A DNA stretch of 64,000 nucleotides, from contig OZ244717.1 of the NCBI GenBank assembly GCA_965218975.1, positions 1,664,001 through 1,728,000 of the forward strand, written 5' to 3'. This DNA is from Candidatus Oxydemutatoraceae bacterium (GTDB lineage: Bacteria; Pseudomonadota; Gammaproteobacteria; Poriferisulfidales; Oxydemutatoraceae). Below the pieces are notes generated by a model, which was not told where the DNA came from, made no database searches, and worked only from the letters and a program-made list of their open reading frames with translations. Shown here piece after piece: positions 1-64,000 of the stretch. The stretch's first letter is position 1, and each line of letters starts with the position of its first letter. The position numbers and the translations under genes were made by a program.

Positions 1-2
1 TC

Positions 3-1274
3 CCTCTCTATACGCTATTCATTATTTTAATCGTGCTGTTCTTTCTGTCCGCTTTTTTTTCCGGATCAGAAACCGCTTTCATGAGCGTCAATCGTTACCA
101 AATCGCACATTTAGCAGCCAATGGAAACAAGGCGGCGCAACGTGTACTAAAATTACTTGGCCGCCCGGACCGTTTTATCAGTCTGATCTTGCTTGGAAAT
201 AACTTTGTAAATATCGTCATCGCCCAGCTTGCAACATACGTCGGGTACCGCTTGTACGGGAATATCGGGGTTGCGATTGCGACCGGCGCTTTGACTTTTC
301 TGATTTTAGTGTTTGCCGAGCTGACGCCGAAAATTCTAGCGACACGTTATTCACAAAAAATTTCCATGTTCACTTCTTGGATTTATCTACCTCTAATGGC
401 ATCGGCGTATCCTCTAATATCGCTGACCAACTTCTTTTCTAATACATTGTTAGCAGCTTGCGGGGCCTCCGACAATCATAAAACGATCAATCCTTTAAAT
501 CGCGGCGAACTGCGTACTTTGCTATCCCGTTCAGAGCAAAGCATTTCTACTGAATATCAAAAAATGTTGCTCGGTATCCTAGACCTTGAACGACGCACTG
601 TCGAGGACATTATGATTCCGCGTAATGAAATACAGGGGGTGGATTTATCTAAAAGCATTGAGCGGATTAAGCAACAACTTACCGGTGCAATTCACACGCG
701 AATGCCACTCTATAATGGCGATATCAATCATATCACCGGCATCCTACATTTGCGTGAGGCGTTAACAATGATTGACAATGAAGAACTCACGCCGGAACGT
801 ATGGTTAAACTTGCACACGACCCTTACTACATTCCGGAACACACAAACCTATATATGGCATTGATTAATTTCAAGTTGCACAAACAAGTGAACGGTTTGA
901 TCGTTGATGAATACGGCGACATTCAAGGTTTGATTACATTGGAGGATTTACTTGAGGAAATCGTCGGTGAGTTTACTAATAATCCCACCGTTTACGATCA
1001 GGAAATTAAACCACAACCCGATGGCAGTGTTATTGTTGACGGCAGTTGTCATGTGCGCGAGTTCAATCGAACAATGCAATGGGAACTTAATGAACAGGGA
1101 CCTAAAACCATTAGCGGTTTAATTATTGAACACCTCGAAACAATTCCTGAAGTCGGCACCGGATTATTAATACAAAATTATCCTTTTGAAGTAATTAAAA
1201 CCGGAAAAAATACTATCCGCACAGTTAAAATCGGTAAGCGGCTCAAACAACACGATCCGGAAGCAACTTCATGA
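3..1274 (+). CDS. CNNM/HlyC-CorC family membrane protein (DUF21-CBS-CorC), CorB/YfjD-like; 5' end probably outside the window
   Basis: SAFFSGSETA start motif, FAELTPK, CBS-pair motif DEYGDIQGLITLEDLLEEIVGE. The reading frame is open back to the window edge. Confidence 0.9.
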   Translation, partial: PLYTLFIILIVLFFLSAFFSGSETAFMSVNRYQIAHLAANGNKAAQRVLKLLGRPDRFISLILLGNNFVNIVIAQLATYVGYRLYGNIGVAIATGALTFLILVFAELTPKILATRYSQKISMFTSWIYLPLMASAYPLISLTNFFSNTLLAACGASDNHKTINPLNRGELRTLLSRSEQSISTEYQKMLLGILDLERRTVEDIMIPRNEIQGVDLSKSIERIKQQLTGAIHTRMPLYNGDINHITGILHLREALTMIDNEELTPERMVKLAHDPYYIPEHTNLYMALINFKLHKQVNGLIVDEYGDIQGLITLEDLLEEIVGEFTNNPTVYDQEIKPQPDGSVIVDGSCHVREFNRTMQWELNEQGPKTISGLIIEHLETIPEVGTGLLIQNYPFEVIKTGKNTIRTVKIGKRLKQHDPEATS

Positions 1275-3808
1275 ATATATTACGGAAATTATATACAAAC
1301 CTGATTCTCCGACACCCGTTACTTACACTCATTGTCGTTAGTTTACTGATCGGCGGAATATCCGTCCATGTGCCGAAAATCAAGCTTGACGCATCAGCTG
1401 ACTCGCTGGTGTTGGAAAACGACGACGACCTGAAGTATTTCCGAGAAATTAATTCACGCTATGAAACAAAAAGATTCTTAGTTATCACCTACCGCCCCGA
1501 CAAAAATATTTTTGCCGACGATGCTTTGACTGCAATCGGAGCATTACAAAAAGACTTGGAGCTGCTAGATGGAATTTCAGAAGTGATTTCTATACTGAAT
1601 GTACCACTGTTAAACAGTCCGTCCATTCCTCTCGAGCAGTTGACAAAAACTATCCGTACTCTCGACACACCCAACATTGATAGGAAGCTGGCGCAACAGG
1701 AATTTTCAGAAAGTCCCTTATACCGCGAGCTCTTGTTAAGCGCCGACCGCAATGTGACCGCACTAATCGCATATCTTAAGGAAGATCCGGTTTATAAAGA
1801 TCTATATCAACAACGTCGCACCCTACGTGAAATGAAATACGCCGGGAAGGCCGATGACGAACACATGATGGAATTAGCAATTATCGAAAAGGAGTTCCGT
1901 GATTATCAAGCGAAGCATGATGCACACGAACGTCAGCAGATCGCCAAAGTGCGAGAAATTATCGACCGGCATCGAGGCAATAATGAAATATTCCTTGGCG
2001 GTGTTCCGATGATTGTCGCCGACATGATTAATTTTATTAAAACCGACCTGATAACATTTGGCAGTGCGATTTTTCTATTCCTTATCATCACGCTGACAAT
2101 CATATTCCGGCAATTACGCTGGGTTTTACTACCAATGCTATGCTGTAGTCTTCCGACCGTCGCCACAATCGGGTTACTCGGTATGCTTGATTGGCGAATT
2201 ACCGTTATCTCATCAAATTTTATCGCTCTATTATTGATTATTACGATGTCTATGACAATTCACTTAATTGTTCGCTACCGTGAAATGCAAGCAAATGATG
2301 CGGCACAACCAATAAAAGAGCGAGTTACAGAAACAATTAATTTCATGCTGAAACCTTGCTTTTACGCCGCACTGACTACTGTGACCGCTTTCATGTCACT
2401 ATTAATTAGCGGCATCCGACCGGTAATTGATTTTGGCTACATGATGACTATCGGTGTCGGGTTCGCTTTTGTTCTGACTTTTATGATATTTCCCAGTGTT
2501 TTGCTATTAATGCCTAAAGGACACAGCTCGCAAGAAAAAGATTTTACTTCACGTCTAACAGCAAATTTCGCACACATTACTTGCAAGCACCATCGCATTA
2601 TTTTGATGATCGCAAGCGCGATTGCAGTGGCAAGTATCATCGGTATTTCTCAACTGAGAGTGGAAAATCGTTTTATTGATTACTTCAAAGAACATACCGA
2701 AATCTATCAAGGTATGCTAACCATTGATCGCAAGTTAGGCGGCACAACGCCTTTGGATTTCATCCTTCGCGCTCCGCCGAGCTTCCCAAACGATCATTCG
2801 GCTGCCGGAGATTCGGCGGAAGATGATTTACTCGACGGTTACTTTACTCAAATCAATACGGAAACGCCGGAAAAATCGAACTATTGGTTGACTCCATTGC
2901 ATTTTAGAGAAATAAAGAAAATTCATGATTATTTTGAAGCGCGACCGGAAATTGGCAAAGTATTGTCTCTGGCAACGCTAGTAAAACTTGCCGAACAACT
3001 CAACGACAACCAAGCTCTGCTTGACTTTGAGACGGCTTTATTGCCGAAACTTTTGCCTAAAGAAATCAGCAATATTCTGCTTAATCCCTTTTATTCGGAA
3101 TCAAACAATGAACTACGTTTTACGATGCGTATTATTGATTCGGATAAAAATCTGCAGCGTAATGAATTATTACGGCAGATTAGCCAAGACATCAAAGCGA
3201 TGGGCTATCCTACCGATCGCTTCCGTCTAACCAACATGCTAGTACTCTACAACAACATGCTGCAAAGCCTTTATCAGTCGCAAATTCTGACGCTCACTGC
3301 GGTGTTCCTTGCGATTACCCTTATGTTTGTCGTGCTATTTCGCTCACTAACGCTTGCAATTCTTGCGATTATTCCGAATTTACTTGCAGCCGGCTTAATA
3401 CTCGGCTTTATGGGATGGATGAACATCCCTTTGGATATGATGACGATTACAATTGCCGCGATCAGCATCGGTATCGCAGTCGATAATACGATCCACTACA
3501 TCATCCGATTCAAACGTGAATTTCTTAAAGACTATGATTATTTTGCGGCAGTCAGTCGCTGTCACGGTAGTATTGGTAAAGCAATGTACTATACATCGAC
3601 TGTTATTATCGTCGGCTTTTCAATTCTGGCGCTATCTAACTTTATTCCTAGCGTTCACTTTGGTTTGCTAACCGGTTTGGCAATGATCGCAGCTTTTATT
3701 GCGGCGTTGACCCTTCTGCCTTCTCTATTGATCATATTCCGGCCCTTGGAAAAGGGTTCCGCCTTATCCTCGACAAGTCAAGAAAACAAATTAAATTCTG
3801 CAATTTGA
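1271..3808 (+). CDS. RND superfamily / MMPL-family transporter
   Basis: 845 aa with two TM bundles separated by large periplasmic loops; GIAVDNTIH motif. Confidence 0.85.
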   Translation: MNILRKLYTNLILRHPLLTLIVVSLLIGGISVHVPKIKLDASADSLVLENDDDLKYFREINSRYETKRFLVITYRPDKNIFADDALTAIGALQKDLELLDGISEVISILNVPLLNSPSIPLEQLTKTIRTLDTPNIDRKLAQQEFSESPLYRELLLSADRNVTALIAYLKEDPVYKDLYQQRRTLREMKYAGKADDEHMMELAIIEKEFRDYQAKHDAHERQQIAKVREIIDRHRGNNEIFLGGVPMIVADMINFIKTDLITFGSAIFLFLIITLTIIFRQLRWVLLPMLCCSLPTVATIGLLGMLDWRITVISSNFIALLLIITMSMTIHLIVRYREMQANDAAQPIKERVTETINFMLKPCFYAALTTVTAFMSLLISGIRPVIDFGYMMTIGVGFAFVLTFMIFPSVLLLMPKGHSSQEKDFTSRLTANFAHITCKHHRIILMIASAIAVASIIGISQLRVENRFIDYFKEHTEIYQGMLTIDRKLGGTTPLDFILRAPPSFPNDHSAAGDSAEDDLLDGYFTQINTETPEKSNYWLTPLHFREIKKIHDYFEARPEIGKVLSLATLVKLAEQLNDNQALLDFETALLPKLLPKEISNILLNPFYSESNNELRFTMRIIDSDKNLQRNELLRQISQDIKAMGYPTDRFRLTNMLVLYNNMLQSLYQSQILTLTAVFLAITLMFVVLFRSLTLAILAIIPNLLAAGLILGFMGWMNIPLDMMTITIAAISIGIAVDNTIHYIIRFKREFLKDYDYFAAVSRCHGSIGKAMYYTSTVIIVGFSILALSNFIPSVHFGLLTGLAMIAAFIAALTLLPSLLIIFRPLEKGSALSSTSQENKLNSAI

Positions 3809-3813
3809 CAACC

Positions 3814-4656
3814 ATGGCTAAAGTAAAAATACAGATGACGCATAACCGATTGAAACCCACTTATGCGGTCGAAATTCGCGATCAATTCAACCAAACGCAA
3901 AAGACTCGAATTTCAGGGGAGTCCTCACTCACATTAATCGTCAACGGCAAAGAACTAGTGACTCTAATGACATTAGGCACATATCCGGAGGAACTCGCGC
4001 TTGGTTATTTATATAATCAACGGCTGATCGATAACATTAATGATATTCAATCCATCCAAGTCGATTGGGAACGCGAGCGCGCAGACATCCAATTACATCC
4101 GGGAAAAGAAATCAGTCAATGGGAAGAAAAAATTTCCAAAAGAATTGTTACTAGCGGATGCGGACAAGGCACTATCTTTAGCTGCACATTAGATAAGTTA
4201 TACGAGCAACCTCTGCCTGAACTAAAAATTAAACAATCGACTATCTACGCTCTGCTAAAGCATGTTACGCAACTAAACGAGATTTATAAAACCGCAGGTG
4301 CAGTCCATGGCTGTGCACTGTGCCATAGCGATGAGATTTTATTTTCGATCGAGGATGTGGGACGACATAACGCCGCAGATGCAATTGCCGGAATGATGTG
4401 CTTAGAAGGCATTTCCGGTAACGATAAAATTTTCTACACAACCGGACGACTCACATCAGAGATTGTAATGAAAAGCGCCTGCATGGGAATCCCGGTACTG
4501 CTGTCACGTTCCGGCGTAACCAATATGGGACTAACTTTGGCAGAAGATTTAAATATAACTATGATTGCGCGGGCAAAAGGTAAAGCGTTCCGGGTTTACC
4601 ATAACGCGCAAAATATCATCTATGATGCGATTCCGATAACGCTAAAGTCGACATAG
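3814..4656 (+). CDS. fdhD: Formate dehydrogenase accessory sulfurtransferase FdhD
   Basis: TSGCGQG, GAVHGCAL, EDVGRHNAAD, TTGRLTSEIV motifs. ATG at 3814 preferred over TTG 3805. Confidence 0.9.
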   Translation: MAKVKIQMTHNRLKPTYAVEIRDQFNQTQKTRISGESSLTLIVNGKELVTLMTLGTYPEELALGYLYNQRLIDNINDIQSIQVDWERERADIQLHPGKEISQWEEKISKRIVTSGCGQGTIFSCTLDKLYEQPLPELKIKQSTIYALLKHVTQLNEIYKTAGAVHGCALCHSDEILFSIEDVGRHNAADAIAGMMCLEGISGNDKIFYTTGRLTSEIVMKSACMGIPVLLSRSGVTNMGLTLAEDLNITMIARAKGKAFRVYHNAQNIIYDAIPITLKST

Positions 4657-4878
4657 CAACTTACTCACATATACTTGCACTTTCTCCCGTCCCACGTACG
4701 GTAACTGAACGCATATAGATTTCTGCCTATACTTTGCGGGAACATCAATCTAGTCCTTACTCAACATCACTATTATGCATAACGATAACGTTACAGGTGC
4801 CTCACAATCGCATTTGAATTGTAGCGTATAATGCGCAATTGAGGGTATGAACTACGCAGAAACAGCCACTATAAACCG

Positions 4879-5142
4879 ATGCCGAGAAAAAGTTCCGCTA
4901 AATTAATTAGTTTCGAACAATCAATGAATGAGCTTGAACAAACTATTGAATCGCTTGAAAGAGGAGATTTGACTCTTGAAGAATCCATTGAGCGGTTTGA
5001 ACACGGTGTCAAACTAATCAAAACATGCCAAACCACCCTGAATCAAGCGGAAAAGAAAGTGCGCATCTTGGTCGAAAAAAACAGCTCTTTGCAACTAAAA
5101 GATTTCTCCGAAGAGGGGTCCAACGATGAGGAAAATTACTAG
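4879..5142 (+). CDS. xseB: Exodeoxyribonuclease VII small subunit
   Basis: SFEQSMNELE...LEESIERFEHG...LNQAEKKV; canonical xseB-ispA-dxs order. Confidence 0.95.
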   Translation: MPRKSSAKLISFEQSMNELEQTIESLERGDLTLEESIERFEHGVKLIKTCQTTLNQAEKKVRILVEKNSSLQLKDFSEEGSNDEENY

Positions 5143-5144
5143 GA

Positions 5145-6020
5145 ATGGATTTTTCGAACACTCGGGCATTCCTTTCAATTTGTTCTGAAAAAACAGAAAG
5201 CAATTTAGAGCGCTATTACAAAAACTACTCCGGTCCTCCGCAGTTAATCGAAGCAATTCGTTACGCTAGTCTCGGCGGTGGCAAAAAGATTCGCCCCGCA
5301 CTCATCTACGCGTCTGCCGAAACGTATCAGCTGAATGAAACCTTAGTGCATGACATTGCTTGTGCCACTGAATTGATACATGCCTACTCGCTTATTCACG
5401 ACGATTTACCTTCTATGGACAATGATGATTTTCGTCGAGGGAAACCGACGGTGCATAAAAAATTCGGTGAAGCGATAGCAATCCTGGCAGGGGATGCAAT
5501 GCACGCATTAGCATTTGAAATACTTGCGAAATCCACCGCGCTGAAAGCCGATCATAAAGTACAAATTATCGCTTTACTTGCACACACCACCGGTATCGCG
5601 GGGATGTGCGGAGGACAAGTTATTGACATTCGACCTAATCCCCAAAAAGGCATCAGTACGGTCATAGAAATACATCGACTAAAAACCGGCACTTTGATTG
5701 CATCTTGCATTGAAACGCCTTGGATCTGTGCAAACGGTGTTTTGAATGCGAAAGAACGAACTCTGTTAAAAGATTTTTCCCGCGATATTGGCCTATGCTT
5801 TCAAATTCGCGATGACATCTTGGACTATGAATCCGATAGCCAAAACAAACAGGCTAATTCACCCAGAAAGCTTACCTATCCTCTAGTAATAGGGCTCGAA
5901 CAAAGCAAATTAAAACTGCGCGAACTTGAACAACAATGCTTAAGACGCTTAACGCAACTGAACCATCCGATCGACAGACTCATCGAACTGACGCATTACA
6001 TCAGCCAACGACCCAATTGA
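5145..6020 (+). CDS. ispA: Farnesyl diphosphate synthase
   Basis: GGKKIRP, SLIHDDLPSMDNDDFRRGKPT, FQIRDDILD. Confidence 0.95.
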   Translation: MDFSNTRAFLSICSEKTESNLERYYKNYSGPPQLIEAIRYASLGGGKKIRPALIYASAETYQLNETLVHDIACATELIHAYSLIHDDLPSMDNDDFRRGKPTVHKKFGEAIAILAGDAMHALAFEILAKSTALKADHKVQIIALLAHTTGIAGMCGGQVIDIRPNPQKGISTVIEIHRLKTGTLIASCIETPWICANGVLNAKERTLLKDFSRDIGLCFQIRDDILDYESDSQNKQANSPRKLTYPLVIGLEQSKLKLRELEQQCLRRLTQLNHPIDRLIELTHYISQRPN

Positions 6021-6030
6021 GATAGACACT

Positions 6031-7923
6031 ATGACAGATTCGGATAGCTCTAAGTATTCGCTACTTGATCAGATCAATGATCCGTCTGATTTACGTCGCT
6101 TGCCCGCAAAAGATTTACCAAAACTTTGCAACGAGGTGCGTAATTATTTAATCGCAACTATTTCCGAATGCGGCGGGCATTTTGCTGCAGGTCTCGGTGC
6201 CGTAGAAATTACCATTGCTTTACACTATATATTAGACACTCCGCGCGATCGCCTAATCTGGGATGTCGGTCACCAAACGTATCCGCATAAAATTCTCACC
6301 GGACGTAAAGAACGATTGGCAACGATACGAAAAATAGGCGGTTTGGCCCCGTTCCCTAAACGTAATGAAAGCGAATATGATGTCTTCGGCACGGGTCATT
6401 CAAGCACTGCTATTAGCGCTGCGACCGGCATTTCACTCGCACTTAGGCAACAAAACAAAAAACACAAAGTCGTTGCGGTAGTCGGAGACGGTGGAATAAC
6501 CGCCGGCATGGCATACGAAGCAATGAATCATTTGGGCGCCGTCAAAACCGATATGTTGATCATTCTCAATGACAACGAAATGTCAATCTCTCCTAATGTC
6601 GGTGCAATGACAAATTACCTGACACGAATTATCTCCAGTAGATTTTACACTTCAGTAATGAAAGGCGGCAGGCGTCTTCTCGAACCAATGCCTCCGGTTC
6701 ACAAAATTTTTCATCGCGCCAAGCTACATTTAAAAGGAATGATGATTCCGGATACTTTATTTGAGGAATTGGGGATTCATTATTACGGACCGGTTGACGG
6801 ACATAACATAAATTTATTGGTAAAAACACTCAGCAGCCTAAAAAACATGGACACCCCTCGTCTGTTACATATCGTAACACGTAAAGGCAAAGGCTATAAG
6901 CAAGCAGAGCAAGATCCTGTCAAATACCATGCGGTCGGCAGATTTAACCCCAGTGTAGGCATTCGGCAAACCGGCAAACCTTCCAAAATTCCAACTTACA
7001 GTGAAGTCTTTAGCCGTTGGGTCTGCGATATGGCGGCACAGGACTCACGTCTGATTGCGATTACACCGGCAATGCGCGAGGGTTCAGGTTTAATTGAATT
7101 TGAAAAACGCTTCCCCGAACGTTACTTTGATGTCGGCATTGCCGAACAACATGCTGTTACTTTAGCGGCGGGATTCGCTTGTGAAGGAATAAAACCGGTG
7201 GTCGCCATCTATTCAACATTTCTGCAACGCTCTTACGATCAACTAATCCACGATATTGCAATTCAAAATTTACCGGTGCTATTTGCTGTCGATCGTGCCG
7301 GTTTGGTCGGCCCCGATGGGCAAACTCACGCCGGAAGTTTTGATTTAACCTATCTGCGCTGTATTCCCAACCTATTAATCATGGCGCCGAATAACGCCGA
7401 TGAATGCCGCAAAATGCTTTCAACCGGATTTCTACACTCGGGACCTAGCGCAGTACGCTACCCGCGCGGAAATGCGCCTGCCGCTGCAACTGAAGATGCT
7501 TTGGACCCAATACCGATCGGTAAAGCTATCAAGCGGCGTACGGGGCATAGAATCGCACTACTCAGCTTCGGTGCGACCACCGCGCTCGTTGCGGCAGAAA
7601 CTCTGGACGCAACTGTTTTTGATATGCGCTTCGTTAAACCATTGGATACGGCGACAATTGAAATGGCGGTAAATTCGCACGAATATTTAGTAACCGTAGA
7701 AGATAATGCCCGCGCCGGCGGCGTCGGTTCTAGCGTCAATGAATACCTCGCCGCGCAGAAAATCAATATACCCGTATTAAACCTTGGTTTACCGGATTAC
7801 TTCCAAAATCACGCTAGCCGAAATGAATTGTTAAAAGAAGCCGGACTTGATGCGGCAGGCATTGAAAACAGTGTGCAAAAATTTGTCCGCGAAACTATCC
7901 CGGCCCATGTTTCCAAAACCTAA
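6031..7923 (+). CDS. dxs: 1-deoxy-D-xylulose-5-phosphate synthase
   Basis: WDVGHQTYPHK, GHSSTAISA, GDGGITAGMAYEA, DVGIAEQHA. Confidence 0.97.
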   Translation: MTDSDSSKYSLLDQINDPSDLRRLPAKDLPKLCNEVRNYLIATISECGGHFAAGLGAVEITIALHYILDTPRDRLIWDVGHQTYPHKILTGRKERLATIRKIGGLAPFPKRNESEYDVFGTGHSSTAISAATGISLALRQQNKKHKVVAVVGDGGITAGMAYEAMNHLGAVKTDMLIILNDNEMSISPNVGAMTNYLTRIISSRFYTSVMKGGRRLLEPMPPVHKIFHRAKLHLKGMMIPDTLFEELGIHYYGPVDGHNINLLVKTLSSLKNMDTPRLLHIVTRKGKGYKQAEQDPVKYHAVGRFNPSVGIRQTGKPSKIPTYSEVFSRWVCDMAAQDSRLIAITPAMREGSGLIEFEKRFPERYFDVGIAEQHAVTLAAGFACEGIKPVVAIYSTFLQRSYDQLIHDIAIQNLPVLFAVDRAGLVGPDGQTHAGSFDLTYLRCIPNLLIMAPNNADECRKMLSTGFLHSGPSAVRYPRGNAPAAATEDALDPIPIGKAIKRRTGHRIALLSFGATTALVAAETLDATVFDMRFVKPLDTATIEMAVNSHEYLVTVEDNARAGGVGSSVNEYLAAQKINIPVLNLGLPDYFQNHASRNELLKEAGLDAAGIENSVQKFVRETIPAHVSKT

Positions 7924-8396
7924 GTAAGACAAGCGCAAAATTGCTTCGCACGCTTAGATAATGGTTTTCAAATATTCTTTTAACTTACTGCCTATTTCCG
8001 AGTGGCGCAAACCCATTTCAATATTAGCATGCATATAGCCCCATTTATTTCCGCAGTCGTAACGTTTCCCGGAAAATTTATAAGCAAAAATGTCCTTTGT
8101 TTTCAACACTTCAACTAATGCGTCGGTTAATTGAACCTCGCCTTGCACCCCTGCCAAATGCTTGCTTAATTGCTCAAGCACGTCTGATGTTAGTATATAT
8201 CGTCCGATGATGGCGAGATTCCCCGACGCTTCCCCAATTGCAGGTTTTTCAACTAAACTTGAAACCCGCAGAACATGGTCGGAAATCGGATCACCGCTCA
8301 CTATGCCGTAGCGACTCACTTCTGACGGCGTCACCTCCTCAACCGCAACTACACTGCATTGATGCTTTTGGTATACTTCAATTAGCTGTTGCAGCA
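7779..8396 (+). repeat. 618-bp direct repeat, left copy (long target-site duplication of the IS1634-family element)
   Basis: Matches 10308-10925 at a constant offset of 2529; no differences found on spot-checking. Ends exactly at the left IR. Confidence 0.93.
7954..8396 (-). pseudogene. galU: Duplicated 3' fragment of galU
   Basis: Translation identical to the C-terminal 146 aa of 10483..11352; 5' end truncated by the IS. Confidence 0.9.
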
Positions 8397-10307
8397 CTTG
8401 ACTTCGTAGGTTTTGTCTCGTAAGTGATTGATATTATTGCCTTCAGGATTCTCAAGGGCACTACATTACGGTGTTGTTTGTAGCCCTCCGCGCTCAGCTT
8501 CCCCCAGGGCGTGACTTGTCGGGAAGCGGGAACGGAGCTTCGTTCCATTTCAGGCCGACACTACGGTAGATCCTGTTGGCGTCCGCACTCGCGCGGCTCG
8601 GCATCGCATACCGCTTCTGTGTGTCGGTACATACCAAGATGCTCAACTGCAAGGTGTCGAGCTCGCGCCGGATCCGTTCCGCGCTCATCGGGAAGCCCAG
8701 TGCCTTAAGCCGCCGGCGCAGCTGCTGCAAGCAGCAGAAGGCCATGTAGCAGATCGCAATGTGTGCCTGGATACGCCGCGGCTTCCAGTGAAAGATCGGG
8801 CGGATGCAAAGGTCATGCTTGTTGGTGCGAAAGCAATGTTCTACTTCCCACAACCGACGGTACTGCGACAGCAATTCCTTTGGCGCCATCTCCTCGTTGC
8901 CGTGTGCGATGATTGCGCGCAGGCCGTCCCAACGCGCCGCATCGGCCACCTTGGCCGCATCAATCTTAACCCGGCCCTTTGCGGGGAAGCTTAAGTAACA
9001 GGCATAGCCGCGCGCCACGAAACCTGCCGGGCGCTCGCTGCGTTGATACTTCCGGCGCAACTGTGACAATATGCGCTCCCGAACTTCTTGATCCTTGCGC
9101 GCGCGCCGGCGTGAATAGGTGACTATGATCCGCCGGCCTTCGTGGCGAATCATCCGGTAACGCAGGTCCTGCGTTTTGAGCCAGCCTTGATCGTCTGCTG
9201 CACTGAGGGCCTGCAGCTTGATCTTGGCCGGGGCCGACTTGAGACGATAGCCGAGCACATAGGCCAAGCCCTGCTCCTGCAGGAATGTCTGGTTCTCACG
9301 GCTCAGCATCGCCGCATCGGCCACTACTGTAAATACAGCACCCGGATGTCTCTATTGCAGACTTGTCACTGCCTGCATCAAGGTTTTGCCCTCAAAGGTG
9401 TTGCCCGGCAACAGTGCGTAGTCCACCGGCAGACCGTCGCAGGTCGTCATCAGTGCCAGTAACACCTGGCAGCGGTGCGGCTTGCCGTCCTTACTATAAC
9501 CTTTCGCGCGCAACGGGTCCTCTTGCTCGCTCTCGAAGTACAGGGTCGTGCAATCAAAGAAGAACACCTTGAGGGGCTGATCATACAACTTCTGTGCCGC
9601 CTGATGAGACTGTTCCCGGATGCGTGCAATCACCGCCTCCTCAAGGTGATCCATAGTCTGGTAAACCCGGTCGAGATTGAGCGAAACGCCGCTTCGTTCG
9701 AGCTCGCACACCGTGGCACGCTTGCTCTGCGGCTGCGCGATACGCGCCAGCACCAGCTCGCGCAGAATGCGGTTGGCTGCCGTACGCCGTGCACCCAACA
9801 CCTGGTTCCAACCCAGGTGCGAATAAATCTGCGTGAACGCCTCGCGCACCCCAAGCATCAGCCGCATCTCCTCACGGCATTCGGCAAGATCTACCCCGAA
9901 GCGCGCCAGACGTGGTGCCAGCCGCGCCTCAGCTGCGAGATCCGCGTACTGCTTCGGTGTGAACAGCGATTGCTGTGCTGTACCGGCTTGGCGCAGCTCT
10001 TCCAAGGTGACCTCGCCGAGCTTGCGCAAAGATGCAAGCTGCTCGGGACTGTCGGCAGTGCCGATATGCCGCACCACACGCTGACGGGGACCATCGGCAG
10101 TGCGCACGGAACGTACAATCTGCAAGCGAGTGCGGCCACGTTCGGGGTCATATTTTTCACGCAAGTACATAGACCCGAATGATAACCCAAAATCCAAGTG
10201 AAAACAAGCCTGGGGGCACTACAATGGATTTTTCGGCGGCGCCCGGATAACCCTATGATAATAAAAGATTTATTTTTTGCCCAAAGGTCAAAACCTACGA
10301 AGTCAAG
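8397..10307 (-). mobile_element. IS1634-family insertion sequence (1911 bp)
   Basis: Perfect 19-bp terminal IRs CTTGACTTCGTAGGTTTTG (8397-8415) and CAAAACCTACGAAGTCAAG (10289-10307). Visibly GC-richer than its flanks; long flanking direct repeats. Confidence 0.92.
8494..10170 (-). pseudogene. IS1634-family DDE transposase with one in-frame TAG at 9352-9354
   Basis: FFDCTTLYFE, KGYSKDGKP, GLPV..GNTFE, VVADAAMLS, YRRLWEVEHCFRTNK..IRPIFHW..RIQAHIAICYMA. The two ORFs are in one frame, joined by *RHPGAVFTV. Confidence 0.88.
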
Positions 10308-10925
10308 AAACCTTGGTTTACCGGATTACTTCCAAAATCACGCTAGCCGAAATGAATTGTTAAAAGAAGCCGGACTTGATGCGGCAGGCATTGAAAACAG
10401 TGTGCAAAAATTTGTCCGCGAAACTATCCCGGCCCATGTTTCCAAAACCTAAGTAAGACAAGCGCAAAATTGCTTCGCACGCTTAGATAATGGTTTTCAA
10501 ATATTCTTTTAACTTACTGCCTATTTCCGAGTGGCGCAAACCCATTTCAATATTAGCATGCATATAGCCCCATTTATTTCCGCAGTCGTAACGTTTCCCG
10601 GAAAATTTATAAGCAAAAATGTCCTTTGTTTTCAACACTTCAACTAATGCGTCGGTTAATTGAACCTCGCCTTGCACCCCTGCCAAATGCTTGCTTAATT
10701 GCTCAAGCACGTCTGATGTTAGTATATATCGTCCGATGATGGCGAGATTCCCCGACGCTTCCCCAATTGCAGGTTTTTCAACTAAACTTGAAACCCGCAG
10801 AACATGGTCGGAAATCGGATCACCGCTCACTATGCCGTAGCGACTCACTTCTGACGGCGTCACCTCCTCAACCGCAACTACACTGCATTGATGCTTTTGG
10901 TATACTTCAATTAGCTGTTGCAGCA
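10308..10925 (+). repeat. 618-bp direct repeat, right copy (orphan dxs 3' fragment 10308-10452 plus the functional galU 3' end)
   Basis: Begins immediately after the right IR; matches 7779-8396. Confidence 0.93.
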
Positions 10926-11352
10926 CATTATTGTCGCCATTGCTGTCAACCAAATCATCTGCCAAGATAACTGCGAATGCCTCACCGTCAATGACGGGAG
11001 CCGCACATGAAATCGCATGCCCCAAACCTAACGGATCAAATTGTCTGAGATAAACACAAGCGACATTAGACGGAATAATACTATCTAACTGGGTTAATTT
11101 TTCCTGATCACCTTTCCCTTTCAACCGATCTTCAAGTTCAACATCACGATCAAAGTAGTCCTCGATTGCCCGCTTGTTTTTGCCATTGACAAAAATCAAA
11201 GTCTTCATGTTTGCTACCAACGCTTCATTCACCGCGTACTGAATCAAAGGCTTATCAACGATCGGCAGCATTTCCTTAGGAATACTTTTAGTCGCAGGTA
11301 AAAAACGTGTACCTAGTCCCGCAACCGGAAACACAACTTTGGTGATGCACAT
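10483..11352 (-). CDS. galU: UTP-glucose-1-phosphate uridylyltransferase
   Basis: PVAGLGTRFLPATKSIPKEMLPIVDKP, LGLGHA, VEKP, GEVQLTDA. Confidence 0.97.
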   Translation of the reverse strand: MCITKVVFPVAGLGTRFLPATKSIPKEMLPIVDKPLIQYAVNEALVANMKTLIFVNGKNKRAIEDYFDRDVELEDRLKGKGDQEKLTQLDSIIPSNVACVYLRQFDPLGLGHAISCAAPVIDGEAFAVILADDLVDSNGDNNVLQQLIEVYQKHQCSVVAVEEVTPSEVSRYGIVSGDPISDHVLRVSSLVEKPAIGEASGNLAIIGRYILTSDVLEQLSKHLAGVQGEVQLTDALVEVLKTKDIFAYKFSGKRYDCGNKWGYMHANIEMGLRHSEIGSKLKEYLKTII

Positions 11353-11439
11353 AGTAGTTATAATTAAAGTGTAAATGATATTTTTTGACTATAATACTAT
11401 CGTATCAGTCATAATCAAAATTAGTGATCCCCTAACGAT

Positions 11440-12567
11440 ATGATATCCAACAAATTATTGCGTCGGAAGTATGAAGCCTACCTTGCTGCCGCCGATATAA
11501 AGATCAATGGAGACCGCCTGTGGGACATACAAGTCTATGATTCTCGTCTCTATCGACGAGTTTTCCTGTACGGGTCATTAGGTTTCGGTGAAGCGTATAT
11601 GGATAGTTGGTGGGAATGCGATAGCCTTGATCAGATGTTTGCTCGCTTGTTGCGTCATCAAAAACAGACTAGAAAATCCATTATGACGATAGCTGATATC
11701 TTTCATTCTATCCGCTTTTTGTTGTTCAATTTACAAAAAATCACCTCGACTAAAAAAGTCGGAAAAAAACATTATGATATCGGCAATGATCTATTTTCGA
11801 GAATGCTGGACAGCCACATGAACTACAGTTGCGGGTACTGGAAAAATGCCGACTCTCTTGAAACTGCTCAACAGGCAAAAATGGACTTAATCTGCCGAAA
11901 ATTACATTTGAAAAAAGGAATGCGTGTGCTTGATATCGGTTGCGGTTGGGGCGGTATAGCAAAATATATGGCGAACCACTATGATGTCTCGGTTGTCGGA
12001 GTGACAATTTCTAAGCAACAAGCCAATTACGCACAACTGAATTGTAAAGGTCTGCCGGTTAAGATTCTCCTGCAAGACTACCGTTTGGTGAGCGAGCAGT
12101 TTGATCGTATTTATTCAGTGGGTATGTTTGAGCACGTCGGAGTGAAAAATTATGCGACTTATATGGAAAAAACCAAGCAATTGCTTAACGACAGCGGATT
12201 GTTTTTGTTACACACTATTGGGCGCCTATCCTCATCGTTCAAAACGGATCCCTGGATAGAAAAGTACATATTCCCGAATTCAATGCTCCCTTCGTGTAAA
12301 CAAATTAGCAAGTCCATTGAAAATAGATTTGTAATGGAAGACTGGCAAAATTTTGGCAATGATTATGCGCGCACTCTGATGGCTTGGTTAGAAAATTTCA
12401 AGGCAACGTGGAAGGATCTATCTGCCGACTACGACGAACGTTTCTATCGAATGTGGACATATTATTTGACGCTTTGCGCCGGTTCTTTTCAAGCAAGGGA
12501 CAACCAGCTATGGCAAGTCGTACTATCTCCGACAGGTATTGCCGACCGCTACTATGCACCGCGCTAA
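11440..12567 (+). CDS. cfa: Cyclopropane-fatty-acyl-phospholipid synthase
   Basis: HYDIGNDLF, YSCGYW, VLDIGCGWGG, SVGMFEHVG, YIFP. Confidence 0.95.
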   Translation: MISNKLLRRKYEAYLAAADIKINGDRLWDIQVYDSRLYRRVFLYGSLGFGEAYMDSWWECDSLDQMFARLLRHQKQTRKSIMTIADIFHSIRFLLFNLQKITSTKKVGKKHYDIGNDLFSRMLDSHMNYSCGYWKNADSLETAQQAKMDLICRKLHLKKGMRVLDIGCGWGGIAKYMANHYDVSVVGVTISKQQANYAQLNCKGLPVKILLQDYRLVSEQFDRIYSVGMFEHVGVKNYATYMEKTKQLLNDSGLFLLHTIGRLSSSFKTDPWIEKYIFPNSMLPSCKQISKSIENRFVMEDWQNFGNDYARTLMAWLENFKATWKDLSADYDERFYRMWTYYLTLCAGSFQARDNQLWQVVLSPTGIADRYYAPR

Positions 12568-12659
12568 AAAAACGACGGAGTAAATCTGACTTTCATAGGA
12601 GGAATGAAGAATCAAACTCACCCCATCGCAATAAGTGTATGCTTGCGTAAAGCTAAAAT

Positions 12660-12959
12660 TTAATGACTAGATTTTAAATCGGACTTCTCAGGCGAGGCTT
12701 TACCCATCACCGAAAGTACATTACGGTTCATCTCTATGGTTGATCTCCCGATCCCTTTAACCAGCTCAAGATCATCAATCGACTTAAAATCGCCATGCGC
12801 CTCGCGATATTCCACGATTGCATTAGCTTTACTATAGCCTACGTTCTTTAGTTTTTCGCTGAGTTCCTGCACGCTTGCGGTATTAATATTGACTTCCGCA
12901 AACACGGGAATTGCAACAAATGCCGCCAACAAGCAACAAGCAAATATAAATTTATGCAT
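12660..12959 (-). CDS. comEA: ComEA-family helix-hairpin-helix DNA-binding protein
   Basis: Signal peptide, then VNINTASVQEL..VGYSKANAIVEYRE..F.SIDDL..VKGIG. ATG 12959 has an upstream GGAGA RBS. Confidence 0.88.
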   Translation of the reverse strand: MHKFIFACCLLAAFVAIPVFAEVNINTASVQELSEKLKNVGYSKANAIVEYREAHGDFKSIDDLELVKGIGRSTIEMNRNVLSVMGKASPEKSDLKSSH

Positions 12960-13093
12960 ATATGATTTCTCCCATAAAGTTAAGAAGAATGTAAGCATGC
13001 ATGAAAAATCACCGGGAAAAACAACTATCGGACGAATGGAGCGGATTTAAGGTCAAGCGGTTAGAAAACCGCTCAGAGCACGAAATAATCTAT

Positions 13094-14482
13094 TGTACAG
13101 CGCCAGATACATGTGGGATTCACGGCACGACTCAAAAAGGTAACCGATATGCAATATCAGCACATCGGCCACCGCATCAAAGGTTTCTATATGAGCCAAT
13201 TTTGCTTCAAAAATAGAGGCTATAATGAACACAACGGCTCAACAGAAATATGATGCCCTATTATTTTGGGAGGGTTGTAACTCCCGAACGCATTCAAGAT
13301 CGGTCGCAGTACTTTGTACCGCTGCCGTCGGCGTTATCGCCGCACTGGCCTCAGCGCCTTACATGATCGCGGCAAAGCGCCGCGTAAGAGGCGCCAGGGG
13401 ATTGTCAGCAAAGTACTTGTCGTCCATAACGAGACTTGGTTCTGTCAATGAGCGCCAGCCCCGACGTCCTTGTCGAGTCGTTCGCCGCTGAAAACCGATC
13501 GGTTTTCCGGGCGCATCTCACCCTGCGCCAGGCTTATCCGAATCTCGGCAGCAGTAAAATCTTTGAGCTGATGAAATCGTTTTGTGTTTGTTGCCGGATT
13601 GTCGGCAAAGTGCCTGTCGTCCATGACGAGACTTGGTTCTGCGAATGAACGCCAGCCCCGACATCCTTGCCGGGTCGTTCGCCACTGAAAACCGATCGGT
13701 TTTCCGGGCGCGTCTCACCCTGCTCGTCCATGACGAGACTTGGTTCTGCGAATGAACGTCAGCCCCGACGTCCTTGTCGGGTCGTTCGCCACTGAAAACC
13801 GATCGGTTTTCCGGGCGCGTCTCACCTTGACGGACGGCGGTAGTGAGTTTCAAGAACAGTTTGCCCGGCTCATCCGGGAATCACCCGCGATTGAGCAGTG
13901 ACTGACCTATCCCAAGTGTCCGAAAATGAACGCGCACATTGAGCGTTTCAACCGCACCGTCCAGGAGGATTGTATCAATCATGCGGAAAACCTGCTACTT
14001 ACCGATACGGAAGCATTCAATGATCGGTTATGAAACCGTTTTGTATTTGTTGGTGAATGCTCAGCAAAGTGCCTGTCATCCATGACGAGACTTGGTTCTG
14101 CGAATAAACGCCAGCCCCGACGTCCTTGTCGGGTCGTTCGCCGCTGAAAACCGATCGGTTTTCCGGGCGCGTCTCACCCTGCGCCAGGCTTATCCGAATC
14201 TCGGCAGCAGTAAAATCTTTGAGCTGATAAAACCGTTTTGTGTTTGTTGGTGAATGCTCAGCAAAGTGCCTGTCGTCCATGACGAGACTTGGTTCTGTCA
14301 ATGAACGCCAGCCCCGACGTCCTTGTCGGGTCGTTCGCCACTGAAAACCATCGGTTTTCCGAGCGCGTCTCACCCTGCACCGCCCTCATGCCGACAACGG
14401 ACAGAAAGCACCGATCCGAATGTTACTGCCGAACGCTTCCCCCGAAGCCCTTCAAGAATCCCATTTAGGGTGGCATCGTACA
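13094..14482 (+). mobile_element. Degenerate IS481-family element containing five copies of a 102-bp module
   Basis: TGT...ACA termini with 5-bp TSD TCTAT (13089-13093/14483-14487). Frameshifted transposase fragments MQYQHIGHRIKGFY, FKIGRSTLYR, LRQAYPNLG, PKMNAHIERFNRTVQE, HRPH...HLGWHRT. Confidence 0.8.
13422..14375 (+). repeat. Five copies of a 102-bp module (13422-13523, 13619-13720, 13726-13827, 14078-14179, 14275-14375)
   Basis: Consensus GTCCATGACGAGACTTGGTTCTG...CCCGACGTCCTTGTCGGG...GAAAACCGATCGGTTTTC...GCGTCTCACCC, containing a hairpin and an 18-bp perfect palindrome. Confidence 0.9.
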
Positions 14483-14489
14483 TCTATTT

Positions 14490-15671
14490 CTAATATACGA
14501 GCCGAGTTGATATAATATCGCAAGGCATAATCATATCCCAACGGGCGCAACTCGGGCACAGCCAGTGATTTTCGCTACTTTGGAAACCACAGTTTGAGCA
14601 TTGATACTTATAACCTGCACTATCGCTGCCTTCTAGACTGGTGATAATTTCCTTAATCAAGTGCTTGTCGTTTACTTCGTTTAGCTTAAGTTTGTGCTGC
14701 AAAATAATTTTTAAGATTGGAATCGGCACATTACCCCCTTGATTTAAGTGTTCAAAAAACTTTCCGACTTCCTGTTTTAGACCGGCATGCAAAAGCGACA
14801 AAATACATGCCTTAAGATACGAAACACTCACGATCGAGGGCCTCAGGTTTCGCATATAATCCGAAATTTCTGTCGGTGAAAAATTCTCCAAAGTTTTTTG
14901 TATTCTGGGCAACAATAAAATTGCAAAATCCGGATGCTTGCCAAAAGCGCGCTTATAATGGCGTAAAGCTTTATCAAAATCATCTTTCTGCACATAAATA
15001 TCACCGCGTAAAATGTCAAGACGCAACAGCGCTTCATCCAACGCTTCTGCTTTAGTCAAATACTTTAAAGCCGTGCGGTGATTTTTATTCCCTAAAGCCA
15101 TCTCGGCAAGCTCGCAATAATAATGCGCAGTACTGGTACTGTAATTATTGTTAGGATTTAATTTTTGCAGCTTTTGAGCAACTAGAATTGCTTCATCCCA
15201 GTTTTTTTCAACTTCGTATAAAGTCTTCAGGCGTTGATATGCTTCAACCTCCGTAGCACTGATCCCAAAGGAAAGAACTTCTTTGAAGAATTTTTCGGAA
15301 CGATCAAGCAAACCGGCATCAAAATAATCCCGCCCCAATTCCAGCAAAGCACCTGCACGATGAGCGCTAGTCAAATTTTGTTTTGCGATTAAATTCTGAT
15401 GAATACTAATCGCTTTTTCAATCTCACCTCGTTGACGATATAGATTGCCTAAAATAATATGTGCTTCAACCGTATCCGGATTGACTTGAAATATCTCAAC
15501 AAATGTGTCAACTGCCTTTCCATGTTGTTGATCAAGCAACAAATTTAACCCTTTGACATAAGCGAGCGGTAACCTAGATTCGGTTTTCTTTTGAACTCTG
15601 CCACGTATTGCAGTCAACCATCCGCTAGCAGCCGCAACCGGAAGCAATAGCCAAAACCATTCAAATATCAT
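14490..15671 (-). CDS. lapB: Lipopolysaccharide assembly protein B
   Basis: LLLPVAAASGW TM anchor, TPRs (LGNLYRQRGE, ELGRDYFDAGLLDR), C-terminal CxxC...CPSC rubredoxin motif. Confidence 0.92.
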   Translation of the reverse strand: MIFEWFWLLLPVAAASGWLTAIRGRVQKKTESRLPLAYVKGLNLLLDQQHGKAVDTFVEIFQVNPDTVEAHIILGNLYRQRGEIEKAISIHQNLIAKQNLTSAHRAGALLELGRDYFDAGLLDRSEKFFKEVLSFGISATEVEAYQRLKTLYEVEKNWDEAILVAQKLQKLNPNNNYSTSTAHYYCELAEMALGNKNHRTALKYLTKAEALDEALLRLDILRGDIYVQKDDFDKALRHYKRAFGKHPDFAILLLPRIQKTLENFSPTEISDYMRNLRPSIVSVSYLKACILSLLHAGLKQEVGKFFEHLNQGGNVPIPILKIILQHKLKLNEVNDKHLIKEIITSLEGSDSAGYKYQCSNCGFQSSENHWLCPSCARWDMIMPCDIISTRLVY

Positions 15672-15741
15672 AAAACCTTCCGCCTAAATTAGAGTGCCGG
15701 ATAATCGTAACTCATCTGCAAACGAGTCGGTAATTTATAAT

Positions 15742-16155
15742 TCAAGCCTCGTTGTCACCTCCTTCCGAACTGCCCTTGGCAAAAGAACCTTGAAGGGACT
15801 GCTGCGAAGAAGAAGAAAGGGGGTACAAAGGCATTATAGAAGAAGAAACGGTAGAGTTGGCATGATTACTTACGGAATTTCCATTCACTCTATTGCGCAG
15901 TTTTTTCCCTGGTCTGAAATATGGCACACTGCGACTTGGAAGTTGAAACTGTTCACCGGTTTTAGGATTTCTTGCAATTCGAGGGGTACGATGCCGTAGG
16001 CAAAAACTGCCAAATCCCCTAATCTCGATTCTTCCGCCGTGACTCAAAGTATCGCACATATAATCAAAGATTTTCTGTGCCGTTTCCTGTACATCGTTCG
16101 GTAACAGATTCGGACGTAAAACAATTAACCGCGAGATAAACTCGGATTTAGTCAT
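15742..16155 (-). CDS. ihfB: Integration host factor beta subunit with Ser-rich C-terminal extension
   Basis: MTKSEF..., RIEIRGFGSF, ARNPKTGE, PYFRPGKKLR; lies directly after rpsA. Confidence 0.9.
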   Translation of the reverse strand: MTKSEFISRLIVLRPNLLPNDVQETAQKIFDYMCDTLSHGGRIEIRGFGSFCLRHRTPRIARNPKTGEQFQLPSRSVPYFRPGKKLRNRVNGNSVSNHANSTVSSSIMPLYPLSSSSQQSLQGSFAKGSSEGGDNEA

Positions 16156-16177
16156 GGTCGGATATTTTCTCTTACCG

Positions 16178-17848
16178 TTATGATTCATGATCCTGGTTGA
16201 TTTTATCTTGCATAAAATCACCGATTGCCGCAGAAGCAAAACCGTCGCCCGCAGAATATTCTTCAATTATTTTGCTTTCTTCCTCATGGAGTATCTCTTT
16301 CACTGACAGATTTAAAGTATTAGTCTTTTTATTATAAGAAATTAGCTTAGCGGTTATTTCGTCATTAATTTTATACGCGCTAATATCTTCATTTTTACCA
16401 CATTCCGCAAATGATAGGCTGCCGGTCACGGACTCGGCAAGTCTGATAATAAAATGATTCTCCCGAACTTCTTCAATATGTCCGGTAACAACGGTACCTT
16501 TATAGTGCTTATCCAAATATTCGCAAATTGGTTTGCTTTCAAGTTGTTTGATACCTAATGCTATCCGCCCGCGTTCAATGTCTATCGCCAATATAACCGC
16601 CGTAATCTCAACTCCTTTTTTATAACTCTGCAACTTTTCAGCATTGGATTCTTCCCAAGAAAGATCACTGACATGCACCAACCCGTCTATACCATATTCT
16701 TCAATACCGACAAAAATACCAAAATCGGTGACGGATTTAACTTTACCGGTAATCTTATCGCCTTTTTTATGACGACCGGAAAATTCCTCCCAGGGATTGG
16801 GCCGGCATTGTTTAATACCCAAAGACATTCGGCGCCGCTCGTTATCAATCCCCAATACCATTACTTCAAGCTCATCTCCCATTGAAGTTATCTTTTCCGG
16901 ATGCACGTTCTTATTTCTCCAATCCATTTCAGAAACATGCACCAAACCCTCAATCCCATCTTCAATCTCAACAAAGCAACCGTAATCCGTAATATTCGTC
17001 ACTCTCCCACGTACTCGGACACCTATCGGATAACGTTTTTCAACGTCTAGCCACGGGTCGCTGTCCAATTGTTTCAACCCCAGTGAAACCCGCGTCTTTT
17101 CCTCATCATACTCAAGCACCATAACGTCAATCTTATCCCCAACAGAAACGACTTCCGACGGATGTTGCACCCGACGCCACGACATATCAGTAATGTGTAA
17201 CAGCCCATCCACTCCGCCCAAGTCAAGGAAAGCCCCATAATCGGTTAAATTCTTCACTATTCCACTAACAACAACACCTTTCTTTAATCGTTTTATTAAC
17301 TCTTGCCGCTCGGCGGTATATTCCAATTCCATCACCGAGCGCCGAGATACGACTACATTGCTTCGCCGCTGATCAAGTTTGATGACTTTAAACTCAAGTT
17401 CTTTGCCTTCAAGATAAGCGATATCATGGATTGGACGCATATCCACCAAAGAACCGGGAAGAAAAGCCGAAAGACCTTCAAGATCAACAATAAATCCGCC
17501 TTTGACTTTGCCGGTAATCACACCTTTGACAATAGAAGATTCCGCATGTGCCTTCTCCAACTCTTTCCAAACGCGTATGCGCTTCGCTTTCTCACGGGAA
17601 AGATGTGTTTCTCCATGACCATTTTCTATCGCGTCAAGAAACACCTCGACCATATCACCTTCGGCAACTTCAAGCTTACCTTCGCTATTATAGAATTGTT
17701 CGATTGGGATAATGCCTTCAGACTTTAAACCGACGTTAACAATGACAGCATTATTTCTAATCCGGACAATCTGTCCTTCCAAAATACTGTTTGATCTTAT
17801 TTGAGAATGCTGTTCTTTTTCAAATATTTCTGCAAAGCTTTCAGACAT
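16178..17848 (-). CDS. rpsA: 30S ribosomal protein S1
   Basis: MSESFAEIF, multiple S1 repeats (DYGAFLDLGGVDGLLHITDMSW). Confidence 0.97.
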   Translation of the reverse strand: MSESFAEIFEKEQHSQIRSNSILEGQIVRIRNNAVIVNVGLKSEGIIPIEQFYNSEGKLEVAEGDMVEVFLDAIENGHGETHLSREKAKRIRVWKELEKAHAESSIVKGVITGKVKGGFIVDLEGLSAFLPGSLVDMRPIHDIAYLEGKELEFKVIKLDQRRSNVVVSRRSVMELEYTAERQELIKRLKKGVVVSGIVKNLTDYGAFLDLGGVDGLLHITDMSWRRVQHPSEVVSVGDKIDVMVLEYDEEKTRVSLGLKQLDSDPWLDVEKRYPIGVRVRGRVTNITDYGCFVEIEDGIEGLVHVSEMDWRNKNVHPEKITSMGDELEVMVLGIDNERRRMSLGIKQCRPNPWEEFSGRHKKGDKITGKVKSVTDFGIFVGIEEYGIDGLVHVSDLSWEESNAEKLQSYKKGVEITAVILAIDIERGRIALGIKQLESKPICEYLDKHYKGTVVTGHIEEVRENHFIIRLAESVTGSLSFAECGKNEDISAYKINDEITAKLISYNKKTNTLNLSVKEILHEEESKIIEEYSAGDGFASAAIGDFMQDKINQDHES

Positions 17849-17866
17849 AATTAAGTTAAATTCAAG

Positions 17867-18532
17867 TTAATTAAATAGCAATGCGATAATTTCTTCAACG
17901 ACTGTATCCACCGAACTGTTAGTCGTATCAATCACCACTGCGTCTTGTGCAACAACTAATGGAGCGACCTGACGTTCGGCGTCACGCTTATCGCGCACTC
18001 TCAGCTGCTGTTTTACTTCTCTAAGGCTACCACCAAAATCATTATAATTCAACTGCCTGCATCTGCGCAGCGCACGTTCTTCCGGTGCGGCAGTTAGAAA
18101 AATTTTCAAATCCGCATCGGGAAAAACAACTGTCGACATATCACGACCATCAGCAACCAACCCCGGGAATTGTCTGAAATTACGCTGATAATCCAGCAAG
18201 GATTGGCGCACCTCATGAATTTCAGCTAATTGCGAAGCCCGATTCCCGCATGATTCTTCAATCAAAAATCGATTAATATTCCGATTTCCGAAATAGACTT
18301 CAACTGTCTCGTTATTCACTCGAAAATCAACTTGGCATTGCATCGTCAATTGCACTAACCCATTGATGTTGTTCGCGCTAATTCCCTTGATCAATGAGAG
18401 CCACGCAATTACCCTATATAGGGAACCACTTACTAGAATATGATAATTCAGCCGTTTAGATAGCAAACAACTCACCGTGCTTTTACCGACGCCGGCAGGG
18501 CCATCAATGGTAATCACCGGCACACTCGTCAT
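17867..18532 (-). CDS. cmk: Cytidylate kinase
   Basis: ITIDGPAGVGKST, VADGRDM, LKIFLTA, RDKRD. ATG overlaps the aroA stop. Confidence 0.95.
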   Translation of the reverse strand: MTSVPVITIDGPAGVGKSTVSCLLSKRLNYHILVSGSLYRVIAWLSLIKGISANNINGLVQLTMQCQVDFRVNNETVEVYFGNRNINRFLIEESCGNRASQLAEIHEVRQSLLDYQRNFRQFPGLVADGRDMSTVVFPDADLKIFLTAAPEERALRRCRQLNYNDFGGSLREVKQQLRVRDKRDAERQVAPLVVAQDAVVIDTTNSSVDTVVEEIIALLFN

Positions 18533-19827
18533 ATTCGTTCCAAACAAAAACCGACATGCATTGCGGTTGATATAAAATCGGGAAATGAGGTGTCAATGTT
18601 GGCACAGTCTCGAATGGTAATCTCCTGTTGCGCCACTAAACCCGCGACTGCGAATGCCATTGCGATGCGATGATCACCATGACTGTCTACTCGCCCTCCG
18701 GATAGTTCACTCGCGCCTCGAATCACCATACCATCCGGCTTTGTTTGCACATCAACTCCGCAGGTATGTAACCCTCGCGCCATTGCTTCAATTCTATCGC
18801 TTTCTTTGTAACGCAATTCTTGTGCGTCAAAAAACTCAGTTTCACCCTGTGCACAAGCTGCCGCGACGGATAAAACGGGGAATTCATCAATCGCGTTTGA
18901 TACCAATGAAGAGGGGATTCGGATTCCCTTTAAACGGGATGCTCGAACGCGAATATCCGCGATACATTCTCGCCCCAGGAACTTTTCCCGGCTTATTTCA
19001 ATATTGGCGCCCATTCGCCGCAAAATTTGTAACACGCCATCTCGAGTCGAGTTAATCCCAACTTGTTTAATTAAAACATCCGAATTTTTGACGATGCACG
19101 CAGCAACGATCACAAAAGCTGCCGATGATAAATCGCCCGGAATACTTAATTCGGTCGCACATAACGACATCCCTCCGCTTAGTTCGATTTTTTCGCGGGT
19201 AATCTTCGGTGGACAAGCAAAAGCTGTCAGCATACGCTCAGTATGATCGCGCGTGTGTATGGCGCCCGTTAAGACGGTGTTCCCTTGCGCATAGAGCCCG
19301 GCTAATAATAAACAAGATTTTAGTTGAGCGCTGGCAATCGGCAGATGGTATTTAATAGCATGTAAAGCGCCCGCCGGATGCAGCTGTATCGGCGGGGTTC
19401 CATTGGCAGAAAGATCAATTCTAACGCCCATTCGTCTCAGTGGTTCGGCTATACGCATCATTGGCCGGCGGCATAAAGAGTTATCGCCAGTCAAAATGCT
19501 GCCGAATATTTGCCCGCATAGCAGACCGGTTAATAAACGTATTGCGGTTCCGGAATTTCCGCAATCTAATGGTTTCCGGGACGGATTTAGCCCGTGCAGC
19601 CCCATTCCGACCACTGTCAACTGTCGATCATCATGTTGAACTGCTACACCGAGTTCCGTTAGTGCGTGCAGCGTTGCAAGACAATCCGCGCTCGGTAAAA
19701 ATCCCGAAACTCTAGTGGTGCCTTCCGCAATCGAACCGAGCATCAAGGCGCGATGTGAAATTGATTTGTCCCCGGGAACTTGACAGGTTCCTGTCAAACT
19801 CTGTACACGTTGTGATATCAGGTCCAC
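18529..19827 (-). CDS. aroA: 3-phosphoshikimate 1-carboxyvinyltransferase
   Basis: PGDKSISHR, GNSGTAIR, SAQLKS, KESDRI, DHRIAM. Confidence 0.96.
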   Translation of the reverse strand: MDLISQRVQSLTGTCQVPGDKSISHRALMLGSIAEGTTRVSGFLPSADCLATLHALTELGVAVQHDDRQLTVVGMGLHGLNPSRKPLDCGNSGTAIRLLTGLLCGQIFGSILTGDNSLCRRPMMRIAEPLRRMGVRIDLSANGTPPIQLHPAGALHAIKYHLPIASAQLKSCLLLAGLYAQGNTVLTGAIHTRDHTERMLTAFACPPKITREKIELSGGMSLCATELSIPGDLSSAAFVIVAACIVKNSDVLIKQVGINSTRDGVLQILRRMGANIEISREKFLGRECIADIRVRASRLKGIRIPSSLVSNAIDEFPVLSVAAACAQGETEFFDAQELRYKESDRIEAMARGLHTCGVDVQTKPDGMVIRGASELSGGRVDSHGDHRIAMAFAVAGLVAQQEITIRDCANIDTSFPDFISTAMHVGFCLERI

Positions 19828-19836
19828 ACCGCATCT

Positions 19837-20682
19837 CTACCGGCCAAATTGTTTTTTATATTGACAAGCATGTTTGAAAAATTGCCGCATTTGCTCATCA
19901 TCACCATCTTTCAATTGCTTATACAAATCTTGTAGACTTGCCTGAAATCCTTCAATTGACGTTAAAATATACTCACGATTACCGACACAAATATCACGCC
20001 ACATATTCGGACTGCTTGCGGCAACTCGCGTGAAGTCCTGAAACCCGCCGGCCGAATAGCGCAATAAATCATCGCGGCGCTCGGTGTTACATAAATAGTG
20101 CATCAAAGAATAAACTAACGCATGAGGCAAATGACTGGTTAATGCAAGCACTTGATCGTGCGTGACGCAATCCATCACTGTAACCTCAGCGTTTGCCTCC
20201 TGCCAAAGCGATTGAATTTTCGCGACCGCTTTTGAGTCAGTGACAGGCAGGGGACTTAAAATAACTTTCTGATTGACAAATAAGTCCGCTTTAGCAAACT
20301 CCGCACCGCTATTCTCACTTCCAGCAATCGGATGACCCGGAACGAAGCATGGCAGCATATCGCCAAACACTGTACGTACAATTTCGACCACCGTTTGCTT
20401 TACGCTACTCACATCAGTGATAATTTTATTTGACAAACCAACAGCCTTCAGCTGAATAAATACATCGTTCAAGCTACTAATCGGTGTGGCAATGATAATA
20501 ATTTCAGACTCGGCAACAAGCTGTGCAATCGAATCGGTCAAACGTATCCCGCGAATTAATTTATCGAATTGTAAACACTGGTCGGAATCGTAGCCGATCA
20601 CTGTGTTACCATTACGAATCAGAGCTGCCCCTATTGAACCGCCGATCATGCCGACACCGATAATTCCGATCGTTTGCTCCAT
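19837..20682 (-). CDS. tyrA: Prephenate/arogenate dehydrogenase
   Basis: GVGMIGGS Rossmann motif, HPIAGSE, HDQVLALTSHLPH, DFTRVA. Confidence 0.9.
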   Translation of the reverse strand: MEQTIGIIGVGMIGGSIGAALIRNGNTVIGYDSDQCLQFDKLIRGIRLTDSIAQLVAESEIIIIATPISSLNDVFIQLKAVGLSNKIITDVSSVKQTVVEIVRTVFGDMLPCFVPGHPIAGSENSGAEFAKADLFVNQKVILSPLPVTDSKAVAKIQSLWQEANAEVTVMDCVTHDQVLALTSHLPHALVYSLMHYLCNTERRDDLLRYSAGGFQDFTRVAASSPNMWRDICVGNREYILTSIEGFQASLQDLYKQLKDGDDEQMRQFFKHACQYKKQFGR

Positions 20683-21812
20683 TAAACAACCTCGGCGAGC
20701 GCTTCTTGCAACATAGTTAGAAAATGTTGATTGTGTTCGGGCAGACCGACCGTAACACGTAAATACTCCGGCAAATCGTAGTTCTCAACCGGCCGTACAA
20801 TAACTCCTCGTTTTAACAGAAATCGATATACTTCACTGCTCCTCTGCCCAATTTTTATGCATAAAAAATTGGTTCGGCTAGGCAAAACTTTCAGTCCCAT
20901 CGCAGTACATGCCACAGTAACTTCGGCAATGCCGGCATTGTTGACCGCAACGCTACGCACCAAGTGCTCTTCATCCGCCAACGCCGCAAGCGCCGCTTTT
21001 TGCGCTAGTAGATTTACATTGAACGGCTGGCGTATCCGATTCAACAGTTCGGTAATTGCTTTCCCTGCCACCGCATAACCGATACGTAATCCGGCCAAAC
21101 CGAATACTTTAGAAAAAGTCTGCGTTACAATCAGATTCGGAAATTTCTCCAACCATCGGATCGCATTGGGACAGTCATTCGCATATTCAATATAAGCCTG
21201 ATCAATCACCACTACACAAGATAATGGTACTTTTCGTAAAAAAATCTCAATCGCATCATAGTCAAGCCAGGTTCCGGTCGGGTTATTAGGATTCGCAATA
21301 AATACCATGCGTGTTTTCGGAGTAATCTGCGCCGCCATCGTAGTTAAATCATGTCCGTATGGCATTGTCGCATCAGCCGATTGCGCTGCAGCAGTTTTCG
21401 CATTCGCACCGCAAATGGCTGTCGTTAACGAGTACACAGCGAACGCGTGTTCAGCATACACTGCCTCGTCTTCCGGATGTAAAAAGCAGCGCCCGGCCAG
21501 TTCCAATATCTCATTGGAACCGTTCCCCAAAGTAATATGCTCTGCGGTAGTATGCAAACGTTCGGCAATTGCTTGACGCAATTCTAAATCGCTGCCTTCA
21601 GGATAAAACATCACCTGGTCGGCATATTGACGAATTGCCCGTATCGCCATAGGCGAGGGGCCAAACAAGTTTTCATTGGAGGCAAGCTTCACAATCCGAT
21701 CGGGAGGCAATTGATATTCGCGGCCGAATTCAGTCAACGATTTACCGGGAATATAAGGCCGGACCGCTGCGAGCTCCGCACGGCAATAATCTTGCGGATT
21801 ATATTGTTTCAT
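20682..21812 (-). CDS. hisC: Histidinol-phosphate aminotransferase
   Basis: KLASNEN, NPNNPTG, TFSKVFGLAGLRIGY. Confidence 0.93.
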   Translation of the reverse strand: MKQYNPQDYCRAELAAVRPYIPGKSLTEFGREYQLPPDRIVKLASNENLFGPSPMAIRAIRQYADQVMFYPEGSDLELRQAIAERLHTTAEHITLGNGSNEILELAGRCFLHPEDEAVYAEHAFAVYSLTTAICGANAKTAAAQSADATMPYGHDLTTMAAQITPKTRMVFIANPNNPTGTWLDYDAIEIFLRKVPLSCVVVIDQAYIEYANDCPNAIRWLEKFPNLIVTQTFSKVFGLAGLRIGYAVAGKAITELLNRIRQPFNVNLLAQKAALAALADEEHLVRSVAVNNAGIAEVTVACTAMGLKVLPSRTNFLCIKIGQRSSEVYRFLLKRGVIVRPVENYDLPEYLRVTVGLPEHNQHFLTMLQEALAEVV

Positions 21813-22911
21813 TGCCTATTTTCGGACTCAAATCACTGCGCGGATAAGAGCCCAATAATTTAAATAAGTTTGCGCTTTTTCCTAATTGTTTTAATGCCGA
21901 TTGCAGCGGAACGCATTCGGCATGCCCTTCAACATCAATGAAAAAAACATATTCCCAATTGGCTGTTCTCGTCGGACGCGATTCAATGCGAGTCATACTG
22001 ATATCGTGGTCGGCAAATATCTTTAATAGGCGCGCCAGCGCACCGGGGCGATTTTTCGTTGATACTAATACACTCGTTTTGTCATATCCGGACGGCGGCA
22101 CTACGTGACAACCGATTACCAAAAACCGTGTCACATTATCTGCATGGTCTTCTATATTCTTGTACAAAGCATGCAGTCCATAATACTCAATTGCGTTTTT
22201 ACTAGCGATTGCGGCACTTTTAGAGGTTTTTTGTGTCAATAATGCTGCGGCAGCGGTACTAGACACTTCAACTTGTTTGCAATGCGGACAATAATCCTGC
22301 AACCATTGGCGGCATTGCGCAAAAGACTGCCTATGCGAATAAATCGTCTCTACTTGCGCCAACATCTCTTCCTTGCTAACCAAATAATGATGGATATATA
22401 ACTGCACTTCGCCCACAATTTTTAGCGGCGAACAAATAAACTGATCTAAGGTGTGGCTTACGATGCCTTCGGTTGAGTTTTCTACCGGCACCACGCCATA
22501 TTCAATCGTCCCTCTTTCGATCTGCCTAAAAACCTCTTCAATGCTGTCATAACTTTGCGCTCGCACCGAATGTCCAAAGTGCTTTAATGTTGCTTGTTGA
22601 GTAAATGTTGCCTCCGGACCTAAGAACCCGACTAGCATTTTCTTTTCAAGCGCCAAACATGCCGACATAATTTCCTGAAACAAACGGCTGACTTCTTCAT
22701 CGCTTAATGGCCCCGGGTTTGCCGCACGAATTCGTCTTAAAATTACCGCCTCACGTTCAGAACGATAAAATGATGCCTTAAGGGATTCGTTTTGTTTTTC
22801 CCGAGCGATATCGGAAGCATACTGGGCACGCATATTGAGAATGCGCAGCAACTCATCGTCCAATGCATCAATTTTGGTGCGCAATGCTGAAATTGTCTTT
22901 TGCTTTGACAT
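21799..22911 (-). CDS. pheA: Chorismate mutase/prephenate dehydratase
   Basis: N-terminal CM domain, FLGPEATF, PVENSTEG, NVTRF, ACT domain (IESRP). Confidence 0.95.
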   Translation of the reverse strand: MSKQKTISALRTKIDALDDELLRILNMRAQYASDIAREKQNESLKASFYRSEREAVILRRIRAANPGPLSDEEVSRLFQEIMSACLALEKKMLVGFLGPEATFTQQATLKHFGHSVRAQSYDSIEEVFRQIERGTIEYGVVPVENSTEGIVSHTLDQFICSPLKIVGEVQLYIHHYLVSKEEMLAQVETIYSHRQSFAQCRQWLQDYCPHCKQVEVSSTAAAALLTQKTSKSAAIASKNAIEYYGLHALYKNIEDHADNVTRFLVIGCHVVPPSGYDKTSVLVSTKNRPGALARLLKIFADHDISMTRIESRPTRTANWEYVFFIDVEGHAECVPLQSALKQLGKSANLFKLLGSYPRSDLSPKIGNETI

Positions 22912-22917
22912 ATTCCC

Positions 22918-24000
22918 TTAAACGGCGCGTTCAAATTCACGCATAAATTCAACTAATGTTTCCGCCCCCTCTATCGGCAGGGCATTATATAAACTTGCGC
23001 GAATTCCACCAACCACCCGATGCCCGCGCAGACCTAACAGACCTTGCGCTTCACTCTGTTCAACAAACTTTTTCTCTAAATTAGCCGGCTTTATTCGAAA
23101 GTGTACATTACATCCGGAACGGAACGGTTTTGCAACCGAGTTCATATAGATTGAAGAGTTATCGATGCAGTTGTATACAAGCGCTGCCCGCTTCCGGTAA
23201 CGGCGAGCCATCTCTTTAATGCCGCCTTGTCGTACGCTCCATGCCAGCATCAAACCGCATACATACCAAGCAAAAATTGGCGGTGTGTTGTAACGTGAAC
23301 CAGCGGTTGCTTGCGTTGTATAATTCTCCCATGCGGGCAAGTGCTGATGACTGTGCCCTAATAAATCGTTACGTAAAATAACAATTGTAATACCCGCGAT
23401 CCCGGCATTTTTTTGCGCACCTGCATACGCCACACCAAACTTTTTCCAGTCAATTTTCCGTGTCAGAAAATTAGAGGTCATATCGCTAACCAAAGGACTA
23501 TCGGAACAAAAGTATTTTTCCGGCAGCTCAAACCCGGTCAGAGTTTCATTGCTTACAAAATGGCAATATGCCGCCGACTCGGAATATTGCCAATCGGTGG
23601 GAGGATCCAACCAAAGAGAACCTTCGCGCTGCTTGACGGACGCAATAACATTTACGGACCCATAAGCATGCGCTTGTTCAATAGCGCGCTTTGACCAATA
23701 CCCGGTATCGACATAATCCATCACCGTGCCGCTCGGCCATAGGTTCATAGGCACCATAGCATATTGCGCCGTCGCACCTCCCGCAAGAAATAAAACGCTA
23801 TAATCGGAGGGAACATCCAACAAATAACGTAAATCTTGCTCTGCCTGTTCCGCTATGCAACAAAATTCGGGAGTACGGTGCCTTAATTCAAGTAACGGCA
23901 CTTGCGCAGGACTATGGTCCAAAGCATCGCGAACCTGCTGATGAACTTCCGGCGGAAGAATTGCCGGTCCGGGACTATAATTGTATAAGCAAGCGCACAT
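22918..24000 (-). CDS. serC: Phosphoserine aminotransferase
   Basis: NYSPGPA, GGATAQ, AGAQKNAG, NTPP, GHRVVGGIRASLYNA. Confidence 0.95.
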   Translation of the reverse strand: MCACLYNYSPGPAILPPEVHQQVRDALDHSPAQVPLLELRHRTPEFCCIAEQAEQDLRYLLDVPSDYSVLFLAGGATAQYAMVPMNLWPSGTVMDYVDTGYWSKRAIEQAHAYGSVNVIASVKQREGSLWLDPPTDWQYSESAAYCHFVSNETLTGFELPEKYFCSDSPLVSDMTSNFLTRKIDWKKFGVAYAGAQKNAGIAGITIVILRNDLLGHSHQHLPAWENYTTQATAGSRYNTPPIFAWYVCGLMLAWSVRQGGIKEMARRYRKRAALVYNCIDNSSIYMNSVAKPFRSGCNVHFRIKPANLEKKFVEQSEAQGLLGLRGHRVVGGIRASLYNALPIEGAETLVEFMREFERAV

Positions 24001-24070
24001 GATGTTAGTGTCGGTAAACCGGCAGTTCCATACGATTGAGCAAACCCTACTCTTACTGCGATAAAAATAT

Positions 24071-26707
24071 TTAGTCGGCGCTTGTCATGCCGTTTGTCGA
24101 GTTGTTTTCTCCGGTTATCTCTTCACTCATTTCCTCTACAATGTTGGGAACTTTTTCCGCTTCGACCAATCGCTCATTAGTAACCGAATTTAAGCGGATC
24201 AGTCGCACTCCTTGTGTATTGCGGCTTACGCATGAGATATCTTTAACTTTGGTGCGTACCAAAGTTCCATTGGTCGTAATCAACATGATTTCATCATCAT
24301 TATCGACCAGGATCGCGTTTACGGCAATGCCATTGCGCTCACTTGTTTTGATCGCGATAACGCCGGCGGTATTGCGGTTGTGCGAAGAAAATTCGCTGAG
24401 ATTAGTGCGTTTGCCATAACCGTTGGCGCAAGCGATCAATATATCACTTGCGGATTCTTTCGAATCAAAGCAGATTAGCGAAATGACTTCGGCGCCGGAT
24501 TTAAGCTTGATGCCGCGATTCCCTTTTGCATTCCGTCCCATCGGACGTAATTTTGATTCATGAAACCTCACCGCTTTGCCATTGTCACTAAATAACATGA
24601 CTTCATGATTGCCGTCGGTCAATGCGACGGCAACTAATTGATCCTCGGGCTCCAATCTAATAGCTAATTTTCCTTTGGATCTTTGGATCACAAAAGCGGA
24701 TAATGGTATTTTCTTGACAATCCCCTGTTGTGTCGCCATTAAAACAAAACGATCCTGCGCAAAATTCTTGACCGGCAATACCGCACTGATCCTTTCCTTT
24801 TCAGACAGATGCAATAAATTAACAATCGGCTTGCCGCGAGCGGCACGGCTGGCTTGAGGCAGACAATGCACTTTCAGCCAATAAACTCTGCCTAAAGTAG
24901 AAAAACATAATAAGGTATCGTGAGTGCCGGCAATAAAAAGACTTTCGATAAAATCTTCCTCTTTCATCGCTGTTGCCGTTTTACCTTTGCCACCACGTTT
25001 CTGCGCCCGGTAATTACTCATATCTTGACGTTTCACATATCCCTGACGTGAAAAAGTTACGACCGTATCTTCCTCAGTGATTAAATCTTCAATGGACAAA
25101 TCACCCGTATAATCAAGAATTTCCGTACGCCGGGAATCACCGTACTTTTCTTTTAGCTCGGATAATTCGCTACGAATCACTTGCATCAACGTATCCGGAT
25201 CAGATAAAGTTTTCAACAGCGTTTTGATTTCTTCAATTAAAATTTTATAATCAGAAACAATCTTATCTTGTTCCAACGCAGTCAATCGGTGCAAGCGCAG
25301 ATCAAGGATCGCCTGTGCCTGCACATCAGACAGATAATATTTGCCGTCGCGCAATCCGAAATTTGAACTTAAATCCTCGGGGCGAGTCATCGCCGCGCTA
25401 ATAGCATGATCGTCTTCACTCGTCTGCCCCCGTTCAAGCATGCCAATTACTTCGCCGGGCTTCCAAGCTTTTTTGACGAGCTCTTGCTTCGCTATTGGCG
25501 GAGATTGAGACGCTTTAATCAATGCAATCACTTTATCAATATTGGCCAATGCAACTGCCTGAGCTTCCAAGATGTGTAACCGATTACGCGCTTTTTGCAA
25601 TTCAAATATGGAGCGGCGGGTAACAACATCACGCCGATGCCGGACAAACGCTGAAATTACTTGCTTCAGATTCGCCAATACAGGCTGACCATTATCAAGC
25701 ACCACCATGTTAACATTGAAAGAGTTTTGTAGCGCCGTATGCCGGTACAAATTGTTTAATATGACGCCGCTAATTTCACCGCGTTTGAGTTCAATGACAA
25801 CGCGGATTCCTTCCTTGTTGGACTCATCGCGTAATTCAGAAATTCCCTCAATCCGTTTACTTTTAACCAGTTCGGCAATCTTCTCGAGCAAGCGTGCTTT
25901 ATTGACTATATACGGCAATTCGGTAACGACGATTCTTTCACTACTGCCATTTTTGGCGCTCTCAGTATGGCACCGCGCACGCATCACAATGCGTCCGCGC
26001 CCAGTTCGGTAGGCTTCATAGATTCCTTGCCGATTACAAATCAATCCGGCCGTTGGAAAGTCAGGACCAGGCAATGACTGCATTAAAGCATCAATGTCAA
26101 TTTCAGGGTTGTCAATCAATGCCAGCGTCGTATCAATCACTTCATTTAAATTATGCGGCGGAATATTTGTTGCCATTCCAACAGCGATACCGGATGAACC
26201 GTTAACCAAAAGATTGGGAATCTTCGTCGGGAGTACTGTCGGCTCTTGCTCGGAGTTGTCATAATTGGGAATGGAATCAACTGTGTTTTTATTAATATCG
26301 ACAAGCAAGTCATGAGCAATTTTTGCCATACGAACTTCGGTGTAACGCATCGCTGCCGGCGCATCACCGTCAATTGAACCGAAGTTCCCCTGCCCGTCAA
26401 CCAACATATAGCGCATCGAAAAAGTCTGTGCCATGCGCACGATGGTATCGTACACCGCCGCATCGCCGTGCGGATGGTATTTTCCAATGACATCGCCGAC
26501 CACACGGGCGGATTTTTTGTACGGTTTGTTCCATTCGTTACCCAACTCATGCATCGCGTATAAAGCGCGACGATGTACCGGCTTTAATCCGTCTCTGACA
26601 TCGGGTAATGCACGCCCGATAATCACGCTCATCGCATAATCTAAATAAGAGCGGCGTAACTCATCAACCAGATTAACCGGAATGATTTCTTCGGCAAACT
26701 CTTCCAT
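24071..26707 (-). CDS. gyrA: DNA gyrase subunit A
   Basis: [21 protein letters not shown], GyrA box QKRGGKG. Confidence 0.98.
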
Positions 26708-27158
26708 AGTGCGTTTCTATTGCAGAACCCTTGGTGATGTAAAACAAGCCTATTAATTAGGAATATTTTATTGTTCATATTTTATCACGAAACACTTCTT
26801 ACCGAACGAAAATTTGCACTCAAAATTTGATGACACCCAGCTATTTTCATCCGCAAACGACAACGAAAGTGATAACCATTACTTCACTTGGCAGCCTTTC
26901 CCATTAGTAACAAGAAAAATCCATTGATCGCACAAAAGTGCTTTCTCCGCACGATCTATGAATATTCAACAATTGTTGGAGACTAAATGGCCCTCCTAGA
27001 ATTAAACAAGTGAAGATTCACAACATTGAAGAGCGACTTCCAGGCCGCTTTTCCATTTTTATGGTTCCTCTAAATCTTTAGGCTATTGATTCTTCGCTTT
27101 CTAAAATTTTGAATCTGTGACAAGAAAGTACTTTGAACGAATCCGGTATAATACTCTT

Positions 27159-27875
27159 ATGATGGTCATTCGCTCCGCAAACAGTTTAGACTCCGACGAA
27201 GTTAGAAAATTTGAGCAAATTGCCGCAGATTGGTGGAACCCAAGCGGAGCATTTAAGCCGCTTCATCAAATCAATCCCCTGCGTATGCAATATATTCGAG
27301 AACATGCCTCTTTAAGCAGAAAGCATGTGCTGGATGTCGGTTGCGGCGGCGGATTACTGTGTGAAGCAATGGCACGGGATGGTGCAGACGTCACCGGCAT
27401 TGATGCCGGCGCCAACACTATTGCCGCGGCAAAACTGCACTTGCAAGAATCAAAGCTGAATATATACTATCAACGACAAACTGCAGAGCAGCTGGCAGAA
27501 ACTTCGACGGCGAGCTACGACATTGTTACTTGCTTTGAATTACTCGAGCATGTCACCGACCCGACGATTGTCATTGCTGCTTGCGCACATTTAGTGAAGC
27601 CCGCAGGCCATGTATTTTTCTCAACGATCAATCGTAATTTAAAGTCATTCTTAGGCGCTATTGTTGCCGGCGAATATATTTTTCGCTTGCTGCCAAAAGG
27701 AACTCACAATTATCACAAATTAATCAAACCTTCCGAATTAACCGATGCCGCACGCAAAGCCGGTTTGCACGCAACAGATTATACGGGTATCGGTTATAAC
27801 CCGTTGCTGCGCAATTATCATATGACTTCCAACATAGATATTAATTATTTAGTGCATTTTGTAAAGCCGAGATGA
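27159..27875 (+). CDS. ubiG: Ubiquinone biosynthesis O-methyltransferase
   Basis: WWNPSGAFKPLHQINPLR, VLDVGCGGG, ELLEHV, FFSTINR, KGTH. Confidence 0.95.
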   Translation: MMVIRSANSLDSDEVRKFEQIAADWWNPSGAFKPLHQINPLRMQYIREHASLSRKHVLDVGCGGGLLCEAMARDGADVTGIDAGANTIAAAKLHLQESKLNIYYQRQTAEQLAETSTASYDIVTCFELLEHVTDPTIVIAACAHLVKPAGHVFFSTINRNLKSFLGAIVAGEYIFRLLPKGTHNYHKLIKPSELTDAARKAGLHATDYTGIGYNPLLRNYHMTSNIDINYLVHFVKPR

Positions 27876-28540
27876 GTGCAAGAGCGGTTTTGTTTGATTT
27901 GGACGGCACGCTTGCCGACACCGCGCGTGACATGGCTGTTGTGCTAAACCGCTTGATAGACGAGGAAGACGGGCAAAAAATAACCTACGAAGAATTCTGC
28001 CGCCATCTGTCGCAAGGAGCCCGCGGCATAGTGCGATTTGCCTTTGGTGGTCAAGCGGATAAAACCAAAGAGCAACGGCTGCTTGCGCGTTTTTTAGAGC
28101 TATATGCTGCAAACTTGTGCGTCAATACTTGTTTGTTTCCTGAAGTTAAAACGACGCTGCGCGAATTAACGCGCTGCGGAACCATCTGGGGCGTAGTAAC
28201 CAACAAAAATCAGGTATACGCCGAACCGTTACTCGCGCAACTCGGTATTAGCCCGTATGCGGCATGCCAAGTATATGGGGATACAACTCCTAACAAAAAG
28301 CCTAGTCCCGACCCTTTGATTTACGCGGCAAAAGAAATCCGCCATAAGCCTGAAACCTGCTTTTACGTCGGTGACAGTGCGCATGACGTCCAAGCGGCAT
28401 CCACAGCGGGAATGCAACCCGTTTTTGCTACCTACGGCTATGGCCGCAAGTCGTTCGATGAAAATAACTCACCGGATTGCCGACTATTACATCACTTCGG
28501 TGAATTGCCGCAACTACTTTCGAGTTGGGAACAAAATTAA
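27872..28540 (+). CDS. gph: HAD-family phosphatase (phosphoglycolate phosphatase / MupP-like)
   Basis: FDLDGTLADT, VTNK, KPSPDP, YVGD...D; follows ubiG. Confidence 0.8.
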   Translation: MSARAVLFDLDGTLADTARDMAVVLNRLIDEEDGQKITYEEFCRHLSQGARGIVRFAFGGQADKTKEQRLLARFLELYAANLCVNTCLFPEVKTTLRELTRCGTIWGVVTNKNQVYAEPLLAQLGISPYAACQVYGDTTPNKKPSPDPLIYAAKEIRHKPETCFYVGDSAHDVQAASTAGMQPVFATYGYGRKSFDENNSPDCRLLHHFGELPQLLSSWEQN

Positions 28541-28541
28541 C

Positions 28542-29759
28542 ATGGACGTACCGACTATCGTCATTGTCGCTGTAGCGGGTGTAACCATCGGTGCAGGTGC
28601 CATCGGATTGATTGCACGTTACTTGCTAAAGAAGCAGGCTACAATGCAGCAAAATTTGCCGCAGGAACTGCAAAATGTATTCAAAGCATTATCCGGCGAT
28701 GCTTTGGAAAATAATAACAGGATTTTTCTAGCGCTGGCCGAACAAAATTTAAAAACCCTGCATAGTAAAGCCGATGCAAGCCTGCAGCAACGCGAGCAGT
28801 CGGTGCAGAATTTAGTCCGACCGATCCGAGAGGCGCTTGAAAAAACAGAACAGCAAATTCGAGAAATAGAAAAAGAACGGAAAGGCGCATTCGGTTCAAT
28901 TGCCAAGCAACTGGAGTTGACCGCAGACGCGCAAAACAAGCTACGCGAAGAAACCCAGCACTTGACTCAAGCATTAAAACAACCTCAGGTGCGCGGTCGC
29001 TGGGGAGAGCTCACTCTACATCGCCTTGCCGAGCTTGCCGGCATGGTTGAATATTGTGATTTTGATGAGCAAGTACATATTAGCACCGACGATGGTCATT
29101 CATTGCGCCCCGACGTCATCGTGCACATGCCGAATAAACGCATTGTGGTCATTGATGCAAAAACACCCCTCAGCGCATATCTTGAAGCTTTTGAAACTCA
29201 ACAAGAAGACGAACAAAAAACCCTGCTGAAAAAACATGCCCAAAATATCTATGCGCGAGTAAAGGATTTATCGGCAAAATCTTATGCGCAGCAATTCCAG
29301 CATGCTTTAGATTTCATTGTGCTATTCCTGCCCGCCGATCAATTTTTATCCGCCGCACTAAAATACGAGCCGGACTTGATTGATCAGGCATTGCAAAAAG
29401 AGGTCATACTGGCAACTCCCGCCAGTTTAATCGCATTATTGCGGGTTATTGCATTCGGATGGCGCGAGAAATCATTGGCGGAAAACGCACAGGAAATCCA
29501 GAGACTAAGCGAGGAATTATGCGACCGTTTCAGAGTTTTCTCCGAACACTTGGAAGCAGTGGGGAAAGGAATTAACAATAGCGTTCAAAACTATAATAAT
29601 GCGGTACGCTCGTTTGAAAGCCGGTTGATGCCAAGCGCGCGCAAGTTGAATGAACTGGGCATAGACAAAGCGAAAGACATCAAAGGTTTGCACCAAATTG
29701 AAACACAAGCCGCCAATCCGTCGCTGCCGGATGATCGCCCGGATGACCACTATGGCTGA
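28542..29759 (+). CDS. rmuC: DNA recombination protein RmuC
   Basis: N-terminal TM, coiled coil, RGRWGE, RPDVIVHMP, VIDAKTP, LATPASL. Start re-assigned to ATG 28542. Confidence 0.93.
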   Translation: MDVPTIVIVAVAGVTIGAGAIGLIARYLLKKQATMQQNLPQELQNVFKALSGDALENNNRIFLALAEQNLKTLHSKADASLQQREQSVQNLVRPIREALEKTEQQIREIEKERKGAFGSIAKQLELTADAQNKLREETQHLTQALKQPQVRGRWGELTLHRLAELAGMVEYCDFDEQVHISTDDGHSLRPDVIVHMPNKRIVVIDAKTPLSAYLEAFETQQEDEQKTLLKKHAQNIYARVKDLSAKSYAQQFQHALDFIVLFLPADQFLSAALKYEPDLIDQALQKEVILATPASLIALLRVIAFGWREKSLAENAQEIQRLSEELCDRFRVFSEHLEAVGKGINNSVQNYNNAVRSFESRLMPSARKLNELGIDKAKDIKGLHQIETQAANPSLPDDRPDDHYG

Positions 29760-29947
29760 GAATAAATAAAAGGTAACCACTACACCGACATCGGCCTCGT
29801 CAGCGCATCGTTCAGACGGTTTGATTTACTTAATCGGCTGGTGTCGTCATGCTAACGATCCCTATCAACCGCCGCTGCATACGCGGTTTAGAAATCCATA
29901 CAGATTAAAAAACCTTCGGTTGCCTTTACTTAATTGAGAAAAATAAA

Positions 29948-31060
29948 TCAACCGACGCCACTGAAAACAGCAGGCACAAACAACTTATGCATTAACGCTG
30001 CACGATTCCTCACGCCCATTTTCCCGAAAATGCTGGCGACTTGATTATTTAAGGTAGCTGTGCTCTTGCAGCGCTTATCGGCAATCTCCTTAATTGACAA
30101 CCCCTGCACCAAATCAAGGCAAAGGCTTGCCTCAATCTTGGTCAAACCATACAACTTTATCAACGGCTCGGGTGATTGCGCCTTAAACCCGCGCGGATCT
30201 AATATTAATACAGCAACACTTGCTTGAACATACATTAAATTGTCATGTTGTATATTGAGCGGGAAAACCTGAACGTCAAGCGTCTCGGTTTCCGACTGCA
30301 ATTTGACTGCGCCCATCCTGGGATTGGCGCCTTTGGCATGGTGGATTAATTTTTGCAGCTGCTGAGTCTGCTCTGAGTTCGCGGCTGTCAAACCTGCGCC
30401 ACTGATACGCAGCAGCGGGTAACGCTTTAATATGTCATTTGCCGTATTGTTAACCAACAAGGGATGACCTTCGGAAGTCAACAGAATGACCCCCACTCCC
30501 AAAGACTCAAAACCGGATGATAAAACCTTGGTAACCGCGCTTTGTTCGGACAATTTGCTGTGTAAAAGCATTGCCTGTCTCACATGCGGGGCGATTCTCT
30601 TCAAAAACATCATCGCTGAATCACTAAACGGCTTGTTTTTGCCTAATTGAACGGCAAACGTAACGATGTTTTGATCATTGATCTTGAAAGAAAAAGCGGC
30701 TCTGGTATAAATACTATAGGGGCCAATAAAATCTTCTTCGTATTCTTTGCAATACAGCGATTGGTCCATACGTATCAATTCATCGCTCTGAGCTATCATA
30801 TTTAATGTTTTATGGCTAGTCTTTGCCAGCACGTCTAAGTTTCTGTAGTATCTTTCATACTCTCGTAACGCTTCCGGATTCGGATTATGCGATGCTACTA
30901 CGTCAATTTTTCCTGTGGGTATGTGGTTGACTATCAATCCTGCCGACATCGCGTTCATGCTGGAAACCGCTGCGTTAAGCACCGACGAAAGAGGTTCCGG
31001 ACTAGCGATTGAGGTATAAATATTCTCAATCGTTTTAATCAGATCAGACTCACGCCACAT
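29948..31060 (-). CDS. LuxR-type HTH transcriptional regulator with N-terminal GAF/PAS-like sensor region
   Basis: C-terminal YGLTKIEA..LVQGLSIKEIA..STATLNNQVASIFGKMGV.RAAL; PAS-like GVILL....PLLVN.AA segment. Confidence 0.85.
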   Translation of the reverse strand: MWRESDLIKTIENIYTSIASPEPLSSVLNAAVSSMNAMSAGLIVNHIPTGKIDVVASHNPNPEALREYERYYRNLDVLAKTSHKTLNMIAQSDELIRMDQSLYCKEYEEDFIGPYSIYTRAAFSFKINDQNIVTFAVQLGKNKPFSDSAMMFLKRIAPHVRQAMLLHSKLSEQSAVTKVLSSGFESLGVGVILLTSEGHPLLVNNTANDILKRYPLLRISGAGLTAANSEQTQQLQKLIHHAKGANPRMGAVKLQSETETLDVQVFPLNIQHDNLMYVQASVAVLILDPRGFKAQSPEPLIKLYGLTKIEASLCLDLVQGLSIKEIADKRCKSTATLNNQVASIFGKMGVRNRAALMHKLFVPAVFSGVG

Positions 31061-31131
31061 GTGAGAAATTGTATCGGAATATTCGTTAACAAAATTGGTT
31101 TATCTGAAGTAATTTAGCTTCCTCCTCCCCA

Positions 31132-32928
31132 TTAAATTCTTATTGAGCCTCCATCAAAAAGAGGAACGGTCATCGAGAAATTCTCACGATAAGTTAATTT
31201 CTGCTCCTCCAAAATACCGATGGCGATCTGTTCACCCATGCGCAATGACTCGATGTAATCCGAGAAGTAATGCACCCCGGCCCAATTGCGCCCGATGGAA
31301 ATATTGGATGCCAGCTTGTTGAGCTCGCCTTCAACGGTAAGCGGGTCCGGGCCCACGGGAACAGCCGCTAACGTTTTACCGTTATCTTTGGGATTAGATA
31401 CAAAAGCCAAGCCATTACCTGCCATTGTCAACGGATGCTTGTGATCAAAAAACGCTTTGAGTATCGTCACGCAGGCGCCGGCCACCGTCGCATGACCGGC
31501 GCCATAGGAGGGATGCATCGGCGACCCTTCGGGAAAAGCCATCGGCAAAAGATAATTTCTGTTCGGCAACATATTGAGTATCTTCTTAAGGGTCTTCACC
31601 ATATCGCTAACTTCCTTCACATCCAGATCTTCATGTTTCTGTAGCCTTGCCGCAAGTGCTTCAGGCCGCAAACGACGATGTACGTTAAATTTCTGGTACC
31701 TGACCGCTTTCAGCGCACGAGTTGCGACTTCAGTCACCAAGGTAAGAATATGCGGTCCGCCAAAAAGAGCAAATCCTTGCTGGTGATCTTTATCATCGCA
31801 AAGTTGAAAAGGAATACCCGAATCAAACGGCACTTTCTCCGCCAACAAAATGAGACAAGCATTCAGATAGGCTTCATACAAAGCGTCGTAATGCACATAA
31901 GTGGCAAGGTCGCGCGGTGTGGTGATAAATCGCCGGGGGGGATCACTGTTATACGCTTCTTGATAGCGTAGGTCGGCGCCTTCTTGCACGTCGAACCATT
32001 CATTCCAGGTCTTCATATAGTCTCGCCCTTCCTTCGCATAACGTACTTTTTGGTCAATCGTTATTGCTCCGTAGGAAATTATGCCGTCGGCATGTTTACG
32101 TTCGTTATCAATGGGATTGATCGCGGCATTCCCAGATAAAAGGAACTGCGATATGTACGGACCGACATCATCACCGGGGGTGATGCCGCGAAATGCGTTT
32201 TCACGAGTTAGTTGGCTTCTTTTACGACTGCGTTCATGCGCGGTCAATTGACAGCAAGACTCATTCTTAAACCAATCCAATTCGTTAAGCAACTTGATCA
32301 AATCGTCAACTTTCTCTGAATGATCGTCTGGAATACTAGCAATATTAACTTTCCGGTTCTCAATGCTTGTAAATGGAATATCCCTCAATAATGCCTGCGC
32401 ATAAACTTCGCCCATTTCGGCAGTGAGCTCTTTGCTCCCTATCGCCGGGGCAGGTGGCATGGTCACAGCTTGAGCGTCAGGTCCTTCCAGATCAAATGTG
32501 TTGCCGACAGCCTGACTTTCCCATCCACGAATTTTTGCCGGTCCTGAGTCCATTGCAGAGTCAACACACTTATCGCCTTTGCCGTATTCAACGTTCTGAG
32601 CTGCTTCGGAGTGCCAGTTGCGCTTTTGTGCCGGTCCGAGCCTAGTGTTAATAAAATCCTGAGGATCGCTACTATCACACCCCTGAACAAACTTTTCAAA
32701 GTCTTCGGAGGAAGCCACTAGCCCGGTATGGTGGTTATGCGGCATACCTTTGGTAAAGCTAGCCAAGTAGGACGGCTGATTAAACTCACCGTGCGTTCCA
32801 ACCTTACAGATGATGCGAAACTTCTGTTCATCACCGTTCGCGACATGACGCGGATGCGGCCGCTCTGCAGCCAGTTCGGCAGCGGAGCACCTGACCTTGA
32901 ACGCTTCTTGTAATCTGTATTTATTCAT
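31132..32928 (-). CDS. Vanadium-dependent haloperoxidase (bromoperoxidase type)
   Basis: YQKFNVHRRLRPEA, EGSPMHPSYGAGHATVAGACVTILKAFF, GELNKLASNISIGRNWAGVHYFSDY, RDLATYVH. Motifs and ~600-aa size match red-algal/cyanobacterial V-BPOs. Confidence 0.92.
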   Translation of the reverse strand: MNKYRLQEAFKVRCSAAELAAERPHPRHVANGDEQKFRIICKVGTHGEFNQPSYLASFTKGMPHNHHTGLVASSEDFEKFVQGCDSSDPQDFINTRLGPAQKRNWHSEAAQNVEYGKGDKCVDSAMDSGPAKIRGWESQAVGNTFDLEGPDAQAVTMPPAPAIGSKELTAEMGEVYAQALLRDIPFTSIENRKVNIASIPDDHSEKVDDLIKLLNELDWFKNESCCQLTAHERSRKRSQLTRENAFRGITPGDDVGPYISQFLLSGNAAINPIDNERKHADGIISYGAITIDQKVRYAKEGRDYMKTWNEWFDVQEGADLRYQEAYNSDPPRRFITTPRDLATYVHYDALYEAYLNACLILLAEKVPFDSGIPFQLCDDKDHQQGFALFGGPHILTLVTEVATRALKAVRYQKFNVHRRLRPEALAARLQKHEDLDVKEVSDMVKTLKKILNMLPNRNYLLPMAFPEGSPMHPSYGAGHATVAGACVTILKAFFDHKHPLTMAGNGLAFVSNPKDNGKTLAAVPVGPDPLTVEGELNKLASNISIGRNWAGVHYFSDYIESLRMGEQIAIGILEEQKLTYRENFSMTVPLFDGGSIRI

Positions 32929-33106
32929 TCCGTTCTCCTTCAGGTTAACTATTTACAAAGGATAAGGCACTCCCACCTATTGCTGTTTGTTTTTATTCGC
33001 ACACTGATATTCCCCTTTTTTGTCTTTTTGTAATAGCTCGTCTCGCTCATCTTCTTGAAGAGGCACCAGTAATGCCGACCACTGATCTATGCTCAAACCC
33101 GATTTG

Positions 33107-34429
33107 TTATTTGACAACCGAAACCGTAACGGTTTTTGAATGCCCGATAGTATCGGCAATATAGAGTACGTACTCACCCGCCCCCACCTCTGCAGTGGCG
33201 TTGATAGTAATTGCATGATCGCCCGGCGGAAAAGGATCCTCAACTGTAAGACTGTCCTTCTTTGGCGGGCTTGATAGAAATCGTGCGAAATAGGGTGATT
33301 TCCCACCCTTGACAATAATCTTCGCTTCGCTTGCGGTTTTCGCCTTCATCTGAATCCGGGCGGGTGACACCGAAATATCGGTAGTCACGTTCACGTCGCA
33401 CTTCTTCAGCATTGTGATCGGCTGTTTTTTATTTACCTCATTAACAATCGCGCTTACATGCAATGCCGTCGTGTCAAGCTTTAAACTTTCACTCCTAAGT
33501 GTCCTGACCGCAACCTTAAGAGATTGATTATTTAAAACTGCGAGTGTATCATCTGCTTTATCATCTGCTTTATCATCTGTAGGTACAGCAAAAATTTTCG
33601 TGGCAGCGTATAATTGGCTGATGATGTTAGACAATGCTTCCAGCTTAGGCTGCGATTGTCGGATGGCATCATCGACAGCACTCCCGATACGATCAACGGA
33701 TACCACAAGTTTACTCCCGCTCGTTTGTATCTGTCGGTGTAAGCTTTTCCCCGCGATGTAAGCTAAGTTAGCTGTCTCGACGATTTGTTCGGCTTCGGCC
33801 ACTGCTGCGTCTGCAGCCTGTGCATCATCCGTCCCTGCCTTGCCCTTTTTTCGTAGTTCCTTTACTCTCAAAATGGCTTGCTGTACTGAGTCAATCTGAC
33901 TCTTTAAACTTTCCAAGTCATCCTCAAAACCTGATTTTCCACCTTCTTTTGTCTTGTTTGCCTTCTGTTGTTTACCTTCTGGAAAGTTCAGAGGTAAAAC
34001 CGCTTCCACCGCACAGTTCATGGCTTTCATGCCTTCAGCATAAATACGCTCCCGGATATCGTTCGAGAACCACTTGGCCAGCGTGTATCCCGTGCCGCCG
34101 GCAAGGCCGACACCCGCGAGAGCATCAGCATGTGCACCGTAGGTTGCAAGACCGAGCGCGGCAGCTCCCGAAAAAATCATGCCCACCGCTGTTCTATTAG
34201 TCATTTTGGCATGAGCTGCCAGCTTCTTACGATATGCCTTTTTGGCATCTTGGGCATATTTTATTGCTTCCGACAGCGTGGGGTTTGCTGGGTCCTGCGC
34301 ACTTAACGATCCCCACTCAACATAAGGGTTGATCATGCTGCAGCCTTGGAGCACCAGGGCACCGAAAATAACCACGGCGACAGCGAAGTGTCTGACTTTG
34401 AGCGCTTCCTGCAGTCTATATTTATTCAT
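33107..34429 (-). CDS. Uncharacterised lipoprotein (Gly/Ala-rich hydrophobic segment, coiled coil, C-terminal beta-rich domain)
   Basis: Hydrophobic signal ending in lipobox LQGC; AAGGAG RBS; 440 aa. Confidence 0.75.
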   Translation of the reverse strand: MNKYRLQEALKVRHFAVAVVIFGALVLQGCSMINPYVEWGSLSAQDPANPTLSEAIKYAQDAKKAYRKKLAAHAKMTNRTAVGMIFSGAAALGLATYGAHADALAGVGLAGGTGYTLAKWFSNDIRERIYAEGMKAMNCAVEAVLPLNFPEGKQQKANKTKEGGKSGFEDDLESLKSQIDSVQQAILRVKELRKKGKAGTDDAQAADAAVAEAEQIVETANLAYIAGKSLHRQIQTSGSKLVVSVDRIGSAVDDAIRQSQPKLEALSNIISQLYAATKIFAVPTDDKADDKADDTLAVLNNQSLKVAVRTLRSESLKLDTTALHVSAIVNEVNKKQPITMLKKCDVNVTTDISVSPARIQMKAKTASEAKIIVKGGKSPYFARFLSSPPKKDSLTVEDPFPPGDHAITINATAEVGAGEYVLYIADTIGHSKTVTVSVVK

Positions 34430-34519
34430 TTTGTTCTCCTTTGTCGGATGCTCCTACCACTTGCGCGCCATCCGTTATCAATAAATCCTCTGCGAGAAGT
34501 ACGGCATATCCCAACTCTT

Positions 34520-36124
34520 TTAAGATAACTTGCTTCGGGAAAGAAATGAGACAGTACGACTGCCAACAAGCAAGACAAGTCCTAACAACAATAGCAACCA
34601 TAAATCCATGGCGCCGGAGCCTCCGCCGCCTCCGCCAGAGCCTCCGCCGCTATTGCTGTAAGCAGGACGCGCCCTGTCATCGCAAACGGCAGTGTCATCA
34701 GGATAATAGCCATCGCCGTGTTCAAGAGCGCATGCGACTCTCCCGTCTTCAATGATTTTGCTCATCCTGGAAACCCGATTTCCACAAACATTACTCCTCC
34801 TACCATGAGTAAGCACGCCAACAACTTGTGTGTTTTGCCTTAGCCACATCGGACTCCCGGACGACCCTCTCGTAGACCCCCCTACTCGGTAGTGGGTGGT
34901 ATAGTGGCTACAGCCGGAAGAGTTATTACAAGAACTGAAAAGATCATTTAACTCATAATGATCAAGCGCCACAATTTCCGTTTGTAAGTAGTTTTGATCA
35001 GTGCCCCTCGCATGATGAAGCGCTTCAATTATTTCACCCCGAGACAAGGAAACGGAGCTCGAGCCTAATCGTAGAAATGTTGAAGCTGTCGTCGCTTGGA
35101 GATCTGATTCATCCACTGACAGCAGTGCATAATCTCCTCGCGCGTTAGCCGCAATAAATCTTGCGCCTGTCGCGCTAATTCTTTGATCGGCGGGAACGCA
35201 ATCCGAAACACCGATCGCAATAGAGATATTCACAAAAGTGCCTATCGGCATTTCAGGGTTAGTGCCGGCATCAATGCAGTGATACGCCGTCAAAAGATAA
35301 ACATGATCATCACTGGCACCGGTGCCGGTATTCAGCAGTCCTGCAGTGCACTGCGCCCCGCTTCCTTGACCAGGAGGGGGAGTATAATTTATACGGGCCA
35401 CGCCTCTCCACCGCTCAACTCCATCAGGAAAAACACACAAGTTGTTTCCAAAAGGGCAGTCGGAGTGACTTTGCGGAACGGCAAAGGAGTGGCTATTGAG
35501 TTGCTGAATGTTACCGGCAGCATCTCTGAAGTGATGGTCTAAATGATATATGGCAAACGGAAAAGCATCCGGGGACACAGCAGATTGAGTCCATACTTCA
35601 ACAACCACTGTGTCATCCGGAATCAATGGCGACCAGAAGCCCGCGCCATCGGCCGGCCCTTTGCCGACATACTCACCGACAAAAGATGCGGGATTATCTT
35701 TCAGTCCATATACTTTTACAGACATTTCGTCATTCAGGTCAAACCGGGAAAACCACACCTTGACACCCAGTGCTTCGGGAGAATAAATGTGCAACTGCCA
35801 GATATTGAAGCTGTCTCGTTGTCCGACCGGATGCCAGTTGCTCTGATTAACGCTTACCGCTCTGCTAATACTCGTATAGAGTTTGCGTTTATCCTGAATC
35901 AGACTGACAATTTCTCTCTCCTCTTCTTCACTGAGTAAAGGCAACTCCAGCCTGACGTCATCCGGGTATTCTGATGCCAGGTCGCGGGCATGCTCTATCT
36001 CCCTCGGTTGCACTTCCACCTCTTCCATCCTCATTTCCGACACATCGGAGTAAGCGATCTGAAAAAACGAAAGAATGAAAATCCCCGCCGGAATAAGCAA
36101 GGTTTTATATTTCATAGTATTCAT
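34520..36124 (-). CDS. Secreted trypsin-fold (lysyl-endopeptidase-like) serine protease with GlyGly-CTERM anchor
   Basis: Signal peptide, propeptide, triad LTAYHC / DYALL / GSSGSP. C-terminus SGGGSGGGGGGSGAMDLWLLLLLGLVLLV followed by basic residues. GGAGG RBS before ATG 36124. Confidence 0.85.
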   Translation of the reverse strand: MNTMKYKTLLIPAGIFILSFFQIAYSDVSEMRMEEVEVQPREIEHARDLASEYPDDVRLELPLLSEEEEREIVSLIQDKRKLYTSISRAVSVNQSNWHPVGQRDSFNIWQLHIYSPEALGVKVWFSRFDLNDEMSVKVYGLKDNPASFVGEYVGKGPADGAGFWSPLIPDDTVVVEVWTQSAVSPDAFPFAIYHLDHHFRDAAGNIQQLNSHSFAVPQSHSDCPFGNNLCVFPDGVERWRGVARINYTPPPGQGSGAQCTAGLLNTGTGASDDHVYLLTAYHCIDAGTNPEMPIGTFVNISIAIGVSDCVPADQRISATGARFIAANARGDYALLSVDESDLQATTASTFLRLGSSSVSLSRGEIIEALHHARGTDQNYLQTEIVALDHYELNDLFSSCNNSSGCSHYTTHYRVGGSTRGSSGSPMWLRQNTQVVGVLTHGRRSNVCGNRVSRMSKIIEDGRVACALEHGDGYYPDDTAVCDDRARPAYSNSGGGSGGGGGGSGAMDLWLLLLLGLVLLVGSRTVSFLSRSKLS

Positions 36125-36373
36125 CTTAGCCTCCAAAGCACGTTGCGCTTAAAAAGCGACAAAGTCGTGCGGCTGTTGAGTTTCTGGACTGCCTGCGCCG
36201 GGGCGCAGTGACTGGTTTCTTACATAAAGAGTGATCTATAGCAACATTGATCGTCTGATCGTCTATCATCTTCCGGACGTCCTCCTGTTTAATTAGCTTT
36301 TTTTAATCTTGTTGTTTGTGGGCTAATTACCTAATCTGATAAAGACTCTAAACGACTAATATTAAAATTGGAA

Positions 36374-36389
36374 TAGTTAAAATTAACTA
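36374..36389. promoter_or_regulatory. Palindromic operator candidate TAGTTAA-AA-TTAACTA (copy A)
   Basis: Perfect 7-2-7 inverted repeat, identical at 40985-41000 while its flanks differ. Confidence 0.5.
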
Positions 36390-36720
36390 AATTTTCTATT
36401 TGATTATTCAATCCTCGCTCGCGCGAGATATTAGCTGTTGGGAATAAATCATCCATCGCAAACTCATCCGGTACCTGCATTACAAAGCCTGGCTGGCGGC
36501 GCGTGCATGGCGGCGAAACCCGGTATTCGGCCGTCGAGCACTAACGCTGTAGATTAGATATGTTGGATGAAGCGGTTTAGAAACCTTTATCGATTCAAAG
36601 AAACCATGATCGGGTTGAAGGTCAGGCATCAACCCTGGGGGGCGATTATTCGGACACTGAAACTTCTGCTATGAGTTTCACGGGTAGCCCTTTATATTGG
36701 CGGTACTGGTTCCAGAACAG

Positions 36721-36805
36721 TGCATAAGCTCAGAAACATTTAGCACTCAAATCGTCGCTCTGCGCGCTTCTATCACAGTCGGACTTTGTCTAGTGGCATG
36801 AAAAT
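36721..36805 (-). mobile_element. Right-end remnant of an IS481-family element (also 41331-41414)
   Basis: Reverse strand ends ...GAGTGCTAAATGTTTCTGAGCTTATGCA, matching the end at 58062-58090. Confidence 0.55.
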
Positions 36806-36918
36806 CTAGGAATCTAAACTTCTCAGTAGCTTCCACGCTTCCACGAGGAAACCCGGATAATTAATATTAGCCGGTACTCGTGCGGGCCCACGAAGATGAA
36901 TCGTGAAGGACCGGAGTG

Positions 36919-37191
36919 CTATTGGCCGGAGAAAAACCCGGCCGCTGTGAACATAAGTCCCATTGCAATGACGATGGTACCAGCAATGATAATGTTCCAC
37001 CGGATCATCTCAGCCTTTATTCCAGCCAGATCAGTTTTTAACTCGGTTCTTAACTCGGCCAACCCTATTTTTAAATCCGCTGTAGTTACGACATCATCTG
37101 TATGTGCAAGTGTATCTGCGACAGATTTAGCCTGTTCTTCACTAACACGGGGAATCTTTTTTAAGACTTCATATAATTCAATGGTGCTCAT
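36919..37191 (-). CDS. Small coiled-coil protein with C-terminal TM (DUF1640/CCDC90-like)
   Basis: 90 aa: SEEQAKSVA..VVTTADL..ELRTELK..IRWNI plus hydrophobic tail. Confidence 0.65.
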   Translation of the reverse strand: MSTIELYEVLKKIPRVSEEQAKSVADTLAHTDDVVTTADLKIGLAELRTELKTDLAGIKAEMIRWNIIIAGTIVIAMGLMFTAAGFFSGQ

Positions 37192-37232
37192 GGTTTCAGC
37201 ATAGCCGATTTCAGAAGATATTATGCACACGA

Positions 37233-37833
37233 TGTATACGATGCCACCCTAAATGGGATTCTTGAAGAGCTTCTGGGTGAGACGCGCCCGGAAAACCGAT
37301 CGGTTTTCAGCGGGGTTTTCAGCGGCGAACGACCCGACAAGGACGTCGGGGCTGGGGCTTATTGACAGCACGAAGTCGCGTCATGGACGACAGGCACTTG
37401 AGCTTGGCGCAGGCGTTTGATTTCACGCTGAACCGATTGCGGCCAGATCCGCCAGCGCCTCTTGCGCGGCGCTTTGCCACGGTCACGCATGGCACTGAGC
37501 TCGATGCGGCGATAGCCCCAGCACCAGCAGTACAAAGTACTGCGACCGACCTTGAATGCGCTCGGTGACACCCGATCTGTAGTTTCCCCTGTATATGGAT
37601 CCACCACATATTGCACATTAGCGTTGTTGAATGACGGTCTGATGGGTTCAATCCCAGTCCTTTGTGCGAACGTAATCTGTTGTACCGAACCAGCCGACCT
37701 GCCGGTTTTGCATTGAAACGATCAAGGTCTTGAAACGGCAGATCCTCTGATGCGGTGGCCGATGTGCTGATATTACGTGCCGATCATCTTTTTGTTGACG
37801 CCCAAAAATCCAGTATGTATCTGCACACGTACA
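37233..37833 (-). mobile_element. Degenerate IS481-family remnant with a 102-bp module (37275-37388) and a nested right end at 37590
   Basis: Shares both ends with 13094-14482. Reads FKVGRSTLY..KAPRKRRWRIWPQSVQREIKRLRQA; nested end reads CNMWWIH. Confidence 0.75.
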
Positions 37834-37902
37834 CCAGATCAAATTGAGAGCCAGCAGATTTTTAGAGGGGTCGGGTTGGTGTCTTTTTACGAGCTGTAAG
37901 CA

Positions 37903-39051
37903 TTAAACCCCCACTTCGTGAGCAGATCTCAATACAGGAGAAAGCTTGGAAGGAAGCGAATGACGAACTTGCCAGAAGGGAGCGTCGGGCCATCGTTGTT
38001 CCATCCTATAATATGCGATCTTGGTTTCGAGATAGGTCAAGAAGTCTCGCGCGAGAGTGTGCGAATAGTTCTGAAGGGCTTCTTTGTCTCCTTGGAGATG
38101 CGCAACAACCGCATCAGCGGCCACCGCACCGTGGCGTAGACCCTTAGAGATTCCTTCCGAGGAGAGCGGATCATAGGCTTGGGCTGCATCTCCGGTGGCG
38201 ACCCATGCATCGCCCACTATTCGGTCGGACAACTGACTGTTTGCGATTTTTACTTGGACCGGGCCAGCGAGAATACGTCCGACGCACCGAGCTGCGGTGC
38301 AGGGCGCGAGGGCCAGATGTTTATGCCACGTAGCCTCTGGCGATTGGCAACCGTGGCGTATCATATTGGCTTCTGACATCCAAGTTGCGATCATGCGACC
38401 GGAAGCCAGTTGCACGGAATACCACCATCCAGCCTCGGTAGCTTCAATGAGTAACCGGCCGTTGTCGCCTTTGTCTTCTCGCGGTGCCTCCAGAATACCA
38501 ATGATCGCGGCAAGTCGATCAAAACGGTGGATCTTCGCACCGAGACGACGAGTGAGCCAAGCAGTCCTGCCCGTAGCGTCGACAAGAAAACGTGCGTGGG
38601 CGACTAATCCTTTTGCATCACCAGCCAGCGGCACGGCCCAGCCGGAATCTATCGGCGAGGCTCCGACAGCATACGACGCGTTCAATATCCGTACACCGCG
38701 TTCTATTGCCTGAGCCCGTAATCCCGCATCAAACCTTGGGCGGTCCAAGTTGATGCCCGAGCCATGTGGGCTGGTCATGTAGTCGCGCGTCATAAGATCA
38801 GGTCCGCCCCATGCAGACTCGATGAATGGACAAGGGGCGTGCTCCGGCGAAGCGATCAGAGTGCCAAGACCCATGGCATGTAGTGCAACTACACCCTCGG
38901 GCGATAAGTGCTCGCCGACCGTTCCTTCCGTCCCGTCGGATCGTTCAATAACGACTACATCCAGACCATGGCTTTGGGAAGCGATTGCGACTGCGCATCC
39001 GGCGGGACCGGAGCCGAGAACGATCAGGTCGGTAGAAACGTCGGCGTTCAA
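37903..39051 (-). CDS. LodB/GoxB-like FAD-dependent oxidoreductase (CTQ maturation flavoprotein)
   Basis: GSGPAG, VGEHL, LDRPRFD, FLVDATGR, GWWY, GDAAQAYDPLSSEGI, YYRMEQRW...FW; directly downstream of the lodA-like gene. Confidence 0.85.
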   Translation of the reverse strand: MNADVSTDLIVLGSGPAGCAVAIASQSHGLDVVVIERSDGTEGTVGEHLSPEGVVALHAMGLGTLIASPEHAPCPFIESAWGGPDLMTRDYMTSPHGSGINLDRPRFDAGLRAQAIERGVRILNASYAVGASPIDSGWAVPLAGDAKGLVAHARFLVDATGRTAWLTRRLGAKIHRFDRLAAIIGILEAPREDKGDNGRLLIEATEAGWWYSVQLASGRMIATWMSEANMIRHGCQSPEATWHKHLALAPCTAARCVGRILAGPVQVKIANSQLSDRIVGDAWVATGDAAQAYDPLSSEGISKGLRHGAVAADAVVAHLQGDKEALQNYSHTLARDFLTYLETKIAYYRMEQRWPDAPFWQVRHSLPSKLSPVLRSAHEVGV

Positions 39052-39084
39052 GAAGTTACCGACGGCGGATCAGAGACAAATCAA

Positions 39085-40602
39085 TCACTTCTTCTCAACG
39101 TATTGATTACCTTGCTGCAGGACGAAACGCAACGTGCTCCAATTGTCAACCATGTCTTTGGCGGTCCAACTGCTTGGCATCCAATCGCCCGGAGTGCCAT
39201 TCCTCTTAATCACCCAGTCTGGTCGTTGTGCCGGCCACCACCCTGCACCACAGTCTTTGAAATCTGCTTGCCAAGGACAGGCCAAGCCAGCAGTGATTGA
39301 GCCAGCCAAGAATTTTGAGTCATTGATACGGAATGGCAGGCGGTAAGTGTCCTTCCTCGCCATGATATATCCCGCCTCAATCCCGGGCCAAAAGGGACCG
39401 CCAATGCAGGCATCAAGAGCCGCTTTGTCCAACGCAAGCGGTTGATTTGCCATTGGGATCTGTTGAAAAGGCGGTGGAACCGGTGGTGGTGCTTGCCAGT
39501 CCGGTGTAAATTGCCCGTTCTCCCATTTGTGCATCAGTTCGAGCTGAAGGGACGTCAGCTGGGCTGGCTGGTCTTCCCGGCTGGTGAAGGGATTGTCTGG
39601 GTCGAGACCGGGGTGTAACCGGGGCATGTTGGCTATGCCGTCACCGCCCGGACGCCGAAGCCTCTTGTAAACATCCCAACGTGCCTTCTTGTTCGCACTC
39701 GTATTACTCGACAATGCTTTCAATCGGAATGGTTTAAGGAAGTTGCCGCCACCCGTCCCTGGACCATGGCCTTTATGCGCAAGCTGACTGACCCATTGTA
39801 GGAGCACTGTGCGCTCGAGAATCGGATAGATGTCGCGTGTGAACGATACCGGAGAGAGTCGCGCACGGAGCGATGGTTCCATTTGTACGGCCACATTCAA
39901 CGCTTGGTCCCACAGAGTTACTACATTGTTGATTGCCGGTGCATAGCTCGGCGGCGCAACAATAAGCCATGCGGAGTCGCAGGGGGTAGGTTCTTTACCT
40001 TCGAATTGGACGGTGGCTCGCACCGGACCGTCGGAAACATCGTCGTGCCAATCGGGGTTGTTGGCAAAATCAGGTAGCGGGGCTCCCGAGGGATAGGAGC
40101 TTGATTTACCCCTGCCGCCCAAGACGACTAATTGACCGCCTTGGTCCGTACGCAGGTGCCCTAAAATGACAGGGTTCCCCTTGAATTGACCGGACAACTT
40201 GACAGGGCCGCTGCCCGAACCTGAAATGCTCTGGGATCCGGCATCAATGTTTAGCTCATCCGCAGATGTATTTGGATTGCGAAGATTAGGATTAGGGGGA
40301 GGGTTCGGAGGAAACTCAGGGGCCGATGCCTTGGTGTTCGCCAGATGCACGGTCCACCTGATCGTCGCATCATCATCTCCGGTGATCTCTCGCACTACTT
40401 TGCCGAGGCGACCGGAATCATCGGACTCATACTCATAGACACGGAATCGGGCGCCCTGACGCTTTAGACGACCCTCGGCGTCTCGATAGAGTCCTGCAGG
40501 AACAATCCCTGGAGCCTCCGGACCAATGAAGTATTCATCAGGGCTGTTGCCTAAGCGGGCAACGCCAATTCCTGGATGGATGCGGTAGATCTTTGTCGAC
40601 AT
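39085..40602 (-). CDS. LodA/GoxA-family CTQ-dependent amino-acid oxidase
   Basis: RIHPGIGVARLGNS, KRQGARFRVY, WTVHLANTKA, NNPDWHDDVSDGPV, GGPFWPGIE, PWQADF..C...WWPAQRPD, MVDNWSTL.FV. Confidence 0.9.
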   Translation of the reverse strand: MSTKIYRIHPGIGVARLGNSPDEYFIGPEAPGIVPAGLYRDAEGRLKRQGARFRVYEYESDDSGRLGKVVREITGDDDATIRWTVHLANTKASAPEFPPNPPPNPNLRNPNTSADELNIDAGSQSISGSGSGPVKLSGQFKGNPVILGHLRTDQGGQLVVLGGRGKSSSYPSGAPLPDFANNPDWHDDVSDGPVRATVQFEGKEPTPCDSAWLIVAPPSYAPAINNVVTLWDQALNVAVQMEPSLRARLSPVSFTRDIYPILERTVLLQWVSQLAHKGHGPGTGGGNFLKPFRLKALSSNTSANKKARWDVYKRLRRPGGDGIANMPRLHPGLDPDNPFTSREDQPAQLTSLQLELMHKWENGQFTPDWQAPPPVPPPFQQIPMANQPLALDKAALDACIGGPFWPGIEAGYIMARKDTYRLPFRINDSKFLAGSITAGLACPWQADFKDCGAGWWPAQRPDWVIKRNGTPGDWMPSSWTAKDMVDNWSTLRFVLQQGNQYVEKK

Positions 40603-40984
40603 GTTATGTTGCCTCCAAGAAGAGTCTGCGGCATATAGCCTCAGAGCAAAGGTTGAACTTCCTTAATGAATTGGACAACGCATAGTTGATGGGGCCCGAA
40701 CTCAAGGCAACTGTGTCGCCCGGATAGGCGGGATCGTATATCGTCAGTCTTGTCTTTTTGTCACTCACTGTTCCTGCATTCCAATATCGTTTCCTGTCGG
40801 GACATCTCAATGAGAGTTAACCAATTCAACATCAGTATTAGTTGTGCCTAACACACTGCACTGTACGTGCCAAATATTTCTGAGCTTGTATATACCTCAT
40901 TTAATTAGTTAGCATTTTTTAATCTTGTTTGCGGACTAATTATCCAATTTGATAAAGACTAGACGACTAATCCAATAATTAAAA

Positions 40985-41000
40985 TAGTTAAAATTAACTA
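40985..41000. promoter_or_regulatory. Palindromic operator candidate TAGTTAA-AA-TTAACTA (copy B)
   Basis: Identical to 36374-36389; upstream of the lodA-like gene. Confidence 0.5.
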
Positions 41001-41528
41001 AATTCTTATTTGATTATTTGATCCTCGCTTGCACGAGATATTATCTATTGGGAATAAATCATCTGACGCAAACTCATCCGGTGCCTGCATTACAAAGCCT
41101 GACCGGCGGCGCGTACATGACGGCGAAAACCGGTATTCGGCCGTTGAGCGCTAACGCCGTAGATGAAATACGTTGAATGAAGCGGTTTAGAAATCTTTAT
41201 CGGTTCAAAGAAACCATGATCGGGTTGGGAGTAGACAATCAACCCTGAGGGGCGATTATTCGGACACTGAAACTTCTGCTATGGGTTTCACGGGTAGTCC
41301 TTTATATTGGCGGTACTGATTCCGGAGCAGTGCATAAGCTCAGAAACATTTAGCACTCAAATCGTCGCTCTGCGCGCTTCTATCACAGTCGGACTTTGTC
41401 TAGTGGCATGAAAATCTAGGAATCTAAACTTCTCAGTAGCTTCCACGCTTCCACGAGGAAACCCGGATAATTAATATTAGCCGGTACTCATGCGCGCCCA
41501 CGAAGATGAATCGTGAAGGACCGGAGTG

Positions 41529-41802
41529 CTATTGGCCGGAGAAAAACCCGGCCGCTGTGAACATAAGTCCCATTGCAGCGACGACGATACCAGCAATGAT
41601 AATGTTCCACCGGATCATCTCAGCTCTTATCTCAGCCAAATCAGTTTTTAACTCGGTTCTTAACTCGGCCAGCCCTATTTTTAAATCCGCTTTAGTTACG
41701 GACATCATCTGTATGTGCAAGTGTATCTGCGACAGATTTAGCCTGTTCTTCACTAACACGGGGAATCTTTTTTAAGACTTCATATAATTCAATGGCACTC
41801 AT
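41529..41802 (-). pseudogene. Frameshifted copy of the small coiled-coil gene
   Basis: One extra base near 41700 (TTACGGACATC vs TTACGACATC) splits the ORF. Confidence 0.8.
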
Positions 41803-41841
41803 GGTTTCAGTATAGCCGATTTCAGAAGATATCATGCACGA

Positions 41842-42232
41842 TGTATACGATGCCACCCTAAATGGGATTCTTGAAGAGCTTCTGGGTGAGACGCGCCCGG
41901 AAAAACGATCGGTTTTCAGCGGCGAACGACCCGACAAGGATGTCGGGGCTGGGGCTTATTGACAGCACGAAGTCACGTCATGGACGACAAGTACTTTGCT
42001 GACAAACTTGCACCAAGCACTGTGTTGATAATCTGCTACTAAACACAAAACGGGTGAAACGCGCTCGGAAAACTGAACGGTTTTCAGCGGGGTTTTCAGC
42101 GGGGTTTTCAGCGGCAAACGACCCGACAAGGACCCCGCAGGGACATCAGGGCTGGGGTTCATTGACAGAACCAAGTCTCGTCATGGACGCCAAGCACTGA
42201 CGACAGACACTTTGCCGGGTTGTGACCAGATC
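41842..42232 (-). mobile_element. Truncated IS481-family remnant with two 102-bp-type modules (41884-41985, 42052-42188)
   Basis: CGATGCCACCCTAAATGGGATTC right end; second module has GGTTTTCAGCGG x3. Confidence 0.75.
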
Positions 42233-42346
42233 CGTCGAGCACTACCGCCGTAGATGAAATACGTTGAATGAAGCGGTTTAGAAATCTTTATCGGTTCAAA
42301 GAAACCATGATCGGGTTGGGAGCAGGCAATCAACCCTGAGGGGCGA

Positions 42347-43267
42347 TTATTCGGACACTGAAACTTCTGCTATGGGTTTCACGGGTAGTCCTTTATATTG
42401 GCGGTACTGATTCCAAAGCAACGCTCTTTTCCGTGGGTCCTTCTCGCTTTGAGCGGCTTGGCGAAGTTCTTTCTCAATGATGCTGTCGTTATCGGCCGCA
42501 GGGATGTCATCCGGTAGCTTGCCATTATCCAATGCATCGTTATCTTGATCCTGATCAAGCTGACGCGCCGACGGGAACACGCCATCTTCCGAGGTATCTT
42601 GGCCGTCACCCGGCAAGCCTTTGGTTGCTTCCTGTAAATCGGGTTCATCGCCGATAAGGCCGCGGCTTCTTATCGAGGTTTTCTGATGATCGTCCGGATC
42701 AATTTTTTGACCATCGGTATCAACAAGATATTCTTCTTTCGCCTCAGGTAAGCCACCCGAAAGACCGCGGCTTCTTATCGGATTTTGTTGGGAAGCTTGC
42801 TGACTACTTTGTTGATTATTTTCAACGGCGGAATCCTCATTTTGCGCTTCCGTTGACGCCGGGGGTTGACCATTTCCCTGCTGAACGTTCTCATCCTGAG
42901 AACCTTTATCCTCTGCTTCCGATAATTCCTGCTCGCTTCCCTGTCGGCCTTCGCTATCGGCGCTGCCGTCACCCGCAGCGCCATCCGAACCGCTTGCTCC
43001 GTCTGATCCTGTATTGCCGGATTGACCATCAGCGGAAGAATTTTCTTCCGTGCATTCGGTAAACCTCGTCAGGGAATCATCAAATTCCTGACTCATAATC
43101 GCGATCCGCTCCTCTTGTGTAAGCAGCTCTTCCAACTCAAAATCAAACTGGTTTTTATCGCAGTCTTGTACGTCGGATAAATCATTCGCCTGCGACAGGC
43201 TGAGAAACGCGCTCATTGCCAACCACAAAATAACCGCAAAGCCGTAACGTTTTATCAGCATGTTCAT
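42347..43267 (-). CDS. Exported acidic low-complexity protein, last gene of the ExbB/vWA cluster
   Basis: Signal peptide; D/E/S/G/Q-rich centre; C-terminal PDDIP..DNDSII...LRQAA..E.DP..R..LW..YR.YK. Confidence 0.75.
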   Translation of the reverse strand: MNMLIKRYGFAVILWLAMSAFLSLSQANDLSDVQDCDKNQFDFELEELLTQEERIAIMSQEFDDSLTRFTECTEENSSADGQSGNTGSDGASGSDGAAGDGSADSEGRQGSEQELSEAEDKGSQDENVQQGNGQPPASTEAQNEDSAVENNQQSSQQASQQNPIRSRGLSGGLPEAKEEYLVDTDGQKIDPDDHQKTSIRSRGLIGDEPDLQEATKGLPGDGQDTSEDGVFPSARQLDQDQDNDALDNGKLPDDIPAADNDSIIEKELRQAAQSEKDPRKRALLWNQYRQYKGLPVKPIAEVSVSE

Positions 43268-43296
43268 GCTCCAAAATAGCCCGAATCCGATGTTTT

Positions 43297-43325
43297 AGAC
43301 TAACTCCCGGACCGGCGCCTGTCAA
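43297..43325 (-). promoter_or_regulatory. Sigma70-type promoter candidate for 42347..43267
   Basis: TTGACA-17 nt-TAGTCT on the minus strand, followed by a GGAG RBS and ATG. Confidence 0.5.
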
Positions 43326-43412
43326 GATTTTCCCTCAGACGACTGACAGGATTTATCGCGACCCGTCGCTCAACTCCAAACGACCGTTCAAAACGCTCGC
43401 GCATCACTTTTG

Positions 43413-44369
43413 TCATTTCAGCGCGATAAACGTCCCGCGGCTATGACGGGATACTTCGCGCATCAAAATTCCGAAGCGATCGGGATGACCGCCTCCGGCG
43501 GCGTTATAAAAACCGATACCGTGAATGCTTGCCATAGGTTCCCGGGTACGCCTATCGATATTCAATTTATAAATTGTGTTGATGACCAAATCATAAGATG
43601 AGCCGGTGTAATCATCCCCGAAGATATAAACCGCAGTTTTTTTGCCGGGCTTCACGTACTTGCGCAGCGCCACTTCCAAACCTTCTACCGGACTGCTGTC
43701 GGAAATTGCATTCCATGATCTCATCAAATCGAGAGCCCGAGACCGGCTGCTCGTTGTATCTGATATCCATTTCCCTCGATAACCGGAAATCAGATGATGC
43801 CCGTTATCGTTCAAGACCTGAAAACCTTTGACTTTGGGATGAATGTCCAAAACGTTTTCAAGCGTATTAATCACTCGGCCCCAGATTTCTTTCATTGAAC
43901 CCGAAGTATCAAGAATAAACACGACGTAATGCGCGCCCACGGGTATGCCGCCCACTGCAGGATCCGGCTCATCGGTGTCGTCTGCGGAAATAGCAGCGGA
44001 GGCGGCGAAGGCAGGGGCAAGCGCGGCGCGTAAATGAGCCGTTTGACCCTTCAAATCACCGGCTTCCGATCTGAGTTTCGCAAGCATTTGTTGATTTTTT
44101 TCAATCAGATTTTGGACCTGCCTCTCTCGTGCCAGGGATTCGGTAAGCTCGGACGACAACTGTTCCGACTTAGCTTGCAGACTGACACCGGACACTTCCG
44201 CCTGACCTAACTTTGAAAGAAGGTCGGCAATGCGTGCGACGTCTTCGGTGCCGCCGATATCGGATGTCTTGGAAAGCAATACCAACATCACAATCACGCC
44301 GAAGCCGCATGAAATAACGTCAAGGAAAGAGAGACCAAAAATCTCCATATCGCGAGAACGCTTTTTCAT
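43413..44369 (-). CDS. ExbD/TolR-like TM + coiled coil + vWA domain protein
   Basis: SFLDVISCGFG TM with Asp; MIDAS DTSGS; ATG overlaps the upstream stop. Confidence 0.8.
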   Translation of the reverse strand: MKKRSRDMEIFGLSFLDVISCGFGVIVMLVLLSKTSDIGGTEDVARIADLLSKLGQAEVSGVSLQAKSEQLSSELTESLARERQVQNLIEKNQQMLAKLRSEAGDLKGQTAHLRAALAPAFAASAAISADDTDEPDPAVGGIPVGAHYVVFILDTSGSMKEIWGRVINTLENVLDIHPKVKGFQVLNDNGHHLISGYRGKWISDTTSSRSRALDLMRSWNAISDSSPVEGLEVALRKYVKPGKKTAVYIFGDDYTGSSYDLVINTIYKLNIDRRTREPMASIHGIGFYNAAGGGHPDRFGILMREVSRHSRGTFIALK

Positions 44370-45421
44370 GGCCACGACGCTTCCGGTGCAATAAGCAAGC
44401 CATCGGAGTTTGACGTCCATTGCCAGAAGACCGGAGAGGCGGATGTGTCGCCTTCCAGAGGCAGTAAAACAACGTTCACCACCGCTTTGCTGCGAAAATC
44501 GGCAATAGCCCGTTTAAGTAGTTTAACGCGGCATTCGCTGCTGATGGTCGTGGCTTTACCCAGGATTGATTTACAGCCGGAAAAAATCGAGTGAGACGTA
44601 CCACCCTTCGTCGGTAATCCGTCCGTAACGACATAAACGTTGGTAAAACCTTTGGCTTTGAGCTTCATCATACTAATGGCGGCGTCAAGGTTCGTTCCGC
44701 CGTTCGGCGCTATTTTTGAAAAAGCCAGCTTTATTTCACCGATACCCTTCAGACCGCCGCCTTTTTTCCAGCCGCCCTGGCCCACCACTTTCGCTTTATC
44801 ATTAAAGTGAATCACCATATATTCGCTTTCCGCAGGCGCTCGCGCAAGCAACCATTCCAAAATGCGTTTGGTGCGTTGCCACTTTGGCGCCCGAATCCTC
44901 TGCGCGGGCGGTGAAACCTTATGTTTGATAATATCAACAATACGTTCATCCGTCATTGAGGCGCTCGAATCAATAAGCATTACGATTTTCCTACCTTCAA
45001 CTTTAAGCCCTAAAAGATAGTTCTGTAACCGCTTACGATCCAGCGGAACCGGCACAGACGAGACTTCGGGAGATGCGGTCATCTTTTTTTCCAACTCGGT
45101 GACTTGTTGTTTGAGAGACTCGTTTGACGACTTTTGCGCGGTAACATCGTTGCGAATGCTTTTCAGACGTGCGGATAAATCCGTCACTCCCGAATTCTGC
45201 GCGGAAATTCTTGCCTGCAACGATGCGGCAGACTGATCCGTTTGCTCATTTTGCTTCTCCAACTGAATCAGCTCGATCAAAAGAGCGCCCACCTTCTCCT
45301 GCGGTAATTCGGTTTGAAACTTCACCAGCATAAAAATTAATACGACCGCGCCCAAACCGCAGGACATGATGTCCAGAAAGGCTATGTTGAATCCTTCAGT
45401 CTTTCTTCGGGAACGTATCAC
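44366..45421 (-). CDS. ExbD/TolR-like TM + coiled coil + vWA domain protein (paralogue)
   Basis: AFLDIMSCGLG TM; MIDAS DSSAS, GGTNL, VTDGLP. Confidence 0.8.
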   Translation of the reverse strand: MIRSRRKTEGFNIAFLDIMSCGLGAVVLIFMLVKFQTELPQEKVGALLIELIQLEKQNEQTDQSAASLQARISAQNSGVTDLSARLKSIRNDVTAQKSSNESLKQQVTELEKKMTASPEVSSVPVPLDRKRLQNYLLGLKVEGRKIVMLIDSSASMTDERIVDIIKHKVSPPAQRIRAPKWQRTKRILEWLLARAPAESEYMVIHFNDKAKVVGQGGWKKGGGLKGIGEIKLAFSKIAPNGGTNLDAAISMMKLKAKGFTNVYVVTDGLPTKGGTSHSIFSGCKSILGKATTISSECRVKLLKRAIADFRSKAVVNVVLLPLEGDTSASPVFWQWTSNSDGLLIAPEASWP

Positions 45422-45434
45422 ATACTCAATGGCT

Positions 45435-46202
45435 CTACCGGCTGATGTAGCTCACGATATATTTCACGCAGTACTCGCGGATATTGATAACCAGACCATC
45501 CTGTGCTTTTTGCAGCTGATGAAGCAGAAACATCAGAAATATACTGATGCAAAGCGCGACAAAAGTGGAGTTGAACGCAAGCCCCAGGCTGTTTGTCATG
45601 CCTGCGATGTTACCTGCAAGTGCTTGATCGGCCTGAGCAAGCGCCTGACCGATACCGCGTACGGTGCCGACAAATCCGATCGTGGGAATTGCCCAGATAA
45701 AATAGCGAATCAATGAGTTTTCCGCTTCAATGCTAATTGCAAGCGCTTCAACATTTGATTCGATTGCCTCCGATGTATTTTGGACGCTCTTGGTAACGAT
45801 AAAGCGATCGAGGGTGAATTTAATGACCTGCACCAACGGGGTTTTGGTCACCGGAGAATGGCCATCGTCAAGTTTTTTGCGCGCCGCGCTCACCTCCGCC
45901 GACTTATCATTGTCCGCGGAAAAAGACAGCAAATCGACTTCGAACAGATAACCATTGGAATAAATTTCCCAGTACCTCAACGCAATCAAATAAACTGAGA
46001 AAAACATAATGATGAAACAGATTTCCTGCTCAAAGTCTTTCAGGATGACGAACAAACTGCGCGGCACTGACTGCCCCTGGCTTTGCGCCGCCGCTATGGC
46101 ATTGTCGGCTCCCGGTAAAATAACACCGATATAAATCAGATGTACGGCGACGGTAATGATGACCAGCACATAGACATTCTTTAATGAAGGTTGCAGCGTC
46201 AT
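45435..46202 (-). CDS. MotA/TolQ/ExbB proton-channel family protein
   Basis: WAIPTIGFVGTVRGI, LGLAFNSTFVAL. Confidence 0.88.
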   Translation of the reverse strand: MTLQPSLKNVYVLVIITVAVHLIYIGVILPGADNAIAAAQSQGQSVPRSLFVILKDFEQEICFIIMFFSVYLIALRYWEIYSNGYLFEVDLLSFSADNDKSAEVSAARKKLDDGHSPVTKTPLVQVIKFTLDRFIVTKSVQNTSEAIESNVEALAISIEAENSLIRYFIWAIPTIGFVGTVRGIGQALAQADQALAGNIAGMTNSLGLAFNSTFVALCISIFLMFLLHQLQKAQDGLVINIREYCVKYIVSYISR

Positions 46203-46324
46203 CTTATATGTCAATCGGAAGTGTGGCGGGAGAGTTAAGGCTCGTGGAATATTGAACGACGCCTGCAATGGCAATGCCCGCGATGATCAAAAGTATGACC
46301 ACGATAACGGTGAGTAATTTTTTT

Positions 46325-48334
46325 TTATTGACTTGATTCTTTGCCATAGATGTACCGTGCAATCCGAACCCCTACGTCCCGGCGCTTACCGCTCAATTCC
46401 TGCCGGAAAGAAGAACGCAATGCCGAAAGGCTGCCGGACTGCCAGCTAGAACCTTTGACGACATGGGTCTTCCCTCTTTGCGGTCCCAGCGGATTTACCA
46501 AAACTTTTCTCGGTTGATCCAAAGTATAAAAATCGTGAGTCCATTCACTGATGTTTCCCGCCATATCATATAGCCCCGCCGCATCCGCAATCAAGGAACC
46601 GACCGGGGCTAACTGAGCGTAACCGTCATTATAATTCGGTATGCGGTACTCGGCGCTTTGCGGAGCATTGCGGTCCGAAAGATTGCCCGCCCCTTTGGGA
46701 ATAACGGTGGTATCCCCCCAAACGAATTTTGTACCCCTAACGCGGTTTACATAGCGGGCAAGCCACTCCCATTCCGCCTCGCTGAGCAAACGATAGCCGT
46801 CAGAGGTCGGATTAAAACCGGTCATTCTTCCACCTCGAATCGAATAAAAAAGGGTAAGATTTTCATTTTTGCTTAACCAATTGCAAAAGCCGGCCGCTTC
46901 GTTCCAGGTCACGTTCGTGACCGGGAGGTTGCTTGCCGGAACGCTGCTTTGAAACCGTTGAAATTGAGCGGATGATATTTCTTTTCTACTCACGTAAAAT
47001 GGTTTGGTCAAACGTACTTGACGTAATATTTCATTGGCGCGCTGGCCTTTTTCACTGCGGTGCGCGCCAATCGTAAAAGGCATATTCGCCTTGCGCGGGT
47101 CAAACAAAATCAGCTCTATACCGGCGGAGTTCGTCATTTTGCGCGGACTTTCATCGAGACGGGCTTGTAACTCGGTCTTCAGCGTATGAGCGATTTTGGT
47201 CGTATGCTTGCTGGTCGGTATAAACTTGCCGGTAACGCTGCGATAACCGTTTCTCACCAGCATGATTTCCTGGGAAACTGCGCGCAGATTAAAGATTTTC
47301 GGAGTAATGCCGACTTCCTCGCCGTTCAAAATGATTTGTGCGTCTGGAATTGCGTTGATTGCCACTTTGCCGTATTCCGGAGATAAACTAAAGGATACGC
47401 CGGTAGACTGACTCGGGTTGAAAGTTTGCCGTTTGGTTTGCGAAAAATAACCGACTGCCGCATAAGTCATATTGGTTTCCTGCAGCGGTTCAACTGTTAA
47501 TGGAAAACTATCCGTAACAAGTTTCCCGTTGATCGTCAACCTGCCGTTCGCCGGAGTGAGCTTGAAATTTACGCGCGCTTTTTTATATTGCAAATGATAA
47601 TCTCTGCTCACGGCAGGGTTATCCGCGGTAACTTCTATCCGTTCGTGAATCGGATCAAAATCACCGGCTTCTATCTTCACGGAATAGACGCCGCCTTCGC
47701 GGCTAAAAACCAATGGCGTGTTACCGACCAACTCATCATCTAACATCACCGGCATTCCCTGCGGCTGCGACAATATACTTATTTTCCCCTGCGCCGGTTT
47801 TAGGGTGAACGCAATTTCCCGTTCGCTGCCCCGCTTGAGGTCAAGAGCAACCTCCTGCGTTTCATAATACGGGTGTGACGCGGTCAAACGGTACTGTCCG
47901 GGAGCGAGATGAGTGACCAGAGCGGCACCTGAACCGACTAGGTCCCCGTCAATTTCCCATTGGATATCGTCATGAGCGGGAGAGGCAGCCGCTTTCACCA
48001 AAGCCTGCGCTTCCTCAAGGGTAACTTTGACGTTACGCGCCATCGTGCGTTGCAGTTCGATTGTTTGGGGAATAAATCCGGCGGCTGAAACCTCAAGTGT
48101 TGCCGTTGCTGAGATTAAATAAACCTTGTCATCGACGACGAAGCCAAACCCTGTGAGTTTGCGACTAGCGACAACAGCGGCTTCATCAGGCCCCACTTCA
48201 ACGACGGTGGCATTTGAAAAAAGGAAGAAGAAAACAAGCGACAGGAACGCTATGATAACGACGACGATAAAGAGAATAACTCTGCCAAAAAAATGCCGCC
48301 GTTTTTGCTCAAGCTGCGCTTCAGATAGACTCAT
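46325..48334 (-). CDS. Membrane-anchored PEGA-repeat + FGE-sulfatase (SUMF1-fold) protein
   Basis: N-terminal TM; PEGA-like SQPQG..V.LD...VGNTP; RLLSEAEWE, GLYDMAGNISEW, KGSSW, GVRIAR. Confidence 0.85.
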   Translation of the reverse strand: MSLSEAQLEQKRRHFFGRVILFIVVVIIAFLSLVFFFLFSNATVVEVGPDEAAVVASRKLTGFGFVVDDKVYLISATATLEVSAAGFIPQTIELQRTMARNVKVTLEEAQALVKAAASPAHDDIQWEIDGDLVGSGAALVTHLAPGQYRLTASHPYYETQEVALDLKRGSEREIAFTLKPAQGKISILSQPQGMPVMLDDELVGNTPLVFSREGGVYSVKIEAGDFDPIHERIEVTADNPAVSRDYHLQYKKARVNFKLTPANGRLTINGKLVTDSFPLTVEPLQETNMTYAAVGYFSQTKRQTFNPSQSTGVSFSLSPEYGKVAINAIPDAQIILNGEEVGITPKIFNLRAVSQEIMLVRNGYRSVTGKFIPTSKHTTKIAHTLKTELQARLDESPRKMTNSAGIELILFDPRKANMPFTIGAHRSEKGQRANEILRQVRLTKPFYVSRKEISSAQFQRFQSSVPASNLPVTNVTWNEAAGFCNWLSKNENLTLFYSIRGGRMTGFNPTSDGYRLLSEAEWEWLARYVNRVRGTKFVWGDTTVIPKGAGNLSDRNAPQSAEYRIPNYNDGYAQLAPVGSLIADAAGLYDMAGNISEWTHDFYTLDQPRKVLVNPLGPQRGKTHVVKGSSWQSGSLSALRSSFRQELSGKRRDVGVRIARYIYGKESSQ

Positions 48335-49796
48335 CGCAAATAACCGTTACGCGGACGACCTCTCCATGTCGAACACGGATTTGAACGTGTTTGTCGCGAA
48401 ATCCTTCACGCTCACCTCTAAAAGTATAATTGCCAGGCTTCAAACCATCCTTCAAACGATATTCCTTCACTTTTCCGATAATCCCGACTCCGACAACCGA
48501 GACAAAAGTTTTATTATCGGAATACACCACCACGGGCACCGGAACGGATGCTTGCCGGATGGCATCATTTAATCGTGCGATCAGTGATTGAAGCCGGGGA
48601 CTGTGACGCGCGGCTTCACCGAGCTCTTCGATGGTTTTTCTCGCCGCGTCGGCAATTTTGACGTCTGTCAGCCGATCCGGACGCAAAAGGATTTTCTCTA
48701 TCTTCGCGATATATTGATTGATTAGGCGAGCTAGGCGGAGCCCTGATTCCGGCTCCTCCGTATTCGGGAAAATTTGCCGGGCACCAGCATAGTATTCTTC
48801 GGCGCCCGACCAGTCATCGTCGTCCCTAGAGGCACGTGCTTTTCGGATAATATTTTCATAAGCCGACTGCATTTCCATTTGCTTTATTTGATTCGCTAAA
48901 AGCTTCGCTCCTTCGCGGTCGGGATAAATCTTTGCCGCTCGGGCCAGATTGTCTCTGGCCTGTTTGACGTTACCACGCTTGATGGCATGCCAACCCTGCC
49001 ACACGAACTCATCGTAATCACGTTCTTTCATTTTTTCAGTTAGTCGGAGATGTCTCTCCGCGAGATCGGTATGTGCTGAATCCAAACTCATCGCTTTGGC
49101 AAGCGCCGTTGCCTCCTCATCCGGCTTATTCTCAACGCGGGCAACGTCGGCAATACGCACAAGGTCCGCCACCTGCTCCATCACGGAAATTCTGTCCTTT
49201 AATCGCAGCGCTGCGGAATCATCAGGCTTATAAATGAGAGTGCGCCGGATCGCGGCAAATGCTTTTTGAGAATTATTCGATTCAAACTCTCTGTGCGCAT
49301 CTTTCAGGGCGGCATGAAAATTCTCCGCGTGAACCTTATGCAATTCGTCCGCCCGGGCAAAAATATTTTCAAGCTTGCTGATTGCCGAAACAAACTTCCC
49401 CAGACCAAAATCTTGAACGGCGTCACGCTCATTGTTCTCCAGTTCCGTGTGCTTTTCCGGCGCCCACCCGGGAAGATTAAGCGCCCTAATTCCAGGTTTG
49501 GTTTCGGTTTCATAGATGTGTAGTTTTTCACGAAACTCTCGACTTAAAATTTCTCCCTGTCCATTGTTTTGAGCGGTGTCTGGGTCCGTAAAAGCGCGGT
49601 CGGATTGCATTGTCGGCGAATCTACCGGAGAATCAGGAAATAAATCAACTCGTCCGAGGTACGCGGCAAAAATGATAATCACTGCCAACACCGCCAGAAG
49701 TTTTATTTTCCTTAAATCTTGCGCCTGCTGCGCTTTTTTTATGCGCTTGAGATGATCACTGTCGATGGGAATATAGTTTTCTTTCCCCGTATTCAT
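48321..49796 (-). CDS. Membrane-anchored TPR-like helical protein with C-terminal beta domain
   Basis: One TM near the N-terminus, Ala-rich helical repeats, LKPGNYTFRG.R.GFRD C-terminus. Confidence 0.7.
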   Translation of the reverse strand: MNTGKENYIPIDSDHLKRIKKAQQAQDLRKIKLLAVLAVIIIFAAYLGRVDLFPDSPVDSPTMQSDRAFTDPDTAQNNGQGEILSREFREKLHIYETETKPGIRALNLPGWAPEKHTELENNERDAVQDFGLGKFVSAISKLENIFARADELHKVHAENFHAALKDAHREFESNNSQKAFAAIRRTLIYKPDDSAALRLKDRISVMEQVADLVRIADVARVENKPDEEATALAKAMSLDSAHTDLAERHLRLTEKMKERDYDEFVWQGWHAIKRGNVKQARDNLARAAKIYPDREGAKLLANQIKQMEMQSAYENIIRKARASRDDDDWSGAEEYYAGARQIFPNTEEPESGLRLARLINQYIAKIEKILLRPDRLTDVKIADAARKTIEELGEAARHSPRLQSLIARLNDAIRQASVPVPVVVYSDNKTFVSVVGVGIIGKVKEYRLKDGLKPGNYTFRGEREGFRDKHVQIRVRHGEVVRVTVICDESI

Positions 49797-49799
49797 GCA

Positions 49800-51029
49800 T
49801 TAAAGTTGAATGCTGTCCGTTTTTTGTTCGGCATAAATGGTTTGCAGCAACCGTCTCCATTGGTTGTATTGTTCCGCCGCATTGCCGATTAACTCAACGC
49901 TTTCCTCCTCAAATTTTATAACTTGAGGGGTAAGTTTCAGGTCAATGGACTGACCTAATTCTATCAAAGCATCCGTATGAAATTTTGCTTCTTTACTTGT
50001 CTGGAAACTTTGTGCCAGAAGCGCCGCCCCCACCAGAACGCCACTGACGGCGCCGTATGTGGCCGGATCATTGTACCCATCGGCGCTGCCGGCGGCTACC
50101 GCCCCGGCCACAAGCGCCAAAACTCCTAGAATAGCCTGTCCTGCCGCCTTCTGTTTCGCTTCGCGTCTTGCTTTAGACTCGGTAAAAGCAGCCTTTTGCC
50201 ACTCGCTGTAAGAGGGAACAAACTTATCATCAAAAGCCAGATAATGATTCTGCATCCGATCAATAAAGAGCTGATCTTTTATCCTGATCCTCTTAATTCG
50301 CTGGAAGATCACGTCACTTTCGGCAGGCGCCGCTACCACGGAAACTTTTCTGCCCTTGAAATTTAATAAGGAGGCAAACCTTTCTGCCGAGAATGAATAA
50401 CCAAACCGCATCTCGGTCAGCAGATTCAACCTTCGCAGATATTCATCGTCATGACGACTCATCTCCAAAGCAATCTCCTCGGCGGCTTTCTCAAATGCGG
50501 GATCATACGGGTCCTTGCCTTTATTCCTGATACTGTTGAAAAAATGTTCCTTTACTTGATGCTCAAAAGTGCGATTCAGCCACTGTTTCCCATCAATGCC
50601 GATTACCTGTATATTGAACCTGACGTTCTCACCGTTCGATTCTTCAATTCTCCCTAAAATATAGACATCTCCCGTAGCCTCGCGATTCGGTGCGACCCGC
50701 ACTGCGCCGAATTGATTCGTGTCTTCCAGCGCTTCCTTCATTTTGATTGCAAAATGGTTGGCTTCGGCGCGTCTTAATTCCGGCCAGATACCTTTCTTTT
50801 CCCATGTATTCGGGTCTGCCGGTATATTCGGGTCAAATGCGGGAACAATGACTTCGATCTCTTTTTGCAGTCGTTGACGCCCGGAAGCAAGTTCTGAGTA
50901 TTCTTTCTCTGCTGCCGCCAAAATATCCGATGAACTGCCCGGTCCGACAAGAGTGCTGTTACTACCGGTAGTAGCGATGCATCCCTGCAATATGAAAGCA
51001 GTCGCAATAATGGCTATTTCTCTATTCAT
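49800..51029 (-). CDS. Lipoprotein with glycine-zipper-like hydrophobic hairpin
   Basis: Lipobox LQGC; ELRRAEA; AILGVLALVAGAVAAG...GAVSGVLVGAALL. Confidence 0.75.
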   Translation of the reverse strand: MNREIAIIATAFILQGCIATTGSNSTLVGPGSSSDILAAAEKEYSELASGRQRLQKEIEVIVPAFDPNIPADPNTWEKKGIWPELRRAEANHFAIKMKEALEDTNQFGAVRVAPNREATGDVYILGRIEESNGENVRFNIQVIGIDGKQWLNRTFEHQVKEHFFNSIRNKGKDPYDPAFEKAAEEIALEMSRHDDEYLRRLNLLTEMRFGYSFSAERFASLLNFKGRKVSVVAAPAESDVIFQRIKRIRIKDQLFIDRMQNHYLAFDDKFVPSYSEWQKAAFTESKARREAKQKAAGQAILGVLALVAGAVAAGSADGYNDPATYGAVSGVLVGAALLAQSFQTSKEAKFHTDALIELGQSIDLKLTPQVIKFEEESVELIGNAAEQYNQWRRLLQTIYAEQKTDSIQL

Positions 51030-51061
51030 CTTTTTTTACATTCTATCAACAAATATATTTA

Positions 51062-51184
51062 TGTATAGTGCCGGATACATACCGGACAAATACTTTTCAA
51101 TAAAAGGTAGCCGATGTGCTGGTATTATATGTCGGTCACCTTTTCGAGTCGTGCCGTGAGTCCCATATGTATCCGGCATATACA
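51062..51184. mobile_element. 123-bp MITE-like remnant with inverted IS481-type ends
   Basis: TGTATAGTGCCGGATACAT ... ATGTATCCGGCATATACA; interior matches the left end of 13094-14482. Confidence 0.65.
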
Positions 51185-51311
51185 CGCTCACTGAAGAGAA
51201 TAGGATATTGTGCTTTGATTTGGACAGTCATTGCATCCGGGTGCTGCGTATTACAAGCATGTTGAGCAGGTATCCGCTCTCGCTGCTGTTACTTTGGCAC
51301 CGGCGATGCAG

Positions 51312-52826
51312 TCATGGTTCGGGCCGGGGCCAAAGACCTTTTTTACCCTCTGTCAAGACAACGATCAGTGCCGACCAGCATAACCCGAGCGGCACGAACA
51401 TGTACCGTCCGATGAAACTAGAGTGCTGCAACGAGTGTTGGGGAAATATGGCGATGCGAACGAAAAATATTGTTATCGCAATCAGTATCACAACAACGAA
51501 TAGCGTTGCGGTATTTTCCTTTCGGCCGTATATCCGCCAAGCAGTGATTATCAGGACGACCAGAAGCGCCGCACCCGAACCGATCAGCAAAAGATAAAAC
51601 AGATCTTGATTGCCCATCACAGCGATTTCTAAGAAACTACCCTTTCGGGGCCGGGCCTTGAGTAAACTAGGCAAAACCGTCGCCTGCGCAGATATCCAGT
51701 CAATCGGGTCAATCGTCGGGAGGGCAAACGCGGCTTTTCCTTCGGAGGTAGTTACAGGAAGCATACGGACCGAGAGCCGGCCGGTGATATTGTACAGTTG
51801 TTCCCGGAATCCTAAGAAAGCAGCTTTTGCCAACTGGTTCGCTGCGTAAGAAACGACAAACCCTGATATAAACGACAACATGCAATAAGAGGATTTGGAA
51901 AACCAGCGCAGGAAACCCGTTGTCGGACTGCTGGCAAAATACAGGATTACCACCGACAACGGCAACAGTAGCAGGAGATGCCCGTCCAGTAAAAACACAT
52001 AAGCAGAGAACATGCCTGTCGCAAAAAAGAACCACTTCAGGGCATGGTCGGAAACCTCGAACCTCAGCAGCACGACCAGCATTGTCAAAGAAACCACTGC
52101 GAAAAGATGAGGGATTGAATGGGAAAATCCGCCGTAATACGGAATGCCCGAAAAGAAAAATCCCATGACGACAAGCGGGATCAACGCCATAAACATGCGC
52201 CGAGAATAGGCCAGGCTGACCAGGGCCAGAATGAGATAGGCAAACAGTGTCATGGTCTTGATCCCGACATTCACCTGAAAGTAATCCAATTGATCCCAAT
52301 ACAGCGCATTACCTATCAAAGCCCTGGTCCCTTGCCAATATCGGGTTTTCAGATTCCGTAACCCAAAATCCGATCCCTTGACGGCGATTTGATATAACTG
52401 TTCACAATGCTTTCTTTCATCGCAGTGCTTTTCTTCATTGCAGTACCTCTTCTGGCCCGGCCTGACCGTTGTCGGCTTCTTCGGGACAATCGCATCCGCA
52501 AGCTTGTTTGAAGCAGGCGCAATGAGGCTGGTCATCGTCCGGCAGTCCGAATATTGATTCTGACCGATCAAGCTCCGAATTGATTGACTGCCGTACTTAC
52601 GGAACGGATAATCGCTGCGACCGAGATTCTTTACCGCGAAAGCGTCTTTGACGACTGCCAGAGCGCGCTCCTGCGGCAAAAGGTTCGCCGTATAGTGAAG
52701 AAAGAAGAATATCGCCGGCAAAGTTACGGCAATTCCGGTGTATATACCAAGTTGGCGCCAGTATTTCCGTACGGAACTGCACGCAACTGCATTGCCGGTG
52801 GTGTGCCTGGGAAGATTTTTTTCCAT
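51312..52826 (-). CDS. Multi-pass membrane protein of unknown function (possibly glycan-modifying)
   Basis: About 10-11 hydrophobic segments after a periplasmic loop containing RYWQG. Confidence 0.65.
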   Translation of the reverse strand: MEKNLPRHTTGNAVACSSVRKYWRQLGIYTGIAVTLPAIFFFLHYTANLLPQERALAVVKDAFAVKNLGRSDYPFRKYGSQSIRSLIGQNQYSDCRTMTSLIAPASNKLADAIVPKKPTTVRPGQKRYCNEEKHCDERKHCEQLYQIAVKGSDFGLRNLKTRYWQGTRALIGNALYWDQLDYFQVNVGIKTMTLFAYLILALVSLAYSRRMFMALIPLVVMGFFFSGIPYYGGFSHSIPHLFAVVSLTMLVVLLRFEVSDHALKWFFFATGMFSAYVFLLDGHLLLLLPLSVVILYFASSPTTGFLRWFSKSSYCMLSFISGFVVSYAANQLAKAAFLGFREQLYNITGRLSVRMLPVTTSEGKAAFALPTIDPIDWISAQATVLPSLLKARPRKGSFLEIAVMGNQDLFYLLLIGSGAALLVVLIITAWRIYGRKENTATLFVVVILIAITIFFVRIAIFPQHSLQHSSFIGRYMFVPLGLCWSALIVVLTEGKKGLWPRPEP

Positions 52827-53256
52827 GGAGCCTTAGTTAAAAATCAGGTCGTCGGGTCTCAAGGCCTAACTGTGGTGTGCAGGCTTTGCCCCCGCTATTC
52901 TCCCGATTGAAAAGCCATCCTTATAAAGGATATTCCAACGATCCGATACATTCCAGACAAACAGAGCCGGACATCATTTAATCCCCGGCAGGAACACTCA
53001 TCATTATAGCATTGTAGGCAACTGTTCATGTACCGGTTAAATGCACCGATATCTTCAAGCAATTACGCCTCCCGGGCAGTGCAGTTAAAGCACTTGTTAT
53101 AAGCATTCGTCTTGGGACACTCGGATAGGCATGGCACCGGGGCGGATATTCTGTTGCCGGAAATATTGACAGAATGCGCCCTGAAACTCACTACCGGTTA
53201 TCATTTCGGGCCTTTAACATGGGTTGCAATTGCGACCACCGTTCCGAACAACCTTT

Positions 53257-53976
53257 CTATCTGCCCCTTATCCACAGTATACTACCGGTAGCAGAAAGGA
53301 ATAATAGCAATAAGGCAGCCATATCGGCAATGATAACCCCAGCATTGCCAAATAAGCGCCCGCTATGGAAGTCAGACAACAACCGCTCCCAGGTAATTAA
53401 GTGATTGCGAGCATGTATCAGCGTGGCTGCTTGTAATTGAGCGGGTATCTGTAAAGGTTCCCCGCTTCCCGACCAAACGATTTGCGCCCGGTCATAAGGC
53501 TGCCAATCCATTGAGTCTTCGTGCGTAGTCCAGTTATTATGCAAACCACCGATTATAATATTGCCTTCCGCATTTTTTCCTAGCCGAGTCACAATACCAG
53601 GCAACCCCGCTAAGACGGAAAATTCATCTATAACCTCTCCCTGTTTTGACAACAGCAAAAGTCTATTATCGCCCGCCACCCAGATATAAGATTTACTTTC
53701 AACTGCACCCTGTAAGCTATTTAATTCAACGTCTGCAACAGGTACGGCATCCAGATAAAGGAAACTGCCGGCTTGAGAAACCCAACGGCTCTTGGTCTTA
53801 TAGTCCGTCGTCGTATCAACCGTTACATCGTAGAACATCTCGGCGACCGATGCTGTAACGTAGTTTTTCTCTAAATTGAACCAGGAAACATGCTGTAGTA
53901 GTAATCCCGTTACTATGAACAGCAATAAAAAAATAAAGATACTGATGCCTATCTTGCGATGTAGGGCGCGTAACAC
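53257..53976 (-). CDS. PepSY-associated TM domain protein
   Basis: LHRKIGI...TGLLLQH and LSDFHSGRLFG...SATG..LW. GTG 53976 is the likely start. Confidence 0.8.
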   Translation of the reverse strand: MLRALHRKIGISIFIFLLLFIVTGLLLQHVSWFNLEKNYVTASVAEMFYDVTVDTTTDYKTKSRWVSQAGSFLYLDAVPVADVELNSLQGAVESKSYIWVAGDNRLLLLSKQGEVIDEFSVLAGLPGIVTRLGKNAEGNIIIGGLHNNWTTHEDSMDWQPYDRAQIVWSGSGEPLQIPAQLQAATLIHARNHLITWERLLSDFHSGRLFGNAGVIIADMAALLLLFLSATGSILWIRGR

Positions 53977-53980
53977 GGAT

Positions 53981-54577
53981 TTAAGTGATTGCTGTGTGCA
54001 ATAATAAAGCAAGCCTTGCCAGTTTAGTTACTGCGCGCACGGACAAAGTAGCACCGGTGATATTATTGATATTGTGATTCAGGGTGAGCAACTGTGTTAA
54101 TCTGGCGCCGGTGAATTGATTGGAGAATGAATCATATCTCACCTCCCAACCGCGACTCTCGCGAAAAATCAACACTTTCACCACTTCAAGGCTACCTGAA
54201 TTGACGACAAATCCGCTGGTGATGGGACGTTCTTTGCCGATTTCTTCCAGAACCCAAACGCTGCGGGTGTCTTTTAGCCAATACCGAATCCTGAACTTGC
54301 TGTACCTGTGTCCCAATATATCTTTAATCTTTTGCTTCAGTATTGCATCCGGGTACAGCATAGAGGGTTTCGGGGGTGTGCCGTTAAAGTGGCGACTGAC
54401 AAAAGCATCCGGTGTTTCATAGACGTTATTTTCCGAAAACACCGGACCGGCGGTCCAGAATATGAGCGCCATTACGAAAAAAGCTATAAGTCTGCCGAAC
54501 ACATTAAGCGCCCTCATAAAATAAATCGTCTGCAGCCAGAGCTGAGGCCAGCTGCATACAAACGATATAGACATCAA
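53981..54577 (-). CDS. FMN-binding (flavinylated) periplasmic protein
   Basis: IGKERPIT, FRESRGWEV, QFTG, NITGATLS flavinylation motif. Start may be ATG 54517. Confidence 0.8.
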   Translation of the reverse strand: MMSISFVCSWPQLWLQTIYFMRALNVFGRLIAFFVMALIFWTAGPVFSENNVYETPDAFVSRHFNGTPPKPSMLYPDAILKQKIKDILGHRYSKFRIRYWLKDTRSVWVLEEIGKERPITSGFVVNSGSLEVVKVLIFRESRGWEVRYDSFSNQFTGARLTQLLTLNHNINNITGATLSVRAVTKLARLALLLHTAIT

Positions 54578-54585
54578 TTCGTTGC

Positions 54586-55896
54586 TTAGAAGCTGTATCC
54601 AAAGCCCAGGTTGAAACCGTCAAAGTCTCTGGCTTTATCTCCATCTTCGTCGTGCTCACGATCAACATAATCCGCTTTAAGCACGACGTTCTCATTCATC
54701 CAATAATTAAAACCGGCCACCCACTGATCAAATCTATCCCGGGTGCGACCGCCTTCAACATCTTCGTAGCGAGTGAATATTCCAAAGTTGTCGGTAACTT
54801 TGAAAGACGGTTCAATATACCATCCGTCCTGATCATCACTGCCTGCATCCTCTATAGCCCGACCGGTTCCCAATGCATCATTTTCGGTGTCTATGTCCCA
54901 TTCGGCATAAAGCGCGCGTAGTCCGAATGGGCCGTTGCTGTATATGGCATGCAGCTCATATAAATAAGCATCGTCAAGACCATCATTGCTTTCCTGGGTG
55001 ATGTCTGACTGGTATTGTACCGAAGCGGCCAATTCAAGCCCCGGAGTCCCCGTGTATTTCAACCTTACTGTCGCGGCGAGGTCGTCGGCCTTGGCTTCGG
55101 CAGTTTTCTGCCTGCCGCTGCGGATACGAGCATCGGTCAATTGCAAAACTCCATCTGGTAGAACGAGAAAGCCTGCTGGTACTGCCAAGCCTTCATGCAA
55201 TGCAATATCAAAACTGAAGCCGTTATCGGCTATATGGGTATATCCGATGCCGGCAGCCCACCAAGTCGACGGAACGATGATATTCTCGATGTTATTGCGC
55301 TCGACACCGTAGAAAGTCGGTGGCTCATGAGTCTCGTTCAAGATACCGATCGGAAGTAAAAATAACCCGACGCGACCAAGATTATTGTCATCAAAACTAT
55401 ACTCTACAAAAGCCTGTTCCAACTCCACTTCGCCGGGTTTATCGTCACCATCACCTGCAAGCGAATGCTCCAGCTCAAACTCTGAGAAGAATTTCAGCCG
55501 ATCGGTAAATTCATACCCGAAAAACAGCACGAAACGATGAAAGTCTATTTGCTCTTTGTCATGTGCGCTAGCCTCGGCATCAAGATTGTTATAGTGCAAT
55601 TCGCCGTAACCGCCAATAGACATTCTGTCAAAAACAGATGGTTTGGATTCGTATGACTCAACTGCTTCGGCGGTAACCTCCACAGCTTGCGCGTTCTGAT
55701 CAACATCTGCACTAATTTCTTCCAGACGCCGTTGCATCATTTCAAGCTGCTGCTTGAGTTGCTCCACAGACTGTTTGAGCGCTAACACTTCATTGTGGTT
55801 AGCTGCAACAACCGGTTGCACGAACGTCATTAACATTGCTAAAGAAAAACCGGCAATCCAGGATGCGCTTAAATTTCTATAAATAAAATGGCCCAT
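54586..55896 (-). CDS. Outer-membrane porin with N-terminal coiled coil
   Basis: Signal peptide, SIGGYGELHYN, DFHRFVLFFGYEF, ELEQA, NETHEPPTFYGVER, terminal GYSF. GGAG RBS before ATG 55896. Confidence 0.85.
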   Translation of the reverse strand: MGHFIYRNLSASWIAGFSLAMLMTFVQPVVAANHNEVLALKQSVEQLKQQLEMMQRRLEEISADVDQNAQAVEVTAEAVESYESKPSVFDRMSIGGYGELHYNNLDAEASAHDKEQIDFHRFVLFFGYEFTDRLKFFSEFELEHSLAGDGDDKPGEVELEQAFVEYSFDDNNLGRVGLFLLPIGILNETHEPPTFYGVERNNIENIIVPSTWWAAGIGYTHIADNGFSFDIALHEGLAVPAGFLVLPDGVLQLTDARIRSGRQKTAEAKADDLAATVRLKYTGTPGLELAASVQYQSDITQESNDGLDDAYLYELHAIYSNGPFGLRALYAEWDIDTENDALGTGRAIEDAGSDDQDGWYIEPSFKVTDNFGIFTRYEDVEGGRTRDRFDQWVAGFNYWMNENVVLKADYVDREHDEDGDKARDFDGFNLGFGYSF

Positions 55897-55914
55897 TAAC
55901 AAACTCCAATAATT

Positions 55915-55945
55915 AAGAATAATTATTATTAGCATTAACATTATC
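55915..55945 (-). promoter_or_regulatory. Fur-box-like array
   Basis: Minus strand GATAAT GTTAAT GCTAAT AATAAT TATTCTT; one 19-mer matches GATAATGATAATCATTATC at 14/19. Confidence 0.6.
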
Positions 55946-56019
55946 ATCAAAATAATTTTTGTCAAAATTGGATATAATGCCCCTGCTGATGCCGGCGCTC
56001 CGTGGTACACTATCTCTGC

Positions 56020-56099
56020 GGCATGCAGGGCAGCCGGCAATGCCGGTAATGTCCCGAGGGGCATGCAGGGCAGCCGGCAATGCCGGTAATGTCCCGAGG
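56020..56099 (+). repeat. Perfect 40-bp tandem duplication
   Basis: GGCATGCAGGGCAGCCGGCAATGCCGGTAATGTCCCGAGG x2. Confidence 0.95.
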
Positions 56100-56118
56100 C
56101 AGAGTTGCCTTCTTAAAA

Positions 56119-57141
56119 ATGAAACAACGGATTATAAGAACTCAAACAAAATCTGCTGCGCGCTTTGTTGTTCATAAAGCGCTTGTTTTCGTAAAGAAAA
56201 CTTTAGCCCAGCTGCGAGCGATGATTATGACAAAGGCGCGACATTTGCCGCTGCACTGGCTGTTATATCTGGAGGCAAGGCTTTTCGGCAGGATTAAGCC
56301 GCGACCCTGGCATAGAAAATTAGGGGGGATACGTCAGAGAAATGAGTTTCAAGCCTATCTGCATGAGGATTCCAAAGTGATGTATCTTGTAATTCCGAAG
56401 TCGGCGTGCACGTCGCTAAGACGCAGCTTTCTGGAGAGCGAGGCAATGCGAGAACGACTTGATCGGAAAAAGAAAAATGCGCGCAGGCATAAGGACTTTT
56501 TCAGCAGCGGCGATATATTTCATTCCCTTTTGTGCGGTGAGAGCGACAAACTTGCCAAAATAAAAGCCTTATCCGATTTTAAGGGCGGCGGCACATTGTC
56601 TGTTTTCGGTTATGACGAAGCGGGAAGAACCGTTCGTAAGGCCGACATGGCAGAGTTCAACGCTTACTTCACTTTTACTTTTGTACGCAATCCTTTCGCC
56701 AGGCTTGTTTCTTGCTTTGCAGATAAATATCTCCCCTTCCATTCTGGTTCGGGCCGATATTCCTTCCAGTACCATATCTTTCCGTACATTGATAAAGTTT
56801 GTAACTTTGAGGATTTGGCGCATAAAGTGTCCCACCTGCCCGACGATTATTTGGACCGGCATTTGTTGCCGCAATTTCGCCATATAGAGAGATTCACCCG
56901 CTACGGAGGCAAGGTCAATTTTATCGGCAAGGTAAAGACCCTTGCCGAAGATTTCGCGCCGATCCAAAAAAAATACGGCCTGTTGCCGCTAGAGAAGATC
57001 AATTCTTCCGGGAAGAAAAACTGGCGAGACTATTACACGCCTGAGACGGCGAAACTGGTTTATAACACATACCGCAAAGACTTTGAATTGTTTGGCTACG
57101 AAGAAGAGTACCCGAAGCTGCTGGCTTATCTGGGGCGGTAA
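56119..57141 (+). CDS. PAPS-dependent sulfotransferase (Sulfotransfer_2 family)
   Basis: IPKSACTSL (5'PSB), FTFVRNPFARLVS (3'PB), HLLPQ, Y..DFELFGY. Start uncertain. Confidence 0.85.
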   Translation: MKQRIIRTQTKSAARFVVHKALVFVKKTLAQLRAMIMTKARHLPLHWLLYLEARLFGRIKPRPWHRKLGGIRQRNEFQAYLHEDSKVMYLVIPKSACTSLRRSFLESEAMRERLDRKKKNARRHKDFFSSGDIFHSLLCGESDKLAKIKALSDFKGGGTLSVFGYDEAGRTVRKADMAEFNAYFTFTFVRNPFARLVSCFADKYLPFHSGSGRYSFQYHIFPYIDKVCNFEDLAHKVSHLPDDYLDRHLLPQFRHIERFTRYGGKVNFIGKVKTLAEDFAPIQKKYGLLPLEKINSSGKKNWRDYYTPETAKLVYNTYRKDFELFGYEEEYPKLLAYLGR

Positions 57142-57182
57142 GATGTGCTTGTCTCCCTCATATAATAACCGCCTTCCAGGAG

Positions 57183-57620
57183 TGTGCGATGCCACCCTAA
57201 ATGGGATTCTTGAAGAGCTTCCGGAGAAGTATTCGACAGTAACATTCGGGCCGGTGCTTTCTGTCCGTTGCCGGGTGAGACGCGCCCGGGAAACCGATCG
57301 GTTTTCAGCGGCGAACGACCCGACAAGGACGTCGGGGCTGGGGTTCATTGGCAGAACCAAGTCTCGTCATGGACGCCAGGCACTGACGACGGGCACTTTG
57401 CCGCGTTGCGGCCAGATCCGCCTAGCGCTGGCGGTGCGGTGCTGTCGAGCGCGGCGCTAGCGCCGCTGCGTTATATCCGGCCTCCCTCAAGGTCTGCCGC
57501 CACCGATACAAGGTACGGCAACTGACCTTGAATGCATCGCAGGCAGCGGCCATGCCATGGTTTTCCTGGAAGGTAAAATTTCGAGTCGTTGTTTTGCATC
57601 GTAAGCCATAGTGTTTCAAC
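57183..57620 (-). mobile_element. Degenerate IS481-family remnant with module at 57273-57374
   Basis: Shared right end; HGMAAACDAFKVSCRTLYRWRQ..AALAPRSTAP. Confidence 0.75.
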
Positions 57621-57621
57621 T

Positions 57622-58031
57622 ATGCCCGATTTTAGCAATCCGGTAAAACCCCCGGATTCGATAGCCTATGTGAATGAGAGAACACAATTTGTGTGGTTCT
57701 TAGGTGGCGATAGCGAAGAAGTGAAAAGCAGGTTTGCAAATTTGAAGAAGGAAAAAGTTATAAAGAATACAACCTTTGATTTTAAAGGGAAGAAGATTTT
57801 CATATCAGGGTTTATTGCTTCCGTTGAGCATCCGAAAGATCTAACTGTTCGTGGGACCGAGGGTGAGTTCAAGACGAGTGCCAATCTTTTTTGTAACGGT
57901 CGCTTGAGACAGGACAATATTCTACAGGAGATACCCAGTAGACGGATTGTTGAATCATATCTGTATGGTGAAATTCATGTAAATGATTTTGATGCGGAGG
58001 GGGATGTGGACAGATTTACGAGATCAAGAGC
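57622..58031 (+). pseudogene. Internal fragment of a GHKL/MORC-like ATPase gene
   Basis: LFCNGRL...YLYGEIHVNDFD...TRSR resembles the middle domain of these ATPases; truncated at both sides by IS remnants. Confidence 0.45.
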
Positions 58032-58049
58032 GGATTTGCATGGCTTCTC

Positions 58050-58090
58050 TTCCGGTTGGCAGGAGTGCCATATGTTTCTGAGCTTATACA
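58050..58090 (+). mobile_element. IS481-family right-end remnant
   Basis: GAGTGCCATATGTTTCTGAGCTTATACA terminus. Confidence 0.55.
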
Positions 58091-58109
58091 CAAGTCCCTG
58101 GAACATAAA

Positions 58110-58227
58110 GCCCGGCGATGTCCTACTTTCACATGGGGAAACCCCACACTATCATCGGCGATGTACCGTTTCACTTCCGAGTTCGGAATGGGATCGGGTG
58201 GTACCAATACTCTAATGCCGCCGGGCA
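58110..58227 (-). rRNA. rrf: 5S rRNA
   Basis: Reverse complement contains CCGATCCCATTCCGAACTCGGAAGTGAAAC and a terminal GCCCGGCG/CGCCGGGC stem. Confidence 0.95.
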
Positions 58228-58492
58228 AACTAGTTGTGTAACTATATACGTTATTTAAGTATCTTTAAGTAAAGCACCAATCTATAATATCAAGCACTCA
58301 TCCGACAATGGCCATGCCGACAAAAATCAAACCGGACAACCCAGCGGATGTCATTATCACTAATCATCCGCTCCATCGCCATACCTAAACAACATCAATG
58401 AGCATAGACAAGCAAATCAGCTTGTCTTGCTATAACAATCCATCGAAAAAACAATGCAATAATTTTTAAGTTCAAATTACTTGAGCGTTATA

Positions 58493-61378
<2,886 letters not shown>

Positions 61379-61630
61379 ATATAACCTCAAGCAATCTGAT
61401 TACTTAGTATTGGTTTTGAATAAAAATTACGCCTTATTGCTCTTTCGATACAATTGTTAATACCTAATTTTCAAATAACATCTGTACCGTAGAGATACAG
61501 AAAAAACTATATGGTTATAAAAATTCAAACTATTGCCATCTTACCACTTTACCGATTAATTTACTCGTCAACAACTTTCCTTACCGTATGTGTCCGTACA
61601 ATTCATTACCAAACTTAATTCATACAACTA

Positions 61631-61707
<77 letters not shown>

Positions 61708-61841
61708 TTGATTAGCATGAGCAAAACAAACCTCCTGATTACATATAACACCGTTATACTCCAATGACACTGTAACCCATGCTATTTCTATACAGCATAA
61801 TAACACAATCTGGTATTATGTAACAATTTCGTTATACTGTC

Positions 61842-62626
61842 TGTTCGATGCCACCCTAAATGGGATTTTTGAAGGGCTTCGGGAGAAGCGTTCGGCAGTA
61901 ACATTCGGGTCGGTGCTTTCTGTCTGTTGTCGGCATGAGGGCGGTGCAGAGTGAAACGCGCCGCTGAAAACCGACCGGTTTTCAGCGGCGAACGACCCGA
62001 CAAGGATGTCGGGGCTGGGGTTTATTCGCAGAACCAAGTCTCGTCATGGGTGAGCCGCGCCCGAAAAACTGAACAGTTTTCAGCGGCGAACGACCCGACA
62101 AGGATGTCGGGGCTGGGGCTTATTGACAGCACGAAGTCGCGTCATGGACGACAAGTACTTTGCTGACAAACTTGCACCAAGCACTGTGTTGATAATCTGC
62201 TACTAAACACAAAACGGTTTCATCAGCTCAAAGATTTTACTGCTGCCGAGATTCGCCAAAGCTGTCAAAATTCTGCCCGGCGTAGGCGTTTGATTTCACG
62301 CTGAATCGCCTGCGGCCAGACCCGCCGACGCCTCTTGCGCGGCGCTTTGCCGCGGTCATGCAAGGCGCTGAGTCCAGTGCGGCGATAACGCTGGCGCCAG
62401 CGGTACAAAGTGCTGCAACCGACCTTGAATGCGTTCGGGAGTTACAACCTCCCAAAATAACCGGGCATCGTGTTTCTGTTGAGCCGTTGTGTTCATGAAC
62501 CTCTATTTTTGAAGCAAAATATGGCTCATATAGAAACCTTTGATGCGGTGGCCGATGTGCTGATATTGCATATCGGCCACCTTTGCGAGTCGTACCGTGA
62601 GTCCCATATGTATCTGAGCTTATGTA
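61842..62626 (-). mobile_element. Degenerate IS481-family element with two modules (~61951-62049, ~62048-62149)
   Basis: Both ends homologous to 13094-14482; frameshifted transposase fragments. Confidence 0.8.
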
Positions 62627-62815
62627 GGTAATGAGCACGGCGTTGCGGGGGCGCTATTGCGAGTGAACTTCTAGCTATGAGCGGGGAATGTGAAATGAAG
62701 GCAGTAGGCGCAACTTGAAGGGAATATGCATGTAGTTAGTGGTCTAGGATTAAACGGATAGCTATATCTGCATTTAATTCAGTTAACAAACATCGGCATA
62801 ACTTCTTGCTTTTCT

Positions 62816-63541
62816 CTAACGATTTTTTCGCATGAACGCAGTCAATGGAGTGCTTTGACGAAATGTTACCACCACACATTCATCCGATTGAAACTTTACA
62901 TGATCATTTGGCAATAAAGTCTTGATGCTATAGATCCCGCCGGGAACGGATGCAGCAACCACAAATTCATAGCGCTTGTTCCTATAGCTTTCGGCAATTT
63001 GCTCATTTTTCTTATCGGTAAACGGATTAAAAATAATTTTGCTTGCTCTTAATCGTTGTCCTTCATATAGAACATTTATTTCCTCGCTATACGCTTGGTT
63101 GATTAGGGTTTGTCGTATCAAATGGCGGAAATAATCGGGGGTCGCTGAATCGGCTTTGGCCATTTCTTCAATATCCCACTGTAAAAAAGCAGTTACAAGC
63201 GGGTTGGAGTAAGTGCTGGAGACTACCGAAGTGAATTGGTCTTCTTCGTCCGGTAAAAAACCAATTCGGACGTTTTTACTGCCGTCTTCGAGTATTTCGG
63301 TGATTTCCACTATCGCTTGGTGATTCGCTCTACGTGTTTCAGCACAATTACCCAATGTGCGATATTGCTGTAGGTTATATTCCAGCACTGTCGGTGCCGC
63401 GATATTTTGTAAATGACGCGCGGTAAGCAATAACAACTGCTCTTTACTATATCCTGCCAAGTAACCGTCGTATGTCGCACCGACGGGTAGAACAATTAGC
63501 AGCAATACCAAGACAAACAATATTGTGACGGATAATCGCAT
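62816..63541 (-). CDS. Hypothetical exported protein
   Basis: 241 aa with signal peptide and GAGAG RBS; no family recognised. Confidence 0.65.
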   Translation of the reverse strand: MRLSVTILFVLVLLLIVLPVGATYDGYLAGYSKEQLLLLTARHLQNIAAPTVLEYNLQQYRTLGNCAETRRANHQAIVEITEILEDGSKNVRIGFLPDEEDQFTSVVSSTYSNPLVTAFLQWDIEEMAKADSATPDYFRHLIRQTLINQAYSEEINVLYEGQRLRASKIIFNPFTDKKNEQIAESYRNKRYEFVVAASVPGGIYSIKTLLPNDHVKFQSDECVVVTFRQSTPLTAFMRKNR

Positions 63542-63619
63542 TAATCTCTCAGGTTTTATTTTCGGTTGTTTTTACTATAACATTTTATAGATTTTATATT
63601 GGCATCTAATATCGAGGTA

Positions 63620-64000
63620 TGCACGTGCCCGGATACATACTGGATTCTTGGGTGCCAATAAAAAGGTGACCGATATGCAATATCAGCACATCGGCCACCG
63701 CATCAAAGGTTTCTATATGAGCCTGTTTAGCCTCAAAGGTAGAGGCGCATGAGCGCTCTAAGCTTCAACAAAAATACGATGCCCTCATTTTGGGAGGGAT
63801 GTAACTCCCGAACGCATTCAAGGTCGGCCGCAGCACTTTGTACCGCTGGCGCCGACGTTATCGCCGCACTGGGCTCAGCTGTATAGGTCCATAACATTTG
63901 ACACTCCGGGTGGTGAGTCAGGAGCGATTGTATCGGGGATTGCAACCCCAGTGAATGGTGTGTACGATGCCACCCTAAATGGGATTCTTGAAGGGCTTCG
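63620..64000. mobile_element. Nested IS481-family remnants (left end on +; right ends on - at 63880 and 63961)
   Basis: MQYQHIGHRIKGFY fragment, interrupted by an end reading ...ECQMLWTYT, then TGTACGATGCCACCC running off the window. Confidence 0.75.

Follow-up and report, generated by a model that had tools for sequence, protein, structure and literature searches.

One comparable system is the Erp and Elp lipoproteins of Borrelia burgdorferi with their OspE/F-like leader peptides, treated in a bioRxiv report that cites Akins et al. 1999. There, a leader peptide is common to proteins whose mature parts belong to different subfamilies, the leader passes between many lipoprotein genes carried by prophage plasmids, and such sharing is usually ascribed to recombination at the 5′ ends of the genes (10.1101/2024.08.23.609448). 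A second system is found in Staphylococcus aureus. There, tandem duplications with short junctions fuse the promoter, the ribosome-binding site (RBS) and the first 42–50 codons of a downstream gene in frame to sigH, as in the chimeras nusG′-′sigH and rplK′-′sigH. In the part of the report that treats these junctions, the events are fresh, reversible and from the laboratory, and an intact copy of the upstream gene and the duplicated spacer are kept (PMC3486894). The enzyme considered below has its closest described counterparts in the vanadium bromoperoxidases of Acaryochloris marina (5lpc) and Corallina (1qhb, 1up8).

The locus lies in a window of 64,000 bases, the whole stretch of DNA analysed, from a Candidatus Oxydemutatoraceae bacterium. 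A haloperoxidase gene and a lipoprotein gene, both on the minus strand, begin alike (Table 1). Very probably the lipoprotein gene is a chimera, in which a unit of about 72 bases copied from the lineage's own haloperoxidase gene replaced the original start. The copied unit would run from the Shine-Dalgarno site and its spacing through the ATG to codon 13, and probably on to codon 20. By analogy, a precedent for this geometry exists in the sigH duplications (PMC3486894): here as there, the downstream gene seems to have lent its RBS, start codon and opening codons to the upstream gene, joined in frame at an internal point, so that the upstream gene's own N-terminus and start signals would have been replaced while the downstream gene is intact. 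The capture by one bacterial gene of another's start is a fairly ordinary case; no new mechanism is called for, and a single genome is concerned. In a literature search, no account of a lipoprotein that begins like a haloperoxidase came to light.

Table 1. Features of the haloperoxidase–lipoprotein locus, in positions of the window.
Feature	Position	Strand	Remarks
LuxR-type regulator, downstream neighbour	29948..31060	-	Pfam GerE E 1.9e-5
Vanadium-dependent bromoperoxidase-type haloperoxidase gene (by homology)	31132..32928	-	598 aa ORF; without signal peptide
Copy 1 of shared 72-base unit	32869..32940	-	haloperoxidase start region
Copy 1, codons 14–20	32869..32889	-	CSAAELA
Copy 1, parts	AAGGAGAAC 32932..32940; ATG 32926..32928; codons 1–13 to 32890	-	
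Spacer, lipoprotein stop codon to haloperoxidase start	32929..33106	-	178 bases
Lipoprotein gene, probable chimera	33107..34429	-	440 aa ORF
Lipobox L-Q-G-C, residues 27–30	34340..34351	-	translation
Copy 2 of shared 72-base unit	34370..34441	-	lipoprotein start region
Copy 2, codons 14–20	34370..34390	-	HFAVAVV
Copy 2, parts	AAGGAGAAC 34433..34441; ATG 34427..34429; codons 1–13 to 34391	-	MNKYRLQEALKVR
Trypsin-like serine protease	34520..36136	-	Pfam Trypsin_2 E 3.9e-7, Trypsin E 2.8e-5

In front of the ATG, each gene has AAGGAGAAC followed by three bases. That is, the 9-mer occupies -12 to -4 in both (minus strand, 5′ to 3′), and both have A at -1; positions -3/-2 of the spacing are unlike (GG versus AA). 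Codons 1–13 encode MNKYRLQEAFKVR in the haloperoxidase and MNKYRLQEALKVR in the lipoprotein, so that both products start MNKYRLQEA(F/L)KVR and 12 of the 13 residues are the same. The copies differ at 7 of 39 bases. Six of these differences are synonymous (TAC/TAT, TTA/CTG with two bases, CAA/CAG, AAG/AAA and AGG/AGA), and the sole non-synonymous one, TTC/CTC, is Phe/Leu; the codon comparison agrees exactly with the initial annotation, which had described a shared 13-residue start and RBS with six synonymous changes and one non-synonymous. By the Nei-Gojobori count over codons 2–13, differences fall on 6 of 7.0 synonymous and 1 of 29.0 non-synonymous sites (Fisher P = 2.4e-5). On this base-by-base comparison the homology of copy 2 is certain for -12 to +39.

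The shared unit has sharp limits, -12 on one side and about +60 on the other. When the full-length proteins are compared by BLASTP, the match is confined to the 13 N-terminal residues. Upstream of -12 the genes show no similarity, with 12 of 48 bases identical at -60 to -13 and a local alignment of the two upstream regions that lacks significance (a fraction of 0.07 of the shuffled sequences score as high), nor do they beyond +60. The 178-base spacer has no counterpart upstream of the lipoprotein gene, except for its last 12 bases. The initial annotation had proposed a genome search for other proteins with this start; a six-frame search of the 2,081,000-base genome placed the 12-mer after Met at two locations only with 0 or 1 mismatch, the third-best place having 4 mismatches. 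The 9-mer itself occurs 19 times on both strands and is followed by NNN ATG in just two copies, those of the shared start.

An independent origin or an artefact (convergence, chance, misassembly or a miscalled start codon) would sit well with the synonymous sites of codons 2–13, which hold no base-level signal beyond what the shared residues demand, and is nevertheless barely credible. The 12 matching residues include Leu6, found in none of 120 homologues; the 9-mer and its spacing are the same; 13 of the 21 bases that follow are in common; and any other genomic match has at least 4 mismatches. Public reads yield a 3048-base contig that spans 31530..34577, both starts included, with 0 differences. 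There is thus no local assembly error, though the reads may share the same sample, and the seven base differences rule out a collapsed repeat. As to a miscalled start, no alternative start with an RBS lies before the lipobox. Public runs X1–X6 contain the identical sequence or short identical pieces and nothing else, and no RNA data set was listed as carrying it.

The haloperoxidase is, by homology, a predicted enzyme of the vanadium-dependent bromoperoxidase family. It is homologous over its full length to solved vanadium bromoperoxidases: phmmer against PDB chains returned 5lpc_A at E 1.7e-194 and 1qhb_A at E 1.2e-148, and residues 5–598 align with 11–596 of 1qhb_A. The Pfam PAP2 match is weak (E 3e-4, under the cut-off). 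Two stretches with histidines are present, PMHPSYGAGHATVAGACVT and SIGRNWAGVHYF, which we take to be the PAP2-type active-site stretches, with the histidines presumably in their usual roles; the first is letter-identical in the 5lpc chain and the second is one residue off (N for D). Set beside the A. marina and Corallina enzymes, the local one shows nothing unusual, aligning along its whole length, including the N-terminal R.QEA..(V/I)R..AAELA..RPHP.H. The oddity is that its start reappears on the neighbouring gene.

The initial annotation had likened the peptide to the first helix of bromoperoxidases, and the chain alignments with 5lpc, 1qhb and 1up8, all of which begin at residue 5, bear this out. 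Moreover, the N-termini of the best 120 homologues (58–66% identity) line up with the local Met. Conservation among these 120 is as follows: R13 in 120, R5 in 118, A9 in 108 and L10 in 69. The family consensus for codons 1–20 is MN..R.QEALKVR.SAAELA, haloperoxidases of the same taxonomic family start MNRFNRFRRKEAFAVRTDAAEMA, MKDRQQATFDFRVNAAKLA and MAKDRRQESYRIREEAAELA, and the start is present in many phyla. Even the lipoprotein's own 13-mer is matched at 8 or more of 13 residues in 47 of the 120. To judge from these homologues, the shared peptide belongs natively to the N-terminus of vanadium bromoperoxidases. Leu6 occurs in none of the 120 (R in 61, K in 47), yet it stands in both local copies, and it follows that the donor was this lineage's own haloperoxidase gene.

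The lipoprotein consists of the captured start, the lipobox, a helical bundle and a C-terminal Ig-like β-sandwich. Its AlphaFold model has a mean pLDDT of 81.8. Foldseek against the PDB matched just the Ig-like domain, weakly (E about 1e-3), and found no match to the helical part; Pfam and NCBIfam gave no match to the protein. A profile search nevertheless assembles an unnamed family of 1139 representatives at E ≤ 1e-3, to which the local protein belongs: it matches the profile over its full length, has C-x-x-x-N-P-[YH]-V after the signal and carries the conserved Cys139 and Cys344. The nearest members are 35–40% identical over the whole length. Here the motif takes the form C-x-x-x-N-P-Y-V, beginning with the lipobox Cys, and the Cys30 column is invariant in family alignments of 38 and of 9 sequences. 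Among 400 genomes from across the class that were scored, the gene was found in this one alone (scoring failed for one more), and among 41 relatives in 2; it looks acquired, probably horizontally.

The relatives of the lipoprotein lack the haloperoxidase-type start. The alignment of homologues suggested in the initial annotation, which had raised the possibility that the MNKYRLQEA start exists only in this lineage, found no more than 5 of 13 identities in any of 149 representatives. Every readable N-terminus is instead an ordinary short lipoprotein signal, with the lipobox Cys at a median position of 24.5 versus 30 here. As read from the two families, the direction of transfer is from enzyme to lipoprotein. 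One of the two readings offered earlier, that the lipoprotein gene is a chimera using a captured haloperoxidase start as the n-region of its signal peptide, stands in these respects, the start being native to the bromoperoxidase family and absent from the lipoprotein family.

Lipoprotein signals have a lipobox Cys within the first 35 residues, a hydrophobic stretch and K/R, as in the PROSITE rule. The N-terminus MNKYRLQEALKVRHFAVAVVIFGALVLQGC has Cys30 inside that limit, an uncharged hydrophobic stretch before it and K/R near the start. The captured piece would provide translation initiation, and its K3, R5, K11 and R13 would give a Sec/lipoprotein signal peptide the basic n-region that it needs. 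Codons 14–20 would have gone from CSAAELA to HFAVAVV by single-base replacements, lengthening the h-region before the native IFGALVLQGC lipobox. As predicted from the lipobox, the precursor would be lipidated at Cys30 by Lgt and then cut before this residue by signal peptidase II, and the lipoprotein would presumably be sorted to the outer membrane. The shared peptide lies ahead of the family-invariant Cys and should be removed and discarded. If the peptide is cleaved off, the mature proteins would share nothing.

Base similarity probably continues through codon 20 (+40 to +60), a segment that the initial annotation had not included. In the same register, the two genes agree at 13 of 21 bases, and among the 7 third positions at 6. 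Among 28,015 in-frame hydrophobic 7-codon segments from the long ORFs of this genome, 0.16% match the haloperoxidase segment equally well (P = 0.0016). Ser/Ala/Glu/Leu codons of the haloperoxidase are Phe/Val/Ala/Val codons in the lipoprotein, and non-synonymous changes are denser than in codons 2–13 (8 of ~15 sites versus 1 of 29; Fisher P = 0.00027). This pattern suggests that a helix rich in alanine in the enzyme was reshaped to form the leading part of the signal's hydrophobic core. The homology of codons 14–20 rests on 21 bases; were it due to chance, the junction would be at codon 13/14 and there would have been no remoulding.

The low amount of amino-acid change in codons 2–13 does not reflect a common function of the peptide. 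It would come from family constraint in the enzyme, and from ordinary purifying selection or limited time in the lipoprotein. Some constraint on the sequence of the lipoprotein n-region is real. For a neutral lipoprotein-side copy, half of the divergence of ~0.45 per site predicts ~5.6 replacements in codons 2–13, at most one was seen, and strict neutrality is marginally rejected (Poisson P = 0.024). However, a dN/dS of ~0.25, as in signal peptides, gives at most one replacement about half the time (Poisson 0.49). After Met, 6 of 11 same-residue codons are identical versus 126 of 350 (36%) in saturated haloperoxidase orthologues (P = 0.17), and the few sites leave the age of the copy poorly bounded.

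The constraint bears on the other reading in the initial annotation, a selected tag. Here selection would keep the 13-residue peptide and the RBS identical for one job in both genes, such as matching translation initiation, signalling from the nascent chain, being recognised by a chaperone common to both or by the protease next door, or docking the lipoprotein precursor to the enzyme. This would account for 12 of 13 residues being kept although 5 of 11 same-residue codons differ, and for the 9-base Shine-Dalgarno site and spacing being kept while everything further upstream is unrelated; a protease gene does lie directly upstream. We consider it improbable. The fates of the two copies differ, as the lipoprotein peptide precedes an h-region and the invariant lipobox Cys, with cleavage predicted, whereas the enzyme lacks a signal peptide and uses these residues as the opening helix of its conserved fold. 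The genome has just two occurrences, ordinary purifying selection fits, and RNA structure at either start is unremarkable (z = -0.21 and 0.32). The haloperoxidase family carries the start in many phyla. Loci of the lipoprotein family were gathered by a motif pattern; the start is absent from the 9 metagenome loci with a family member, as from the 149 representatives, and the flanking DNA covered at all 11 loci fetched contains no haloperoxidase gene.

A narrower form, in which selection keeps the haloperoxidase helix on the lipoprotein precursor because it acts in the nascent or uncleaved chain, is a shade less probable still. If it were true, the factor that serves the enzyme N-terminus, or the enzyme itself, might bind the precursor helix, and the synthesis or placement of an envelope lipoprotein would be coupled to that of a cytoplasmic hypohalite-making enzyme. 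The result would be a two-gene "address label", of a kind without earlier description.

Returning to the captured start, three routes could have led to it, as follows: an in-frame deletion against a haloperoxidase paralogue lost since; a tandem-duplication junction, after which the first lipoprotein copy disappeared; or the arrival of a lipoprotein gene whose insertion duplicated 72 bases. All three yield the present structure. Under tandem duplication, another lipoprotein copy and a repeat of the 178-base spacer should stand upstream of the chimera. Both are absent, and the genome has one lipoprotein match. This is where the locus departs from sigH (PMC3486894): there is no intact upstream gene or spacer copy 5′ of the chimera, so that later deletion must be assumed, the copies differ at 7 of 39 bases, and the captured piece appears to have been put to new use within a signal peptide. 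Both the route and the sequence of events rest on one genome, since the search for an intermediate state met no close enough relative (nearest haloperoxidase 66% identical, nearest full-length lipoprotein ~40%). A word-index search for closer relatives of the lipoprotein returned only itself and one 28%-identical cluster.

The first route is the one named in the initial annotation. A second haloperoxidase gene would have lain upstream, and a deletion from about codon 20 into the lipoprotein signal peptide would have joined the two in frame. As a sub-case of the captured start, it lets the synonymous divergence accumulate while the copy was still an enzyme under family constraint, so that the peptide need not have been under selection after its change of role. 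The sister genus (G002) has two haloperoxidase paralogues 8 kb apart, among proteins with a Gly-run and a hydrophobic C-terminal tail like the local protease; residues 1–13 are under strong family constraint; the 6 of 11 identical codons are indistinguishable from the saturated orthologue baseline of 36%; and an old divergence explains the missing homology upstream of -12. Against these points, no relic remains. The genome has one haloperoxidase match. Beyond it, tblastn at E ≤ 10 returned nothing but the 13-residue start and, at a distance of 122 kb, a match of 34 residues (E 0.32), which has stop codons around it and was taken as chance. Thus the paralogue with this start, sought elsewhere in the genome by six-frame search and tblastn as the annotation had advised, was not found. 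Third positions of codons 2–20 are identical at 13 of 19, above the 38% baseline (P = 0.0065), which opposes a very old split if codons 14–20 are homologous. The N-termini of both G002 paralogues are unlike the local one and Leu6 is private to this genome, hence any paralogue must have been young. We regard the vanished paralogue as possible and on balance doubtful.

A conserved pair of enzyme and lipoprotein gains no support from G002, where the lipoprotein beside haloperoxidase A shows no detectable relationship to the local one (best E 0.083).

Unlike the Borrelia leaders (10.1101/2024.08.23.609448), the start studied here concerns one lipoprotein and two genomic copies, one of them on a protein without a signal peptide, and the putative donor is a non-exported enzyme whose N-terminus is in the fold. 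A degenerate DNA pattern for MNKYRLQEA gave 0 matches in metagenome contigs and one in genome contigs, a 24-residue ORF in a Clostridia MAG, which was taken as chance. A word-index search with lipoprotein residues 1–40 found only itself among 16 candidates at E ≤ 10, an E that a 13-residue match cannot reach, which makes the search a weak test. Scans for promoters, terminators and RNA folding showed nothing above shuffles. Genome-wide, 5153 pairs share at least 12 of 13 starting residues, 477 of them "unrelated", but IS copies and internal repeats of giant proteins swamp the count and leave no usable background.

The locus offers a natural example of a probably horizontally acquired gene gaining working start signals. 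It suggests that a fragment of a cytoplasmic enzyme can furnish part of an export signal, its basic stretch serving as the n-region and its alanine-rich helix being made hydrophobic through a handful of single-base changes. This bears on the ease with which signal peptides originate and on the frequency of start swaps between neighbouring genes. For annotation and selection scans, a caution follows: a short stretch of very low dN/dS in unrelated neighbours need not signal a common function.

The neighbouring protease gene lies 90 bases upstream of the chimeric start, and its product has a Gly-run, a hydrophobic helix and a basic C-terminal tail.

Four minus-strand genes, encoding a trypsin-like protease, a lipoprotein, a haloperoxidase, and a LuxR-type regulator, lie consecutively, with the starts of the lipoprotein and haloperoxidase genes 1501 bases apart. 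Both starts carry AAGGAGAAC (5′ to 3′) at −12 to −4 and an A at −1, followed by ATG. The products of codons 1–13 are MNKYRLQEALKVR in the haloperoxidase and MNKYRLQEAFKVR in the lipoprotein. The two copies differ at 7 of these 39 bases; six differences are synonymous, and one is a Phe/Leu replacement. Beyond the shared start, whole-protein comparison finds no relationship between the two proteins. The shared start had been described in the initial annotation, and re-reading of the sequence showed that description to be exact, coordinates included. The finding covers the stretch bounded by base +39 of the haloperoxidase gene and base −12 of the lipoprotein gene.

Positions of the genes and of the shared unit in the window
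Feature	Position	Strand	Basis
LodA-type quinoprotein amino-acid oxidase gene and flavoprotein gene behind it	37903..39051, 39085..40602	both −	Pfam
Trypsin-like protease gene	34520..36136	−	ORF, Pfam
Lipoprotein gene (440 residues)	33107..34429	−	ORF
Haloperoxidase gene (598 residues)	31132..32928	−	ORF
LuxR-type regulator gene	29948..31060	−	ORF, Pfam
Shared unit, copy 1 (haloperoxidase gene)	32869..32940	−	
Shared unit, copy 2 (lipoprotein gene)	34370..34441	−	

The resemblance exceeds chance. In a six-frame scan of the 2,081,000-base genome, the shared peptide occurs at two places only, and the next best match has 4 mismatches in 12. The 9-mer AAGGAGAAC occurs 19 times in the genome, with the NNN-ATG spacing in these two copies only. 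The genome is otherwise rich in repeated starts, including IS copies and giant repeat proteins at about 0.73–0.98 Mb and 1.37 Mb, and holds 5153 pairs of ATG-initiated frames sharing at least 12 of their first 13 residues. Upstream, the similarity stops sharply: from −60 to −13, 12 of 48 bases are identical, the random level, and neither the upstream nor the downstream flanks of the two copies give a significant local alignment. In register with the first 13 codons, the copies agree over +40 to +60 at 13 of 21 bases, including 6 of 7 third positions, a level reached by 0.16% of 28,015 in-frame hydrophobic windows of the same genome. The shared unit would therefore be about 72 bases long, −12 to +39 being certain and +40 to +60 probable.

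The seven differences between the copies exclude a collapsed repeat. A 3048-base contig from a public sequencing run spans 31530..34577 with 0 differences, although the run possibly comes from the same sample as the genome and is hence not independent. Three public runs (X1, X4, and X5) contain a second related sequence over the protease gene only (34586..35314), with about 100 differences per 600 bases and small indels, which may represent a paralogue or another strain; the public-run rows listed have no variants in the lipoprotein and haloperoxidase genes.

The peptide is native to the haloperoxidase, which retains it as part of the fold. The enzyme is a vanadium bromoperoxidase homologue (E 1.7e-194 to 5lpc, the Acaryochloris marina chain; about 1e-146 to 1e-149 to the Corallina enzymes), and alignments to the solved chains start at its residue 5. 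No hydrophobic stretch follows the shared peptide. Its 120 best homologues are 58–66% identical and, going by the names some sources give, come from several phyla; almost all start, from the same Met, with MN..R.QEALKVR.SAAELA..RPHPRH. When they are aligned to the local enzyme, R13 is found in all 120, R5 in 118, A9 in 108, N2 in 88, V12 in 82, and L10 in 69. The lipoprotein's 13-mer is matched at 8 or more positions by 47 of the 120, the best match being 11.

In the lipoprotein family, by contrast with the haloperoxidases, none of the members examined has this peptide. A profile search gave 1139 representatives at E ≤ 1e-3 and 186 at E ≤ 1e-30; Pfam and NCBIfam have no model matching the family. 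In the comparison of lipoprotein homologues proposed in the initial annotation, which took in the 149 best representatives, every N-terminus agrees with the 13-mer at 5 positions or fewer. The readable ones are lipoprotein signals of the ordinary kind, with the ending ...GC(S/A)L.NP(Y/H)V. The lipobox Cys has a median position of 24.5 (122 of the 149 scored) and lies at position 30 or beyond in 22 of the 122; in the chimeric lipoprotein it is at position 30, fitting a lengthened signal. AlphaFold models the lipoprotein (mean pLDDT 81.8) as a long helical bundle with an Ig-like beta-sandwich after it, and Foldseek matches to the model are confined to the Ig-like part. A partial homologue in another genome (G012) adjoins a transposase gene and lptF/G-like genes, a setting that speaks against a tag common to lipoprotein and enzyme.

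The enzyme gene was therefore the source of the piece and the lipoprotein gene its recipient. Not one of the 120 haloperoxidase homologues has Leu6 (Arg in 61, Lys in 47), yet both local copies do, and they also share Lys3 (15 of 120) and Tyr4 (23 of 120). The donor was thus the haloperoxidase gene of this very lineage, or a recent duplicate of that gene, and not foreign DNA. At position 10, the sole replacement in codons 1–13, the lipoprotein copy has the family-typical Leu; the enzyme has Phe, found in 4 of 120 homologues and also in paralogue A of the closest relative.

Codons 2–13 carry 6 synonymous changes over 7.0 sites and one non-synonymous change over 29.0 sites (P = 2.4e-5). This shows purifying selection, summed over both copies and expected on the enzyme side; for the lipoprotein side, counts this small cannot carry a strong conclusion. 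Codons for the same residue are identical in 6 of 11 cases, indistinguishable from the saturated-orthologue baseline of 126 of 350 (P = 0.17), and third positions of codons 2–20 are identical at 13 of 19, exceeding the 38% baseline (P = 0.0065); together these values suggest moderate divergence. At a divergence of about 0.45 per site, a rough hand estimate from third-position differences, about 5.6 replacements would be expected in a lipoprotein-side copy evolving neutrally (P of one or fewer = 0.024) and about 1.7 in one under signal-peptide-like constraint (P = 0.49), so that ordinary constraint is enough for these data. Codons 14–20 display the opposite pattern, with about 7.5 non-synonymous and 0.5 synonymous changes (replacement excess versus codons 2–13, P = 0.00027), and the trend is to hydrophobic residues: Ser became Phe, two Ala residues and a Leu became Val, and Glu became Ala. 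The simplest reading, based on 21 bases, is that the front half of an h-region was formed by remoulding the alanine-rich helix of the enzyme.

We propose that the captured unit supplies the lipoprotein gene with a strong Shine–Dalgarno site, good spacing, and an A-rich start. K3, R5, K11, and R13, against E8, would make a net basic n-region, and FAVAVVIFGALVL would be the h-region. L-Q-G-C is, we take it, acceptable as a lipobox under the PROSITE rule. Since Cys30 does not vary in family alignments of 38 and of 9 sequences, the precursor should be lipidated and cut before Cys30, with loss of the shared peptide. The initial annotation had also offered a reading in which both proteins keep the peptide as a common targeting, docking, or protease-recognition tag. 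We regard such a tag as very improbable: the peptide is kept in the enzyme but predicted to be lost from the lipoprotein, exists in two copies only in the genome, and is not found among the family members examined. Nor was a haloperoxidase gene found in the available flanks of 11 metagenome loci, 9 of them with a lipoprotein family member, and no general link between the two families is seen. Neither start region has an unusual fold. Of the accompanying idea of matched translation, all that is left is the trivial point that the two genes have the same initiation region.

The present structure is X-Y-X-Z, where X is the 72 bases, Y the remainder of the lipoprotein gene plus the spacer, and Z the remainder of the enzyme gene. 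Three routes could each yield it. First, a second, upstream haloperoxidase gene may have been fused to the lipoprotein gene by an in-frame deletion. This vanished-paralogue route, put forward in the initial annotation, gains some support from a sister-genus genome (G002), which has two haloperoxidase paralogues 8 kb apart, but no relic of a second gene was found in the window's own genome. A six-frame match outside the window (G000:C1:1820185-1820286, +) aligns 34 residues with haloperoxidase residues 15–48, 13 of 34 being identical, including PHP.H and FR; with E 0.32 and stop codons all around it is probably chance, and if real would be such a relic. Second, a short-junction tandem duplication may have joined the lipoprotein interior to enzyme codon 20, with the original lipoprotein and one spacer copy lost; neither the original nor the extra spacer is present now. 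An experimental counterpart of the duplication is described for sigH in S. aureus (PMC3486894). Third, an incoming lipoprotein gene may have inserted at enzyme codon 20, duplicating the 72 bases. Insertion fits two observations: the similarity ends sharply at −12, and the lipoprotein family is rare in the class (1 of 400 genomes scored and one further unscored; 2 of 41 relatives). We know of no mechanism producing an insertion with such a duplication. The genome, metagenome, and public-run collections searched contained no relative close enough to decide the route.

The closest known kinds are S. aureus sigH duplication-junction chimeras, which replace a gene's start signals (PMC3486894), and Borrelia lipoproteins, several of which have leader peptides in common (bioRxiv 10.1101/2024.08.23.609448). 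The chimera described here differs from both: the donor is a non-exported enzyme, the piece now serves as the n-region of a signal peptide and probably also contributes to its h-region, and enough time has passed since the event for the two copies to diverge. A search of open-access papers and preprints turned up no account of a lipoprotein gene headed by a haloperoxidase start. The chimeric start is a neat evolutionary footprint rather than a new mechanism.

In G002, a 322-residue lipoprotein gene, unrelated to the one studied here, starts 7 bases past the haloperoxidase A stop (locus L015, 13828..14796, +). Such abutment therefore recurs in the taxonomic family with different partners, and the unrelatedness of this partner is a further point against a common tag. 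The protease C-terminus has a glycine run, a hydrophobic helix, and a basic tail, and the Cys-rich protein adjoining haloperoxidase B in G002 (L015 5980..7080, +) has the same ending; it resembles a C-terminal sorting tag, for which NCBIfam gave no match. The LodA-type gene (LodA_N, E 9e-66; LodA_C, E 1.8e-26) and the flavoprotein gene behind it (FAD_binding_3 and Trp_halogenase matches of about 1e-9) lie 1.8–4.5 kb upstream of the four-gene row on the same strand. LodA enzymes release H2O2, the co-substrate of haloperoxidases, and the pair and the row could form a hypohalite-producing island.
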